NCBI GenBank assembly: GCA_951406725.2
Contig: OX597814.1
Span: 168,330,001 to 168,394,000, forward strand
Direction: 5' to 3'
DNA from: Octopus vulgaris
Lineage: Eukaryota
Length of the DNA: 64,000 nucleotides
The notes beneath the pieces are model-generated. The model did not search any database, was not told the origin of the DNA, and was given only the letters and a program-made list of their open reading frames with translations. The position numbers were made by a program, and so were the translations under genes. Shown piece by piece: positions 1 through 64,000 of the stretch (positions are counted from its first letter, which is position 1; each line of letters begins with the position of its first letter).

Positions 1-352
1 TCAGTCTCTAGCGCATGTGCATGAGGGAACTTCCTTATGCCTTTCCAGAAGGTTCCAACCCCGCACATGCACACTGAAGAAGGACGTTCTGCACACGCAC
101 ACTGAAGAATGACTTGCGTGTGCGCACACTGGAATATGACGTCACTACATGCTAAAATTAATGCTTTTTTATCCACATTGTTTTGAACTAATCATGCATT
201 ATCTTGTAGCTATGAGATTTTGATGAGGTAGCTGTTAATTTTTAAAACGATATTGTAGGGTTGGTGTGAAAGACCAGATCTGGCCAATTTGAACATAAAA
301 CAGGCAGAATACTTTTGGCCGGATATGGCCGGTTTAAATGCTAATGGGTTAA
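1..352. mobile_element. Right end of a piggyBac-like non-autonomous element, with internal ~29-bp tandem units
   Basis: Ends in GGG followed by TTAA (346-352). Three GCACACTG(A/G)A units at about 68-135. The left end is outside the window. Confidence 0.5.
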
Positions 353-718
353 ATGATGATGATGATGATGATGATGATGATCTCTCCCACCTCTCTCTCT
401 CACATGGTTGTTGAGGTGTTTTTCAATGGAACATAACACTACAGCTCTGAAGTATAATATGCTGTTATAATAATGTTGCAAACGTTATTAGGTTGATTAT
501 ACAGAGTAACACAGAAGTCTTGTATGTAGATATGGACACCTAATTATTAACAATACTAACATTAGATCAATAGAATATCAAAGACTAAACAGACTTTTCA
601 TATCAAATACTGTTAAATAAAAGATATAGAATGAAACAAAAGTAGAGTGTGTATGTGTTGGGAAGGAGGTAAAATGATTGAGCAGAGTTGTTTGATTCGT
701 AGGTGCAGCTTTAACAAT

Positions 719-1300
719 CATCAACATCATCATCATCATCATCATTTAACGTCCGCTTTCCATGCTAGCATAGGTTGGATGATTTTGACTGAGGGCTGGC
801 GAACCAGATGGCTGCACCAGGCTCCAATCTTGATCTGGCAGAGTCTCTCTACAGCTGGATGCCCTTCCTAATGCCAACCACTCCAAGAGTGTAGTGGGTG
901 CTTTTAAAGTACCACCGGCATGGGGGCCAGTCAGGCGGTACTGGCAATGACCTTGCTTGAATCTTTTTACACATGCCACCGGCACAGGTGCCAGTAAGGC
1001 GATGCTGGTAACGATCACGCTCGAAAGGTGCCCCTTTGCATGTCACCAGCACGGAAGCCAGTTAGCTGCTCTGGCAATGATCATGCTTGGATGGTGCTCT
1101 TGGCACCCTACTAGCACGGGCACAATTGCCAGTAAGGCTACGCTAGTAACGATCACACTTGAATGGTGCCTTTTATGTGCCACTGGCACGGAAGCCGGTT
1201 AGCCGCTCTGTCAACGATCACACTCGTATGGTGCTCTTTGCACCCCGCTAGCACGAATGCCAGTCATCGAATTTGATTTTGATTTTGATTTCACTTGCCA
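719..1300 (-). mobile_element. (GAT)n-tailed SINE-like retroposon (family A) with 5' ~60-bp tandem units
   Basis: Same body (GGAGTGGTTGGCRTTAGGAAGGGCATCCAGCTGTAGA...CATGGAAAGCGGACGTTAAA(TGA)n) as the copies at 12753, 23059, 36120, 39124, 49488 and 56713. Confidence 0.85.
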
Positions 1301-2071
1301 TGTTTAAGTTTATAAGCTTAACAGTTTCCCAAATTCAATGAAATCCTTGTATTATGAAAGGCATAAATGGTTGAATAGAGAGATACTGGGCAACTTGTTT
1401 AATGATAATAATGGTGGCTTGTATGAGCTGATGACTGGGCTGATTTCTAAAATAAATAAATTTGATTAATCAACTACTTAAGTATGAGCTAATGAGGAAG
1501 CCTGGGACAATGATAGATCCTCTTTCATTCTACCTTCTAGAAAAAGTAGCTGAATGTTATTCAAATCACCTTTTTTTAAAAAAAAAGGGAAAGAAAGAAG
1601 GAGACAGTGGATAATGTAATTGTAGATGCAATATGTTTGAAAAAAGATGGAATGATTTTAGCACAACAACCTTTGGCCATAGGTCTGCTGTATCAACTGA
1701 CTTGGAGCTAAGCAATAATAACTAAGGATTTAGGAGAGCAGTAAATTCTAACAGGACCCAGAGGTCTTTTTTTCACAAAGTAATCATGGTTGTAATAAAG
1801 ATATCTCAAAAACATTGTTGCAACAATATTGTATTGTAGGCCTTACAGCTTATGTAGATAGTTACATGCAAGCTAACATAATGTAGTGAGCTGTACAAAA
1901 AATTTTAATCAATAAAAATTACAGCTGTAATAATAAGGAAAAGCATTTGTTGTTAATGATGGCTTTTGACAAGGAATATAAAGGAGAGAACTTTGGAATT
2001 TAAATTGATTAAAATTAAGTGGATACACATAGTGGGGAGTGAGTCTGACTTTTGGTTAGTATAGTGACAAC

Positions 2072-2110
2072 TTTGGACATGTTTCGGTCTTACTAGACCT
2101 CCTCAGCAAA
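2072..2110 (-). ncRNA. Minimal type I hammerhead ribozyme motif (PLE type)
   Basis: Minus strand reads TTTG CTGAGGA GGTCT-agta-AGACC GAAA CATG TC CAAA: complete core, 5-bp stem II, 4-bp stem I, palindromic stem III. Confidence 0.8.
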
Positions 2111-2537
2111 TTATAGTCTAACACATAAATACCAGATCTTAGACTGACTGAGAGGATATAGTTTTTATATTAGGATTAATCAGTGTCATTTAAAATAATG
2201 ATATTGGAAAATTTACCAAGAATGCCTTATGCATGAAGGCTACATAATTAGGTGCAGACTAATATGCTTAATGTAGTGACTTGTGGTTTACTCTAATTCT
2301 AATCTCAACTCTAACCCTAATCCTACTCAAATACAATCTAGTACAAATTATAGGATATCTGTGCAAATATGCTTGAATTTGGAAGACAGCATCCAGAAAA
2401 AAGAGAGATGAAGTGTCTAATAATCTAATTTTCAAGTTTTATAGAAAATAAAAAAAGAAAAAAAAGGGGGAAAGAGGGTATTGGGAAGAGTATTTTCTTG
2501 ATGTACTAAAAGTTTGGCTTTTGTCTCTTTCTTCCAG

Positions 2538-2635
2538 GTGGAAAGATTGTCTGAGACTGTGTGATGCTCTTGGCACCAAAAATAATTGGGAGGTTGTAGC
2601 AGAAGCAGCTCTAAGAAACCTTGAAATTGATGAAG
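2538..2635 (+). CDS. WDR19: WDR19 exon (window exon 1): WKDCLRLCDALGTKNNWEVVAEAALRNLEIDE
   Basis: Acceptor ctttcttccag, donor G|gtact. Resembles WDR19 ...WNELGRACLHHMEVEF and is in phase with the next exon. Confidence 0.88.
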
Positions 2636-4419
2636 GTACTGTACTTTTTGGTCATCCCTATTTCTTTCCGTTTATTACTTAGTTTGTCTGTTGTTGTTAA
2701 TGATGGTCAGGGACATCACAGTAGAAAAGAAAATGGGTTACAGTGTGTCTGGCTGTGGCTGATCAGTCTTATGCGTGCTTTGGGGAAAACTTTGGTCTAA
2801 TTTCATAAACTTTTTGGGAGGCAATTGTAAAATTGTTGGTCATTAAATGTCTGTGTAGTAGCAATTGACTGCTGCTATGCTGGGACACCACATTGAAGGG
2901 TTTAGTTGAACAAATCAACTCCAGTACTTATTTTTTAAATCTGGTACTTATTCTAACTGTCTCTTTTACTGAGTCACTAAGTTGCAGGGACATAAATCAG
3001 CACTGGTTGTCAAGCAGTGTGGAAACACACTCACACATATATATATATATGATAGGCTTCTATAGTTTCCACCTACCAAATTCACTCACAAGTCAGTGGA
3101 TGGCCTAGGTGCTGCATAGACGAACTGAACTCAAAACCACGTGGTTGTAAAGTCAGCTTCTTAAGCTGGGAACTTTTTAATATGTATTATGAACTGTTTA
3201 TTGCCATGTCAAACGTGTACAACTGAACTCTTGCCATATACATTTGTTAATACTAAACCATTGTCATAGCAGACCTTTATAATAACCCAACCAGTGTCAC
3301 ATCAGCTCTTATGATTAAATCAACCAATTTCATGTTGTATGTCTGTTATAACAAAACTTGGCCAATATGATTGTCTTTAATGAGAGACAAATACAATAAC
3401 CAAAAGCTGTACTATTAATTGAACATGCATCAATGGCCTAGTGGATAAAAATGTTAATGCTATTAGTTTAGGAATAGAGTTACTTGTTTGAATTCGGACT
3501 GGTACACAGGAATAAAACAATTGATGACAAGTCAAACCCTAAGGTAAATATTTATTTCTTTATTGCCCATAAAGGGCTAAACATAGAGGGGACAAACAAG
3601 GACAGACAAAGGGATTAAGTCGATTACATCGACCACAGTGCATAACTGGTACTTATTTAATTGACCCCGAAAGGATGAAAGGCAAAGTCAACCTCGGCGG
3701 AATTCCCTAATGTAAATATTAAACATATAATGTTTATATCTATATTTTTGGATGATTGACTCTAGAGATGGAGTTAATAGCTTAAATTATATTATGTATG
3801 TAAATGTATGAATAAACGGTAAATCTTTAAGCAGATAGGATGTCAGTCTATCATCTAATATAAGAAATGTGAATATCAGTGTGTCACACTTTTCAAACTT
3901 CACTCCTAAAGGCCATAGCCCAACATATCACACCATTTTGGAATTAAGCTGACTCCATGAGTAAATTAAAAACATTCTGAGCTGAATCCAGATCCGCCAT
4001 CCTAAAATTTTGGATTCTGAAGTTTTCATTACTCTGATTGCTTTTGGTAATTTATTTACGTAACTTTTTGCGATGAATTTTTTTGTACAATAACAATTTT
4101 TAAAACTTGGAAATAAATTTTGGGAATAATCGAAATTAATTGCAAAATCCAGCAATCATTTTTGGTGATTTTTTTTTTATGTGATTTTTTGCAATGAACA
4201 TGATCATCATTGGGATATGACTCTGGAGGAAGCTATTGCAACAAATTCTCCAAAACAAGTCAGAGATCTGTTTGCAGATCTTCCTATTCAGGGTCAGTAG
4301 ATTAAAAGCTAGTACGTAATATTCATAGATAATCTGGCACCTATTTCAGACAGTTGGCTGACCTAGGGTAGTGCCCCAAAGCAAAACACAATATATGTAG
4401 TGGATTTGACCTCACATCA

Positions 4420-5340
4420 TCTCTTATTATAAAAGGCAGATTTTATCTGCCTCCCTTTGTCTCTTATAGAAATCTACAATATAGGATTTCTTCAATTACA
4501 ATTTACCTAGCATTTTTAAGAGTAGAATAAATCGGGTCGTGCCAGGTCCAGTTTTTCAAATTTCAACCCCAATTAAGCAAAATTTAGAGAAAACTCACAT
4601 TGTGGTGTGTTAGTCAAGTGCTTTTCTTAGTGTGGGCTACAGCACACGCACACACACACACAGAAACGGAGCGATCTGCTTCACTGATGCTATCACCCTA
4701 ATTTCTCCTCCTGTCTCTTTGCAAGTGTGCAACGATTAAAGTGAAACTATTTCTATAAAACGAGAGAAGTGTACCTTAAACCACTACTAAAAAAAAAAAA
4801 AACACAGTAAACAGAAACAAATAAATACATAACGATTTACTCCTCACACAATTTCTTCAATTAGACTTTACCTATGATTTTTCAAAGTACTTCCATTCGG
4901 TCATGCCATACAAAATTTCTTTCAATTTCACCCCCAATTAAGACAAAATTCGAGAAAACTCAATATTTTAACATTTCACTCCGAAAGCATTGATGTACAT
5001 GTGTGCGTGCGTGAGTGTGTGTGTGTCATTCCTCACACACACGCATACACATACATATATGACAGTGACAAACACAAACGTTTCAAACAACTACATACAA
5101 ACACATGTGTATTTGTTATTAGTAAAAAAGGCGCCAAACACAACTCACTTCTCATTCCAACACATTTGCAAAAACACACCGACGGTCGAATTGCTATAAC
5201 AATACAGAAAAGGTAAATTGGTTTTTAATTTACTTTCTGTCGTTAAATTTTGGTAGTATTAATTGGCGAGCCGAGCTTCTTTCAGTATATATTTATACAT
5301 ACATAAATATATACACATATTCTGTATATATTTTATTATA
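4420..5340 (+). mobile_element. Helitron-like non-autonomous element, family H2, 5' part
   Basis: Starts A|TC followed by TCTTATTATAAAAG. About 550 bp is an inverted copy of 6625-7158. The 3' end is not identified. Confidence 0.55.
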
Positions 5341-5356
5341 TAATTATATATAGATA

Positions 5357-5871
5357 CTAGCAGTATCGCCCGGCGTTGTTCGGGTTTGTAAAGGAAATAA
5401 CTATATAAGCATTTTTAGAGTGTTACTTCCCTTATAGGTGCCAATTCGGGCTTTCTTAGCCATTTCTGTTTTGGCAACTTCAAGCCATGAAGTCGTTGTT
5501 CTAAAAGAACGCTGGTCTCCTTGACAACGCATTACGACGTTGATTTCCTTACACTCCCTTCCCCACAGCTTCACGAGGGAGGGAAGAAGGGGGGAAAAGC
5601 AACACAGGTGCAGGTGTGACCATGGACGCCAACTCCGCCGCCATCGACACACGAAAAAATATGCATTAAAATGGAATAAAAAATGATGTTAAATTATTTT
5701 TAAAATCGTAGACTCATCGTAGACGCGCGCTAATACTCAGACGGGCTCGATATGAATCACGACTATAAGATACCCGAATTTGGTTAAACTGCACCGCAAA
5801 ATGTGGGAGTAGTTAGGAATCTAAATCGAAGGGGACAGACACTCACACAACTACAGTTTTATATATATAGA
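5357..5871 (-). mobile_element. Non-autonomous Helitron, family H1
   Basis: On the minus strand: 5' A|TC start, 3' GC-rich hairpin CCCGAACAACGCCGGG, then CTAG|T. Homologous to 7328-7716. Confidence 0.8.
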
Positions 5872-5872
5872 T

Positions 5873-6390
5873 ATTTTCGTCCTAAAAAACTTTGTATGGA
5901 TTGAATGGTTACCTCTATGGAAATATATACACGCACATTATACATACATGTGTGTATAGATGAATATATAAATACATTTAAATATCTATATACACTTTTG
6001 GGCGATCTTTCTGTTTCTTAGAGATAACTTTAGATCTTATTTTCGTCCTAAAAAGCTTTGTATGGAGTGAATGGTTACCTCTATGGAAATATATACACAC
6101 ATGTTATACATACATGTGTGCATAGATGAATATATAAATACATTTATATATCTATATACACTTTTGGGCGATCTTTGTGCTACTTAGAGATAACTTTAGA
6201 TCTTATTTTCATCCTAAAAAACTTTGTGCGGAGTGAAAGGTTACCTCTATGGAAATATATACACACACATTATACATACATCTGTGTATAGATGAATATA
6301 TAAATACATTTAAATATCTATATACACTTTTGGGCGATCTTTCTGCTACTTGGATATACTTTAGATCTTATATTCGTCCTAAAAAACTTT
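5873..6390. repeat. 166-bp tandem repeat, about 3.1 copies
   Basis: Unit starts ATTTTCGTCCTAAAAAACTTTG at about 5873, 6039, 6205 and 6370. Confidence 0.9.
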
Positions 6391-6395
6391 CCTGT

Positions 6396-6408
6396 CACAC
6401 ACTCACAC

Positions 6409-6487
<79 letters not shown>

Positions 6488-6533
6488 CACACACACACAC
6501 ACACTCACACACATGCACACACACACATACACA
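6396..6533. repeat. (CA)n microsatellite
   Basis: Read directly from the sequence. Confidence 0.95.
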
Positions 6534-6624
6534 CGTTAGCTTACAATTTTATTTATATATTTGCGTGTCTATGTGTGTAAAGAGGAAGTGGGAATGCAGA
6601 GTGAAAGAGTGAAAGAGTGAAATG

Positions 6625-7158
6625 GTAAAATATTTAGTTTTCTCGAATTTTTTCTGAAATGGGGGTGAAATTGAAAGAAACTTTGTATGCCATGACCAAA
6701 TGGAAGTACTTTGAAAAATCATAGGTAAACTCTAATTGAAGAAATTGTGTGAGGAGTAAATCGTTATGTATTTATTTGTTTCTGTTTGCTGTGTTGTTTT
6801 TTTTTTGAGTAGTGGTTTAAGGTACACTTCTCTCGTTTTATATAAATACTTTTACTTTAATGGTTGCACACTTGCAAAGACAAAGGAGGAGAAATTAGGG
6901 TGATAGCATCAGTGAATCAGTTCGCTCCGTTTGTGTGTGTGTGCGTGTGTGTGCTGTAGCCCACACTAAGAAAAGCACTGTGAGTTTTCTCTAAATTTTG
7001 CTTAATTGGGGTTGAAATTTGAAAAACTGGACCTGGCACGACCCGATGTATTCTACTCTTAAAAATGCTAGGTAAATTGTAATTGAAGAAATCCTATATC
7101 GTAGATTTCTATAAGAGACAAAGGGAGGCAGATAAAATCTGCCTTTTATAATAAGAGA
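6625..7158 (-). mobile_element. Helitron-like element, family H2, 5' part (inverted copy of 4420-4975)
   Basis: The reverse complement matches 4420 onward apart from small indels, and has the same A|TC start. Confidence 0.6.
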
Positions 7159-7327
7159 TATGTATATATAATTGCAGTATGAAACAGTGTTTATGTATAA
7201 ACAGACGACACTTTTAAAAGGAAAACCAAAAAATATTTTATTCTTTATAAATGTTGTGTTCAAAATAACATTTTCTTTTAAGAATGTGTATATAACAAAG
7301 TATGTGTATATAACTACGTGGCTTATA

Positions 7328-7716
7328 TCTTTATATATAAAAGTGAAGTTATGTGTCTGTCTCCTACGATTTAGATTCGTAACTACTCCCACATTTTGCG
7401 GTGCAGTTTAACCAAAAGCGGGTATCTTATAGTCGTGATTCATATCGAGCCCTTCTGGGTATTAGCACGCGTCTACGATGAGTCTACAATTTAAAAAAAA
7501 TTTACCATCATATTTTTCCATTTTAATGCATTTTTTTCGCTATTATATAAGGGAAGTAACTCTCTAAAAATATCTACGATGTGTCAACGATTTAAAAAAA
7601 AAATTTACCTTAATTTTTTTTCCATTTTTAATGCATTTTTTTGGCTATAACTCTCTAAAAATGCTTATATAGTTATTTCCCTTACAAACCCGAGCAACGC
7701 CGGGCGATACTGCTAG
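7328..7716 (+). mobile_element. Non-autonomous Helitron, family H1
   Basis: A|TC...CCCGAGCAACGCCGGG-cgatactg-CTAG|T, inserted at an AT dinucleotide with no TSD. Confidence 0.82.
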
Positions 7717-8144
7717 TATCAGATAAATAGTCAAATACCTTGTGCACTCAACCTTCACTTGTGAATATGGTGAGGTTCAAGCTGTCTATAAAAATTCCAT
7801 ATTGCAGGCCTTTTCAAGCCATGCTAGCATGGTGAAAAGATGTTAAATTATTGGTGCTGATGTTTGTGGTATTGATGGTGGTGGTATTGATAAGGGTGAT
7901 AGAGATGGTGTTGACAGTGTTGCTAAGGATGTCGGTTATGACAGTGTTGTTGAGGAATGTGCAGTGGAGAAAGAGGACAATCAAAAGGAACTCTTTTATG
8001 TAGAAGTTATGAAAGTCAAATTAAGCCAGGAGTAAGAAGAGCAAAAAGAATTTAAATGCTTGTAATTGTGCTGTTAGATGAATGAAACAGTTAAGAGTTA
8101 AAAGCTGACCTGTTCTCACATCCAATATCATCTGTCTATTGAAG

Positions 8145-8206
8145 CTATTGCGATCTATCGACAAATCAAATGCCCTGCTATGGTGATGGATCTGAAGGAA
8201 ATTGGG
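8145..8206 (+). CDS. WDR19: WDR19 exon 2: AIAIYRQIKCPAMVMDLKEIG
   Basis: AAG acceptor, donor GGG|gtaag. Matches [21 protein letters not shown] and is phase-consistent on both sides. Confidence 0.85.
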
Positions 8207-9854
8207 GTAAGATTTTTGCTACTTCAAATGTTGCTTAATGTCAAATGTCACATTGATTTGTTATATTATATTGAATGCTACGTAGCATGATTATCAAAGA
8301 GTCTCTATGTGAAAGCATGTTGAACGTTTGCAACATATTAATAATGTATTTATGATGCTAAATCTTACGGATCATATTATGTAGAAAGGAATAAGACAAA
8401 TAGGCAATATGCTGTATGGTAGATATATCCTAAATTGAAGGTGATGATGAAAGTGCACTTAACTATAGTTAGTCTTGATTAGAATTTGTCAGAACTATGC
8501 CTAATAAACATTCAATATGAGCAATGAGGAAAACATTGCTTGGTTGTTAACCTGTTCAAAATATATCAAATCTCCCTCAAACCACATCTTTTAAAAAATA
8601 GAAGAATACACTGCATAATGCAGGATTAGATACATTATGTCAAGAAAAGAAGAAAAAAAGAATGATAGGATGATTATAGCTGAAGTACATTTGATTAATA
8701 ATTTGCTCAATAGGGTTGGCTTGGTGATAAATAATACTGCCAACAGAAACAGTTACTATATGTTAAGAGCTTGTTTATTGACAGCTCAGAGATACATGTA
8801 GAAAGTCATGGGATAACATACAATTTTACTTGAAATCAATTATAAATTGTTGCCTTAACACAGGCTGATTCCCCTGACATGCCACTTTGAATGACTTTAA
8901 AAAAATAATGGAAATTTTCATATGGCATCTTCAATGTAGAGTAAAGACAGCTAATTTCTTTAGCTAACATTTCTTTATATAACTTTATCAGAGGAGGGAG
9001 GGCAGTAACCATGACCTTTTTCAGGCCATAACTGAGTGTACTCTGCTAAAGACACCAAGGGCCAGGTAGTGGTGTTGAACTGGGCAATAGATTAAGACTA
9101 CCATCTAAGAACAGGAACAGTCCTCCAGGCAAGTTTACTCACCATTCTCATTTCCCAAATTTCACTCTTAAGGTTCTTAACAACCTAAGGCTATGGAAGA
9201 TGTTTCGCTTTGGTGCCACATAGCAGCATTGAACCTGAGACCATGCAGTTGTGAAGCAAGTTTATTAACCCTGTAGTCATACCTGGACAAAGTTCAGAAA
9301 CAGAAGATGAATATTTCCCGTCTTAATATTTACTAATGATTCTGTCCCATTTGCCAATACATTGGTAGCTTATTGCAGCCAATACCAGCAAAACAGATTG
9401 TCAGTTGTCATTGATGCTCAGAGAATGGACAGTTACTCTGTTTCCTAACACAGTTCTATCATAAATGCCAACAACAAAACTGGCTAGGAGTTATTGGCTT
9501 GAATATGTAGAAATAGATTTAACTATTTATTTTGATTTGTGTGATAGAGTGTTAACATGACACTATGACAAAATCCAGCTACATGTCTATAAAGTGTTGG
9601 TACTTTGAAAAGCTGTGGTATAGTGTGAAAGTTTGGATCCCAGAGAGTAAACACTCACTACCTGTGAGCATATCATCTATAGTGTCTTATAGATATATAA
9701 GATAAGAATCAGCAACAACTGAATGCATAAGTATGGGAACAGTGTACCACTTTCTCTTTAGTATTAAAGCAATTAAAAGTTGACGGTGTCCCTTGCAAAA
9801 TATTTTACACATAGAAAGCACAGAAAAATGACAAACAGTTTACAGAAAGGTTTT

Positions 9855-10156
9855 GTTTGTTCCTTCTCGAGCCATGCCTGGCTCATAAGGGCCAGTTTCC
9901 CAGTTTCTTGGCATATAGGTTCTCCACCTGGACGGGATGCCGATCTGTTGCAGGTGAATTGCAAGATGCAAGAGGAAAGAGTGAGAGAAAGTTGTGGCGA
10001 AAGAGTCAGCAGAAGTTCACCATTACCTTCTGCCGGAGCCGCGTGGAGCTTAGGTGTTTTCGCTCATAAACACACACATCACCTGGTCTTAGATTTGAAC
10101 CCACGATCCCTCGACCGCGAGTCTGCTGCTCTAACCACTAGGCCATGTGCCTCCAC
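9855..10156 (-). mobile_element. tRNA-derived SINE, family C (GTGGAGGC head)
   Basis: Minus strand has A box TGGCCTAGTGG and B box GGTTCAAATC. The body is shared with the copies at 42263, 52890 and 54757. Confidence 0.85.
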
Positions 10157-10321
10157 TTTACAGAAAGGTGGAAAATCATGTGCTTGTTGACCTATTAGAT
10201 CTCTTATTAGTTATGTGTACCTTTCACTCTATATTCGGTAAATGTGTGGCTTGAGTGCTTAACTGGTAATTGTACAGAAAAGTTTCTGATGAGGAACCAG
10301 AGCTATCTACTGATGTTGAAC

Positions 10322-10555
10322 CAATGAGAGAAGCCTCTATGTAGTTGCTTGACCTGGTAGAAGTAGTTGTCAAATCCACCTCAGATCACTCACTCTACTG
10401 TTGTATGTAGAGGAGATAATGCAGTCCTGGATACACAATTACTGCATAAAAAAACCCCAAAAAAACAGAAAGACAAGAAAATCAAGGATGAAATACCTTT
10501 GATCATATGTCTGCTTGCTCAAGGTTGATCTGGAGCTAAACAACAGCAATATCAA
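10322..10555 (+). repeat. Old dispersed repeat with a (CAA)n-like tail (representative copy)
   Basis: The AATGAGG.AGCC...CTAGAAATAGCAGCCAAATCTCCCTCAAATCAC...GGCTAAACAACAAC consensus recurs near 1490, 8520, 31310, 31640, 41590 and 58790 (+) and near 51410, 51700, 55130 and 61640 (-). Confidence 0.65.
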
Positions 10556-10761
10556 CTGCTCTGATGACTCGTTGTACCAGACAGAACTTTATAATACAGA
10601 TTTCATATAGGTGCATAACTGATTTTAATGTTCAAGAAATATTAGGATTAGACTGCAATTGGAAAATAAAACTCCCCAAAATATTGACATCCACTGTAGT
10701 ATTTAGATATAAATGTTTAAACATGTATTGAGACATTATTTATGTATTTATTTAATCACAG

Positions 10762-10872
10762 AAAACTGAGGAATGGAATCTATTAATTGGTTATGTTGCC
10801 ATGATTCTGAAAGAGTTCAATTTGGCACAAGAATCATTCTTGTCATCCACTCAACCAAAAGAAGCTTTAGAG
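10762..10872 (+). CDS. WDR19: WDR19 exon 3: KTEEWNLLIGYVAMILKEFNLAQESFLSSTQPKEALE
   Basis: cacag acceptor, GAG|gtaaa donor. Matches [35 protein letters not shown]. Confidence 0.93.
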
Positions 10873-11302
10873 GTAAAAATCCTTTCCCTAAATTGATGTT
10901 CCTATGCAAATTTTTGCCCGTTTTTATTCCTAATTCCTAACATTCTGGACTTTACTGTTGCTTTTCTTCAGAATTTAATATTCTTTTCTACTCTAAGCAT
11001 AAGGCCCGAAATTTTTGGGGAGGGGGCCAGTCAGTTAGATCAACCCCAGTACTTAATTTATTGACCCCGAAAGGATGAAAGGCAGAGTTGACTTTAGCAG
11101 AGAACTTAATATTAAAACAATATTTAATGGTTTCTTCTTTGGAGTGGATTTACTTAGTCTGTTTGGAGGTCAATATTTTGATAAAGCATCTGGTTAATAA
11201 TGGTCAACAATGTTGATATTTAAAGACTGCATCACTTTAACTTAAGATTTTTAACAACAGAAATTGTGGGAGAAATTAACAGAAATTAACAACAGAAATT
11301 AA

Positions 11303-11715
11303 AGGCAGTGAGCTGGCAGAAATGTTAGCATGCCGGGCAAAATGCTTAGTGGTATTTTGCTTGCTGCTACTTCTGAGTTCAAATTCCGCTAAGGTCGACT
11401 TTGCCTTTCATCCTTTCGGGATCGATTAAATAAGTACCAGTTATGCATTGGGGTCAATGTAATCAACTTAATCCGTTTGTCCTTGTTTGTCCTCTCTGTG
11501 TTTAGCCCCTTGTGGGTAGTAAAGAAATAGGTATTTTGTTTGCTGTTACGTTCCCAGTTCAAATTCCGCCAAGGTCGACTTTGCCTTTCATCCTTTCGGG
11601 GTCGATAAATTAAGTACCAGTTACGCACTGGGGTTGATGTAATTGACTTAATCCCTTTATCTGTCCTTGTTTGTCCCCTCTATGTTTAGCCCCTTGTGGG
11701 CAATAAAGAAATAAG
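11303..11715 (+). mobile_element. Tandem dimer of SINE family B (Meta-domain-like)
   Basis: Two consecutive copies of GTCGACTTTGCCTTTCATCCTTTCGGG.TCGAT.AA.TAAGTACCAG, which resembles the MetaSINE central domain. Confidence 0.8.
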
Positions 11716-11874
11716 AAATTGTGGGAGTGTCTAGCACCATTTTATGTAGAGAATTTGGATTTCTGATTATCTATACAACTACAACGATTGAGATTAATGT
11801 TGTTCAAAAAAAGCAAGATAATATTAACGCAGTGATCTAGTTGCAGCTGTTGCTGCTGTTTTTATATGGTAATC

Positions 11875-11917
<43 letters not shown>

Positions 11918-11939
11918 GGAGAGGAAGAGAAGGAATAGT

Positions 11940-12490
11940 GCACATGATCTTTTCAGGTCTGTCTAGGCTATCAGTTGGCACATCTGTAGGTTGATGTCTA
12001 TGGAAAAAATGTAGGCAAGTTAGAATTCTCCATGGTTGCATTTCTGGAGAGGAAAGATTGGATTACATGTTTGATGTTGGGGTAGGAGGGGTTCAAAGAA
12101 AGGAGAGAGATGTAGGATGGATATAAGCCATTGTAATGGAAATATTAAGGATAGAATGAAGAAATTGTGTCTATGAACTTTTGATTAAAGTATGTTGGTG
12201 ATTGAATCTTTGCAGATCAGTCAAATGGCTTTCTTTTAAATGCAGTTTAGATGTTTAAGTATAAATCATTATCACTCTCTCATTGATGTGGACAGTATTC
12301 TAACATGGATCTTTATTGGGTTTTGTAGAGGGTTAGCAAGTCTCTCTTTATACCATTGATGATATCAGAGAGAAAGGCAAAGGTCAATATTTAACTGAGA
12401 CACACAGGATGCTTGCAAAGAAGTTTAACGAAATTTTGATGGATCCAGAGGTAACAACTAAATGGTTCATTGTAAGAAAACCATCTTAAT
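11940..12490 (-). mobile_element. Highly decayed LINE ORF2 C-terminal remnant (Jockey/CR1/L2 group)
   Basis: One minus-strand frame gives LLTLYKTQ*RSMLEYC, like the LYKxLIRPxLEY motif. Boundaries are approximate. Confidence 0.4.
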
Positions 12491-12584
12491 CTCTAAATAT
12501 ACAGAAGCAATGGATCCATAACATGCTTCATAAAACCTTCAAAGCCTAGTTTGCAATTATATTGTAGAAATTTGAATAAACATC

Positions 12585-13072
12585 TATGAGGGGGTACTGG
12601 AAAGTTCCTGGCTTTAAGGAAAGGCCTGGCTGGAGGCCCAACCTTCCAAATTCTTCTACAGGGCTTAGAAAAGTTGCAGGACTGCTGCAATAAGTATGTA
12701 AATCTGAGAGGAAAATATGTTGAATAAAATCATAATTAACTGATCCTCCTCCTTATCATCATCATTGTTTAACGTCTGTTTTCCGTGCTAGCATGGGTTG
12801 GACAGTTCGACTGGGGTCTGGGAAGCCAGGAGGCTGCACCAGGCTCCAGTCTGATCTGGCAGTGTTTCTACAGCTGGATGCCCTTCCTAATGCCAACCAC
12901 TCCGTGAGTGTAGTGGGTGCTTTTTATGTGTCACTGGCACAGGTGCCAGGGGTGGCTGGCAGCGGCCACGATCGGTTGGTGCATTCCACCAGCACAGAAG
13001 TCAGTCAAGGCGGCGCTGGCATCCTGTATTTTATTTTACCCAAAGCCAGGAACTTTTCAGCACCCTCTTGTA
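12585..13072 (+). mobile_element. Internally deleted mariner (MITE) interrupted by a family A SINE at about 12753-13020
   Basis: TA-flanked imperfect TIRs (TGAGGGGGTACTGGAAAGTTCCTGGCTTT / AAAGCCAGGAACTTTTCAGCACCCTCTTG). The internal frame LQGLEKLQDCCNKYVNLRGKYVE* is a mariner transposase C-terminus. Confidence 0.8.
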
Positions 13073-13139
13073 GATAAATGTAACCTGTTTAACAGAAGGG
13101 ATACTGCAAAGGTTCATACGGCTTTAAAGATCACTGACT

Positions 13140-14050
13140 AATTAACAAAGCAATAAATGAAGACTGCAAAAGAAAAAGAAGGGTCTGAGCATTGTATAAT
13201 AAATTGGCTACAAGAAAACTCTTGACAGTATTATCTACTTGTGGAATCACTAGTTATGCGTAAAGTAGCACCAGTAATAAGGAGATAGATGAAACGTCAT
13301 GAGAAAATGACAAACAGTTTTGCAGTTACAGACCACCAAATGAATTATAAAAAACTAAACCTGGCTTAATTAGAAGAGGAATCTATCAGGGGACTCACTC
13401 TCTCCACTCTTTTTCTCTTAGCACTTCTTCCTTTACTTTGTCATGTTCAACAGAATTGGACTTGGATACAAATGCTATGGCAAGATAATCAACCACCTTT
13501 TGTATATGAAGTTGTATGCTGCAAACAGTAAACAATGAGAAACACTACTGCAGACAGTACACAGACTCACCAAGGGAATCAGCTCGATATTTGGCTTAGT
13601 AAACTGTGCCCAGGTGACCCTGAAGAAAGGAAAATTATTTAAGAACATTAATATAATTTTTGATAAGGAAACTGAGATAAAGGAATCAGACCACAAAACA
13701 TAGAAATACTTCGGAATCAATACACTAGGGTAAAAAAAAGTGAAAGATCATAGATTTTGCAATTACATATTATAGAGTGGGTTTGCCAGAGTGATGGAAA
13801 GATGGGTGAAAAACAAAGGTGACAATTGTTCCTATAGTAATTGATGCACTTGGCACAACATCCAAACTGCTATCACAGGCGAAGGATATTGGAATTGAGA
13901 CATGTATTAACAGCATGCAGAAATGTGCCATCTATATGCTGCAAGAATCCTTAGAAAGATTCTTGACATTTGTGGAGTTTTGTTGTCACCAAACCTCATG
14001 GTAACATCCCTGCTAATTAAATTAGCGTGTAATAGCTTTTGAATAATAAT
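13140..14050 (+). mobile_element. Decayed R4/Dong-clade non-LTR retrotransposon remnant
   Basis: Frameshifted RT motif RGIYQG/DSLSPLF at about 13376-13420, C-terminal VTIVPIVIDALG...MQKCAI typical of restriction-like endonuclease clades, and a short (TAA)n tail. Confidence 0.6.
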
Positions 14051-14419
14051 TGTTTCAGAAATTTGGTGGGAGGGAAACTGCTGATTAAACAGATCCCAGT
14101 ACTTGATTGATATTTTATTTGATCAAACTCAGATGGATGGAAAAGCTGACCTTGGTTGGATTTGAAATCAGAGTGTGAAGGTCCACAACTATAAGCATTT
14201 TTATGTCAAAAACCTTACAGTGATGTCAAAATGAAAAACAATATCTACATGATAGTATATATTTTTTCTTGTAACCTCTTCATCATCATTGACAAATGTA
14301 ATATACATCACTACATGTTATCTTAGAATTATTTTTGCTCTAGCCAATAGCTTATTTATGTAAATTTAAGTAAATTATAAAAGTCATCATTTTTAAAATT
14401 CAATTCTGTTTCTTCATAG

Positions 14420-14658
14420 ATGCGAAAAGATCTTTTACAATGGGATAGTGCTCTCCAACTTGCTAAAGTTTTAGATCCGGAAAGTATTCCATTCATTTCT
14501 TTGGAGTCAGCTGAAGAATTGGAACTCACTGGGAAATACATGGAAGCCCTTAACCATTATGAACAAGGCATTACCAATCAGAAAGAAGATGAAGAACACA
14601 ATAAAACCTGTGCTGGAGGTACAGCTCGCATGGCCATTCGAATTGGAGATATCAGGCG
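14420..14658 (+). CDS. WDR19: WDR19 exon 4: [27 protein letters not shown]...[11 protein letters not shown]
   Basis: ttcttcatag acceptor, CG|gtaagt donor. Strong match to [27 protein letters not shown]...MSIRMGDIRR. Confidence 0.97.
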
Positions 14659-16116
14659 GTAAGTATTGAGAACCTTGGATCATTTGCTGACAGAAGAAGA
14701 ATGATGTATGTATGTGTGTGTGTATGTGGTGGTGGTGGTGGTGGTGGGGGGGGGGGTCAGAAGAAACCTTGGAAAGTGGACCAGAGTATTTTGTTTATAA
14801 AGTAAGGTAAAGTATAAGTAACTCGGAAGAATATTTAGGTATAAATCACAACTACGAAGATAAGCATATTCTAGCGAAAGAAAGAGTTGCGATTTTATGT
14901 ACAATAAATGGCTGGCATAAGTTGGTGGGTGGCAAATGATATTATATATGGTTTTGTGTGTGTTCCTTTTGTAGTTTCTGAGCAAAATGACAACATATGC
15001 ATACATAGACTATGTATGTATGTGTAATCTGTTAACTTGGAAAGAGAAAAAAAAAAAAAAATCTAGAAGGCAGGTGAAGGGAAAATTTTTAAAAGAAAAA
15101 AAAAGGAAAAAAAAACTAAAGATAAAAACAAAGGACTAACACAAGAAATAAATTGTTCAATATTTAATAGTTTCATTTTCAGTATGATGATTTTTAAAAA
15201 AAATTAAAAACAACAGTATAATATATAATAAATGGTACATTGAAATTTTTTAAAATGTTTTTCAAACAAAAATATCTATTTCATAAAATTCCAGTTTTGT
15301 ATGCATTAAAGCAACTGATGTAGAAAAGAAAAATTGATTTCCATTGAGAAAAAAGCTGAGAAGCAAGTAAAAAGAAAAAAATAGTTATTCTGGAAACTGT
15401 TTCAGTTTCATAGGTTCCAAACACCAGCATACAGCATAATATAGAAACAAAAAAATACTACACAAAAAACAACAAAAAAATGGTGTTTTACAAAATGCTT
15501 CTTAATTCTTGATTGCTTTTAAAATTGATAGAAACATGAATGTAATGTGTTGTATTCAGCATCCGCATTTAATAACCACTTTGCCATCCTTGCATGGATC
15601 AGACAGAATTTGTTGAGGCCTATTTCTCTACAGTGGCATGCATGCTCTTCCTGTCACTAACCCTTGCTTGTTTCCAAGCAAGGTGATGTTTCCCCTTGCC
15701 CTGGCATATTTTTCACAGAAAACTGGAAATGCACAAACTGCTCATTCACAACCATCACATGATGTCAAGATAAGGGTGCACACACACACACACACACACA
15801 CACGTGCATGCACACGCGCGTGCCCACACACATACACACACACACACACACAATGGGCTTCTTTGAGTTTCTATCTACTATATCCATTCACAAGGCTTGG
15901 TTAGCCCAGATCCATAGCAAAAGATACTTGCTGAAGATGCCTCACAGTAGGACTGAACCCAAGGCCACATGGTTGGGAAGCAAGCTTCCAAAGTACATTA
16001 CCATGCCTGCTCTTGTATCTGGCTTGTGTGTATGTATGTATGTCTATAAATACACATGCGCACAAACACACACGCCTGCACACAGATGCATACACCCCCT
16101 CACACACACACACACA

Positions 16117-16360
16117 TAGTGGGTGTGGTGAATAAACTGTCGTCTAAATCATGCAAAAATGAAAATAACACTGACATCTCATTTTAACAGATATATTTAC
16201 CAAAATTACATAAAAATATCTTTAAATACTAAAGAGTAAATTTATTCAATAAAATCGCCATTGGCTTCGATTATGACCTCCAGACAACTTCAGAATCTCC
16301 TGCAACTCTTCTTCATATATATTATTATTTGATTGAATGCCATGCATCCATTTCCAAGTA
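16117..16360 (-). mobile_element. Tc1/mariner (DD37D/maT-like) 3' remnant
   Basis: Minus frame KKSCRRF*SCLEVIIEANGDFIE* resembles the CxRFRxRLEAVIEANGxFIE C-terminus. Confidence 0.6.
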
Positions 16361-16361
16361 A

Positions 16362-16418
<57 letters not shown>

Positions 16419-18036
16419 CACACACACACTAACAATGCATCCTGGCATTGCCTGGGTGTTATGACCTACAAGCACATTGTATTATTTGCTCTTGTATTAT
16501 TAGTGAAGGGTGAGGGTACAATTTGCATGAAAGTGCTTTCTGTTCTTAAGAAGGATCAGAAACTATGTATTGTTTCATCGTATAAAAGGGGGTCAATACG
16601 ATTTTGTCCAGAAATCACGTTTTCAATATCTAAATTTCCTCCTATACCCAACGCAATTTCTTAATTTGTAACTTTTTTTCAAATTTTTTTGTTGTGTATG
16701 TAGAAAAATACAGAGAATATGAATCTGGGAAATACACACACACACATACACACACATATACACATTTTTTATGGTTTAATTTTTCTTAAAGAAACACTCA
16801 ATGCTCCTTCCTCCACCTCACCCACCCATCACCTATCAGCTTCCAAAAAGCTAAAATCTCCCAATCTTTCACTTTTGACTGATGTTTCCCATGTGCGTAG
16901 AATTCTACTGAGATAGTAGACTTAAAAAATACCAGACCACCACCGGAAAATCTGACATACTAGAAACAACAGGTAAATGATATTATTTCTGAAGAAACTT
17001 CCTTGTTTTCCAAAAAGCTAAAATGATACCAGAGAGCATGATAAGAAGGATGAGTCTGTGAAACATGTTTAAAGTTGTTATCTCGAATACGAATGAGAAT
17101 ATCATGATTTTCCATGGGATCACCAACCATAAGGATGGCTACTTCATTAGATGTGGGTTCCTTAAAACAGTGTAAAATGTTCTTTACTATCGTTTACTAT
17201 GGAGGTAAGGAACACATACACACACCCATAGAATTGATAATATTGAAAACAGCAAAATATACACATATGAAGTTCAAGCATTTTTTTCCAGATATATTTG
17301 AGAGTGAGTGTTGTTAAATCAGCCAAAAGTTTCATGTTGGTAGTACTTCAAAGTGAACGCAGTTGTTTGTTTAAAGTCCAGGATACAACTAAACTTTCAA
17401 TATTGGTGTGTTTCACTGTTGGGTGGAAAAAAGTTACACACACACACACATTAATGCACACCTGAAGCCTATCTCTGTCCCTGTGCATGTAGGTCATCAC
17501 AAAAATGTATGTATACTCACAGACACATACACCATCATACACATATGCTTGTCAGTTGTCAACCTAACGTAGGTAATGAACGCATGAACACACTCATAGA
17601 AAATGTGACATCATTGTTGTTGCGGTGGTGATATAAAATGTTTACAATAGGTTACTAAAAGAAAAATGCAATGTTAAATTTTTGTAATGCAAATATGTGA
17701 ATGAAAATGTAGTTTATTTGGTAGCCAAAAGCCTATTGAATCTTTTGTTACCCAATACATCAACATTGGCAACTCAGTTTTGGAATGCATAACGAACATA
17801 CGCACACATTCACGCACATACAAATTCTCATATATATATATATATGTATATACATGCATGTATATGAATAGCTTCTATTAGTTTCCATCTACCAGGTCCA
17901 CTCACAAGGATTTGGTTTGTTGGTCTGAGGTTGTAGTAGAAGACACTTGTTCAAAGTGCCATGCTATGGAACTGAACCCTAAACCATGTGGTTGGAAAGC
18001 AAGCTTCTTACGACACAGCTATGCCTTCTCTCTCTC

Positions 18037-18067
<31 letters not shown>

Positions 18068-19378
18068 TTTAGCCATGAAAGAGTTAAGCACTCTCAGACT
18101 CTTAAGAAATTATTCAAGTTTACAGATGTGTGCAGTTCTTGGTAATACTCTGTCTTCATACATACAAAAATTTGAGTAATAAAAAAAGAAAAAAAAAAGA
18201 GAGAGAAATATTAAAAACGGGATAATCATCTGGAAAACTTGTCTATTCAATAGCTTGTCTATTGAAAATATTTTCAAGAATTATTGTTTTTATATAGCTT
18301 GGCTCTAAGCTTTGTCTCGATGGAAATGAAATGTCTTTTTTCTACATTAGCTATTCTATAGGAAATCAAATGGAATTTTATAAAAACTAAATTTCTGTAT
18401 GAAGAATACTCAAATAAAATTTCATGTACCGCTTATGTTTTTCATTCTTCAAAATCATCAAACTGAAAATGAAATTGCTATAAATTGCAACATTGAATCC
18501 TGATGTGTTTTTTTGTTTGTTTTTCTTTTATGTCTGAGGTTTCTTTTCATCAATTTTTTCTGAATAATTATTTTTCCTTGTCATTTACCACATAAAGATA
18601 CTTCTTTTTCTCTTTGAGTAAGTAAATTGAATAAGCAAGCATACCTCCCTCTCTCCTTCTCTCTATACATATATACATACATACATACATACATACATAC
18701 ATAGATAAATATATGTATATATACATACAGATGTATATATCATATACATATATGCACACACACACACACATCATATACATACATAAACGCATTTGTGTGT
18801 ATTTTTATATAAATACGTATATTGTGTGTAAATACTTGTCTAAGGCATCTGACTGTAGAAAATCTACCTCAAAGAATTTCATCTGACCAATGCAAGCTTG
18901 GAAAATTGGATGTTAAAATAATAATGATGATGATGATGGTGTTTTTACATGTATAAATATATTTGTATCTGTATGTTTGTAAATATGTATTTGTGTGTGT
19001 GTGTGTGTGTTTACAATCAACCACATACTTATGTATGCATATGACCAAGTAAGTGTGTTTGCTTTAGAGCACATATATTTGCAAACCAAAGAAAGAGATG
19101 CTTTTAACACAGCTCATTTATTTTTTCCCATAGTAAATTAATGCTTTAGATTGCACCCCTGCTACTTCATTGCCTAAAACATGGGTATATGCTTTGTTTA
19201 AATTTTTTTTCCACATTTTTGTATGTCTATATGACAATCATGTGTATATGTGAGTATATGCTTATAAATAAATATAATTGCATATATCCTTATATGCATA
19301 TATATTTATGCTAACCTGGTAACTATTTATCTATTTTTTCCGTGTTAATTGTTAACAAGGGAAAAATACACACATCTA

Positions 19379-19443
<65 letters not shown>

Positions 19444-19607
19444 AAATGGGCTTATTGTGTATACATACTTACATACATATGTGCATACATATATGTGTAC
19501 ATGCATGCATGAATTTGTATATGTGTGTATGTGTGTGTGTTTACGAACTTGTTTATGTGTGCAAGTATATATACTCATGTACTTACCATTGTATGTTCTA
19601 ATGCACT

Positions 19608-19855
19608 AGTTTTCTACTGGGGTCAATTTGGCCCTTGGGGGTCCATATAAGATTCGTGGTTAAAATTTATGGGCAATAAATTGATTATACTTCCACAATA
19701 TACAACATATTTTACTTTTTTATGCAATTCCAAATAATATTTCATTATAAAAATGTAGCAGGATTTTTTTAATATGCATTGAATGGCTATGGGGGTCCAG
19801 TAGAATAAAACAGGAATCAAAAGGGTCCATAGGCAAAAATGATAGAGAACCACTG
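19608..19855. mobile_element. hAT-type MITE, decayed
   Basis: Right end GAGAACCACTG is a hAT-like TIR, with repeated GGGGTCCA subterminal motifs. The left TIR is degenerate. Confidence 0.45.
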
Positions 19856-20837
19856 TTCTAATGTGTATACACAGCCCTTTGTAGCTTCATATTTTGTATG
19901 TGTATAAGTATGAACATGTCTAGGCATACATATGTTTTATATGTATGTCTAAGTGTATTTGCATTTCTTGTCAGGTATGTGTGACTATATTCTTACATGT
20001 GTGTTTATATGATTTAGTTTCACTATATTTTATTATTTTATTCCATTTTTCTCTTCCAATCCTTTACTTAACAGGAAGATTTTGAAACTTTTTGGCTGTC
20101 AGTGACTCTACAGTTATTAATTTTTGATTGAAGATACCAGAAAAAAAATTCATAAATCCACCTTTCATAAACTGTGAATTAATGATTTTTAAGTTAGTAT
20201 GATAAGTGCCAAGCATGAAAGTTCTAGCCTGGAGTCACTTATCTAACTTTACAGCCAATTAAAAATGTATATATACTATGTATTATTGAGTTCTTTTTCT
20301 CCTGTTTGTTGTACAAACCTAGTTATAGTTATACATATATATAAATATATATATGTATGTATGTATGTGTGTGTGTGTGTGTGTAAATTATTTTCTAAAT
20401 TCTGGTGATATGTCATGCAATTTAAATTACACTATAGATTTATATATGTGTGTATATATGTTCATATGTGCACACATATGTATATATGTGTGTGTGCATA
20501 CATGTATATACATATATGTGTGCATGTGTATATACATGTGTGTATGTGTGTGTGTGTATATATATATATATGTATGTGTGCATGTCTATACATATGTACA
20601 TCTGTTTATATAACTACACACACATGCATATATTTGTACTATTTACATATGTGCTATATATTCATGTGCATATATGAATATATATACACACACATATATA
20701 CATATAAATGTGTATATATCTATCTATGTATGTATATGTGTGTATATATATACATATGTGTGTGTGTGTTAAATAAAGTGAGACAACAAAGCCAAGGCTG
20801 TGTGGAAATTTCAGGACATTTATAAAAAGACAGTTAG

Positions 20838-20883
20838 TCTTACAGCTGTTTCTGGGATATTAGGGATATCCCTTCATCAGAGA
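20838..20883 (-). ncRNA. Minimal type I hammerhead motif
   Basis: Minus strand reads TCT CTGATGA a GGGATAT-cccta-ATATCCC a GAAA CAGCTG TA AGA. The 10.1/11.1 position is an A-A mismatch. Confidence 0.72.
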
Positions 20884-21358
20884 TGATGTGTGATGGTTAA
20901 ATAGAGGGAAATATTAGAGTTCAATATAAGGAGTTATTTTGGAAAAGGAAGCAAATAAGGATTCTTTTAGATACGAGAAACACAGTAAGTCTACAACATT
21001 CGCCAGTCACATATGTCATCTCAAAAATAGGAATATTTCCTACATCTTGTCATGATCCATAATAGATTCAGGGCTTCCATACCAAGGCCAACGCTTAGCC
21101 TGTAAGTTATGTCTAAAAGAGGCATTCCACATATTAAAACACAACTTTTCAATACTACTAAGTAAATATAATGAGGCCCTAGGTACATGCAACCACCGCT
21201 TTTTCCATACCTTCAAATATATACATCTTTATACATTTTTATTTTTATCTCTGCATTCATTCTCTTATGTCCCTATATGCTCCTTATTTGCTTCATTTTC
21301 CAAAATAACTCCTCATATTGAACTCTAATATTTTCCTCTATTTAACCATCACATATCA

Positions 21359-21404
21359 TTTCTGATGAAGGGATATCCCTAATATCCCAGAAACAGCTGT
21401 AAGA
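21359..21404 (+). ncRNA. Minimal type I hammerhead motif, sense to WDR19
   Basis: TTT CTGATGA a GGGATAT-cccta-ATATCCC a GAAA CAGCTG TA AGA; the predicted cleavage triplet is GTA at 21399-21401. Confidence 0.72.
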
Positions 21405-23058
21405 CTAACTTTCTCTTTATAAATGTCCTGAAAATTCCACACAGCTTTGGCTTTGTTGTCTCATGTTGTATCATCATGGCATCGAAGAGAGCAGAGGGTT
21501 TGGTCTGGGACATGTTTGTGCATTGTGAATGTGTCTGATGGCCAAAGCGGTCTTCTACACAGAAACAGACCTTGGTGAATAGGTCTAGGGTACTGAATCA
21601 GTCTGGGCTTGGCATCCAGTGTGATGATTGCTGGCTTCATGAAGCAATTGTGGATGTTTGGTGCTGGTGGTGTACCAATAAAAGTGGTGCACAATTTTAT
21701 GTGGTACAAAAACTGACTCCAGTACAGTTCCAAAACTCATCACTGACTGGTTTTAGTGACTGCATTGCAGGCTCCCTGCTAAAAAGGTAGTGCTCAGCTT
21801 CAGAGAGAGGTAAGTTTATAGGGAAAATGACAATAGTAAATGGCATAGTGGAGGTTGACAGAGGCCATATTGTATTGGATGGATGGAGTAACTAGAGGTG
21901 GAATAGGAAGGTGTTGTGTGAGCAAAGGTTGTGGTAGAGGGGTGGGAAGGACGGGTGGAAGAAGGGGGGATGGAAGGAGTATAGATAAGATGGGGAAAGG
22001 AGAAATATGGAGATTGGAAGAGGGTATAGTGAGAGTTAGGTATAGAAGAGAGGCAGGGAACAGCAGCTAATGAAGAGGTGGGATAGAGGAGTGAATAAAG
22101 TTTTTGAATCTTTATGGAGATTATATAATGTAAAAGTAAACAATTTGGTGGCCAAAGCAAAATATTGAGTGAGGAGAGGGTAACAAATGTAAGAGAAGGA
22201 GGAGGGCCTAGGGAAGATGACAGTTGAGGGTGGGATTTGGGAGAGGGGGATGAGGCAACCAGGAGAAGTTTGAGAGGAGCAGGAAAAGATGGGTTTAATG
22301 GATTGGGTAGAGAAGGAGGTGGGGGTGAAAGTAGAGTCAGAACCCAGGTGGTGGGGAGGGGCTAAAGCATGGATGCAAGGGACATAGATGGTGTAATGTT
22401 TCAGAGAAGAGGACATGAGTGAAGTGAAGAGGAGGTGATGTTTGAAGCAGAAAATAGGAGCTGGGTGTGAGGAAACAGTTGAAGGTGGAAATGCTGGTCA
22501 CTGATGAAGGTACAGTGGTTAAGCTTGTTAGGATCAAGAAGGGATAAGAAAGAGCAAAAGCAGAAAAACAAATGAAAAAAATTATGAGAAAGGTGGAAGG
22601 AAAAAGGATCTGGAAAATATGGGGAAAGGAAATGAGACAAGAAATTTGGGAGGAGAGAAGGGAAAATTCTTAAAGAGAAAGTTAAAGAAAAAGGAGAGAG
22701 AAAGAAAGAGAGTAAGTCAACAAGGTTCTGGGAAGTTAGTGCAGTGCAAAAAGCAGTAAGAAAATATCCAAAGTAATCCAGGTGATCATCCAATGTAGAG
22801 TTTTAAGGGGGAAATCAAAGTTGGGAGTTTTGAGGTTGAATCTAGAGGAAATCTATGTAATCATTAAAAATATACTGTTAGGTCAATAAGCATTAAAAAG
22901 AACAAGCACAAGTGTTTTGCCATAGATAACATTCATGGCTACCCCACATTATATAAGTGGGGGTGGGAGTAGCTGGGAAGAAGATAAAGATGGTGGTGAT
23001 GAGGTGGCAGTACAAGTTTGATGAATATGGTATTAGTTTGAGGCTCAAACAGCTGAAA

Positions 23059-23470
23059 TCATCATCATCATCATTTAACACCCGCTTTCCATGCTAGCAT
23101 GGGTTGGCCGATGTGACTGAGAATTGGCAAACCAGATGGCTGTGCCAGGCTCCAATCTGAACTGGCAGAGTTTCTACAGCTGGATGCCCTTCTTAACGCC
23201 AACCACTCTGAGAGTGTAGTGGGTGCTTTTACGTGCCACCGGCACGAGGGCCAGTCTGGCGGTACTGGCAATGGCCATGCTCGAAATGGTGTTTTTTATG
23301 TGCCACCTGCACAGGAGTCAGTCTAGCGGCACTGGCAACGACCTCGCTCGAATGTCTTGTTCACGTGCCACCAGCACAAGTGCCAGTAAGGCAACGCTGG
23401 TAATGATCATGCTCAAATGGTGCTTTTTATGTGCCACTGTCATGGAAGCCAGACAGCTGCTCTAGCAGTG
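23059..23470 (-). mobile_element. Family A (GAT)n-tailed SINE-like element
   Basis: Homologous to 719-1300, including the tandem units. Confidence 0.85.
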
Positions 23471-23980
23471 TGGGCACTGACCTTTCATTAGCAAGAAGAA
23501 AAAAAAGGAAGCATAGGGAGAGGGAGGGAGAGAAAAAATAGTTAGGATATAAAAGGTAATTAGAAAATTACAAAGTTAAATTTACAAAAACCAAAATTAA
23601 AAATTAAAATAAAAATGGGCAAAAGGGACACAGGAGGAAAGTGAAGGGTTAGGATACAGAAACTTATTTCTACAACAACTATTTACTATTCTAGTAGTTC
23701 TTTTGAACAACTCATTCCTTTTGAGCTGTGAAAGGCTGGTTTGGTAGCTATTTGTAGTTGATGATACACAACAACACAGAAATGCATGTATCCTGTGATC
23801 CAGTGACATCATTTGCAGCCCAGTGTACTTTTACATGTTGTCTAGCAGGAGAAGTTTTTTCTCAAGACTATTTATGCAGTGAAAGGCCTTCTCCTGTCTG
23901 AGTGTACTTGAATGTGTTAAATATAATTTTACACAAATATATCTGTATATTTCATTCAGTGTGATGTTGTGTGATTTTAG

Positions 23981-24022
<42 letters not shown>

Positions 24023-24236
24023 TTGTTGAAATGGAAAGATGAATTATCTTGTTACGGATTATTCAAAAGTTTAACCGATACCTGGGTAGCAAAAATCACA
24101 GCAGAAAAAACACGGTTGGAGATAAGACCATATGGTGTTGCAACCGTGCGTTGGTGCGGATAATTGAAGTTTAATATAATTAGTGAATGGAAGAAATGGA
24201 GTTGAGCGAAGATTGTACAGAATTCCTTTTATTACA

Positions 24237-24316
24237 TTCTACACATGTTTCAAAGGCCACAATTTTCCAAATTCTGATTAAATAAGGATACCATATTGCA
24301 GCTTTCTCTTCAGGAA
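24237..24316 (-). ncRNA. Type I hammerhead motif (mirror copy)
   Basis: Reverse complement of 24502-24581. Confidence 0.72.
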
Positions 24317-24501
24317 AAACCAGGAATTACGTTGTCAGAACAAAACAAAACAGAGGCGCAGCAAAGCAATTCGAACGAGGACGCTCCTTAAGAGCCCATG
24401 GGTAAAAATCTTTTACCCATGGGCTCTTAAGGAGCGTCCTCGTTCGAATTGCTTTGCTGCGCCTCTGTTTTGTTTTGTTCTGACAACGTAATTCCTGGTT
24501 T

Positions 24502-24581
24502 TTCCTGAAGAGAAAGCTGCAATATGGTATCCTTATTTAATCAGAATTTGGAAAATTGTGGCCTTTGAAACATGTGTAGAA
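24502..24581 (+). ncRNA. Type I hammerhead motif, sense to WDR19
   Basis: TTC CTGAAGA GAAAGCTGCAAT...ATTGTGGCCTTT GAAA CATGTG TA GAA: 12-position stem II with one mismatch, 3-bp stem I, self-complementary stem III. Confidence 0.75.
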
Positions 24582-24635
24582 TGTAATAAAAGGAATTCTG
24601 TACAATCTTCGCTCAACTCCATTTCTTCCATTCAC

Positions 24636-24690
<55 letters not shown>

Positions 24691-24769
24691 GAGAGAGAGA
24701 GAGAATGATACCTTGCACACACATGTGCATGTATGGAATATATATATATATAGAGAGAGGTATATGTAT

Positions 24770-24996
24770 ATTTCTTTATTGCCCACAAGGGGCTAAACAT
24801 AGAGGGGACAAACAAGGACAGACAAAGAGATTAAATCGATTACATCTACCCCAGTGCGTAACTGGTACTAAATTTATCAACCCTGAAAGGATGAAAGGCA
24901 AAATCGACCTTGGCAGAATTTGACCTCAGAACGTAATGGCAGACGAAATACCGCTAAGCATTTCGCCTGGTGTGCTAACATTTCTGCCAGATCGCC
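24770..24996 (-). mobile_element. SINE family B (Meta-domain-like), near full length
   Basis: Homologous to the copies at 11303, 54218 and 62210. Confidence 0.85.
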
Positions 24997-25741
24997 TTAT
25001 ATATATATATATATATGGGGATCTATATACACGTTAATATAAACATGTGCATATATATATGTCTGTGTATATGTATATACAAAATTGGTCCCTTGTAAGG
25101 TACCAGGGTCTAAGTTTGAATCATCTGAGTACTGCTAAGTGCTTTCTATACTGAAAATTTCTGGATCTCGTTTGTTCACTATAAATACATATATACATAT
25201 ATGTATATACAGCCATGTATACACATAACATACATATATAAATGTCAAGAATTGGGCTATAAAAATTAGACTTGGTCAATTTAACTTTGCATTTAAGAAC
25301 CATGAGATTATCTTTATGTTCGTTTTCAATTCCATTAACAATATAGGAAACAAACCATACAGCGCTGTATATCTTAGCTATAATGTTGCTTCAACATTTG
25401 CTATTACAAAACTCTCAGGCATAACGGACATATCACCACATCCCTCCTTCTGTTCTCTCTCTCCATTCTTTTTTTTTTCAGCTCTTCTAAAATGTTCCCT
25501 ATATATATCTCATCCTCTCTGAACCATTACCTATAATGGGAAAAACTGAAAATAAAAGTAAGATCAAAGCTTTATAAATCAACTATTACTGCTACTCTTC
25601 TTCCCATTTTAGATATCATAGCTGCTCAATAAAAGATCTCTTGGAATGGCTACAACAAGGCTGAGCTGTTAAAATCTTGTGATGGTTATTTATGGCTGGT
25701 CTCTTAGCTGTGTTATTCATGTTCATGTTTCTATTTTCCAG

Positions 25742-25817
25742 CGGCGTCAAAATTGCTTCAAAAATATCCAACCGTACTTTGCACAAGGACTGTGCAGAAA
25801 TTCTGGAATCAATGAAG
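25742..25817 (+). CDS. WDR19: WDR19 exon 5: GVKIASKISNRTLHKDCAEILESMK
   Basis: ttttccag acceptor, AAG|gtaga donor. Matches [25 protein letters not shown]. Confidence 0.93.
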
Positions 25818-26079
25818 GTAGACGTTTAATTTTGCTTTTATATGTGTGTGTGTGTATAAATACATACATATTTTAGTGTGTTTGTTTGTTTGTTTGTGTG
25901 TATGTGTGTGTATGTATGTGTTTGTGTGTGTATGTGTGTGTATGCATGTATCATTGTGTGTGTGCATATATAACTATATATGTATGTATGTGTGTGTATA
26001 TATATATTTATATATATATGTACATGAATGTATATATATATATGCATGCATATGTGCATGTATATATATACACACATAT

Positions 26080-27170
<1,091 letters not shown>

Positions 27171-27194
27171 TATGCATACATACACATTATTTCT

Positions 27195-27742
27195 TTATTC
27201 TTGTATTCCTTCACTTGTTTCAGTCATTTGACTGTGACCATACTGGAGCACCGCCATGAAGGGTTTTAGTTGAGCAAATCAACCCCAGGGCTTATTTTTT
27301 GAAGCCTGGTACCTATTCTATCAAACTCTTGCTGAACACACTAACACCAGTTGTCAAACAGTGATGGGGAGACAAACGCAGATGCAAAGACATACACACA
27401 GATATATATATATATATATATCTGCAAATGTAATATGTGACAATTATTCAGTAGCCATGATAAAACTCCAAGTTTCGGATGTCAGTGGGAATCCACACCG
27501 CCATCTCTTCAGTTATCCGGTCATTGGAAAAAAATGCTATGAAAAATGCTAAGTTTCATAGCATTTTTTCTGATGGCCAGATAACTGAAGAGATGGCAGC
27601 ATGGATTTCCACCCCGACATCCAAAACTTGGAGTTTTATCATGGCTACCGAATAATTGTGACATATTACATTTACAGATAAATTCCTCTATTTACATAAT
27701 ATCGAGGTCTATTTCATTCTTTTGTTGTCTTACCATTTCTAT

Positions 27743-27789
<47 letters not shown>

Positions 27790-27948
27790 ATGGGCTTCTT
27801 TCAGTTTCTGTTTACCAAATCCACCCACAAGGCTTTGATTGGCTCAAGGGCTTGATTGGCTAAGACTCTTGCCCATGGTTCTGGGTCCAGTCCCACTGGA
27901 TCCGGAACCATGTGATAGGGAAGAAAGCTTCTTGCCACACAGCCATGT
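27195..27948 (-). mobile_element. SINE family D (CORE-like), interrupted by a fold-back element
   Basis: 3' tail at about 27200-27400 and 5' half at about 27785-27948; homologous to 62680-63091. Confidence 0.75.
27419..27744. mobile_element. Fold-back element (about 126-bp imperfect arms) with a hammerhead-like core, inserted in (TA)n; probable PLE pseudo-LTR
   Basis: Arms at 27419-27544 and 27554-27680. The left arm (minus strand) reads CTGAAGA-stem-GAAAC, and (TA)n lies on both sides. Confidence 0.7.
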
Positions 27949-28324
27949 CAATCTATATAAAATGTATTAGAATTGTACCCATCAAATGACAAGTAACTTT
28001 GGAAGTATACTTTTGCCACTATGGGTAATATGGCATGCATACAATCAAATTTCTTGATGCTTATACAAAATGATAAAATGAATGCTAATTTTCAAAAGGA
28101 AAAATATTTATTTCTCTGTCATTTATTCCTCCTCATCCTCACACTCCTCCCCTCATCCTCCCATTCCCTACCTTTTCACTTCCTCTAAGATTCTTATTCT
28201 GTGTGTGCAAATAGCTTCCTTTACCTGTTGCTCACCTTCAAGACTATGTGCTCTCATTCCACACCTCTTATGTTAACTCCTCTCTCTGTTTTTCTATTGT
28301 ACTCTCTCTACCACTCTTTCAATG

Positions 28325-28660
28325 ATGGTGTATGGCTCAATGATTAGAGCATCGGGTTCACAATCATGTGGCAGTGAGTTCAATTCCTGGAACAGGATGT
28401 GTGCTGTATTTTTGAGCAAGACACTTTATTGCACATTGCTCCAGTTCCCTTAACTGTAGAAATGAGTTGCAACATTACTGGTGCCAAGCGATATCGGCCT
28501 TTGCCTTTCCCTTGGATAACATCAGTGGCATGGAGAGGGGAAGATGGTATACATGGGTGACTACTGGTCTGTCATAAACAACCTTGCCTGGACTTGTGCC
28601 TTGGAGGAGAACTTTCTAGGTGTAATCCCACAGTCATTCATTACTGAAGAGGGTCTTTAC
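28325..28660 (+). mobile_element. Decayed tRNA-derived CORE-like SINE (family E)
   Basis: A and B boxes (TGGCTCAATGA, GAGTTCAATTCC) followed by TTGAGCAAGACACTTTAT...GCTCCAG. A related copy lies at about 48210-48400. Confidence 0.65.
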
Positions 28661-30293
28661 TATTTTTTATCCCTCTCTCTATATGATGTAAAGAGTGACT
28701 GCAAAATGATCCAATCAACCAACATTTACATCAGGTATTGTTAAATAGAAATATATGTGTATGTGTGTATAAAGATAATATAATATGTGAATGGAGCACA
28801 AGAGGCTTTAAGTTGCTGAATTTGTATTCAAATACCATTATAGAAGAACATTCTTTATAATCATTATACAGTTGAATACTGTTCAGTAACAGCCATGTGT
28901 GAGTTCTTCATTGGGTGGAATGTTGTGGTTGTTGTTGTGTGTGGAATAAAATAACTTTGTTTTATACACACACACACACTTAGATATATTTATATACAAT
29001 GGTGGTGCTCCAGCATGGCCACAGCCTTTGGGCTGGAACATGTAAAGGAATATATATATTTACATGTATATATTATATGTATTTTGTTTTTACTCCTTTA
29101 TTTCCCTCTAACATTTCTAAAATGCTTTTAACTGTATTTCATATAAACTTTACTGCTTTAGCGTATTATAGTCTCATTATTGCCAAATTACTGATTGGTT
29201 TCTTACCAGAAGTTTGGAATCCTGTCAATCATCAGAAATGCTTGAAAGGAAAGGTATAGCATGAGCCCTTTGCCTATAAAGGCCAAAGCTACTTGTGGGG
29301 AATTGCTTACTGAGCATATCTAGAATAAAAGATCCTATAAGGTCACATATATCAGCACTGCTAAATGCTCACATTGCAACATCAAAGGAGACTTCCAGGT
29401 TAGTCTGCTTAACCCACATTGAATCCTTGTTGAATAGTAGCTTTCCTGGCATGCATGATGATGTTTATGTCATCATCACTAATTTCAGTACAGGCTCTAG
29501 CTAAGTTTAATGATTTATATAACAAAACCTATCTTATAGATAGAAAAAAAATCCACTCTATTGAATTGGGTGAACTTTGCTTTGCCTCTGCTACTGTTGG
29601 TTTTAAACCCAGGCATAGTCAACCTTTTTGAGAAACAGGTTGCATGGCACAGCATCACTACTAAGAAAATTCAAGGTAATTTTTTCATTAGGCATGCCTT
29701 TCAGAAAGGCTGTGGGTTGCCTGTGACTGTTTTAAGCAATGAGATGACCCCATTGCTGTTGTATCATAGGGTGAGGCCAGAGGCTCTCCTAATGTCATTG
29801 TTGATCTTCCCATGCAGGTGTAAAAAGCATAGTTGGTCCTAAACAAACTGGATGTTGTTTGGAAATCAACCCTGTCAGACAACCTTAAGAGCAATTTTTT
29901 CCTGAATTTCAGTAGAATCAGTCTTTTTATATGGAGCAATAGTCTGGATGCTTACCAAAAAAACTGGAGTCCAAGCCAGGTGGAACTTACACCTGAATGT
30001 TAAGAGCAGTCTTAAACATATCTCAGGGAACTCATTCCAGTAAGAAACAGCTGTATGGAGATCTCTTGCCAGTTTCTACCATTGTAAGGAAAAGGTACTT
30101 GTGCCTTGTGGCAAGCTAAACAAGAGCTGGCAAGTGACCCACTGCTATGGCTGCCAAAGCATGGCCATACATGAGTAGGTTGTTCAAACACAACATATAG
30201 ATCAACTGGATGCTTCCCTGAAAAACCTTCCTCAACTAATGCAGGACTGAGACGGATGACATGTGCAGGTTGAAAATGTCTGAGCAATCTCAA

Positions 30294-30337
<44 letters not shown>

Positions 30338-30447
30338 CTATAATTCCTTTAGCATCAATGCTATAACTTATTATAAAATATCTCTATTATATGTGTTTTC
30401 ATGGTATTGTGACTATATTGGTCTATTTCCTTTTTCTTTTGTTTCAG

Positions 30448-30530
30448 CAATGGGCTGAGTCTGCTGCTTTATATGAAAAAGGAGGTTTCTATGACAAAGC
30501 TGCATCATCTTACATCAAATGCAAGAACTG
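30448..30530 (+). CDS. WDR19: WDR19 exon 6: QWAESAALYEKGGFYDKAASSYIKCKNW
   Basis: tttcag acceptor, TG|gtata donor. Matches [28 protein letters not shown]. Confidence 0.95.
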
Positions 30531-31911
30531 GTATATATCATCCTATAGTCTAACCTTTGAAAGCTGTGTTATAGATTCAGCAAATTTGACATCTGGCCTA
30601 AACAACATTATATCATACAACTTAATGGTGGATTAGTGGCTTGTATACTGTTACTAATGCTTTTACTAAGACACTTAATTCTCACTGGCTCTGACCAATC
30701 AGCTTAATTAGCTAAAATGGCTTCATCACACTCACTGCTGTTAGTTACAATATACTATTGGGTATTTTATCAACTATGTTCAAGTTCTCTATTGCAGTTG
30801 ATAAAAGCAATGGGAAACTATTCCAATATATACAGGCATCGCTGAATATATTGGTTTTGGGTTCAGTGCCACTGTGTGGTGCCTTGGGCAAGTGTCTTCT
30901 ACATGGGAGTGGATTTGGTTGAAGGAAACTGAAGGAATCATGTTGTGTCATTGTAAATATATGTATGTTTGTGTTTCCTTTACTTGACATGGTATAACTG
31001 TAGTAAATGAAAGTTATTCCTTTCCAGTATTCTGCAAAAAAAGGTCTGGCCATGGGGAAATATTACCTTGCTTGGAAACTGGTGAGGGCTGGCAACAAAA
31101 AGGGCATCTGGCTTTAGAAAATCTGCCCCTATAAACTCCATCTGACCCATGCAAGCATGGAAAACAGGATGTTGAGATGATGATGATGATGGTGGTGGTG
31201 GTGGTGGTGATGGTGTTATTGGTGGTGGAGTTGTTGTTTGTGATGATGATGATGAAGACGACAACGACTTCTTTAAAAACATCCTAGAAATACACATGTC
31301 ACACTTGTTTGCCTGGTTGCTCCACCTGCCAGAAATATCCATCTAAATTTCTATCTGACCACACCTTATCATGTTAGAAAAGGACATATTGGATAACGTC
31401 ACCATGGGTGTATAGAAAAAGGTTGTGATGACCATAACTGGTATGCCTTTGATTAAAGATGCACCTGATTGTTGTTGATCTTGGGCTAAACTACAATTGT
31501 GCAACAACTAATAGTAGATCATAAAGACTCCAAAAATTCTGTGTTTCTGGTTCACAGAATTATCAATTCTTTAACTCCCCTACATGTTACTGATTTTATA
31601 AAATGAACCAAAAAAAGAGCGTGTACATTTTTGCATGACATGCTAGAAATAGCTCCAAAACTCTCTCAAATCACATCCTTACTTCTTAAAAAGGAGTCCT
31701 TGATAGATGAAAAGACAGTGGTCACAGCTGGAATGTTTTTGATAATGGATTTGTTCAGTCAAGGCTTGCTGGCTGGTAAACAACAACAACAACAACAATA
31801 AATCAAACTTACCTAAGTTTTGTTGAACTGCTAAGTTATGAGACTGTAAAATAAATCAACACCTGTTGTCAAGCAGTGATGAGTGACAAATACAAATGCA
31901 CATGCATGCAC

Positions 31912-31977
<66 letters not shown>

Positions 31978-32314
31978 CAGGCTTCTGTGTAGTTTCTATC
32001 TACCAAATTCACACATAAAGCCTTACTTCCAGCTTTAATGAAGGCCACAGGAAAATATTTTCCCTTTCATTTTCTGTCAGAATCTCCCTGTATATTAAAG
32101 AGTAGACATATTAAAATATTATTTCCTAAATCTTGTTTCCTGAATGTGTTGTATAATTCATATATATTATATGCAAGCCGATTTTATAATAGGTTCTTGC
32201 ACACTGTAAGAGGTCCTAACAAAATGGATCACAGTAAAGGTATCAGGCTGTAAAGCACTCCCTCAGAAAAGCTGTCCAATCCAAACCAGCATGGAAAAGC
32301 AGACATGTAGGTGA

Positions 32315-32740
32315 GGGCATGGCTATTTGGTTAAGAAGCAAACCTTGCAACCATATGGTTTTTGGGTTCAGCTGACCTATAGTGTGGAACCTTGAGTAAG
32401 TGTCTTCTACTGTGAGTCTTGGTCAACTAATGCTTTATGTGTGAATTTGGTAGATGGAAACTACACAGAAGCCTGTTGTGTGTGTATATATGTGTGTGTG
32501 TGTGTGCGTGTGTGCATGCATGTGCATTTGTATTTGTCACTCATCGCTGCTTGACAACAGGTGTTGATTTATTTTACAGTCTCATAACTTAACAGTTCAA
32601 CAAAAGAAACTGATAGAATAAGAAGCACCAGACCTAAAAATAGATTTTGGGGTCAATTTGTTTGACTAGACCCTTAAAGGTGGTGCCCCAGCACGGCCAC
32701 AGTCCTATAACTGAAACAAGTTAAAGGTGAAAGAAAGATA
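32315..32740 (+). mobile_element. SINE family D (CORE-like), diverged
   Basis: Homologous to 62680-63091. Confidence 0.75.
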
Positions 32741-32783
32741 AAACCTGATGGTGTTGGTGGTGATGATGATGATGATGATGATA

Positions 32784-32812
<29 letters not shown>

Positions 32813-32816
<4 letters not shown>

Positions 32817-33808
32817 GTTAATAAAATAGAACACATGCATATATATAAACATATATGTACGTACCTACCTCTACATGTACATATACACGCATATATGTGT
32901 ACAGGACACCAAAAAGACGTCGAACACATAGAGAGACGAAAAACATAGACACAAACCAAGGAACAGGACAAGCAAAAAAGAAAAAAAGAGAGATACAGGA
33001 CAATAAGCACAACGAAAAATCCCCTTCTTCAGTCGCTAAGGTTTCATCTACTCTACGTTTCGAAGGATAAAAGCGAGACGTATACTTCGAAGAAACTTCC
33101 TTCCTGCGAAAAGCAAATCAATTAAAATTCTGAGATCTTTTCGCAGAGGGGTAAAAAATAGTAAAAAAAGCAAGATGGTAACGACAGTACAAACATATAA
33201 ACAGTAAAAAAAATTATATATAAACAGATGAAAAATAAATATATAACAGTGAGAGACAGGACAAGGAGAACAAGATAAGAAGGGCTGTTTACGCCAGATG
33301 AAAAAAGTAATGCAAACGCTGGATTATAGTGGACGACGAGAGAGAAAGAATGTCGACCAGTGGCCTTAGAAGGCGGGCGAGAAAAGACAGGATAGCAGTT
33401 ACGACGGAAGTATCGTCGCAGATGGACGACGGGAATGGGGGAGGAGGAGCAAGAGGAAGAGAGAGAAGAAGGGGAATGGTGCGAGGAGACCATGAAGAAT
33501 GGTGAGGGGGAGAGAGAGAATGAAGAATGAGAGAGAGAGGAAGAGACAAGTTAAGTGAGGGAAAAAGGACGAAAAAGGGAATGGGAGAGAAAGAAAGAAA
33601 GATGCAGAGTCGCGTGAGAGTTAATATCAAGGCTAACTTGATAAACAGAACAATCTTACTTAATAAGGTGCGTGCGTTTAGTCGTATAATATGTTAATAA
33701 AATAGAACATATGCATATATATAAACATATATGTACGTACCTACCTCTACATGTACATATACACGCATATATGTGTACAGGACACCAAAAAGACGTCGAA
33801 CACATAGA
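32813..33808 (-). mobile_element. About 1-kb element bounded by 120-bp direct repeats; possibly PLE-derived
   Basis: 32813-32932 and 33689-33808 are near-identical. The interior is CpG-rich and strongly purine-skewed, and the element abuts (TA)n. Confidence 0.55.
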
Positions 33809-34935
33809 ACAAATATAAAGTCTGAACCAATTCATTTTGATAACAATAACCGGCTGAATATACATACAAACTTCTTTCTGTTTCTGTCTACTAATTCCAC
33901 TTACAGAGCTTCGGTCAGCCTGAGGCCATAGTAGAAGACACTTGCCCAAGGTGACATGTAGTTGAGAAGCAAACTTCTTACTACACAGCTGTGCCTGTTC
34001 CTGCGGTGTCTATTTTTTTCTCGTGTAAGACAATATGTCGGGATTTAGGAAAAAATTTGGCTGCTATTCCTTGCTGATTGAATGACCATATACGTGCCTT
34101 CTTGTGTAGTGAAGGAAGTATGACTTGTTAGTTTCTTGAAGCCTGTTGGCAAATCATTTAAAACATTCTATCTTCATCTCACCACTCCCCACCACCCCAC
34201 GTACTGCACTTGTTTGGTTGGTGCCAGGGATGCAGCTGCCACTCTCCTTCCTCTCCTTCTTATCCAGTGAGTAATCAGAGATTTGTTTTCAGCCTGATAG
34301 CTGACTGATTATAGACTTACCTTGTTACTATGCATCGCAATTTCTAATAAACCATTGCTGCACACCTTCAGTTTTGTTGGTCTCTTCTCTATCACAAGTG
34401 CCAGTTTACATGTGGTTTATTACATATCTTGCTAGTCATTTGTAGTAATCTGATTACAGAATGAGCTTTCCGAGTGAAATGTACCATTCTCTTTCTTTTC
34501 CTGACATTTCAGTTATAAAACAAGGAAGATCTTTTTATCTCTTTCCTATATTATAACACAGGTACTGTAAAGTTAACTAGCTGAACTGTTGAATACAAGG
34601 TCATAAGTCGAGATTAGAGCTGATAAAAGAGGTGGCTAGAGCGTCAGCATGATGGTTTATTGGCTGAAGGGATTCGCAGTTTGCATAATATTACAGATGC
34701 CATGTTCCCCTTAGCAGAATGGCAAAAATATTCAATTCTAGTTGTGTTATGTATCCTTTACTTGTTTTCTGTCATTGGACTATTGTCCCTAGTACTTAAT
34801 ATTTTAAATCTGGTATTTATTCTATCAGTCTCTTTTGCTGAACTGCTAAGTTATGAGTGCATAGTCAAACCTAAACTGGACATCAAACAGTGGAGCAGGA
34901 CTAACATACACTCACACACATGCATGCACACACAA

Positions 34936-34970
<35 letters not shown>

Positions 34971-35616
34971 TGACAGGCTTCCTTACAATTTCTGTCTACC
35001 ATATTTATTCAAAAGGCATTGGTCAGCCCAGGGCTATAGTAGAAGACATTTGCTCAAGGTGCCAGGCAGTAGGACTGAACCCAAATTAAGCATCTTTATC
35101 ACATGCCTGCACTTAGGGTTAGTGTTTACATAGAGATGTCCATACAGCTTTTAAGATAGCAGAAAAGCATTTGGCTAAATTTCAAATTTGGGTTGAACTT
35201 TTTCAGTAGACATTGTTTTGCCAGCAGAAGAAAGCTGGAATATAGGCATCTTAGTATCTAATTTAGTTCTTGACATTTCTAAATGTAAGTTCTGTCTGGA
35301 TCCATCTTTGTCTTTCATATCCGTAAAGTTGTTAAAATAAGTACCAATAGTGAAGTGAAGTTTGACTTGTTGACTATATCTATTTTCCCTTGCTTAAGGG
35401 GCCTTAAATGTATTCTTTTATTCTTTTATTTGTTTAAGTCATTATGTTTTAACCATACTGAGGCACTGCCCTGAAGGGTTTAGTTGAGCAAATCAACTCC
35501 AGCACTAATCTTTAAGTTTAGTACTTATTTTATTGATCACTTTTGCCAAACTGTTAAGTTATAGAACACAAACAAACACCAGTTGTGAAGAGGTAGTGGG
35601 GAAAAACACAAAGACA

Positions 35617-35662
<46 letters not shown>

Positions 35663-37039
35663 TTCATACACACACATTCATGCACACACATACACAAACA
35701 CATATTCATACACACACATTCACGCGCACACACACACACAAACACATACACATATTCATACACACACATTCATGCACACACACACACACACAAAATGGGC
35801 TTCCACATAGTTTCCATCTAACAAATTTACTTATAAGGCATTGGTTGGCTCATACTTGTAGTAGAAGATGCCCAAGGTGCTTTGTAGTGGGACTGAACCT
35901 GAAATCACATGAATACAAAGTAAGCTTCTTGATCACACAGACAAGTCTGGACATATTTAGTGAATAAAAATTTCCTATTTCCATTATTGAGCTCTTATTG
36001 AAAGTAACAGCTATCACAGTCATTAAGGTACTGATACAGTAAGTTTCTATCTTCTGTGTCTCTAATAAAGATACTTATAGAAATATCTTATGAGAAAACA
36101 CAGCTCACTTTGATATGCATGTGCTGGTGGCACGTAAAAAGCACTCACTACACTCATGGAGTGGTTGGCATTAGGAAGGGCATCCAGCCGTAGAAACATT
36201 GCCAGATCAGACTGGGCCTGGTGCAGCCTTCTGGCTTCCCAGACCCCAGTTGAACCATCCAACCCATGCCAGCATGGAAAGCGGACGCTAAACGATGATG
36301 ATGACAAAAGGATGGTGGTGGGGATTGTATACTCCTCTTCTTCTTCATTAGTCCCAACCTTTGACCCGTGATCTTTGACCATGTTGTAGTGCTGTAACCA
36401 GAGTCCATAATGATTCTACTGATAAATGATTTTTAAAAAAAATATTTTCAGTGCTAGGCCCAAAACCTTTCATTAGCTATGAAAGCTGATACATAATTTT
36501 TTTCTGTTTGATTTATGGAAACATACAATCAAATGAAATTTTTTTTTCATCTCTTCTGGGATTACAGTCAATCATAATCTATTTACATAAAAACCTTTCC
36601 AATATTCAAATTCTAATTATATAGTGACCATTCTATGACATAAGATCTAATAATGTATTATCTTTTCTATTACATTAATATCTTATTAGGTGACAAACTG
36701 GCACAGTCAGTAAGGCCTAAAACTTGCTTTGGCTCCATATGCTCTGAGTTCAAATCTTATGAAATCAACATTTTAGGGATTGATAAAATAAAGTACCAGT
36801 CCAGGATGGTACAATGGTTAGGATTGTTAAAACACTGGAAGAGATGCCTTGAGGTATTTGTTCTAGCTCTTTACATTTCTGAGTTCTTAGGCAAAAGATT
36901 TAATCTGTTGCTTGGTTTAACACCACCACCTGGTCCTTGGGTGTCTTTAGTGACATCAAAGAGTTCATAATGATTCAGCTGATAAATACTTTCTTAATTT
37001 GCAGTGCTAGGTCAAAAACTTTCCATTAGTTACAACAGG

Positions 37040-37320
37040 TGTACCATAAGCCACTGTGATACATGATTTTATCTTGGATAACATTACTAAACAAGGTGTA
37101 TGGCTCAGAGATCAGGGAGTATCTCCAGATCAAGACATTACCTCTCTGCATTGAGAGGTCACAGTTTTGGTACTATGAGCATGTGATCAGAATATCACAA
37201 GAAATAATGGTAAGACAAATTGTGCCAACAGGCAGGAGACCTAGGGGTAGACCAAGAATAAGATGGCTCCATAATATCCATAGTATCAGATGGTCACACA
37301 TTGGGTTTTCAGCTTGAAAG
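37040..37320 (+). mobile_element. RTE-clade LINE C-terminal remnant
   Basis: ITLLNKV..SEIRE.LQI...IERSQFWYYEHVIRI...GRRPRGRPRIRW. A related fragment lies at about 50975-51090. Confidence 0.75.
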
Positions 37321-37574
37321 TGTAATGATGGTTACTTGGACCCTGCCTCTGGACTGAAGATAGCTTCCTCCTATTAGTTTCTGAATCCTGAAAAAATAAA
37401 AGTTCACAGGCACTGCCCTTTTGTTCCTTGATTTAACATAAAAGAAAATAACCCCCTAAAGACATTAGTATCCTTTCTATTACACTGGGTGATTTCTAAA
37501 CAAGCTGAGGCAGTTGATGTAAAGTTTTTATACATATCCTTCTGTTGCTAATTGTTTTTATATTTAACTTCCAG

Positions 37575-37715
37575 GAACAAAGTAGGAGAACTTTTACACA
37601 ATGTAACATCTTCCAAGATCCATATCCAGTATGCAAAAGCAAAAGAAGTTGATGGTCACTACAAAGAAGCTGTTGAAGCTTACAGACTAGCCAAAGACTG
37701 GGATAATGTCATTCG
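37575..37715 (+). CDS. WDR19: WDR19 exon 7: [47 protein letters not shown]
   Basis: cttccag acceptor, CG|gtaag donor. Matches [31 protein letters not shown]. Confidence 0.96.
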
Positions 37716-37789
37716 GTAAGAAATGAATTTCATGGCTTTATTGTTATTGGGTCAGCATAGGGTGGTCCCTGTTTACCTCAAACATTCTT

Positions 37790-38290
37790 CTTATTCAGCA
37801 GCTTTTCATAATAACACGTCCACACCAGTATTTTTTTTTGTTCCATATTGATGGCAAGTTTACCTTTGTCATTCCAAATACATTTCTCACCAATAACATC
37901 AGGTTTCTCTCTAGCACATTCTCTCACAATTCTGAACACTTCCTACCTTTGATCTTCATGTTGCAGGACACGTGCAAAATCTTTTCTTTTTTGCTTCTCC
38001 TTCAACCAAAGCACACCTGATGCCTGGATGCCCTTCTAGTCATCCTGCTTCCACTATCCTTCCAGTCTTTCCAAACCCTTCTATTAGCCTTAACTGCCTT
38101 ATCAATCTTATTATTCTGCCATGTTACTTCTGGCTTGGCTGATACAAAAACTGAACAGAAGTCCAAAGGATGGGCTGTCAGTAGTATAGACAAGAGAGTT
38201 TGTTCAAGAAGGTGCTTCAGTGTAAGGTGTTCGTTTTGCAAAAGCAATCCAGTGATGGATCTCTTGGGGATACACAAAAGATGGTTTTAA
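37790..38290 (-). mobile_element. Decayed RTE-type LINE internal fragment
   Basis: Minus frame TWQNNKIDKAVKANRRVWKDWKDSGSR resembles the WWNxxVxxAIxxKKxxWKxWK endonuclease-RT linker. Confidence 0.5.
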
Positions 38291-38347
38291 AGGAGAAATT
38301 TAATCAAGGCAACAAATCATAAAGAGAAGAGAAAGAAAATTATTTCA

Positions 38348-38571
38348 TTAACCCTTTCGTTACCAACCCGGCTGAAACCAGCTCTGGCTTTGAATACAAA
38401 TGTCTTGTTTTCATAAGTTTTGAATTAAAATCTTCCACCCATCTTAGTCACAATTTATATTCCTAACACTAGTTGAATGATAAAGTTATTTTACTAAATT
38501 CTTTGTTATATTTAAAGTAATTGGAAGATACACAGAGCTTCTCAACAGAAATACAGTAATGAAAGGGTTAA
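38348..38571. mobile_element. piggyBac-like MITE
   Basis: TTAA target duplication at 38348-38351 and 38568-38571. TIRs CCCTTTCGTTAC / GTAATGAAAGGG. Confidence 0.88.
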
Positions 38572-39123
38572 AGTGTATATGGGAGAAATATAGCTTCTAT
38601 TTCTGGCAGGTCAAGCAACCATGTAGGGGTTTCCTCATTGGCTTGTATGGTTGGTATATGTTTAAGTTTGTGTTTCATGTTTTGTCATCGTGGATTTTTG
38701 TCATCCATGTAACTGTAGTGTTATTTCATGTTCATTAGAATAACAATCATTTGAGTAGGACATTTTGTTTGATTTTAACTTTTGACAACTTTTCTCTCTC
38801 TTTCTCGTAGAGTTATCAGAATACTCAGTTAATGTAACTATCAATCAACTGATCAATTACAGTGTCATATGACTGATCTTAGAGAAGTCAACGACCTGTT
38901 TCTTAGATATGAGTGAATGCAGTATCACAAGAGCAAGGTAACATATTAATTACAATCTTATAAAGCAGGAACAAAGTGGCTGAGTGGATGAGGTATTAGG
39001 CTTTCAACTTATAGGTAGTGTGTTCAAATCTATTGCAGTCATATGTAAGACACATAATTTAAAATACTTCAGTTCACTAAATTGTTGGGAATAGCTAACA
39101 GATCCTCTAAAAATCCTCATCCT

Positions 39124-39740
39124 CATCATCATCATTTAACATCTACTTTTCATGCTGGCATGGGTTAGACTATTTGATTAGAACTGGTAAGCCAGAGGGC
39201 TGCACCAGGTTCCAGTCTGATTTGGCATGGTTTCTATGGCTGGATGCCCTTCCTAATGCCAACCTCTCTGGGTGTAATGGGTGCTTTTTATGTGCCACTG
39301 GCCATGACTATGATTTCATGGGTGCCATTTACATGACGCTGGCTACAGCCATGATTACAATTTCACTTGGCCTGACGAGCCTTCTCAAGCACAGCATATT
39401 GCAAAAGGTCTCAATCGCTTGCCTCTGTGAGACCTTATATTAAAAGATCACACTACTGGCAATGACCATGATTATGGTTTCATGGGTGCCATTCACATGA
39501 TACGGGCAACATCCATGACTACAATTTCACTTGGCTTGATGAGCCTTCTTAAGCATAGCATATCGTGAAAGGTCTCAGTCGCTTGTCATTGCCTCTGTGA
39601 GGCCTGACATTCGAAGATCATGCTACTGGCAACAACCACAATTATGATATCACAGGTACCATTCACATGAGACTGGCAATTGCCATGACTACGATTTCAA
39701 TTGGCTTGACGAATCTTCTCAAGCACAGCATATCGCCAAT
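39124..39740 (-). mobile_element. Family A element variant with about 170-bp tandem units
   Basis: (CAT)n plus the family A body at 39124-39300, then about 2.7 copies of a unit containing TTTCACTTGGC.TGACGAGCCTTCTCAAGCACAGCATAT. Confidence 0.75.
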
Positions 39741-39811
39741 GGTTTATAGTATTTGATGGCATAAAAGATGCATGGACATGTTTGATGCATCCCAGTTTCA
39801 ACAACATATAT

Positions 39812-40045
39812 TCTCTTTTCTCTTTTATCTCTTTTACTTGTTTCAGTCATTTGACTGTGGCCATGCTGGAGCACCGCCTTAGTCGAGCAAATTGACCACA
39901 GGACTTATTCTTTGGAAGCCTAGTACTTATTTTATCGGTCTCTTTTGCTGAACCGCTAAGTTACGGAGACGTAAACACACCACCATCGGTTGTCAAGCAA
40001 TGTTGGAGGGGATAAACACAGACACACAAGCATACATACATACAT

Positions 40046-40082
<37 letters not shown>

Positions 40083-40257
40083 CAAACATATATATGACGG
40101 GCTTCTTTCAGTTTCCGTCTACCAAATCCACTCACAAGGCTTTGGTCGGCCCGAGGCTATAGTAGAAGAGACTTGCCCAAGGTGCCACACAGTGGGAATG
40201 AACCCAGAACCATGTGGTTGGTAAGCAAGCCACTTACCGCACAGCCACCCCTGCGCC
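39812..40257 (-). mobile_element. SINE family D (CORE-like), full length
   Basis: Minus-strand head GGCGCAGGGGTGGCTGTGCGGTAAG, then CCTTGGGCAAGT, an internal TA/TG microsatellite, and tail CAGCATGGCCACAGTCAAATGACTGAAAC. Confidence 0.9.
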
Positions 40258-41051
40258 CGGAAATAAAAATTTTAGTGCATTAAAGCAGGTAATATTTAAA
40301 GCAATCTGGCAGTACATAACAAAGCATTACAGTACAGGTATTAATAAGTTTTAAGTAAATATCGGTTTCAAATTTTGGGACAAAGCCAGTAATTTCAGGA
40401 GAAGGGGTAAGTTGATGACATCAACCACTGAAAGAATGAAACACAAAGTTGACCTCAGTGGAATTTCAACTCAGAATGTAAAGATGGATGAAATGCTGCT
40501 AAGCATTTTGCCTGGCATGCTAATGATTCTGTCTGCTCTCTGATTTAATGCTTAAGTAAATATTATTATTATTATGAAGTCAGGATATGCAGAAGAGGCT
40601 GTCTGGATTAAACTTAGCCTATAGTAGTGAGCATCAGGGACAAAATCAGTTTATGGGAGGTCCAATTATGTATACAGGACCTGGGATGACTTTTTGAGAT
40701 GTTTATTTTGGAGAAAAGTATGTTTTTTATGCCTTCAAGTATGGCACATCCTATCCAGGGGAAAGATTTAGATTTCATTTCAACTTCATGAAATAGAAAT
40801 AGGAAGTAAGCGCAATCTAAGTTAAGTGTCTCTTGAGAATATTTGTGCATTTATCACAAAACTGTCACTGACAATGGTACAAATTTTACTGATCAAAGTA
40901 AAATTTTCTTGTCAATGTGATGTCCCTGGCCTAAGAAATGAAATTAAAGCATGAAGTATTGGACTAGGTCAGCCGTGTTTTGTTTCTGAAAATACTTACA
41001 CAGCTGAACCATGTTTCCATTTAAACTTTTTTGTTACCCATTATTTTGCAG

Positions 41052-41141
41052 AATCTATCTGGAATTCCTACAGAATCCTGAAGCTGCTGCTCAGATTGTC
41101 AAAGAAACAAAATCAGTAGAAGGTGCTAAAATGGTTTCTCA
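41052..41141 (+). CDS. WDR19: WDR19 exon 8: IYLEFLQNPEAAAQIVKETKSVEGAKMVS
   Basis: ttttgcag acceptor, CA|gtaagt donor. Matches [29 protein letters not shown]. Confidence 0.95.
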
Positions 41142-41258
41142 GTAAGTTTTTCTCTTTTTGTTTTTTTTTTTCTCTCTGTTTTTCTCTCTGTGCAGGTTCT
41201 GTATTTGTTCTAGATCATTCTCTTAGCTGACACTAAGAAATATTTTTTTCAAAAATAG

Positions 41259-41383
41259 ATTCTTTCAGAAGTTGGATGACTTTAACACAGCCATTGAGTT
41301 TTTGGTTGTGTCTGGGTGTAATGATGAAGCTTTCCAAATTGCTCAGATGCATGATGCTATGGAAATCTATGCCAGGATTATTG
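41259..41383 (+). CDS. WDR19: WDR19 exon 9: [41 protein letters not shown]
   Basis: aaatag acceptor after a 117-nt intron, G|gtaagt donor. Matches [41 protein letters not shown]. Confidence 0.94.
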
Positions 41384-42011
41384 GTAAGTTAAATAATTTT
41401 ATGACCTTTCTTTGAATTGAGGTATTGTTATTTTTCTTCCATTTCTATTTTTAAATAGCAAGAAGTATTGTTTTATAATTTTGAACAAACTAATAAAAAA
41501 AGAAGCTTGAATTTTGATAACAACCATCTGTTTTGCTATCATAGAAAAATAGATGTAAATCATCACAAAAGGAGTTGGAAAGGCAACTTGACAAGTTAAT
41601 GAGATAGTTTTTATGCAATCACCCAATCTGCTAAAATTAAAAGCTATCTCTCCCTTAATTCACACTCTACTAAATTAGAAAAGGACATTCATATTGGACA
41701 GTTTAGTTTTAGATACACTATTGTCTGTAAATAGATGGGATGGTCATATGTGGAACTCCTTTGTCAGTAGATCTGCATGATCACGGCATCTTAGGTTAAG
41801 TAACAACAACACGCACAAGCCAATGAAGGAATCTGTGTGGTCACTGGACCTGTCAGAAACAATTGCTTGACTACTGTCATTTCCGAATTTAAAGACAAAT
41901 AATACATTTGATAAAGTAGTCCTAGATATGCTGTTACCATTTTCACTGTTGCTGTCATTTAATGTCCATTTTCATGCTGGTATGAGATGTCATTCAGCAC
42001 AAACAGCAACA

Positions 42012-42180
42012 GGCATAGGAGTGGCTGTGTGGTAAGTAGCTTGTTTACGAACCACATGGTTCCGAGTTCAGTCCCACTGTGTGGCACCTTGGGCAAATGT
42101 CTTCTACCATAGTCTCGGGCAGACCAAAGCCTTGTGAGTGGATTTGGTAGACGGAACCTGAAAGAAGCCTGTCATATATA

Positions 42181-42225
<45 letters not shown>

Positions 42226-42857
42226 GTATGTATACGTTTGTGTGTCTGTGTTTGTTCCCCCAGTGGAGGCGCAATGGCCCAGTGGTTAGGGCAGTGGACT
42301 CGCGGTCGTAGGATCGCGGTTTCGATTCCCAGACCGGGCGTTGTGAGTGTTTATTGAGCGAAAACACCTTAAAGCTCCACGAGGCTCCGGCAGGGGATGG
42401 TGGTGATCCCTGCTGTACTCTTTCACCACAACTTTCTCTCACTCTTACTTCCTGTTTCTGTTGTACCTGTATTGCAAAGGGCCGGCCTTGTCATTCTCTG
42501 TGTCACGCTGAATATCCCCGAGAACTACATTAAGCGTACACGTGTCTGCGGAGTGCTCAGCCACTTACACGTTAATTTCACGAGCAGGCTGTTCCGTTGA
42601 TTCGGATCAACCGGAACCCTCATCGTCGTAACCGACGGAGTGCTTCCATCCATCCGTTTGTTCCCCCAACATCGCTTGACAACCAATGCTGGTGTGTTTA
42701 CATTCCCGTAACTTAGCAGTTCGGCAAAAGAGACCGATAGAATAAGTACTAGGCTTACAAAGAATAAGTCCTGGGGTCGATTTGCTTGACTAAAGGCGGT
42801 GCTCCAGCATGGCCACAGTCAAAATGACTGAAACAAGTAAAAGAGTAAAAGAGAGAT
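42012..42857 (+). mobile_element. SINE family D with a nested family C SINE
   Basis: The family D sequence resumes after the insertion, at the duplicated target site. Confidence 0.88.
42263..42655 (+). mobile_element. tRNA-derived SINE family C with a 13-bp target site duplication
   Basis: GTTTGTTCCCCCA at 42250-42262 and 42656-42668; A and B boxes present; CpG-rich. Confidence 0.92.
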
Positions 42858-43269
42858 AACTTGCCAATTTTTTTTTAATTTAATGGTTTTTACACTATGA
42901 ATTAGGTGCATTTTATCATGCCCCTAGCACTAGAGTGGTTGTTTGCAACCAGATGAAAGAATAATTTCTACCCTGTATCAGTTCTTATTTTGAGTTACTG
43001 CTTTTCCTAGACAGGTAGACTGTAGTTCAATTTTGCAGAGATTAAGCCTCCAAGAATAAAATATGGGATGGTTGTGGAGGTGGGGAGGATATGTTTGATC
43101 ATAATTTTTCTCAATTATGGATCACTTGGGATAATATATGTTGTGGCAGACGTCCCCAGGTGAGAAGTGGGCTGGTCCACTACTAATAAAGAGTGGACTG
43201 ACACAGTCAGTAATGTCAGTCAGCAAGGTACGCTGTTTGGGCCAGTCCCGCAGAGAAGATGAAATATGT

Positions 43270-43818
43270 CGTTATAATGCAGGACATCTGGAAGCCATTC
43301 AGCATTGTGCAACCAAGAGAATACCCTCCATCAGGCATTTGCCATATTCTGAACGCCTTACTTCCCTGGGCATGGATACATTGAAACTTCGACGTCTGGC
43401 AGCTGACTTGGCAGACACCCATAAAATTATTAACCATCTTACAAACAATAACTCTGAGCACCTTTTCAAACTCCACCTGTCTAACACCCGTGGACATGTT
43501 TACAAAGTCAAAAAACAGCACAACTCCCATGACTTTCGGAAACATTTTTTCACGCTAAGAGTTGCTGAAGTATGGAACAAACTGTCGGCATCAGTTGTTA
43601 GTTGTTGGAGCACTGCATCCTTCAAAACTTCCATGCTTCCTGAGATTCACCAACAGTACACCTGATTTTCTCCCCTCCATACACACGCAATCATGTATTT
43701 GACTCATACACTGTTCATTTTCCAGACATTTGTATATTACTGCATATGCTTTATACGCACTTTTGACAAGTTGTGGTGCACCTAAGCACTGTATACAATA
43801 ATTTCATTGTTATTATTT
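43270..43818 (+). mobile_element. 5'-truncated CR1-group LINE (ORF2 C-terminus and 3' UTR)
   Basis: LEAIQHCATKRIP...YSERL..LGMDTLKLRRLAADL...TRGH...RKHFFTLRVAEVWNKL, ending in an (ATT)-like tail about 60 bp before exon 10. Confidence 0.92.
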
Positions 43819-43876
43819 ATAACAACAATGTTAATATCACTGTCAAAAGTCTGAAAATAATATTTTTTGTTTCTAG

Positions 43877-43986
43877 GTAATGATGCTTCTCCAGAGATCT
43901 ATCATAATGTTGCTGTTTATTTTGCTGGAGAACAGAACCATTTATGGGCTGGCAAGTTCTTTCTTCTAAGTCAACATTATGATCAG
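43877..43986 (+). CDS. WDR19: WDR19 exon 10: GNDASPEIYHNVAVYFAGEQNHLWAGKFFLLSQHYDQ
   Basis: tttctag acceptor, CAG|gttag donor. Matches [27 protein letters not shown]. Confidence 0.95.
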
Positions 43987-44296
43987 GTTAGTTATTTTTT
44001 ATTTTAAATCTCTAACAATGTTATTCAAACTTTTTCAGCACGAGATATTTCCAGTTATTTTCAATGTTTCAGTATCCAATGTATGTATGTATGTGTGTGT
44101 GTGTAAATATGTGTGTATGCACATGTATGTATGTGCTACCATGTGTGTTCAATTGAAAGTCTATTTGTTTTTCATATTTCAATCTTTGGTCAAACTCCAA
44201 CCTGAGATCAATATTTGCATTGCAAATTTTGAAGACGCCAGAACTGAAGGCGAAAACATTTTCAGATTTTATTGTTGCATCATAATCAGTGATGTA

Positions 44297-44332
<36 letters not shown>

Positions 44333-44427
44333 CTCAGGTACATTTATATATAAAATAGTAAAAGTTCATTAGAAATTTACCTTTATCAATTTAAATATAT
44401 ATTAATAATAAACATTTTTCATTTTAG

Positions 44428-44571
44428 GCATTGCGTCATCTGTTAATGTGTAAAGGTGAGGACCGAGAGGCAATTGATTTAGCCATCAAGACTGTGAAAG
44501 AAGCAAATGATATTGAATTAACCAAACAATTATCTAATTACCTACTTGGTGATACAGATGGCTTACCAAAG
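44428..44571 (+). CDS. WDR19: WDR19 exon 11: ALRHLLMCKGEDREAIDLAIKTVKEANDIELTKQLSNYLLGDTDGLPK
   Basis: attttag acceptor, AAG|gtcag donor. Matches ALKHFLKC...LTNQLIDHLLGENDGMPK. Confidence 0.96.
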
Positions 44572-45756
44572 GTCAGTTCACTCTTCTATTTCCTCATTTG
44601 GTACACATTTATCGTATATAACTAGAGTGTTATCTGTAATATAGCTAACTTAAAACCTCAGTTTCTAGGCAAACTGTATGTATATTTTCACCTTTTTTTA
44701 TTTGTTTCACTTATTGGACTGTGGTCATGCTGGGGCACTGTCTTTTAGTTGAGCAAATCGAGCCCAGTACTTCTTCCTTTTTTTAAAGCCTGGTACTTAT
44801 TCGATTGGTCTCTTTTGCTGAACCAATAAGTCAGGGATGTAAACAAACTAACACCAGCTGTCCAGCAGGGGAACTGGAACAAACAAAACATACACACACG
44901 CATGCATGTGCACACATACATGCATACATATGGTGGACTGTTTCACAGTTTCTGTCTACTAAATTCATTCACAATTTGGTCAGCCAAGGTCTATCATAGA
45001 AGACACTTACCCAAAGTGTTGTAAAGTGGAACTGAACCTGAAACCCCATGGTTGCAAAGTTAGCTTCTTAACCACACAACCATGCCTGTGCTTAAGGAGA
45101 CTCGTCATATGGAACAGGGAAAAATAAAAGTTTATATAATTTTCTGAGAAAAAAGACAGTCTTCAAAAGAGCCAAGTTTACCTCCTGATTTCTGAAACCT
45201 CAGATGTAACCATTGAACTTAACTGACTTAGAGTTGGCATATAGTTTGTCTTTTATTAGCTATGATCATTGGATTAATTTGATATTTGAAGTGAAACTCA
45301 TTGTTATGTTGAAGAGGGCACATGACTACATAAAAGCTCTTTCATTTTTCTGTTTAAACTCTGTTGTCTTTTAGCTCCAAGTCAGCAATCTATCCATGGC
45401 CCCTTTGTCTTGTTTTGTTTTTTCAGATATATGTAGTACTACATGTTGAATGTGTCTTTTTCTATTTTTTCCTTTTTCGTTTTGCAATGATGAGACAATA
45501 GGATAGGATTTGTGAGAGATTACAATGCTATTCCTAGCTTGTTGCAAGGCCACATTTGCTTGCTTAAACATTGAATGTTAGGTGTTGAAGAGAGGATATT
45601 GAAGCTTTCAGGTGGTATCAGAAGACATTGCATTGCCTATGGCCATAATGTTAAGCTTGTAATTATGTGAAGCCTGCAGAAATATTATTAACTGCTGAAT
45701 ATCAATAAAAAAGTTTATAGCTCTTCTCTCTATCAATGTTATTGTATTTATTCTAG

Positions 45757-45853
45757 GATGCTAAATATCTGTTTCGTTTACACATGGCACTGAGTCAATA
45801 CAAGGAGGCTGCAAGTATCGCAATTATCATATCCAAGGAAGAACAGAACAGTG
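45757..45853 (+). CDS. WDR19: WDR19 exon 12: [32 protein letters not shown]
   Basis: ttctag acceptor, G|gtttg donor. Matches [32 protein letters not shown]. Confidence 0.96.
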
Positions 45854-46113
45854 GTTTGTTTCTATCTTTCTGTTACTACCAACTCATTGAATCCTATCTT
45901 CTGTATTTTCTCATGCATAAGTTGCTTTATTTTATACTTAATCTTTGATGGAAAATCCAGTGTGTGACTTATACACAGGGAAAAGCCAAAACTATGAAGA
46001 GGAAAAATTTTGTACCAAGATTTAACACTAAATTAGGGGTGTGATTTATATGCAAGTGTAACTTATGCATGAATAAATATGATACTTACCTTAAATGTAC
46101 TTAGCCAAACCTA

Positions 46114-47395
46114 TTAGGTTGTCAAGAAAGTTCTTGCGGTTTTTAATCTTTAAATTCAGATGCACATGTCTCGGCTCAAACAAAACTTTATTAATCGAAA
46201 TAAACACCATCAGAATCAACACACTTTTGCCAACGCGAAACAAGTTTATTTATGCCAGTAGTGTAAAAATCCTGCATTCTGGTGGCGATGAAGTCGTTGA
46301 AGGTGTGTTTGGCATTGTCTTGGTTTTTGAAGCATTTCTCATGCAGGAAGTCGTCGAGATACTTGAAAAAGTGGTAGTTGGTAGGTGAGAGGTCTGATGA
46401 GTATGGCGGATGAAGCAGAGTTTCGTAGCCCAGTTCGTTCAACTTCTGCAGGATCAGTTGTGCAACATGTGGCCAAGCATTGTTGTGGAGAAGAATTGGT
46501 TGTTTTCTATTGACCAATGCTGGCTGTTGTTGTTGGTGTTTCTTATGCATTTCATCCATTTGCTGTCAGTACTTCTCCGCCATAATGGTTTCGCCTAGAC
46601 CCAAAAAGCTGTGATGGATGAGACTGGCCGCAGACCAACAAACAGTCACCACAACCTTCTTTTGGTGCAACTTTGGCTTCAGGATGTGTCGTGGAGCTTC
46701 GTTGGCATCCAGTCACTGAGCATTGCTGGTTGTCGTAAAGAATCCACTTTTCATCACAAGTCACAATTCAGTCGAGAAACGGGTCATTCTTGTTGCGTAA
46801 AAGAAGGGAAGATGACACTTCAAAACAGCGTCTTTTTTGGTTGTCGTTCAATTCATGCGGTACCAATTTCTCAAGTATTTTTCTTTTTCCAATCTCTTTC
46901 AAGTGGTTGGAAATTGTCGTATACATTACGTCTAATTCAGAAGCAAGCTCTCAAACAGTTGTGCGTGGATTGGCTTCGACTAAGGCTCTTAGTCGATCGT
47001 TGTCAACATCCAATGGCCGACCACTACGCTTATCATCTTCAAGACTCTCATCACCGCTACGAAATTTCTTGAACCACCATTGTGCTGTACATTCATTAGT
47101 GGTTTCCTGGGCTAAATGCATCATTGATATCACGAGCTGTTTCAGCAGCTTTTTGGCCTAGCTTGAACTGGAATAAGAAAATTGTACGAATTTGCTTTTT
47201 GTCCATGTTGTATTTAACATTCCGGAAAAAAGGGCCTAATTATTCAAAAAGGGAAAGATTAACACGATTAGATAGAGTGAAAAATGGGCTTTAAAATGAT
47301 ATATAAAGTCAAAGTAATTTAATGAAAATTAATTTGAAAATACATAATTTAAAACCAAAATTTAAAATTCCGCAAGAACTTTCTTGACAACCTAA
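46114..47395 (-). mobile_element. Full-length mariner transposon, Hsmar1-like (cecropia subfamily), 1282 bp
   Basis: Perfect 26-bp TIRs TTAGGTTGTCAAGAAAGTTCTTGCGG, TA target duplications at 46112-46113 and 46396-equivalent right site 47396-47397, and transposase motifs inside. Confidence 0.96.
46191..47206 (-). pseudogene. Mariner transposase pseudogene (stops and frameshifts)
   Basis: MDKKQIRTIFLFQFKLG, QWWFKKFRSGDESLED, VPHEL, TCDEKWILYDN, LLHNNAWPH, HPPYSSDLSPTNYHFF and RWQKCVDSDGVYFD are spread over several frames. Confidence 0.93.
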
Positions 47396-48065
47396 TACTT
47401 ATCTACTATCCTATTTAAAACTCACTCAGACTCAATATCACAGTTGTTGATTATAATTACATGGAAGAAAGTTGGTGGATTTGTGTAGAGATTTGAAAGG
47501 CTTTTGTTGCATGTGTGTGCAGGATGGAGTTGGAAGCTGATGTGGTGACCTTATCTGTAGTTATGTTATGTATAGAATCCTCTTGGTTGAGGAGAGGTCA
47601 TTTGTTGAATTTTGTCATTTGGCAAGGAACTGGAAAGTTGAATAGTAATTTTGATGTTAAATAAGATTGTTCGTTTTTGAAATGAAAATATCTCTTCATT
47701 TTGAAAGTGTAGACAAAGAGAGGTATTTTCAGAGGGCTACCTAGAGAAGTAGGAATGCTGAGAGGAAGACTGGGAGTGACATGGACTATACACATCTTAC
47801 TACTTCAAAGGGGTTTGTACTGTTGTAGTAAAGGCAAAAGTGACAGAGGTGGGATACCCTGTTGGTAAGCTGGAAGACATTATACTGTTGAGTAAAGATA
47901 AGATAATCAATTAGATAGCTTTTTTCTTTGGGAAAGTGTGATGTGTTTGTGTGTGTATTAGTAGCACTGTCTATCTAAGTCACTGAGTACACTGTTCTCC
48001 TGTTTTTGACTTGTGAAAAAATGTTTATATGTTATCATTGAGTCTTTATTTTTCTGTTACCCTAG

Positions 48066-48190
48066 GTAATTACCGTCATGCCCATGATGTATTGTTTGCA
48101 ATGTATCAAGAATTAAAAGAAAACAAGATGAAGATACCTGCTGAAATGTCCACCAATTTGATGATATTACACAGTTATTTATTAGTGAAG
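48066..48190 (+). CDS. WDR19: WDR19 exon 13: [42 protein letters not shown]
   Basis: ccctag acceptor, AAG|gtaag donor. Close to [42 protein letters not shown]. Confidence 0.97.
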
Positions 48191-49297
48191 GTAAGATGTC
48201 TGTGAAGAGATATGGCCTAGTGATTAGGGTGTTATACTCATGGTTGCAAGATCAGGGTTTCAATTCCTGAACTGGATGGTGTATTGTGTTCTTGAGCAAA
48301 ACACTTCATTTCATGTTGCTTCAGTCCACTCAACTGTAAATGAGTTCCAGCAATTGCTGGGAGGTTAATCCAATGATAGACTGACATCCCATTTAGTGGT
48401 GAATGAAATGTTATGAATAATGATGAGGGACATACTAACAATAGATAGTGATGGTGGTGCAGTTACTGCTGCTGCTGTTATACCAGCTGAATCTTCCTCA
48501 AGTTACACTACCTTCTTGTAAAAAAAAACAAAATGAACACACTGGATAATGTAGTCTAGGATGCATAATGCCTGGAGAAAAAAATAGAAAAGATAGGCAT
48601 AGGCATGGCTGAGTGGTAAGAAGCTTGCTTTCCAACCACATGTTTCCAGGTTCAACTCCCACTGTGACATCTGGGGCAAGTATCTTTTACTATAGTCTCA
48701 GGCCGACCAAAGCATTGTGAATTGGTTTGGTAGATGAAAACTGAAAGAAACCAGACTATAGTAAAAGATACTTGCCCCAGATGTCACAGTGGGAATTGAA
48801 CCTGGAAACATGTGGTTGGAAAGCAAGCTTCTTACCACTCAGCCATGCCTATGCCTATCAACTGGTGTTGGTGTGTTTACGTGTCTGTAACTTAGAAATT
48901 TGGCAAAAAGAGAGCGATAGAATAAGTGCCAAACTTAGAAAAAAAAAAAGTATTATGCAGTCACCTGCACTTTCCAGTGGTATTATCACCTTAACCTCAC
49001 AGCTGTTGAACCAGGTGAGTCTAGGTATAATCCAAAGTAAGAAAGTTTGCATACCATAGCTTTTGTTAAAATCTTTACTTGTATCAGAATAGGCTTGCTT
49101 GTCCTGAATTTGTAATGTATATAGCCATTTGTGTGACACACTGACACACAGAAAAGGACACCTGTAGCTATAGATATTTTCAGAAACTTTTATTGGTAGA
49201 AAGTGAGGAAAGAGAGGAAAAGAATGTTCAAAGCATCTTTTTCTAACTTCCTATTCTAAATTCTACACCCATTTTAGAGATTTTTTTTCTCTTTCAG

Positions 49298-49379
49298 ATG
49301 TGTATTAAATTAAAGGAAACTGTAAGAGCTGCAAGGTTACTGGTGCGTGTTGCCAATAATATCAGCAAGTTCCCTTCAC
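49298..49379 (+). CDS. WDR19: WDR19 exon 14: MCIKLKETVRAARLLVRVANNISKFPS
   Basis: ctttcag acceptor, C|gtaagt donor. Matches GARMLIRVANNISKFPSH. Confidence 0.96.
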
Positions 49380-50149
49380 GTAAGTTATAATCTGGTATCA
49401 TTTCAATGCAATCTTGGTTCTTCAGAATTTCTGTTAATAAGTAAACTTACACAAAAATATGTTGTAACTTAATTTTGTATATATAAAATGGAGTGGTTGG
49501 CGTTAGGAAGGGCATCCAGCTGTAGAAACACTGTCAGATCTGACTGGCCTGGTGCAGCCTTTGGGCTTCCCAGACCCCAGTTGAACTGTCCAACCCATGC
49601 TAGCATGGAAAGCGAACGTTAAACGATGATGATGATGATGATGAAATATTTGTGTAAAGGTGTGCACATATTTTTCTTTTACCGGTTTCAGTCATTGGAC
49701 AGTGCCCATGCTAGGGCATCAACTTCGAGGGTTTAGTCAATCATATCAACTCCATAACTTAAATCTGGTACTTACTTTATCAATCTCTGTTTGTTGACTA
49801 CAGGACATATAAACAGCACCAGTTTTCAACTGGTATAGATGTAAACACTGATATGGACAAAGACTTACACACATAACTTATATATATAACAAATTCCTGC
49901 ATAGTTTCCAGCAGCAGCTACAAAATTTCACTCAGGTGTGTAGTAGAAGACACTCTGTAATCATTTCTATTGTATTACACCAATAAATGTACATTTATTG
50001 TATTACACCATTAAATGTACTTTGGCAAGTACTGTGAATACTATTTTTTGCTGATGAGGTCATAATAAGAGCAAAACATATCTGGAGATGTCTCTTGTTC
50101 TTGCTGGAAAAATGATAACAATATCAGTTATTGACTAATATTGTTTTTC

Positions 50150-50710
50150 CTTCATAGTGTAGTTATTTCTAGTTTGTTTTATAATGCTCCCTCAAATATG
50201 GTAACATAATTATACATCTGTCTCTCTGTTTGTTTCATAGCATAAATATTTCTAGTTAGCTCATTAATACTGCCTTTGTTATATTTGTTAATTCTACCTT
50301 ATCCATCTGTCTCTCTGTCAATCTATTTATCTCACCATATCAATAATCCTAATTAGCTCTTTAATTCTCTTTTGCATTAAATGCATTACTTGTCTATCTG
50401 TTTATCTATTTATATCTCTATCCCACAGTGTAGTTATTTCCCGTTAAAGCTGTAATGTTTTCTATATTTAAATATGTTAATATAAACTTATCCATCTGTC
50501 TACTTCTCTATCTTGTGACATAATTATTTCCAGTTAGTTCTTCTCCCTTTAAATATGTTAATACTAACATATCTGTCTGTCTCTCTTTCTATTTATCTAC
50601 CTCTCTGCCTCATCATATAATTATTTCTATTAGCTTTAGAATTTTCTTTTAATAAACATGTCAACACTGTCTTATCTATTTCTATCTGTTTCACCTCGTA
50701 ATTATTTCTT
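50150..50710. repeat. Degenerate AT-rich tandem repeat
   Basis: Recurring TARTTATTTC...AAATATGTTAATA...TCCATCTGTCTCTC blocks. Confidence 0.55.
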
Positions 50711-52227
50711 AATCTGAACACAAACTTATTTATTGGTAATAAACTGGTATTCTATCCTGGAAGAGACGTGTCTTTTGTCTTCTTAACGCAATGGAAAGCA
50801 GATATTTGTATTGCCCCAATAGACTGTTGACATTCCATGGAAGGACATCAGAATATTCATAATTGTTATATTATCACAGGTCACTTAAATGTGTAGACTT
50901 CTAATCAATGGAATTGAAACCATGATTATCCTATCCTTTTTTCTAAACATTATTAACCAATGTGATTTTCTCTTAAGATGTGGTTAGAATGCCTCAGGAA
51001 AGGATTGTTAGGCAGATTTTTTAAAGCTGATCTAATTGGCAAGAGACAGAGATGGTTGGATAATATTGATAGTCTCAGTTGGAATCTAGCAGGAAAAGTT
51101 AATAATAGTTGTTTCTGATAGGACCCTACAGAGAGGGTGCCTAAGGACTCTATCACAAAACACTTCCAGGAGTAGTGGGCAGTGAAAAGTGATGGATGGA
51201 AAGATGGCAATGTGGTTTGAAGGATATTTCTCTGCTATTACTAGCAGATTGAATGACTGTTCATAGAACAGTCATTCAATCTGCTGTTGGTTACCATGCT
51301 TAGCTAAATACATTACAATTGTTAGTTTCATCTCTCTAGATTTTGATTTCAAATTTCACTGTAGTTGACCCTACTCTCTTGTCTCTAGTTATTAAAATGA
51401 CCAGCTGGTCTTGTTGTTTAGGTCTGTGTCAGCTCCAATCAAGCAAACCCCGTCATTGAATGCCATTTATGACTCTTTCACTTGTTTCAGAGATATCTGG
51501 AATTATATTATCCATTGTGTCCTTCCCTGTGTAAGAAATTAGCATGTAATTTGGAGAACATTTGGTTGCCATTTCTTGGTGGTTGAGTACTTGCATTGAG
51601 TTTTTTTCTAGGTATCAGTTATGTATTGAGGTTGATTCAATTGACTGGATATCTCTACTTGAAATTTCTAATCTTGTTCCAATTTTAGAATTTGTTGATG
51701 TTGCTGCTGTTGTTTATTCCATGCTATCCGTGATTGAGCAGTCCTATAGTCAGTCAAAAGGTTCCAGGTGTGATTATCTTGTCTTTTCTTCAAGACTACA
51801 TTATCCATTGTATTGTTCTCTTTTCTATGGCACTAGAGTGTGATTTAAAGGAAATTTGGCTACTACATCTAGCATGTTGAGTGACCATGTAGAAGCTCCA
51901 TCACTGTTTCACCATTATTATGATTGGTGTATTTCTACTTTTGTAGAGGGCAGTAGATTGTTAGAATTGTTAGACTGTTGATAAGAATGCTTTGTGGAAT
52001 TTCTTCCAGCTCTTTACAATCTGAGTTCAAGTTCTACAGAGGTACAGTTTGCCTTTCATCCCTCCAAGGTCAATAAAATAAAGTACTAGTCAAATACTGG
52101 AATCAATGGTGTTGACTACACCTGCCACCTCTCCCATCAAAATTGGTGGTCTTGTACCTAAATCGGAAATCATTATTAATGTTGCTAAAAACAGTGGAAT
52201 GGCAGAAATAGTAGAGCGCTATTCTAA

Positions 52228-52435
52228 TTTCTTCTTAATTCCTTTGACTCCAGATGGAGCATAGGGGACCAACAAGAGATCTCCATGTTTCAGTCTTTGG
52301 CAAAGGATTGCACTTGTCACCAGATGTAACTACCTGCTAGTGCTTTAGTTTTTGTAGACCTTCTCCATGTTGTTCTTGGTCTGCCACAGTTCTGTCTCCC
52401 TTGGGGTGTCCATTGGAAGGCCTGCTTTGTAATAT
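52228..52435 (-). mobile_element. RTE-clade LINE 3' end remnant
   Basis: Minus frame ITKQAFQWTPQGRQNCGRPRTTWRRS. Confidence 0.75.
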
Positions 52436-52854
52436 ACTAAGTTCATATTCCTCCAGAGTCAGCTTTGTTTTTTTATCTCACTGGGGCTGATAAAATAAGT
52501 ACTGGTTATATATGGTATTTGTGGGGGGTGGAGTTTAAAATCAATTGATATACCCTATCTTTACAAATTTTGTGACTTTCTGATCCATTGAATGTATGAT
52601 TTTAACCAGGAAATCAGTTAAGGTTAGAGCTGAATAGAGGTTTGGAATTAATCAGCTGTTAATGAGTAAAGGAATGATAATTATTGGATGTGTGATGTGA
52701 CTAGACATGTGACGTGAGTGAACGTTGAATGGTGAGCTATGAATGTGGTGTGTAATTGATCGAGAGTACCCATGGAAGATGTGTGTATCATCGTTGAGAT
52801 GATAAAAGACTGAGATAGTACTGATGATCTGTATGGAATATACACACAGTTGTG

Positions 52855-53248
52855 GCAGCTGTTGTTGTTGTTGTTGCTGGTTGCTGTTGCTGTTGAGCGA
52901 ACGGTCTTCGTCCCAGAGCTCGCAAGATGGGAGAAGTCCGAAACGTGGTCCTTTGTAAGACCTGCAGAAGAGGTAGCAGGTCAACCCCCGACACTGAGAG
53001 CATCGATGGATGGATGAATGTGCATCCAGGCTCAGCGGTTGCGTAGGAAGTCGGGGACAAGAAACAGGAAGAAAGAGTGAGAGAAAGTTGGAGCGAAAGA
53101 GTACAACAGGGGTCACCACCACCCCCTGCTGGAACCTCATGGAGCTTTAGGAGTTTTCGCTCAATAAACACACAATAATGCCCGATCTAGGAATTGAAAC
53201 CGCGATCCTCCGACTGCGAGTCCACTACCCTAACCATTGGGCCTCCAT
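52855..53248 (-). mobile_element. SINE family C with an alternative 3' half and (CAA)n tail
   Basis: The head and the first about 200 bp match the 42263 copy; the 3' half is unrelated. Confidence 0.85.
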
Positions 53249-53587
53249 GTTGTTGCTGGTGCTGTTGCTGTTGTTGTTTCTGCTGTGATGATGACAAAAA
53301 TACTGCTATCACCAAAGTAGTTGTCTTAATTGATATGCTGGTTGGTAGAATTGCTAAAGCATTGAACAAGATACTTAGTGGCATTTTAGTTAATGTGATT
53401 AAAATCCTGAGTTCATATTCCACCAAGGTCAACTTAGCTTTTCATTCTTTTGGGAGTTGATAAAATAAAGTATGAATCAAGCACAACGGTTGAGGCCATA
53501 AACTGGCTGCTTCCCTACAAAATTGGTGGCCTTATGCTTAAATAAGAAGCAATTATTAAAATGTATTTTTCCCATTTCCAATTTCAG

Positions 53588-53738
53588 ATATTATACCCAT
53601 TCTCACCACCACTGTAATTCAGTGCCATCGAGCTGGATTACGTAATTCCTCCTTTAGTTATGCTGCTATGCTGCTCAGAGATGAATACCAAAGAGATATT
53701 GATCCAAAATTGAAGAAGAAAATTGAAGGCATTGTACG
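53588..53738 (+). CDS. WDR19: WDR19 exon 15: [51 protein letters not shown]
   Basis: atttcag acceptor, CG|gtaag donor. Matches [51 protein letters not shown]. Confidence 0.97.
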
Positions 53739-54217
53739 GTAAGGAACTGAGGTTTCTTTGTTTTTGATATTTACTTGTTTCAGACATAGGACTGCAACTA
53801 TCCCAGGATACCACCTTCAAGGGTTTTTGTTGATTTGTAACATTTATCTCTGTACTTTTGCCTGGTGCTTATTGTATCCATCTCAAAAGGAACAAAAAAG
53901 CAAGTTGATCTTAGCATAAAGAGCAACGGCTCAAATGAAGCATATTTTTGTTTATCCTATTCTTATAAGACTCCTGTGTCTTCTGGAGAAAAGGTCGAAC
54001 AACTGCAGTTCCGATGATGCCTACTGAGGCAGAAACACATACCAGCAGTTATTGTCTTACTCAAAGTAACTGGATTATCTTTTCCTTAATGGCATATCAG
54101 TTTTGGAGAATGTTTGATTCTTGAGATTATCTCACCTTGTATGAAGTTGGTCACAATTGCAAGCCGACCAGTGGGAGAGATATCAGCAAGAAAGGAATTT
54201 CAGAAGCTTGGCATTCT

Positions 54218-54445
54218 TATTTCTTTATTGCCCACAAGGGGCTAAACATAGAGGGGACAAACAAGGACAGACAAAGGGATTAAGTCGATTACATTGACTC
54301 CAGTGCGTAACTGGTACTTAATTTATCTACCCAGAAAGGATGAAAAGCAAAGTCGACCTCGGCGGAATTTGAACTCAGAACGTAATGGCAGACGAAATAC
54401 CGCTAAGAATTTTGCCTGGTGTGCTAACACTTCTACCAGCTTGCT
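54218..54445 (-). mobile_element. SINE family B (Meta-domain-like)
   Basis: Homologous to the copies at 24770 and 62210. Confidence 0.85.
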
Positions 54446-54756
54446 GCATTCTGGGGAAGAAGAGCTGAGTGTATTCTTTAACACAAGGTCTTGGGGCAGG
54501 GGTCGGTGCAAGGAGTAATGAAAGAAGGGAGGTCAAGTAGAGACAGGAATGTCTGATTGAAGGTAGCAGGATATCCGCCAGCTCTGAAGAGCAGAGGTCA
54601 TTATAGTTTCTCTTGGAAAGGCAGAGAGAGAGAGACAGGAGACAGCATATCTATGGGTCAGAGGGTGGTTTTATGACTGATTTTATGTTAACCGGTTGGG
54701 TAGGGTTTTCCTGAATGCAGTCTAGGATGTTTTTAGGTACAGCAGTAGCACCATCG

Positions 54757-55070
54757 TGGAGGCACAATGTCCCAGTGGTTAGGGTAGTGGACTCATGGTT
54801 GGAGGATCGTGGTTTTGATTCCCAGACCGGGCGTTGTGTGTGTTTATTGAGTGAAAACATCTAAAGATCCACGAGGCTCTGGCAGGGGGTGGTGGTGACC
54901 CCTGTTGTACCCTTTTGCCACAACTTTCTCTCGCTTTCTCTTTCTGTTTCTTGAGTAACGCTGTGATGGACTGGTGTCCCGTCCAGCTGGTGGTGGTATG
55001 GGGGTGCATATACCACGGAAACCGTGGCCCATGAGCCTGGTTAGGCTTGAAAAGGTTGGGAAAAAAAAAA
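54757..55070 (+). mobile_element. SINE family C with a poly(A) tail and about 11-bp TSD
   Basis: Flanked by GTAGCACCATC and GCAGCACCATC; contains GATGGACTGGTGTCCCGTCCAG. Confidence 0.85.
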
Positions 55071-55772
55071 GCAGCACCATCCCAGATGTACTCCTTTGTG
55101 AGCCTTACTTAAGCTTTGTGATTAAAGTTATTGTTTAGCCGTAGATCAACACTGATTAAGTAGGCTAAAGGTGTTGCTGCTATGACCATCTCATCATTTT
55201 TTACCAAACATAGAGTATCTAGCTCTACATTATCTAGTAGGTTCTTTCCAGACATGGTGTATCTAGAACAATATTCTCCAGTGTATACTTCCTTTTTTTG
55301 ATGGCTTGATGTGATTTGAGGGGGATATGGCTGCTATTTCTAGCTGGTTGGGCAGCTACGTAGTGCTTGTTTCTTTTATTGACTTAGTTGACTCCTCAAT
55401 ATCTGCTGTCTCTTGTTTTGCCTGGATTGCTGTTACAAGCCTTTCACTGTCCCAAGTGACATGTGATACTGGTGTAGACTGCTGATTTTTGATGTTGGTT
55501 GAGTAATACTTATTCAACCAACATCAAAAAAATCATTTAATTTGATTCATGTGAAATATTTTGTTGGTAATTTAATTACACTAAGTTAACTTTTTTTAAA
55601 CCCTAGCACATCCTAAATGTATATCTGTTACACATTCCTACAAATCACACATGCATGCAAACATACATACATACATACATACATACATACATTCACACAC
55701 ACACACACACACACACACATTATACATATATATGTATATTTATTCATATATAACATTTACATATATGCACAC

Positions 55773-56180
55773 ATGGTCGTGGCTGTTTGATAAGAAGCTT
55801 ACTTCCCAATCATATGGTTCTGGGTTCAGTCTCACTGCATGGCACCTTGAGCAAGTGTCTTCTACTATAGTCTTGGGCTGACCAAAGCCGTGTGAATGGA
55901 TTTGGTAGATGGAAACTGAAAGAAACCTATCATATATATATATATATATTTGTGTGTGTGTGTGTGTCTGTGTTTGTCCACAATTGGTTGACAACTGATA
56001 TGTGCGTTTATGTCCCCGTAACTTAGCGGTTTGGCAAAAGAGACCACTAGAATAAGTACTAGGCTTACAAAGAGTAAGTCCTTGAGTTGAGTTCTTCGAC
56101 TAAAAAAAAAAACCTTTAAGGCAATGCTCCAGCATGGCCACAGTCAAATGACTGAAACAAATAAAAGAATAAAAGAATAT
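55773..56180 (+). mobile_element. SINE family D (CORE-like)
   Basis: Homologous to 62680-63091. Confidence 0.85.
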
Positions 56181-56711
56181 ACACATGAATTCAGACATTA
56201 TTTCACACATATTTACATCTATACTCATGTATTTTTCTTTTTGAGCAGAGTGTTAACGCAGATAATTCAAATGCAGATTGTTTAACATTTTGTCATAAAC
56301 AATTTAAATTATTACTGTTTGACTGGAATTCATAATTATTTGAGTGTTGCAAAATCTTCTGATGGAATCTTCTTTTCAATATTCAGTTTAAATTAAATTA
56401 GTTATGATGTGATCAGACATGATTTCATTTGAGGCAATTTACTATAAATGACAGACAGAAAATAATAGTGAGATGAAAGATGGTTGTTTTAAACGAGCTA
56501 TTTCAGTTCTGGTTTGGAAGAGGCAGATTGGTTATAAGGTTAATATGCTAAATTATTGACTGTATGCTAATAAGTACAAATTTAGCCATAAGTTTGGGAA
56601 TACTTAATATCAATGAGAATACTGGTTACAGTTGAAATCAATAGGCTATACATAAAATGTTTTGTTTTAGTATTTATGTATGTCCTATGTGGGGAAATTA
56701 ATTTTGTCATT

Positions 56712-57955
56712 CTGTGCCGGTGGCGCATGGGGAGCACCATCCGAACGTGGCCGATGCCAGCACTGCCCTGACTGGCTTCTGTGCCGGTGGCACATGGGGA
56801 GCACCATCCGAGCGTGGCCGACGCCAGCACCGCCTCGACTGGCTTCTGTGCCGGTGGCACATAAAAAGCACCAACCGATCGTGGGATCCCGGAACATCTC
56901 GCTGTGCTTGAGGAGACCTGTTGAGTCAAGTGCATGTACATGAACATTGAACCAAATATCAATGGAAACAGTAGTTGTGATACCTGTGCCGGTGACACAT
57001 AAAAAGCACCATCCGAACGAGTGCAGCCTCCTCTGGCTTCTGTGCTGGTGGCACATAAAAAGCACCATCCAAACGTGACCGATGCCAACCCCGCCTCGAA
57101 TGGCTTCTGTGCCGGTGACACATGAACATCGAACCAAATATCAATGGAAACAGTAGATGTGATACCTGTGCCGGTGACACATAAAAAGCACCATCCGAAC
57201 GTGGCCGTTGCCAGTGCAGCCTCCACTGGCTTCTGTGCCGGTGGCACATAAAAAGCACCATCCGAACGTGACCGATGCCAACCCCGCCACGAATGGCTTC
57301 TGTGCCGGTGGCACATAAAAAGCACCATCCAAACGTGGCCAATGCCAGCACCGCCCCAACTGGCTTCTGTGCCAGTGGCACATAAAAAGCCCCAACCGAT
57401 CGTGGGATCCCGGAACATCTCGCTGTGCTTGAGGAGACCTGTTGAGTCAAGTGCATGTACATGAACATCGAACCAAATATCAATGGAAACAGTAGTTGTG
57501 ATACCTGTGCCGGTGACACATAGGAAGCACCATCCGAACGTGGCCGTTGCCAGTGCAGCCTCCACTGGCTTCTGTGCCGGTGGCACATAAAAAGCACCAT
57601 CTGAACGTGACCGATGCCAAGCCTGCCTTGAATGGCTTCTGTGCCGGTGGCACATAAAAAGCACCATTAGAACGTGGCCGATGCCAGCACCGCCTTGACT
57701 GGCTTCTGTGCTGGTGGCACATAAAAAAACACCAACCGATCGTGGCCGATGCCAGACCCCTCTGGCACCTGTGCAGGTGGCACGTAAAAAGCACCCACTA
57801 CACTCGCGGAGTGGTTGGCGTTAGGAAGGGCATCCAGCTGTAGAAACACTGCCAGATCAGACTGGAGCCTGGGGCAGCCCCTGGCTCCCCAGACCCCGGT
57901 CGAACTGTCCAACCCATGCTAGCGCGGAAAACAGACGTTAAACGATGATGATGAT
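56712..57955 (+). mobile_element. Family A element with an expanded 5' array of about 60-bp hairpin units and a (GAT)n tail
   Basis: Roughly 15 copies of GTGCC-GGT-GRCAC-ATAAAAAGCACC, with a higher-order duplication at about 521-bp spacing. The body lies at 57790-57955. Confidence 0.9.
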
Positions 57956-59207
57956 CATCATCATTTTGAAGATGGTTAATGGCAAATGAGAGTAAGAGCG
58001 GGAAGTAGGTTGAGTTGGTGGGACTATTCCAAAGTAATGGCTGGGAAGCAAGATGTGATCCTTTGAGGTGGGATGCAGAAGGTTTGAGGCCAGTCCCTCT
58101 GCAGAGTTTTCAGTATGTTTGTCACAGGCCATCAAGTTGGCTGTGAAAGCAGCAGAGTTGTATATATATATATATATATACATACGTGGGTGTATATGTA
58201 TTGTTTTAATTATATCTTTATATACACACATACACATAAAAAAACTGACACACCGTTGTTTATGACAATCACAAGTATCCAAAACTTCTTCACCACTCTT
58301 CCGACTTCATTTTCCTCTTAAAAAGAAGGCTCTCGTCTACTTGGACTATATGTCATATCACTGCACAGCTGTCTGCCTGCTAATATTGCTGATGGACATG
58401 CAGCATGTCACTAGCATTTCACATATAAAGTCCAGGATTATGTGAAAATGTGAAGACCATCAATTGACTTTCTTCCATAAAAGTATTAAAAAATTATTTG
58501 GAAATTATAAGCAGAAATGAATGGTAGATTCGAACTGTCTGTATTTTAAAACTACAAAAGAAAAAAAAAAAATTGCCGGGGAGGATTTTTGTTGTTGTTG
58601 CATAATCCTATCAATTCCATTATGCAGAAGATAGAATTGAAAAAATTTTGTAAAAATTTGTAAAAATATGAAAGCTATGAGGGATTTTAGCACATGCTTA
58701 CATCATAATTCTGCCCATATATATGTGTGTGTGTTTGCTAGTGTCTGTTTTTCTTTTAGTTTTTGTTTACTTATACACATCAACAAATGAGCCAATGAGG
58801 TACTCTCTGCGTGGTTGTTCAATTTGCTAGAAATAACAGCCAAATCTCCCTCATACTATGCTCTTGTTAGTATTAAGGAAAGGGAGAATGTTTACTTTCC
58901 TCCATCATTATGATTAATATTAATTTTTGATTTTGTTCAGCTCTATGAATTTAATTTTTTTAATGCTTATGTCCATTGCTTAATATAGGAAATTGGAAAA
59001 TCCTGACCAAAACAGAGAAATCCTAACTTAACAAAAAATATAGAAAGAGAAAGAAAAGGTTCTGTTTTGTAAAGCCAAAAGATGTGTTTTTAGCTGGGGT
59101 GTAATTTTATAATTAAAACAAATTCAAAATATAAATTTCAGAACATAAGACTTACCATGTTATCTGGTGTATAGCTGCAGTTCAAATGGGTACAAAACCT
59201 AAAACAA

Positions 59208-59262
<55 letters not shown>

Positions 59263-59453
59263 TATATGTGTGGTTGGGTCTTTAATAGCCAGAGGTCAAT
59301 TTAAGTTCAGTCACAGAAAGGAATTCAAAATGGCAACACATGCAATCATATACATACAAACATACACACACACACATACACAAATACATACTTATCAGCC
59401 ACTCCCAAAAGCCAGTTTGATCCAAAATTCTGACCACCAGTCTTTAAATATTT

Positions 59454-59515
<62 letters not shown>

Positions 59516-60330
59516 TTAGCTTTCCATTTCTATTCATTACTTTTTTCTTTTAATCACCTGTCACTATTCATCTGTTTTTAGTTTTTGTTTTCGTTTTGGG
59601 GGTTTCACTTTAATGATACCAGTTACACATGGTATCAGGAATTTGCTTGGTGTCATCAAAGTAGAAAAAGTGTTGAGTTTTTGAAAATTTGAAACAAAAA
59701 GGCATGGTTTTTTTAAAACTGACTGAGTTGTGAAATTATGGTTACTAATTTCAAATTAAGCTTACCAAAGACAAGGGTCTTCCAGTGCCCCTCTAGCACC
59801 CTTAGTCTCTTAATGCCCCCTATTGCCCCTTTGCTTCAAAAGGCCCCCCCTACCTTGAGTTCCAAATGGCCCCTGTTGAGAACCTTTGTTCTAAAATATT
59901 TACTTCCATGGTTACCATTTTGGCTGACATGGTTCTTTTATTATTGGTAAGAATGTTAGAAATGAGACAGCTTGTTAGTGATGGCAATTCAGTGTTATGA
60001 ATGCCTGTCATTGGTGACAATGTGTTACAATTATAGCCTGATTTCATGCCAGTTTTTTGTAATGACAGTTTGTAAATGATGCTAATGTTTTATGGTAAAA
60101 TCTTTATAAGATATCAATCTCTTAAGGTGACACCCTGTTATGATAGCAATCTCATGTGATAATAACAATGTTGGTGAGGGGAAAATACCTCAGGAGAACA
60201 TTGTGTGTACTAACTAAAAAAAATATAGCAAGGTGTTACATATGTCATATAATGAGTTGAAAATTTTTGATTAACTTGTAAAATATAGAAAATGTAGTTT
60301 AGGAGTAGATCATATCTTTAAAGCCATGAC

Positions 60331-60620
60331 GGATCTTTTCGGTTTGAACGGCAGTTTTTAACATAATTTCTAGGTAAGTAAAAAATTTTAAACTTCGTAT
60401 ACGGCACATAATGCTTTTTAACTCAATAGACGCCAGGGTTGGTTAAAATTGCCGAAATGCAAGAAATTAAAGTCAAAATATGTTACAAACTACAGAATTT
60501 TCTCAAGAAAGCCAAGAGAAAATGATGTTTTATAAACACATTCTACCAGTATACGAAGTTTAAAATTTTTTAGTTACCTAGAAATTATGTTAAAAACTGC
60601 CGTTCAAACCGAAAAAATCC
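60331..60620. mobile_element. MITE with about 70-bp TIRs and an 8-bp TSD; Merlin-like
   Basis: GCCATGAC at 60323-60330 and 60621-60628. Termini are GG...CC; TIR GGATCTTTTCGGTTTGAACGGCAGTTTTTAACATAATTTCTAGGTAA. Confidence 0.85.
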
Positions 60621-61280
60621 GCCATGACTCATATTGAAAGTAACGAATGTGTTTCAGTCTTATTACATGTCTCTATCCAGCCAGCAAGATGAAGAAAGAT
60701 CTACTATAATAATACTCTTGTGTTTTTCTCTGTCACAATATATGAATGAGAAAGGAAGGGGTGATAAATGAATAAGGAAGGAAGGGGCAGTGGGCAAAGT
60801 GATAGTGGGAGTGTTTCAACTGTGTTCGAGTGTATGTAAAAGGGAGGTATGTGAATGTGTGCATGTGTGTGTGTGCAATGGAAGTGCGATGGTGAACATT
60901 CAATGCTGAAAAGAAAAATCAAGTGTTTTAACTATGTGTGTATGTATGTGCATGTACAAGGGAAGTATGTGAATGTATGTGTGAACCAGTGTTCTTTCAG
61001 CAACAAAGGATGATTGATGTCACATCTCAAAGGACAACCACTAGATAACATTGACAAATGTATTAATTTGATTTGCCATTCATATTTATATATAAAATAT
61101 GACAATTAGTCATCATAGAGCCAGCTAGTGAATGTATCATATAGACATTGAGGGAATGTACTGACACTCAAAATGAATATCAACAAAATGACTGAATGAA
61201 ATTACCTCTGGGTAGCATTTATTTATTTTTAATATTTACTCTTAAATATTTATCAAGTTGCATACTATTTTTGCTTTTAG

Positions 61281-61404
61281 GAAACGAGACAAATCTGAAG
61301 AAGATGAACTCTTAACTCCATGTCCATTTTGTCAGTCATCAATTCCAGAAACCCTTTTAGTATGTCCTGATTGTAAGATGAACATTCCTTATTGTATAGC
61401 TACA
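61281..61404 (+). CDS. WDR19: WDR19 exon 16: KRDKSEEDELLTPCPFCQSSIPETLLVCPDCKMNIPYCIAT (Zn-binding CxxC pairs)
   Basis: cttttag acceptor, ACA|gtaagt donor. Matches [30 protein letters not shown]. Confidence 0.97.
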
Positions 61405-62207
61405 GTAAGTTATCAGCCGGTTTTTTTTTTGTATCTGTGTGTGTGTTTTATTTCTTCTGTTGTTTTTTTCCATGCTAACATGAGGTTGTAGAATTGTTGA
61501 GATTTAGATATGTTTTATCTTTGTAGAAGACTGTAATGATGTTGCAGTAGAGAACATGGGAGACTGTTGCTATTGTTGTAGCAAACATGAAGCATTATGT
61601 TGATAGTGTTGTAGAGACCATGGAGGACTAAGGAGCTGTTGGAGTTGTTAACTAGCCCCAGTCCCATGATAAGAAAACAAACCATCTAAGATCATTCCAT
61701 CTTTTATTTAGGCAAAATGTATCAAGAACTATATTAGTTAATAATATGTTAATAAGATGGTTGTGTATAATTTGAAGGATATTTAACTGCTTTTTCTAGC
61801 AGTTTGAGCTATCACATTGGGGCTCCTTCAATGGCTAGTTAACCTCCTCCTCTTTTTTTTGTTGTTGACATTCCTCTTTACTACTGACCCCAGCACTCAA
61901 TACATTTACTTTTAACCTACCATCACTAACACCCATCAATGGATAGAACCATCAAATGAAATCTGATTTCTAGCACTTCTGATGCCATGAAAACATGCAC
62001 TCAGTACACTCTGTAAAGTGGTTGGAAGGGTATCCTGATGTAGACCTCATGCCAAAGCAGACGTTGGAACTTGGTGCAGCCTTTTGGCTCATCAGTTTGT
62101 GTCAAACCATCTAACCAATACCAGCATGGAAAACAAATGTTGAATGGTATTGATGATGTTTTCCTTCCAATTGTTAACATTGACCACAAGAATAATCTAA
62201 ACATTAA

Positions 62208-62438
62208 TTTATTTCTTTATTGCTCACAGGGGGCTAAACATAGAGGGTACAAACAAGGACAGACATAGGGATTAAGGCGATTACATCGACCCCAGTGTGT
62301 AACTGGTACTTATTTAATCGATCCCGAAAGGATGAAAGGCAAAGTCGACTTTGGCGGAATTTGAACTCAGAATGTAATGTCAGATGAAACACCGCTAAGA
62401 ATTTTGCCCGGCGTGCTAACGTTTCTGCTAGCTCGCCG
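62208..62438 (-). mobile_element. SINE family B (Meta-domain-like), full length
   Basis: Minus-strand head GGCGAGCTAGCAGAAACGTTAGCACGCCGGGC and B box GAGTTCAAATTCC. Confidence 0.88.
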
Positions 62439-62679
62439 TCTCTAAACATTAATTGCAGTCGCAATGAACTCATGATGCTTATTCAGTCTGTTTAGTCTTT
62501 GAGGGTGCAAAAGAATAGTTGAAAATTGGTGAAGGATATTCTCCCGCTTTCTAAGACAAATATTAGAAAAATAAATAAATAAAAATAAAACATTACTTGC
62601 GCCACAACACTAACCAGGTAATGTGAAAGAGTTTTGGCTTTGTGTTGTAGAATGGTTAAAAAAAGATTAACGAATCATA

Positions 62680-63091
62680 GGCGCAGGAGTGGCTGTGTGG
62701 TAAGTAGCTTGCTAACCAACCACACGGTTCCGGGTTCAGTCCCACTGCGTGGCATCTTGAGCAAGTGTCTTCTGCTATAGCCCCGGGCCGACCAATACCT
62801 TGTGAGTGGATTTGGTAGACGGAAACTGAAAGAAGCCTGTCGTATATATGGATATATATATAAGTGTGTGTGTATATGTTTGTGTGTCTGTTTGTCCCCC
62901 TAGCATTGCTTGACAACCGATGCTGGTATGTTTAAGTCCCCGTCACTTAGCGGTTCAGCAAAAAAAAACGATAGAATAAGTACTGGGCTTACAAAGAATA
63001 AGTCCCGGGGTCGATTTGCTCGACTAAAGGCGGTGCTCCAGCATGGCCGCAGTCAAATGACTGAAACAAGGAAAAGAGAGAAAAGAGTAAG
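62680..63091 (+). mobile_element. SINE family D (tRNA head, CORE-like), full length and little diverged
   Basis: A box TGGCTGTGTGG, B box GGTTCAGTCCC, CpGs retained, flanked by GAATCAT direct repeats. Confidence 0.9.
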
Positions 63092-63247
63092 AGAATCATT
63101 TTTTCCTTACAGTTAGGCTATAAAAACTTAAGGTTTGAGAAAATACTGCAGTTTTTGTTTGTTTCTGATCTCTTGCTATGTTGAGGAAATAAATTATATT
63201 ATACTACTTATTTAATTTTTGATTTTTTGTCTTCTTTCTCTTGTCAG

Positions 63248-63324
63248 GGATGCCATATAACTAAAGAAAATCTCACTGCATGTCCAAAATGTCAGTTCCC
63301 AGCTCTTTACTCAGAATATATAAA
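63248..63324 (+). CDS. WDR19: WDR19 exon 17: GCHITKENLTACPKCQFPALYSEYI
   Basis: ttgtcag acceptor, AA|gtaag donor. Matches [24 protein letters not shown]. Confidence 0.95.
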
Positions 63325-63635
63325 GTAAGGAAGAATGATAAATATTCCATTTCTTTTAAACATTTCTTTATTGTTTTAAGCTTTTTAAAGCTTCATGACT
63401 TGGCATTCAGTTTTTGTTTACATTTTGGTAAGTCAGATGTTGGTGGTTTATGTTTTGGCAATCACATTTCTATGGTTTCTATAAAGACATTGGCTTCTGC
63501 CAATGTCTTTATGGTGGCAGAGTTATGTTTTTCGTTTTTAAATTCTTTAATTTCTCCAGTATAGGAGAAATGTAAAATAAGTAGCAAAATAATGTCTAAC
63601 TAACAAGTAAAACTCCATTGCTGGAATTTTGATAA

Positions 63636-63930
63636 AACTTGGATTAGGTGCTGATATTTACAAAAGTCTTGCATATTTTTACTGTTCTGCTTACAGACTG
63701 AATTCAGAAGAGGATCCAAACACTGTTCAAGCATTTGTAAATTGAATATACAATGCCCCATTAAATTACAGTTATTAAGTTTTGAACTTTGATTAAATGC
63801 TGATATTCACAAAAGTCTTTAATATTTTTACTGTTCTACTTACAAATTGAATTTAGTAGAGAATCTAAACACTGTTTAAACATTTACAAATGGAGTACAG
63901 TATATCATTAAATTATAGTTACTAAGTTTC
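63636..63930. repeat. Diverged tandem duplication of about 148 bp
   Basis: TGCTGATATT.ACAAAAGTCTT..ATATTTTTACTGTTCT.CTTACA occurs twice. Confidence 0.8.
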
Positions 63931-64000
63931 AGCCTTACAGTAGGGTATAGAAGCTGTACAATTTGTAGTGACTGTACATAAATGTTTTACGTTTCTCTGA

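Follow-up and report, generated by a model that had tools for sequence, protein, structure and literature searches.

In the twin priming of L1 elements, two primers are used in each insertion event and the inverted 5′ part is joined by microhomology; there is no overlap between the two cDNAs, and the place at which the second one is primed varies. Penelope-like elements also leave inverted copies, and for those encoding an endonuclease (EN+) both the head-to-head layout and a tail on one side only are already in print (PMC8557442, PMC3846280; accessible parts of both papers). The formation of these inverted structures and the choice of microsatellites are named as open questions in PMC8557442, which, in its accessible sections, ties the (TA)n preference of Hydra elements to a CxCX5C linker, while Asn-rich insertions between the reverse transcriptase (RT) and the endonuclease are known from Adineta (excerpts of PMC3846280). 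Poseidon of Anolis, PAc, was shown in vitro to cut and extend both strands and to start at two internal sites, according to the available portion of PMC11167929. In the literature, subscription papers and preprint supplements aside, we found neither a counted end rule nor a twin-priming model for Penelope-like elements.

Here we analyse a palindrome in Octopus vulgaris, located in an intron of WDR19 within a window of 64,000 nt (the whole stretch of DNA that was studied). The palindrome is probably a 5′-truncated, head-to-head copy of a young Penelope-like retrotransposon, made by twin priming of a cut (TA)n at two fixed sites of the element RNA. As an object, it is genomic debris of a kind already described; more is to be learnt from its family.

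The insertion and its host intron

The features at the locus are as follows, with element positions counted from end site A.

14420..14658, + strand: WDR19/IFT144 exon upstream of the host intron (human WDR19 752-829, E 1.9e-24)
23983..24019, no strand: left part of the target microsatellite, (TA)18 / (TA)18.5, from a repeat scan
24020..24173, − strand: element tail between end sites A and B, 154 nt, left arm only; continues into the ORF in the parent
24174..24407, − strand: left palindrome arm, element −227 to site A, antisense to WDR19
24237..24316, − strand: predicted type I hammerhead in mirror orientation, the counterpart of 24502-24581
24408..24410, no strand: head-to-head junction filler, 3 nt; the junction occurs once in the genome
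24411..24644, + strand: right palindrome arm, element −227 to site A; its final 5 nt are common to the TA run
24502..24581, + strand: predicted type I hammerhead, from core match and covariation; predicted cut after 24578
24640..24687, no strand: right part of the target microsatellite, (TA)24
25742..25817, + strand: probable next WDR19 exon, closing the 11-kb host intron (76 nt, AG/GT-bounded, phase fits the gap)

An earlier, sequence-only reading had placed the palindrome in a WDR19 intron, and WDR19 exons on the + strand indeed flank the insertion. A further exon near 30445 matches human WDR19 854-883 (E 9.5e-6), and the nearest exon lies at least 1.3 kb away; Pfam gave nothing informative on the exon candidates, and exon 25742-25817 queried alone had no hit in PDB. 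The same reading had described two 234-bp reverse-complement arms around a 3-nt loop, and on re-derivation the arms at 24174-24407 and 24411-24644 were found to be 234 nt each with 100% complementarity. It had, however, taken the symmetric palindrome for the whole insertion and missed the 154-nt element tail at 24020-24173, present on the left arm only. The full insertion, 24020-24640, is thus larger than the palindrome and asymmetric, the left arm running 154 nt further before its (TA)n. The claim that (TA)n brackets the palindrome holds for the right end, which touches (TA)24, but not for the left, where (TA)18 lies 154 nt off with element sequence between. The copy has no ORF and there is no tandem monomer array at the insertion. 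The palindrome junction is a single occurrence in the 2.8-Gb genome, and the palindrome therefore does not move as a unit.

A palindrome this perfect could be an artefact of assembly or of read fold-back, and the read data, consisting of assembled contigs only, do not bridge the junction in the contigs of four sequencing runs; flank contigs end at the TA run. We give this explanation very little credence, as both flanks are unique and not inverted, the WDR19 exon order is kept, the tail is confined to one side and 85 loci share this layout, many of them with diverged arms; in addition, one contig of an independent sequencing run contains another opposite-strand joint in the same repeat family.

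The window contains other repeats. At 20779-21463, in the same WDR19 intron, a second head-to-head pair has 183-nt arms (95%) with 319 nt between them; both arms contain a compact motif resembling a type I hammerhead, of another family (core at 21362, + strand). On the − strand at about 2060-2110 there is a lone hammerhead-like motif of the minimal kind, in which stem III is a palindrome of 4 nt, and no inverted partner of it was found within 1700-2460. Frame fragments broken by long (TA)n runs on the − strand at 26187-26940, which we take to be a LINE-type reverse transcriptase, had no hit in Pfam, and arrays of 65-67-bp GC-rich repeats occupy 977-1264, 23227-23437 and 56710-57795 in WDR19 introns.

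The parent element

The genome searched comprises 2.8 Gb in 227 contigs. One palindrome arm had at least 50 matches at 97-100% identity, with 40 of 1470 candidates scored, and an exact 25-mer from the right end had 358 genome matches (control, 0). The genome-wide arm search suggested by the sequence-only reading thus returned hundreds of copies, and with them an ORF-bearing, Penelope-like parent: stepwise upstream walking from arm copies reached a locus, L056, with the architecture pLTR-ORF(906 aa)-pLTR, in which a 5′ repeat with ribozyme is followed by a 906-aa open frame, a 3′ region of about 950 nt, the ribozyme again and (TA)n. The palindrome arms are 95-100% identical to the 3′ end of the ORF-bearing parent, whose units are 3685-3734 bp long and whose ORFs, of 906-908 aa, carry a YRDD motif. 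Pseudo-LTRs, partial tandems, inverted 5′-truncated copies and the one-sided tail are all present in the family.

The parent ORF is predicted to contain a telomerase-like RT: in a structure model of an ORF of the sister subfamily, where open frames are 899-908 aa (pLDDT 79, from a 104-sequence alignment), telomerase RTs made up the top eight Foldseek hits (E 5.6e-9). At the C terminus, a putative GIY-YIG-type endonuclease is indicated by the residues IYQC..YVG, R, E and N, which align with 120 homologues and with published Hydra motifs; the one homologue that bears a name is an Argonauta protein. Pfam searches with the parent ORF and three homologues, and PDB sequence searches with the ORF and the 104-sequence profile, gave nothing informative. 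In six of six long ORFs, the linker has 0-2 Cys and no CxCX5C and instead consists of a 157-166-aa Asn/Ser-rich stretch that is predicted to be disordered; a loose form of CxCX5C occurs in 114 of the 121 proteins of the homologue set, query included. We therefore class the parent as an EN+ Penelope-like element that is Hydra-like in its motifs, and not as an established Hydra member.

The Penelope-like origin claimed by the sequence-only reading is upheld, the arms being the 3′ end of a pLTR-ORF-pLTR parent with an RT and GIY-YIG-type ORF, and so are the recent insertion and the TA target. Its further claim of a separate, non-autonomous fold-back element was not supported. A short, ORF-less sequence with perfect arms, a ribozyme motif and hundreds of related copies is what an independent element such as a MITE or a retrozyme moving as a palindrome would look like, and yet the single-occurrence junction largely refutes this reading, the sister copies have other centres and the arms nearly match the end of a coding parent; we regard it as scarcely credible. 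Membership among MITEs or fold-back elements would imply many copies of the same palindromic unit, and this junction is unique; non-LTR retrozymes have tandem hammerhead monomers and no coding parent, and here the parent codes and no tandem unit is found.

Several observations concern the family more widely. Five loci of the sister subfamily (L213, L214, L215, L216 and L217) have intact-looking ORFs of 899-908 aa, a canonical hammerhead and repeats 98-99.8% identical, and are probably the more recently active lineage. At element position about −290, some copies (e.g. L056, L013) have a splice-donor-like GTAAGT motif upstream of the stop zone described below, and a variant without it is found elsewhere. 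Three near-identical copies of one region of contig C29 (L003-L007, L017) share the same two inverted insertions and are a recent segmental duplication, not independent events. A few telomere-like TTAGGG units stand at L024:1748-1775, between the TA run and the inner end of a single arm.

Outer ends follow a strict rule

The outer ends of the copies fall at two places. Site A, at position 0, is the right end of the palindrome insertion, and site B, at about +155, is its left end. Both are internal to the element, as the parent sequence runs through them into the ORF, and both carry AUAU-like bases in common with (TA)n; tails in the family are 154-158 nt long. Our first census examined all 100 listed places of the exact-match set and gave 78 loci after removal of one duplicate, 54 of them two-armed and head-to-head and 24 scored single-armed. 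An A end was paired with a tail end in all 54 two-armed loci. The same pairing was seen in 31 of 31 two-armed loci when the count was extended to 45 places on later contigs (33 new to the collection and 12 from before), one tail ending at +97 and not near +157; of the 14 loci scored single-armed, two have a partner arm that the scoring rule missed. The single-armed loci (24/78 and 14/45) carry no information on the second primer. No A+A or B+B insertion occurs among the 85 two-armed loci, and the second subfamily, scored by eye, has the same A plus tail pairing in 10 of 11. This strict pattern of one short and one long end suggests that both target strands prime copying, at two fixed points, which we consider likely.

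The palindrome taken singly does not call for two primers. If a B-primed cDNA reached −227 and folded back, its second strand joining the other target end at A via TA-like bases, this snap-back of a single cDNA would yield an identical sequence, with equal inner ends, a 3-nt loop and identical arms, and it would likewise leave a tail at one end and a short end opposite. In 5 of the 54 census loci the inner ends differ by no more than 2 nt, and several single-armed loci have short inverted fillers; both observations fit the same process. Snap-back cannot, however, yield copies in which the A arm reaches further in than the tailed arm, by more than 20 nt in 52 of the 85 (29/54 and 23/31), nor those whose arms do not overlap at all, 23 of the 85 (15/54 and 8/31). 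Furthermore, many copies end at A without a B arm, and A is therefore a priming site in its own right. Snap-back is thus unlikely, though it is the most serious rival to twin priming.

Self-priming on an antisense RNA template, proposed for the Penelope elements of Adineta, has the merit of being a published account of head-to-head junctions with palindromes (accessible text of PMC3846280), and short self-complementary motifs do exist near −220. The copying of a hairpin cannot give non-overlapping arms, however, and the outer ends lie at two fixed sites of the sense RNA with bases in common with (TA)n, so that we hold this explanation to be highly improbable. The end rule and the non-overlapping arms together argue against the view that either fold-back or antisense self-priming is how such copies generally arise.

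Junctions and inner ends

Of 52 mapped junctions, 27 contain filler, and among the 25 without, 13 have at least 3 nt in common between the joined ends (8.6% in simulations). Two palindromes without a loop, at L079 and L180, are centred on natural self-complementary 4-mers. In 58 of 60 cases, arms of the same locus differ less between themselves than from the arms of other loci (1.7% vs 4.8%), from which it follows that both arms usually come from one source, and later gene conversion could have added to the similarity. The arms of an inverted insertion at L064:4645-6234 belong to two subfamilies that differ by 23%, and a tail piece of 53 nt separates them; among the loci collected, nothing closely related to the tailed arm was found. 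This points either to a single event that used two RNA templates or to a nested insertion.

The inner ends concentrate in a stop zone at −240..−211, which holds those of 24 of the 62 arms at risk in comparison with 10% in other bins (p 3e-9; replicated). Ends at exactly −227/−228 number 7 of 166. Both inner ends of the palindrome copy lie at −227, within this zone, and a perfect palindrome of such a size is therefore unsurprising. That the zone stems from the start of transcription is a guess on our part; upstream repeats reach −343 to −416, so longer templates exist. Inner ends equal within 20 nt were in excess in the first census (14/54 vs 4.3 expected) and not in the second set (2/31 vs 2.3), and the excess, having failed to replicate, does not establish a run-off of both arms from one RNA end.

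The hammerhead motif

The core letters that the sequence-only reading had reported in each arm, and the cut predicted after 24578, are as it stated. On the + strand they are CTGAAGA at 24505-24511, stem II at 24512-24566, GAAA at 24567-24570, CATGTG and TA, with a TTC/GAA stem I, and the − strand carries the mirror copy. The assignment to type I with a self-complementary stem III also agrees with our prediction, in which the core CUGANGA, GAAA and NUH is joined by a stem I of 3 bp, a stem II of 12 positions with a 31-nt loop and a stem III of 2 bp within a self-complementary 8-mer. The Rfam check that it had set failed: across the 64-kb window there were no hammerhead matches at the gathering score, and the 28 matches at E<=10 were hairpin-type chance hits, none of them a hammerhead, probably because stem II bears a long insert.

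In an alignment of 15 variants, related sequences with one row from a distant family, 87.4% of the cells are paired and 10 of 18 pairs show two-sided change (shuffles 0/500; slid controls 34-52%), the covariation being mostly in stem II. Such covariation across subfamilies is support, not proof, for a putative type I hammerhead. Pair 10.1-11.1 is G-U in the palindrome copy and G-C in 10 of the 15 variants; in the hammerhead of the sister subfamily this pair is the canonical G10.1-C11.1, and stem III is a perfect palindrome. The predicted monomer fold is not favoured (z −0.15; probability of stems I and III <=0.01), as is expected of dimer-type hammerheads of this kind, which are weakly active (available part of PMC4209133), and the computed energy of the stem III homoduplex is −6.0 kcal/mol.

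The arms diverge from the centre, and the antisense arm therefore precedes the ribozyme in transcripts of either strand; the sequence-only reading's picture of a transcript with a ribozyme and its own antisense arm fits this head-to-head layout. In the computed fold of the full palindrome RNA (−456 kcal/mol), stem II has a probability of 0.000, and the prediction is that pairing with its own antisense, in a helix of 234 bp, silences the ribozyme of the palindrome. This bears on the idea that WDR19 uses the insertion as a regulatory device, either a ribozyme switch or a source of double-stranded RNA. Long perfect RNA helices in pre-mRNA can be edited or diced, and a perfect 234-bp helix could share that fate. 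The insertion is, however, very young, at least 1.3 kb from the nearest exon and one of hundreds of copies, it has no sign of selection, and its ribozyme is predicted not to form from its own fold; a host function has a very slim chance of being right.

We rejected the notion that inner ends mark the ribozyme cut, finding no enrichment there (5/37 in the first set and 2/27 in the second; pooled 7/64 vs 3.8, p 0.086). This agrees with the accessible sections of PMC11167929, according to which insertion of PAc can dispense with ribozyme cleavage and nothing indicates that ends fall at the cut.

Hammerhead-like motifs are common in the flanks scanned: a relaxed scan of the collected loci gave more than 25 further ones, in most of which stem II carries a long insert and stem III is palindromic (examples are L121:604, L129, L166:301, L196:2650, L222:1364 and L227:5001), and these are likely to be missed by Rfam-type models.

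A proposed twin-priming model and its implications

Starting from the observed parent, sites A and B, end rule and stop zone, we infer the steps of cutting, priming and joining to run as follows, taking the two start sites and the both-strand extension of PAc as precedent. The GIY-YIG domain would cut both strands within (TA)n, and one target 3′ end would prime at A and the other at B, assisted by 4-5 bases of AUAU pairing. At the palindrome locus, both cDNAs would stop at −227, inside the stop zone, and be end-joined with a 3-nt filler. For the arms to overlap, either a single RNA would have to be copied twice in succession or two RNAs of the same source would have to be used. The resulting copy, lacking an ORF, would be a dead by-product. 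The PAc study found the strands not to differ in start site, and the cut DNA to have no homology to it (available portion of PMC11167929), a counterpoint to our model.

In a bolder reading, Penelope-type insertion would be an obligatorily asymmetric twin-priming reaction, in which a dimeric RT-endonuclease takes one target strand to A and its partner to B, start sites separated by about 155 nt on the RNA; a single step would then account for the inverted copy as well as for the tail on one side. In the same reading, (TA)n targeting would do without the zinc-finger linker to which it has been credited. We advance this generalisation tentatively, as a possibility that we come close to favouring; were it true, a family with intact ORFs would make both the priming and the linker-free targeting directly testable. 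The 85/85 end rule, the non-overlapping arms and the linker-less, TA-targeting ORF provide sharp predictions for an in vitro assay. Head-to-head copies are, in addition, predicted to silence their own ribozyme, which may aid their persistence in introns.

Comparison with known systems

With the animal non-LTR retrozymes (bioRxiv 10.64898/2026.07.22.740005; PMC7229834; accessible parts of both), the palindrome has in common a type I hammerhead, a relation to pLTRs and the lack of coding capacity; retrozymes are, however, tandem monomer arrays, whereas the palindrome is an inverted stub of a coding element.

With the Hydra clade of Penelope-like elements (here as described in the accessible parts of PMC8557442), the octopus family shares the DKT motif, a C-terminal GIY-YIG that lacks CCHH and in which CxxC and CxH surround the conserved E and N, the (TA)n target and a type I hammerhead in the pLTR; by eye, its RT motifs also agree with the Hydra alignment in print. 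It differs in having an Asn/Ser-rich stretch of 157-166 aa in place of the CxCX5C linker, RWL instead of RWK, a length of 3.7 kb instead of less than 3 kb, a tail of about 155 nt and a much longer stem II loop, and it inserts in (TA)n despite the missing linker. Identity with Hydra-1_Obim was rejected, that element being 2507 bp long with another ribozyme sequence.

The inverted, 5′-truncated pLTR insertions of EN+ elements likewise combine a head-to-head truncated copy with a one-ended tail and partial tandems (excerpts of PMC8557442 and PMC3846280). The one-sided tail is 30-40 nt in these published parts and 154-158 nt in the octopus family, where, unlike in those descriptions, it is counted as a strict rule (85/85) and tested against fold-back. 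In comparison with the twin priming of L1, the second primer is fixed in the octopus family and the arms usually overlap. Poseidon of Anolis carolinensis (PAc; available portion of PMC11167929) also has two internal RT starts bounding a tail, the cutting and extension of both strands and an AT-rich target; only a few tens of bases separate its starts, which are reported as non-homologous to the target, whereas the octopus sites are about 155 nt apart and AUAU-like.
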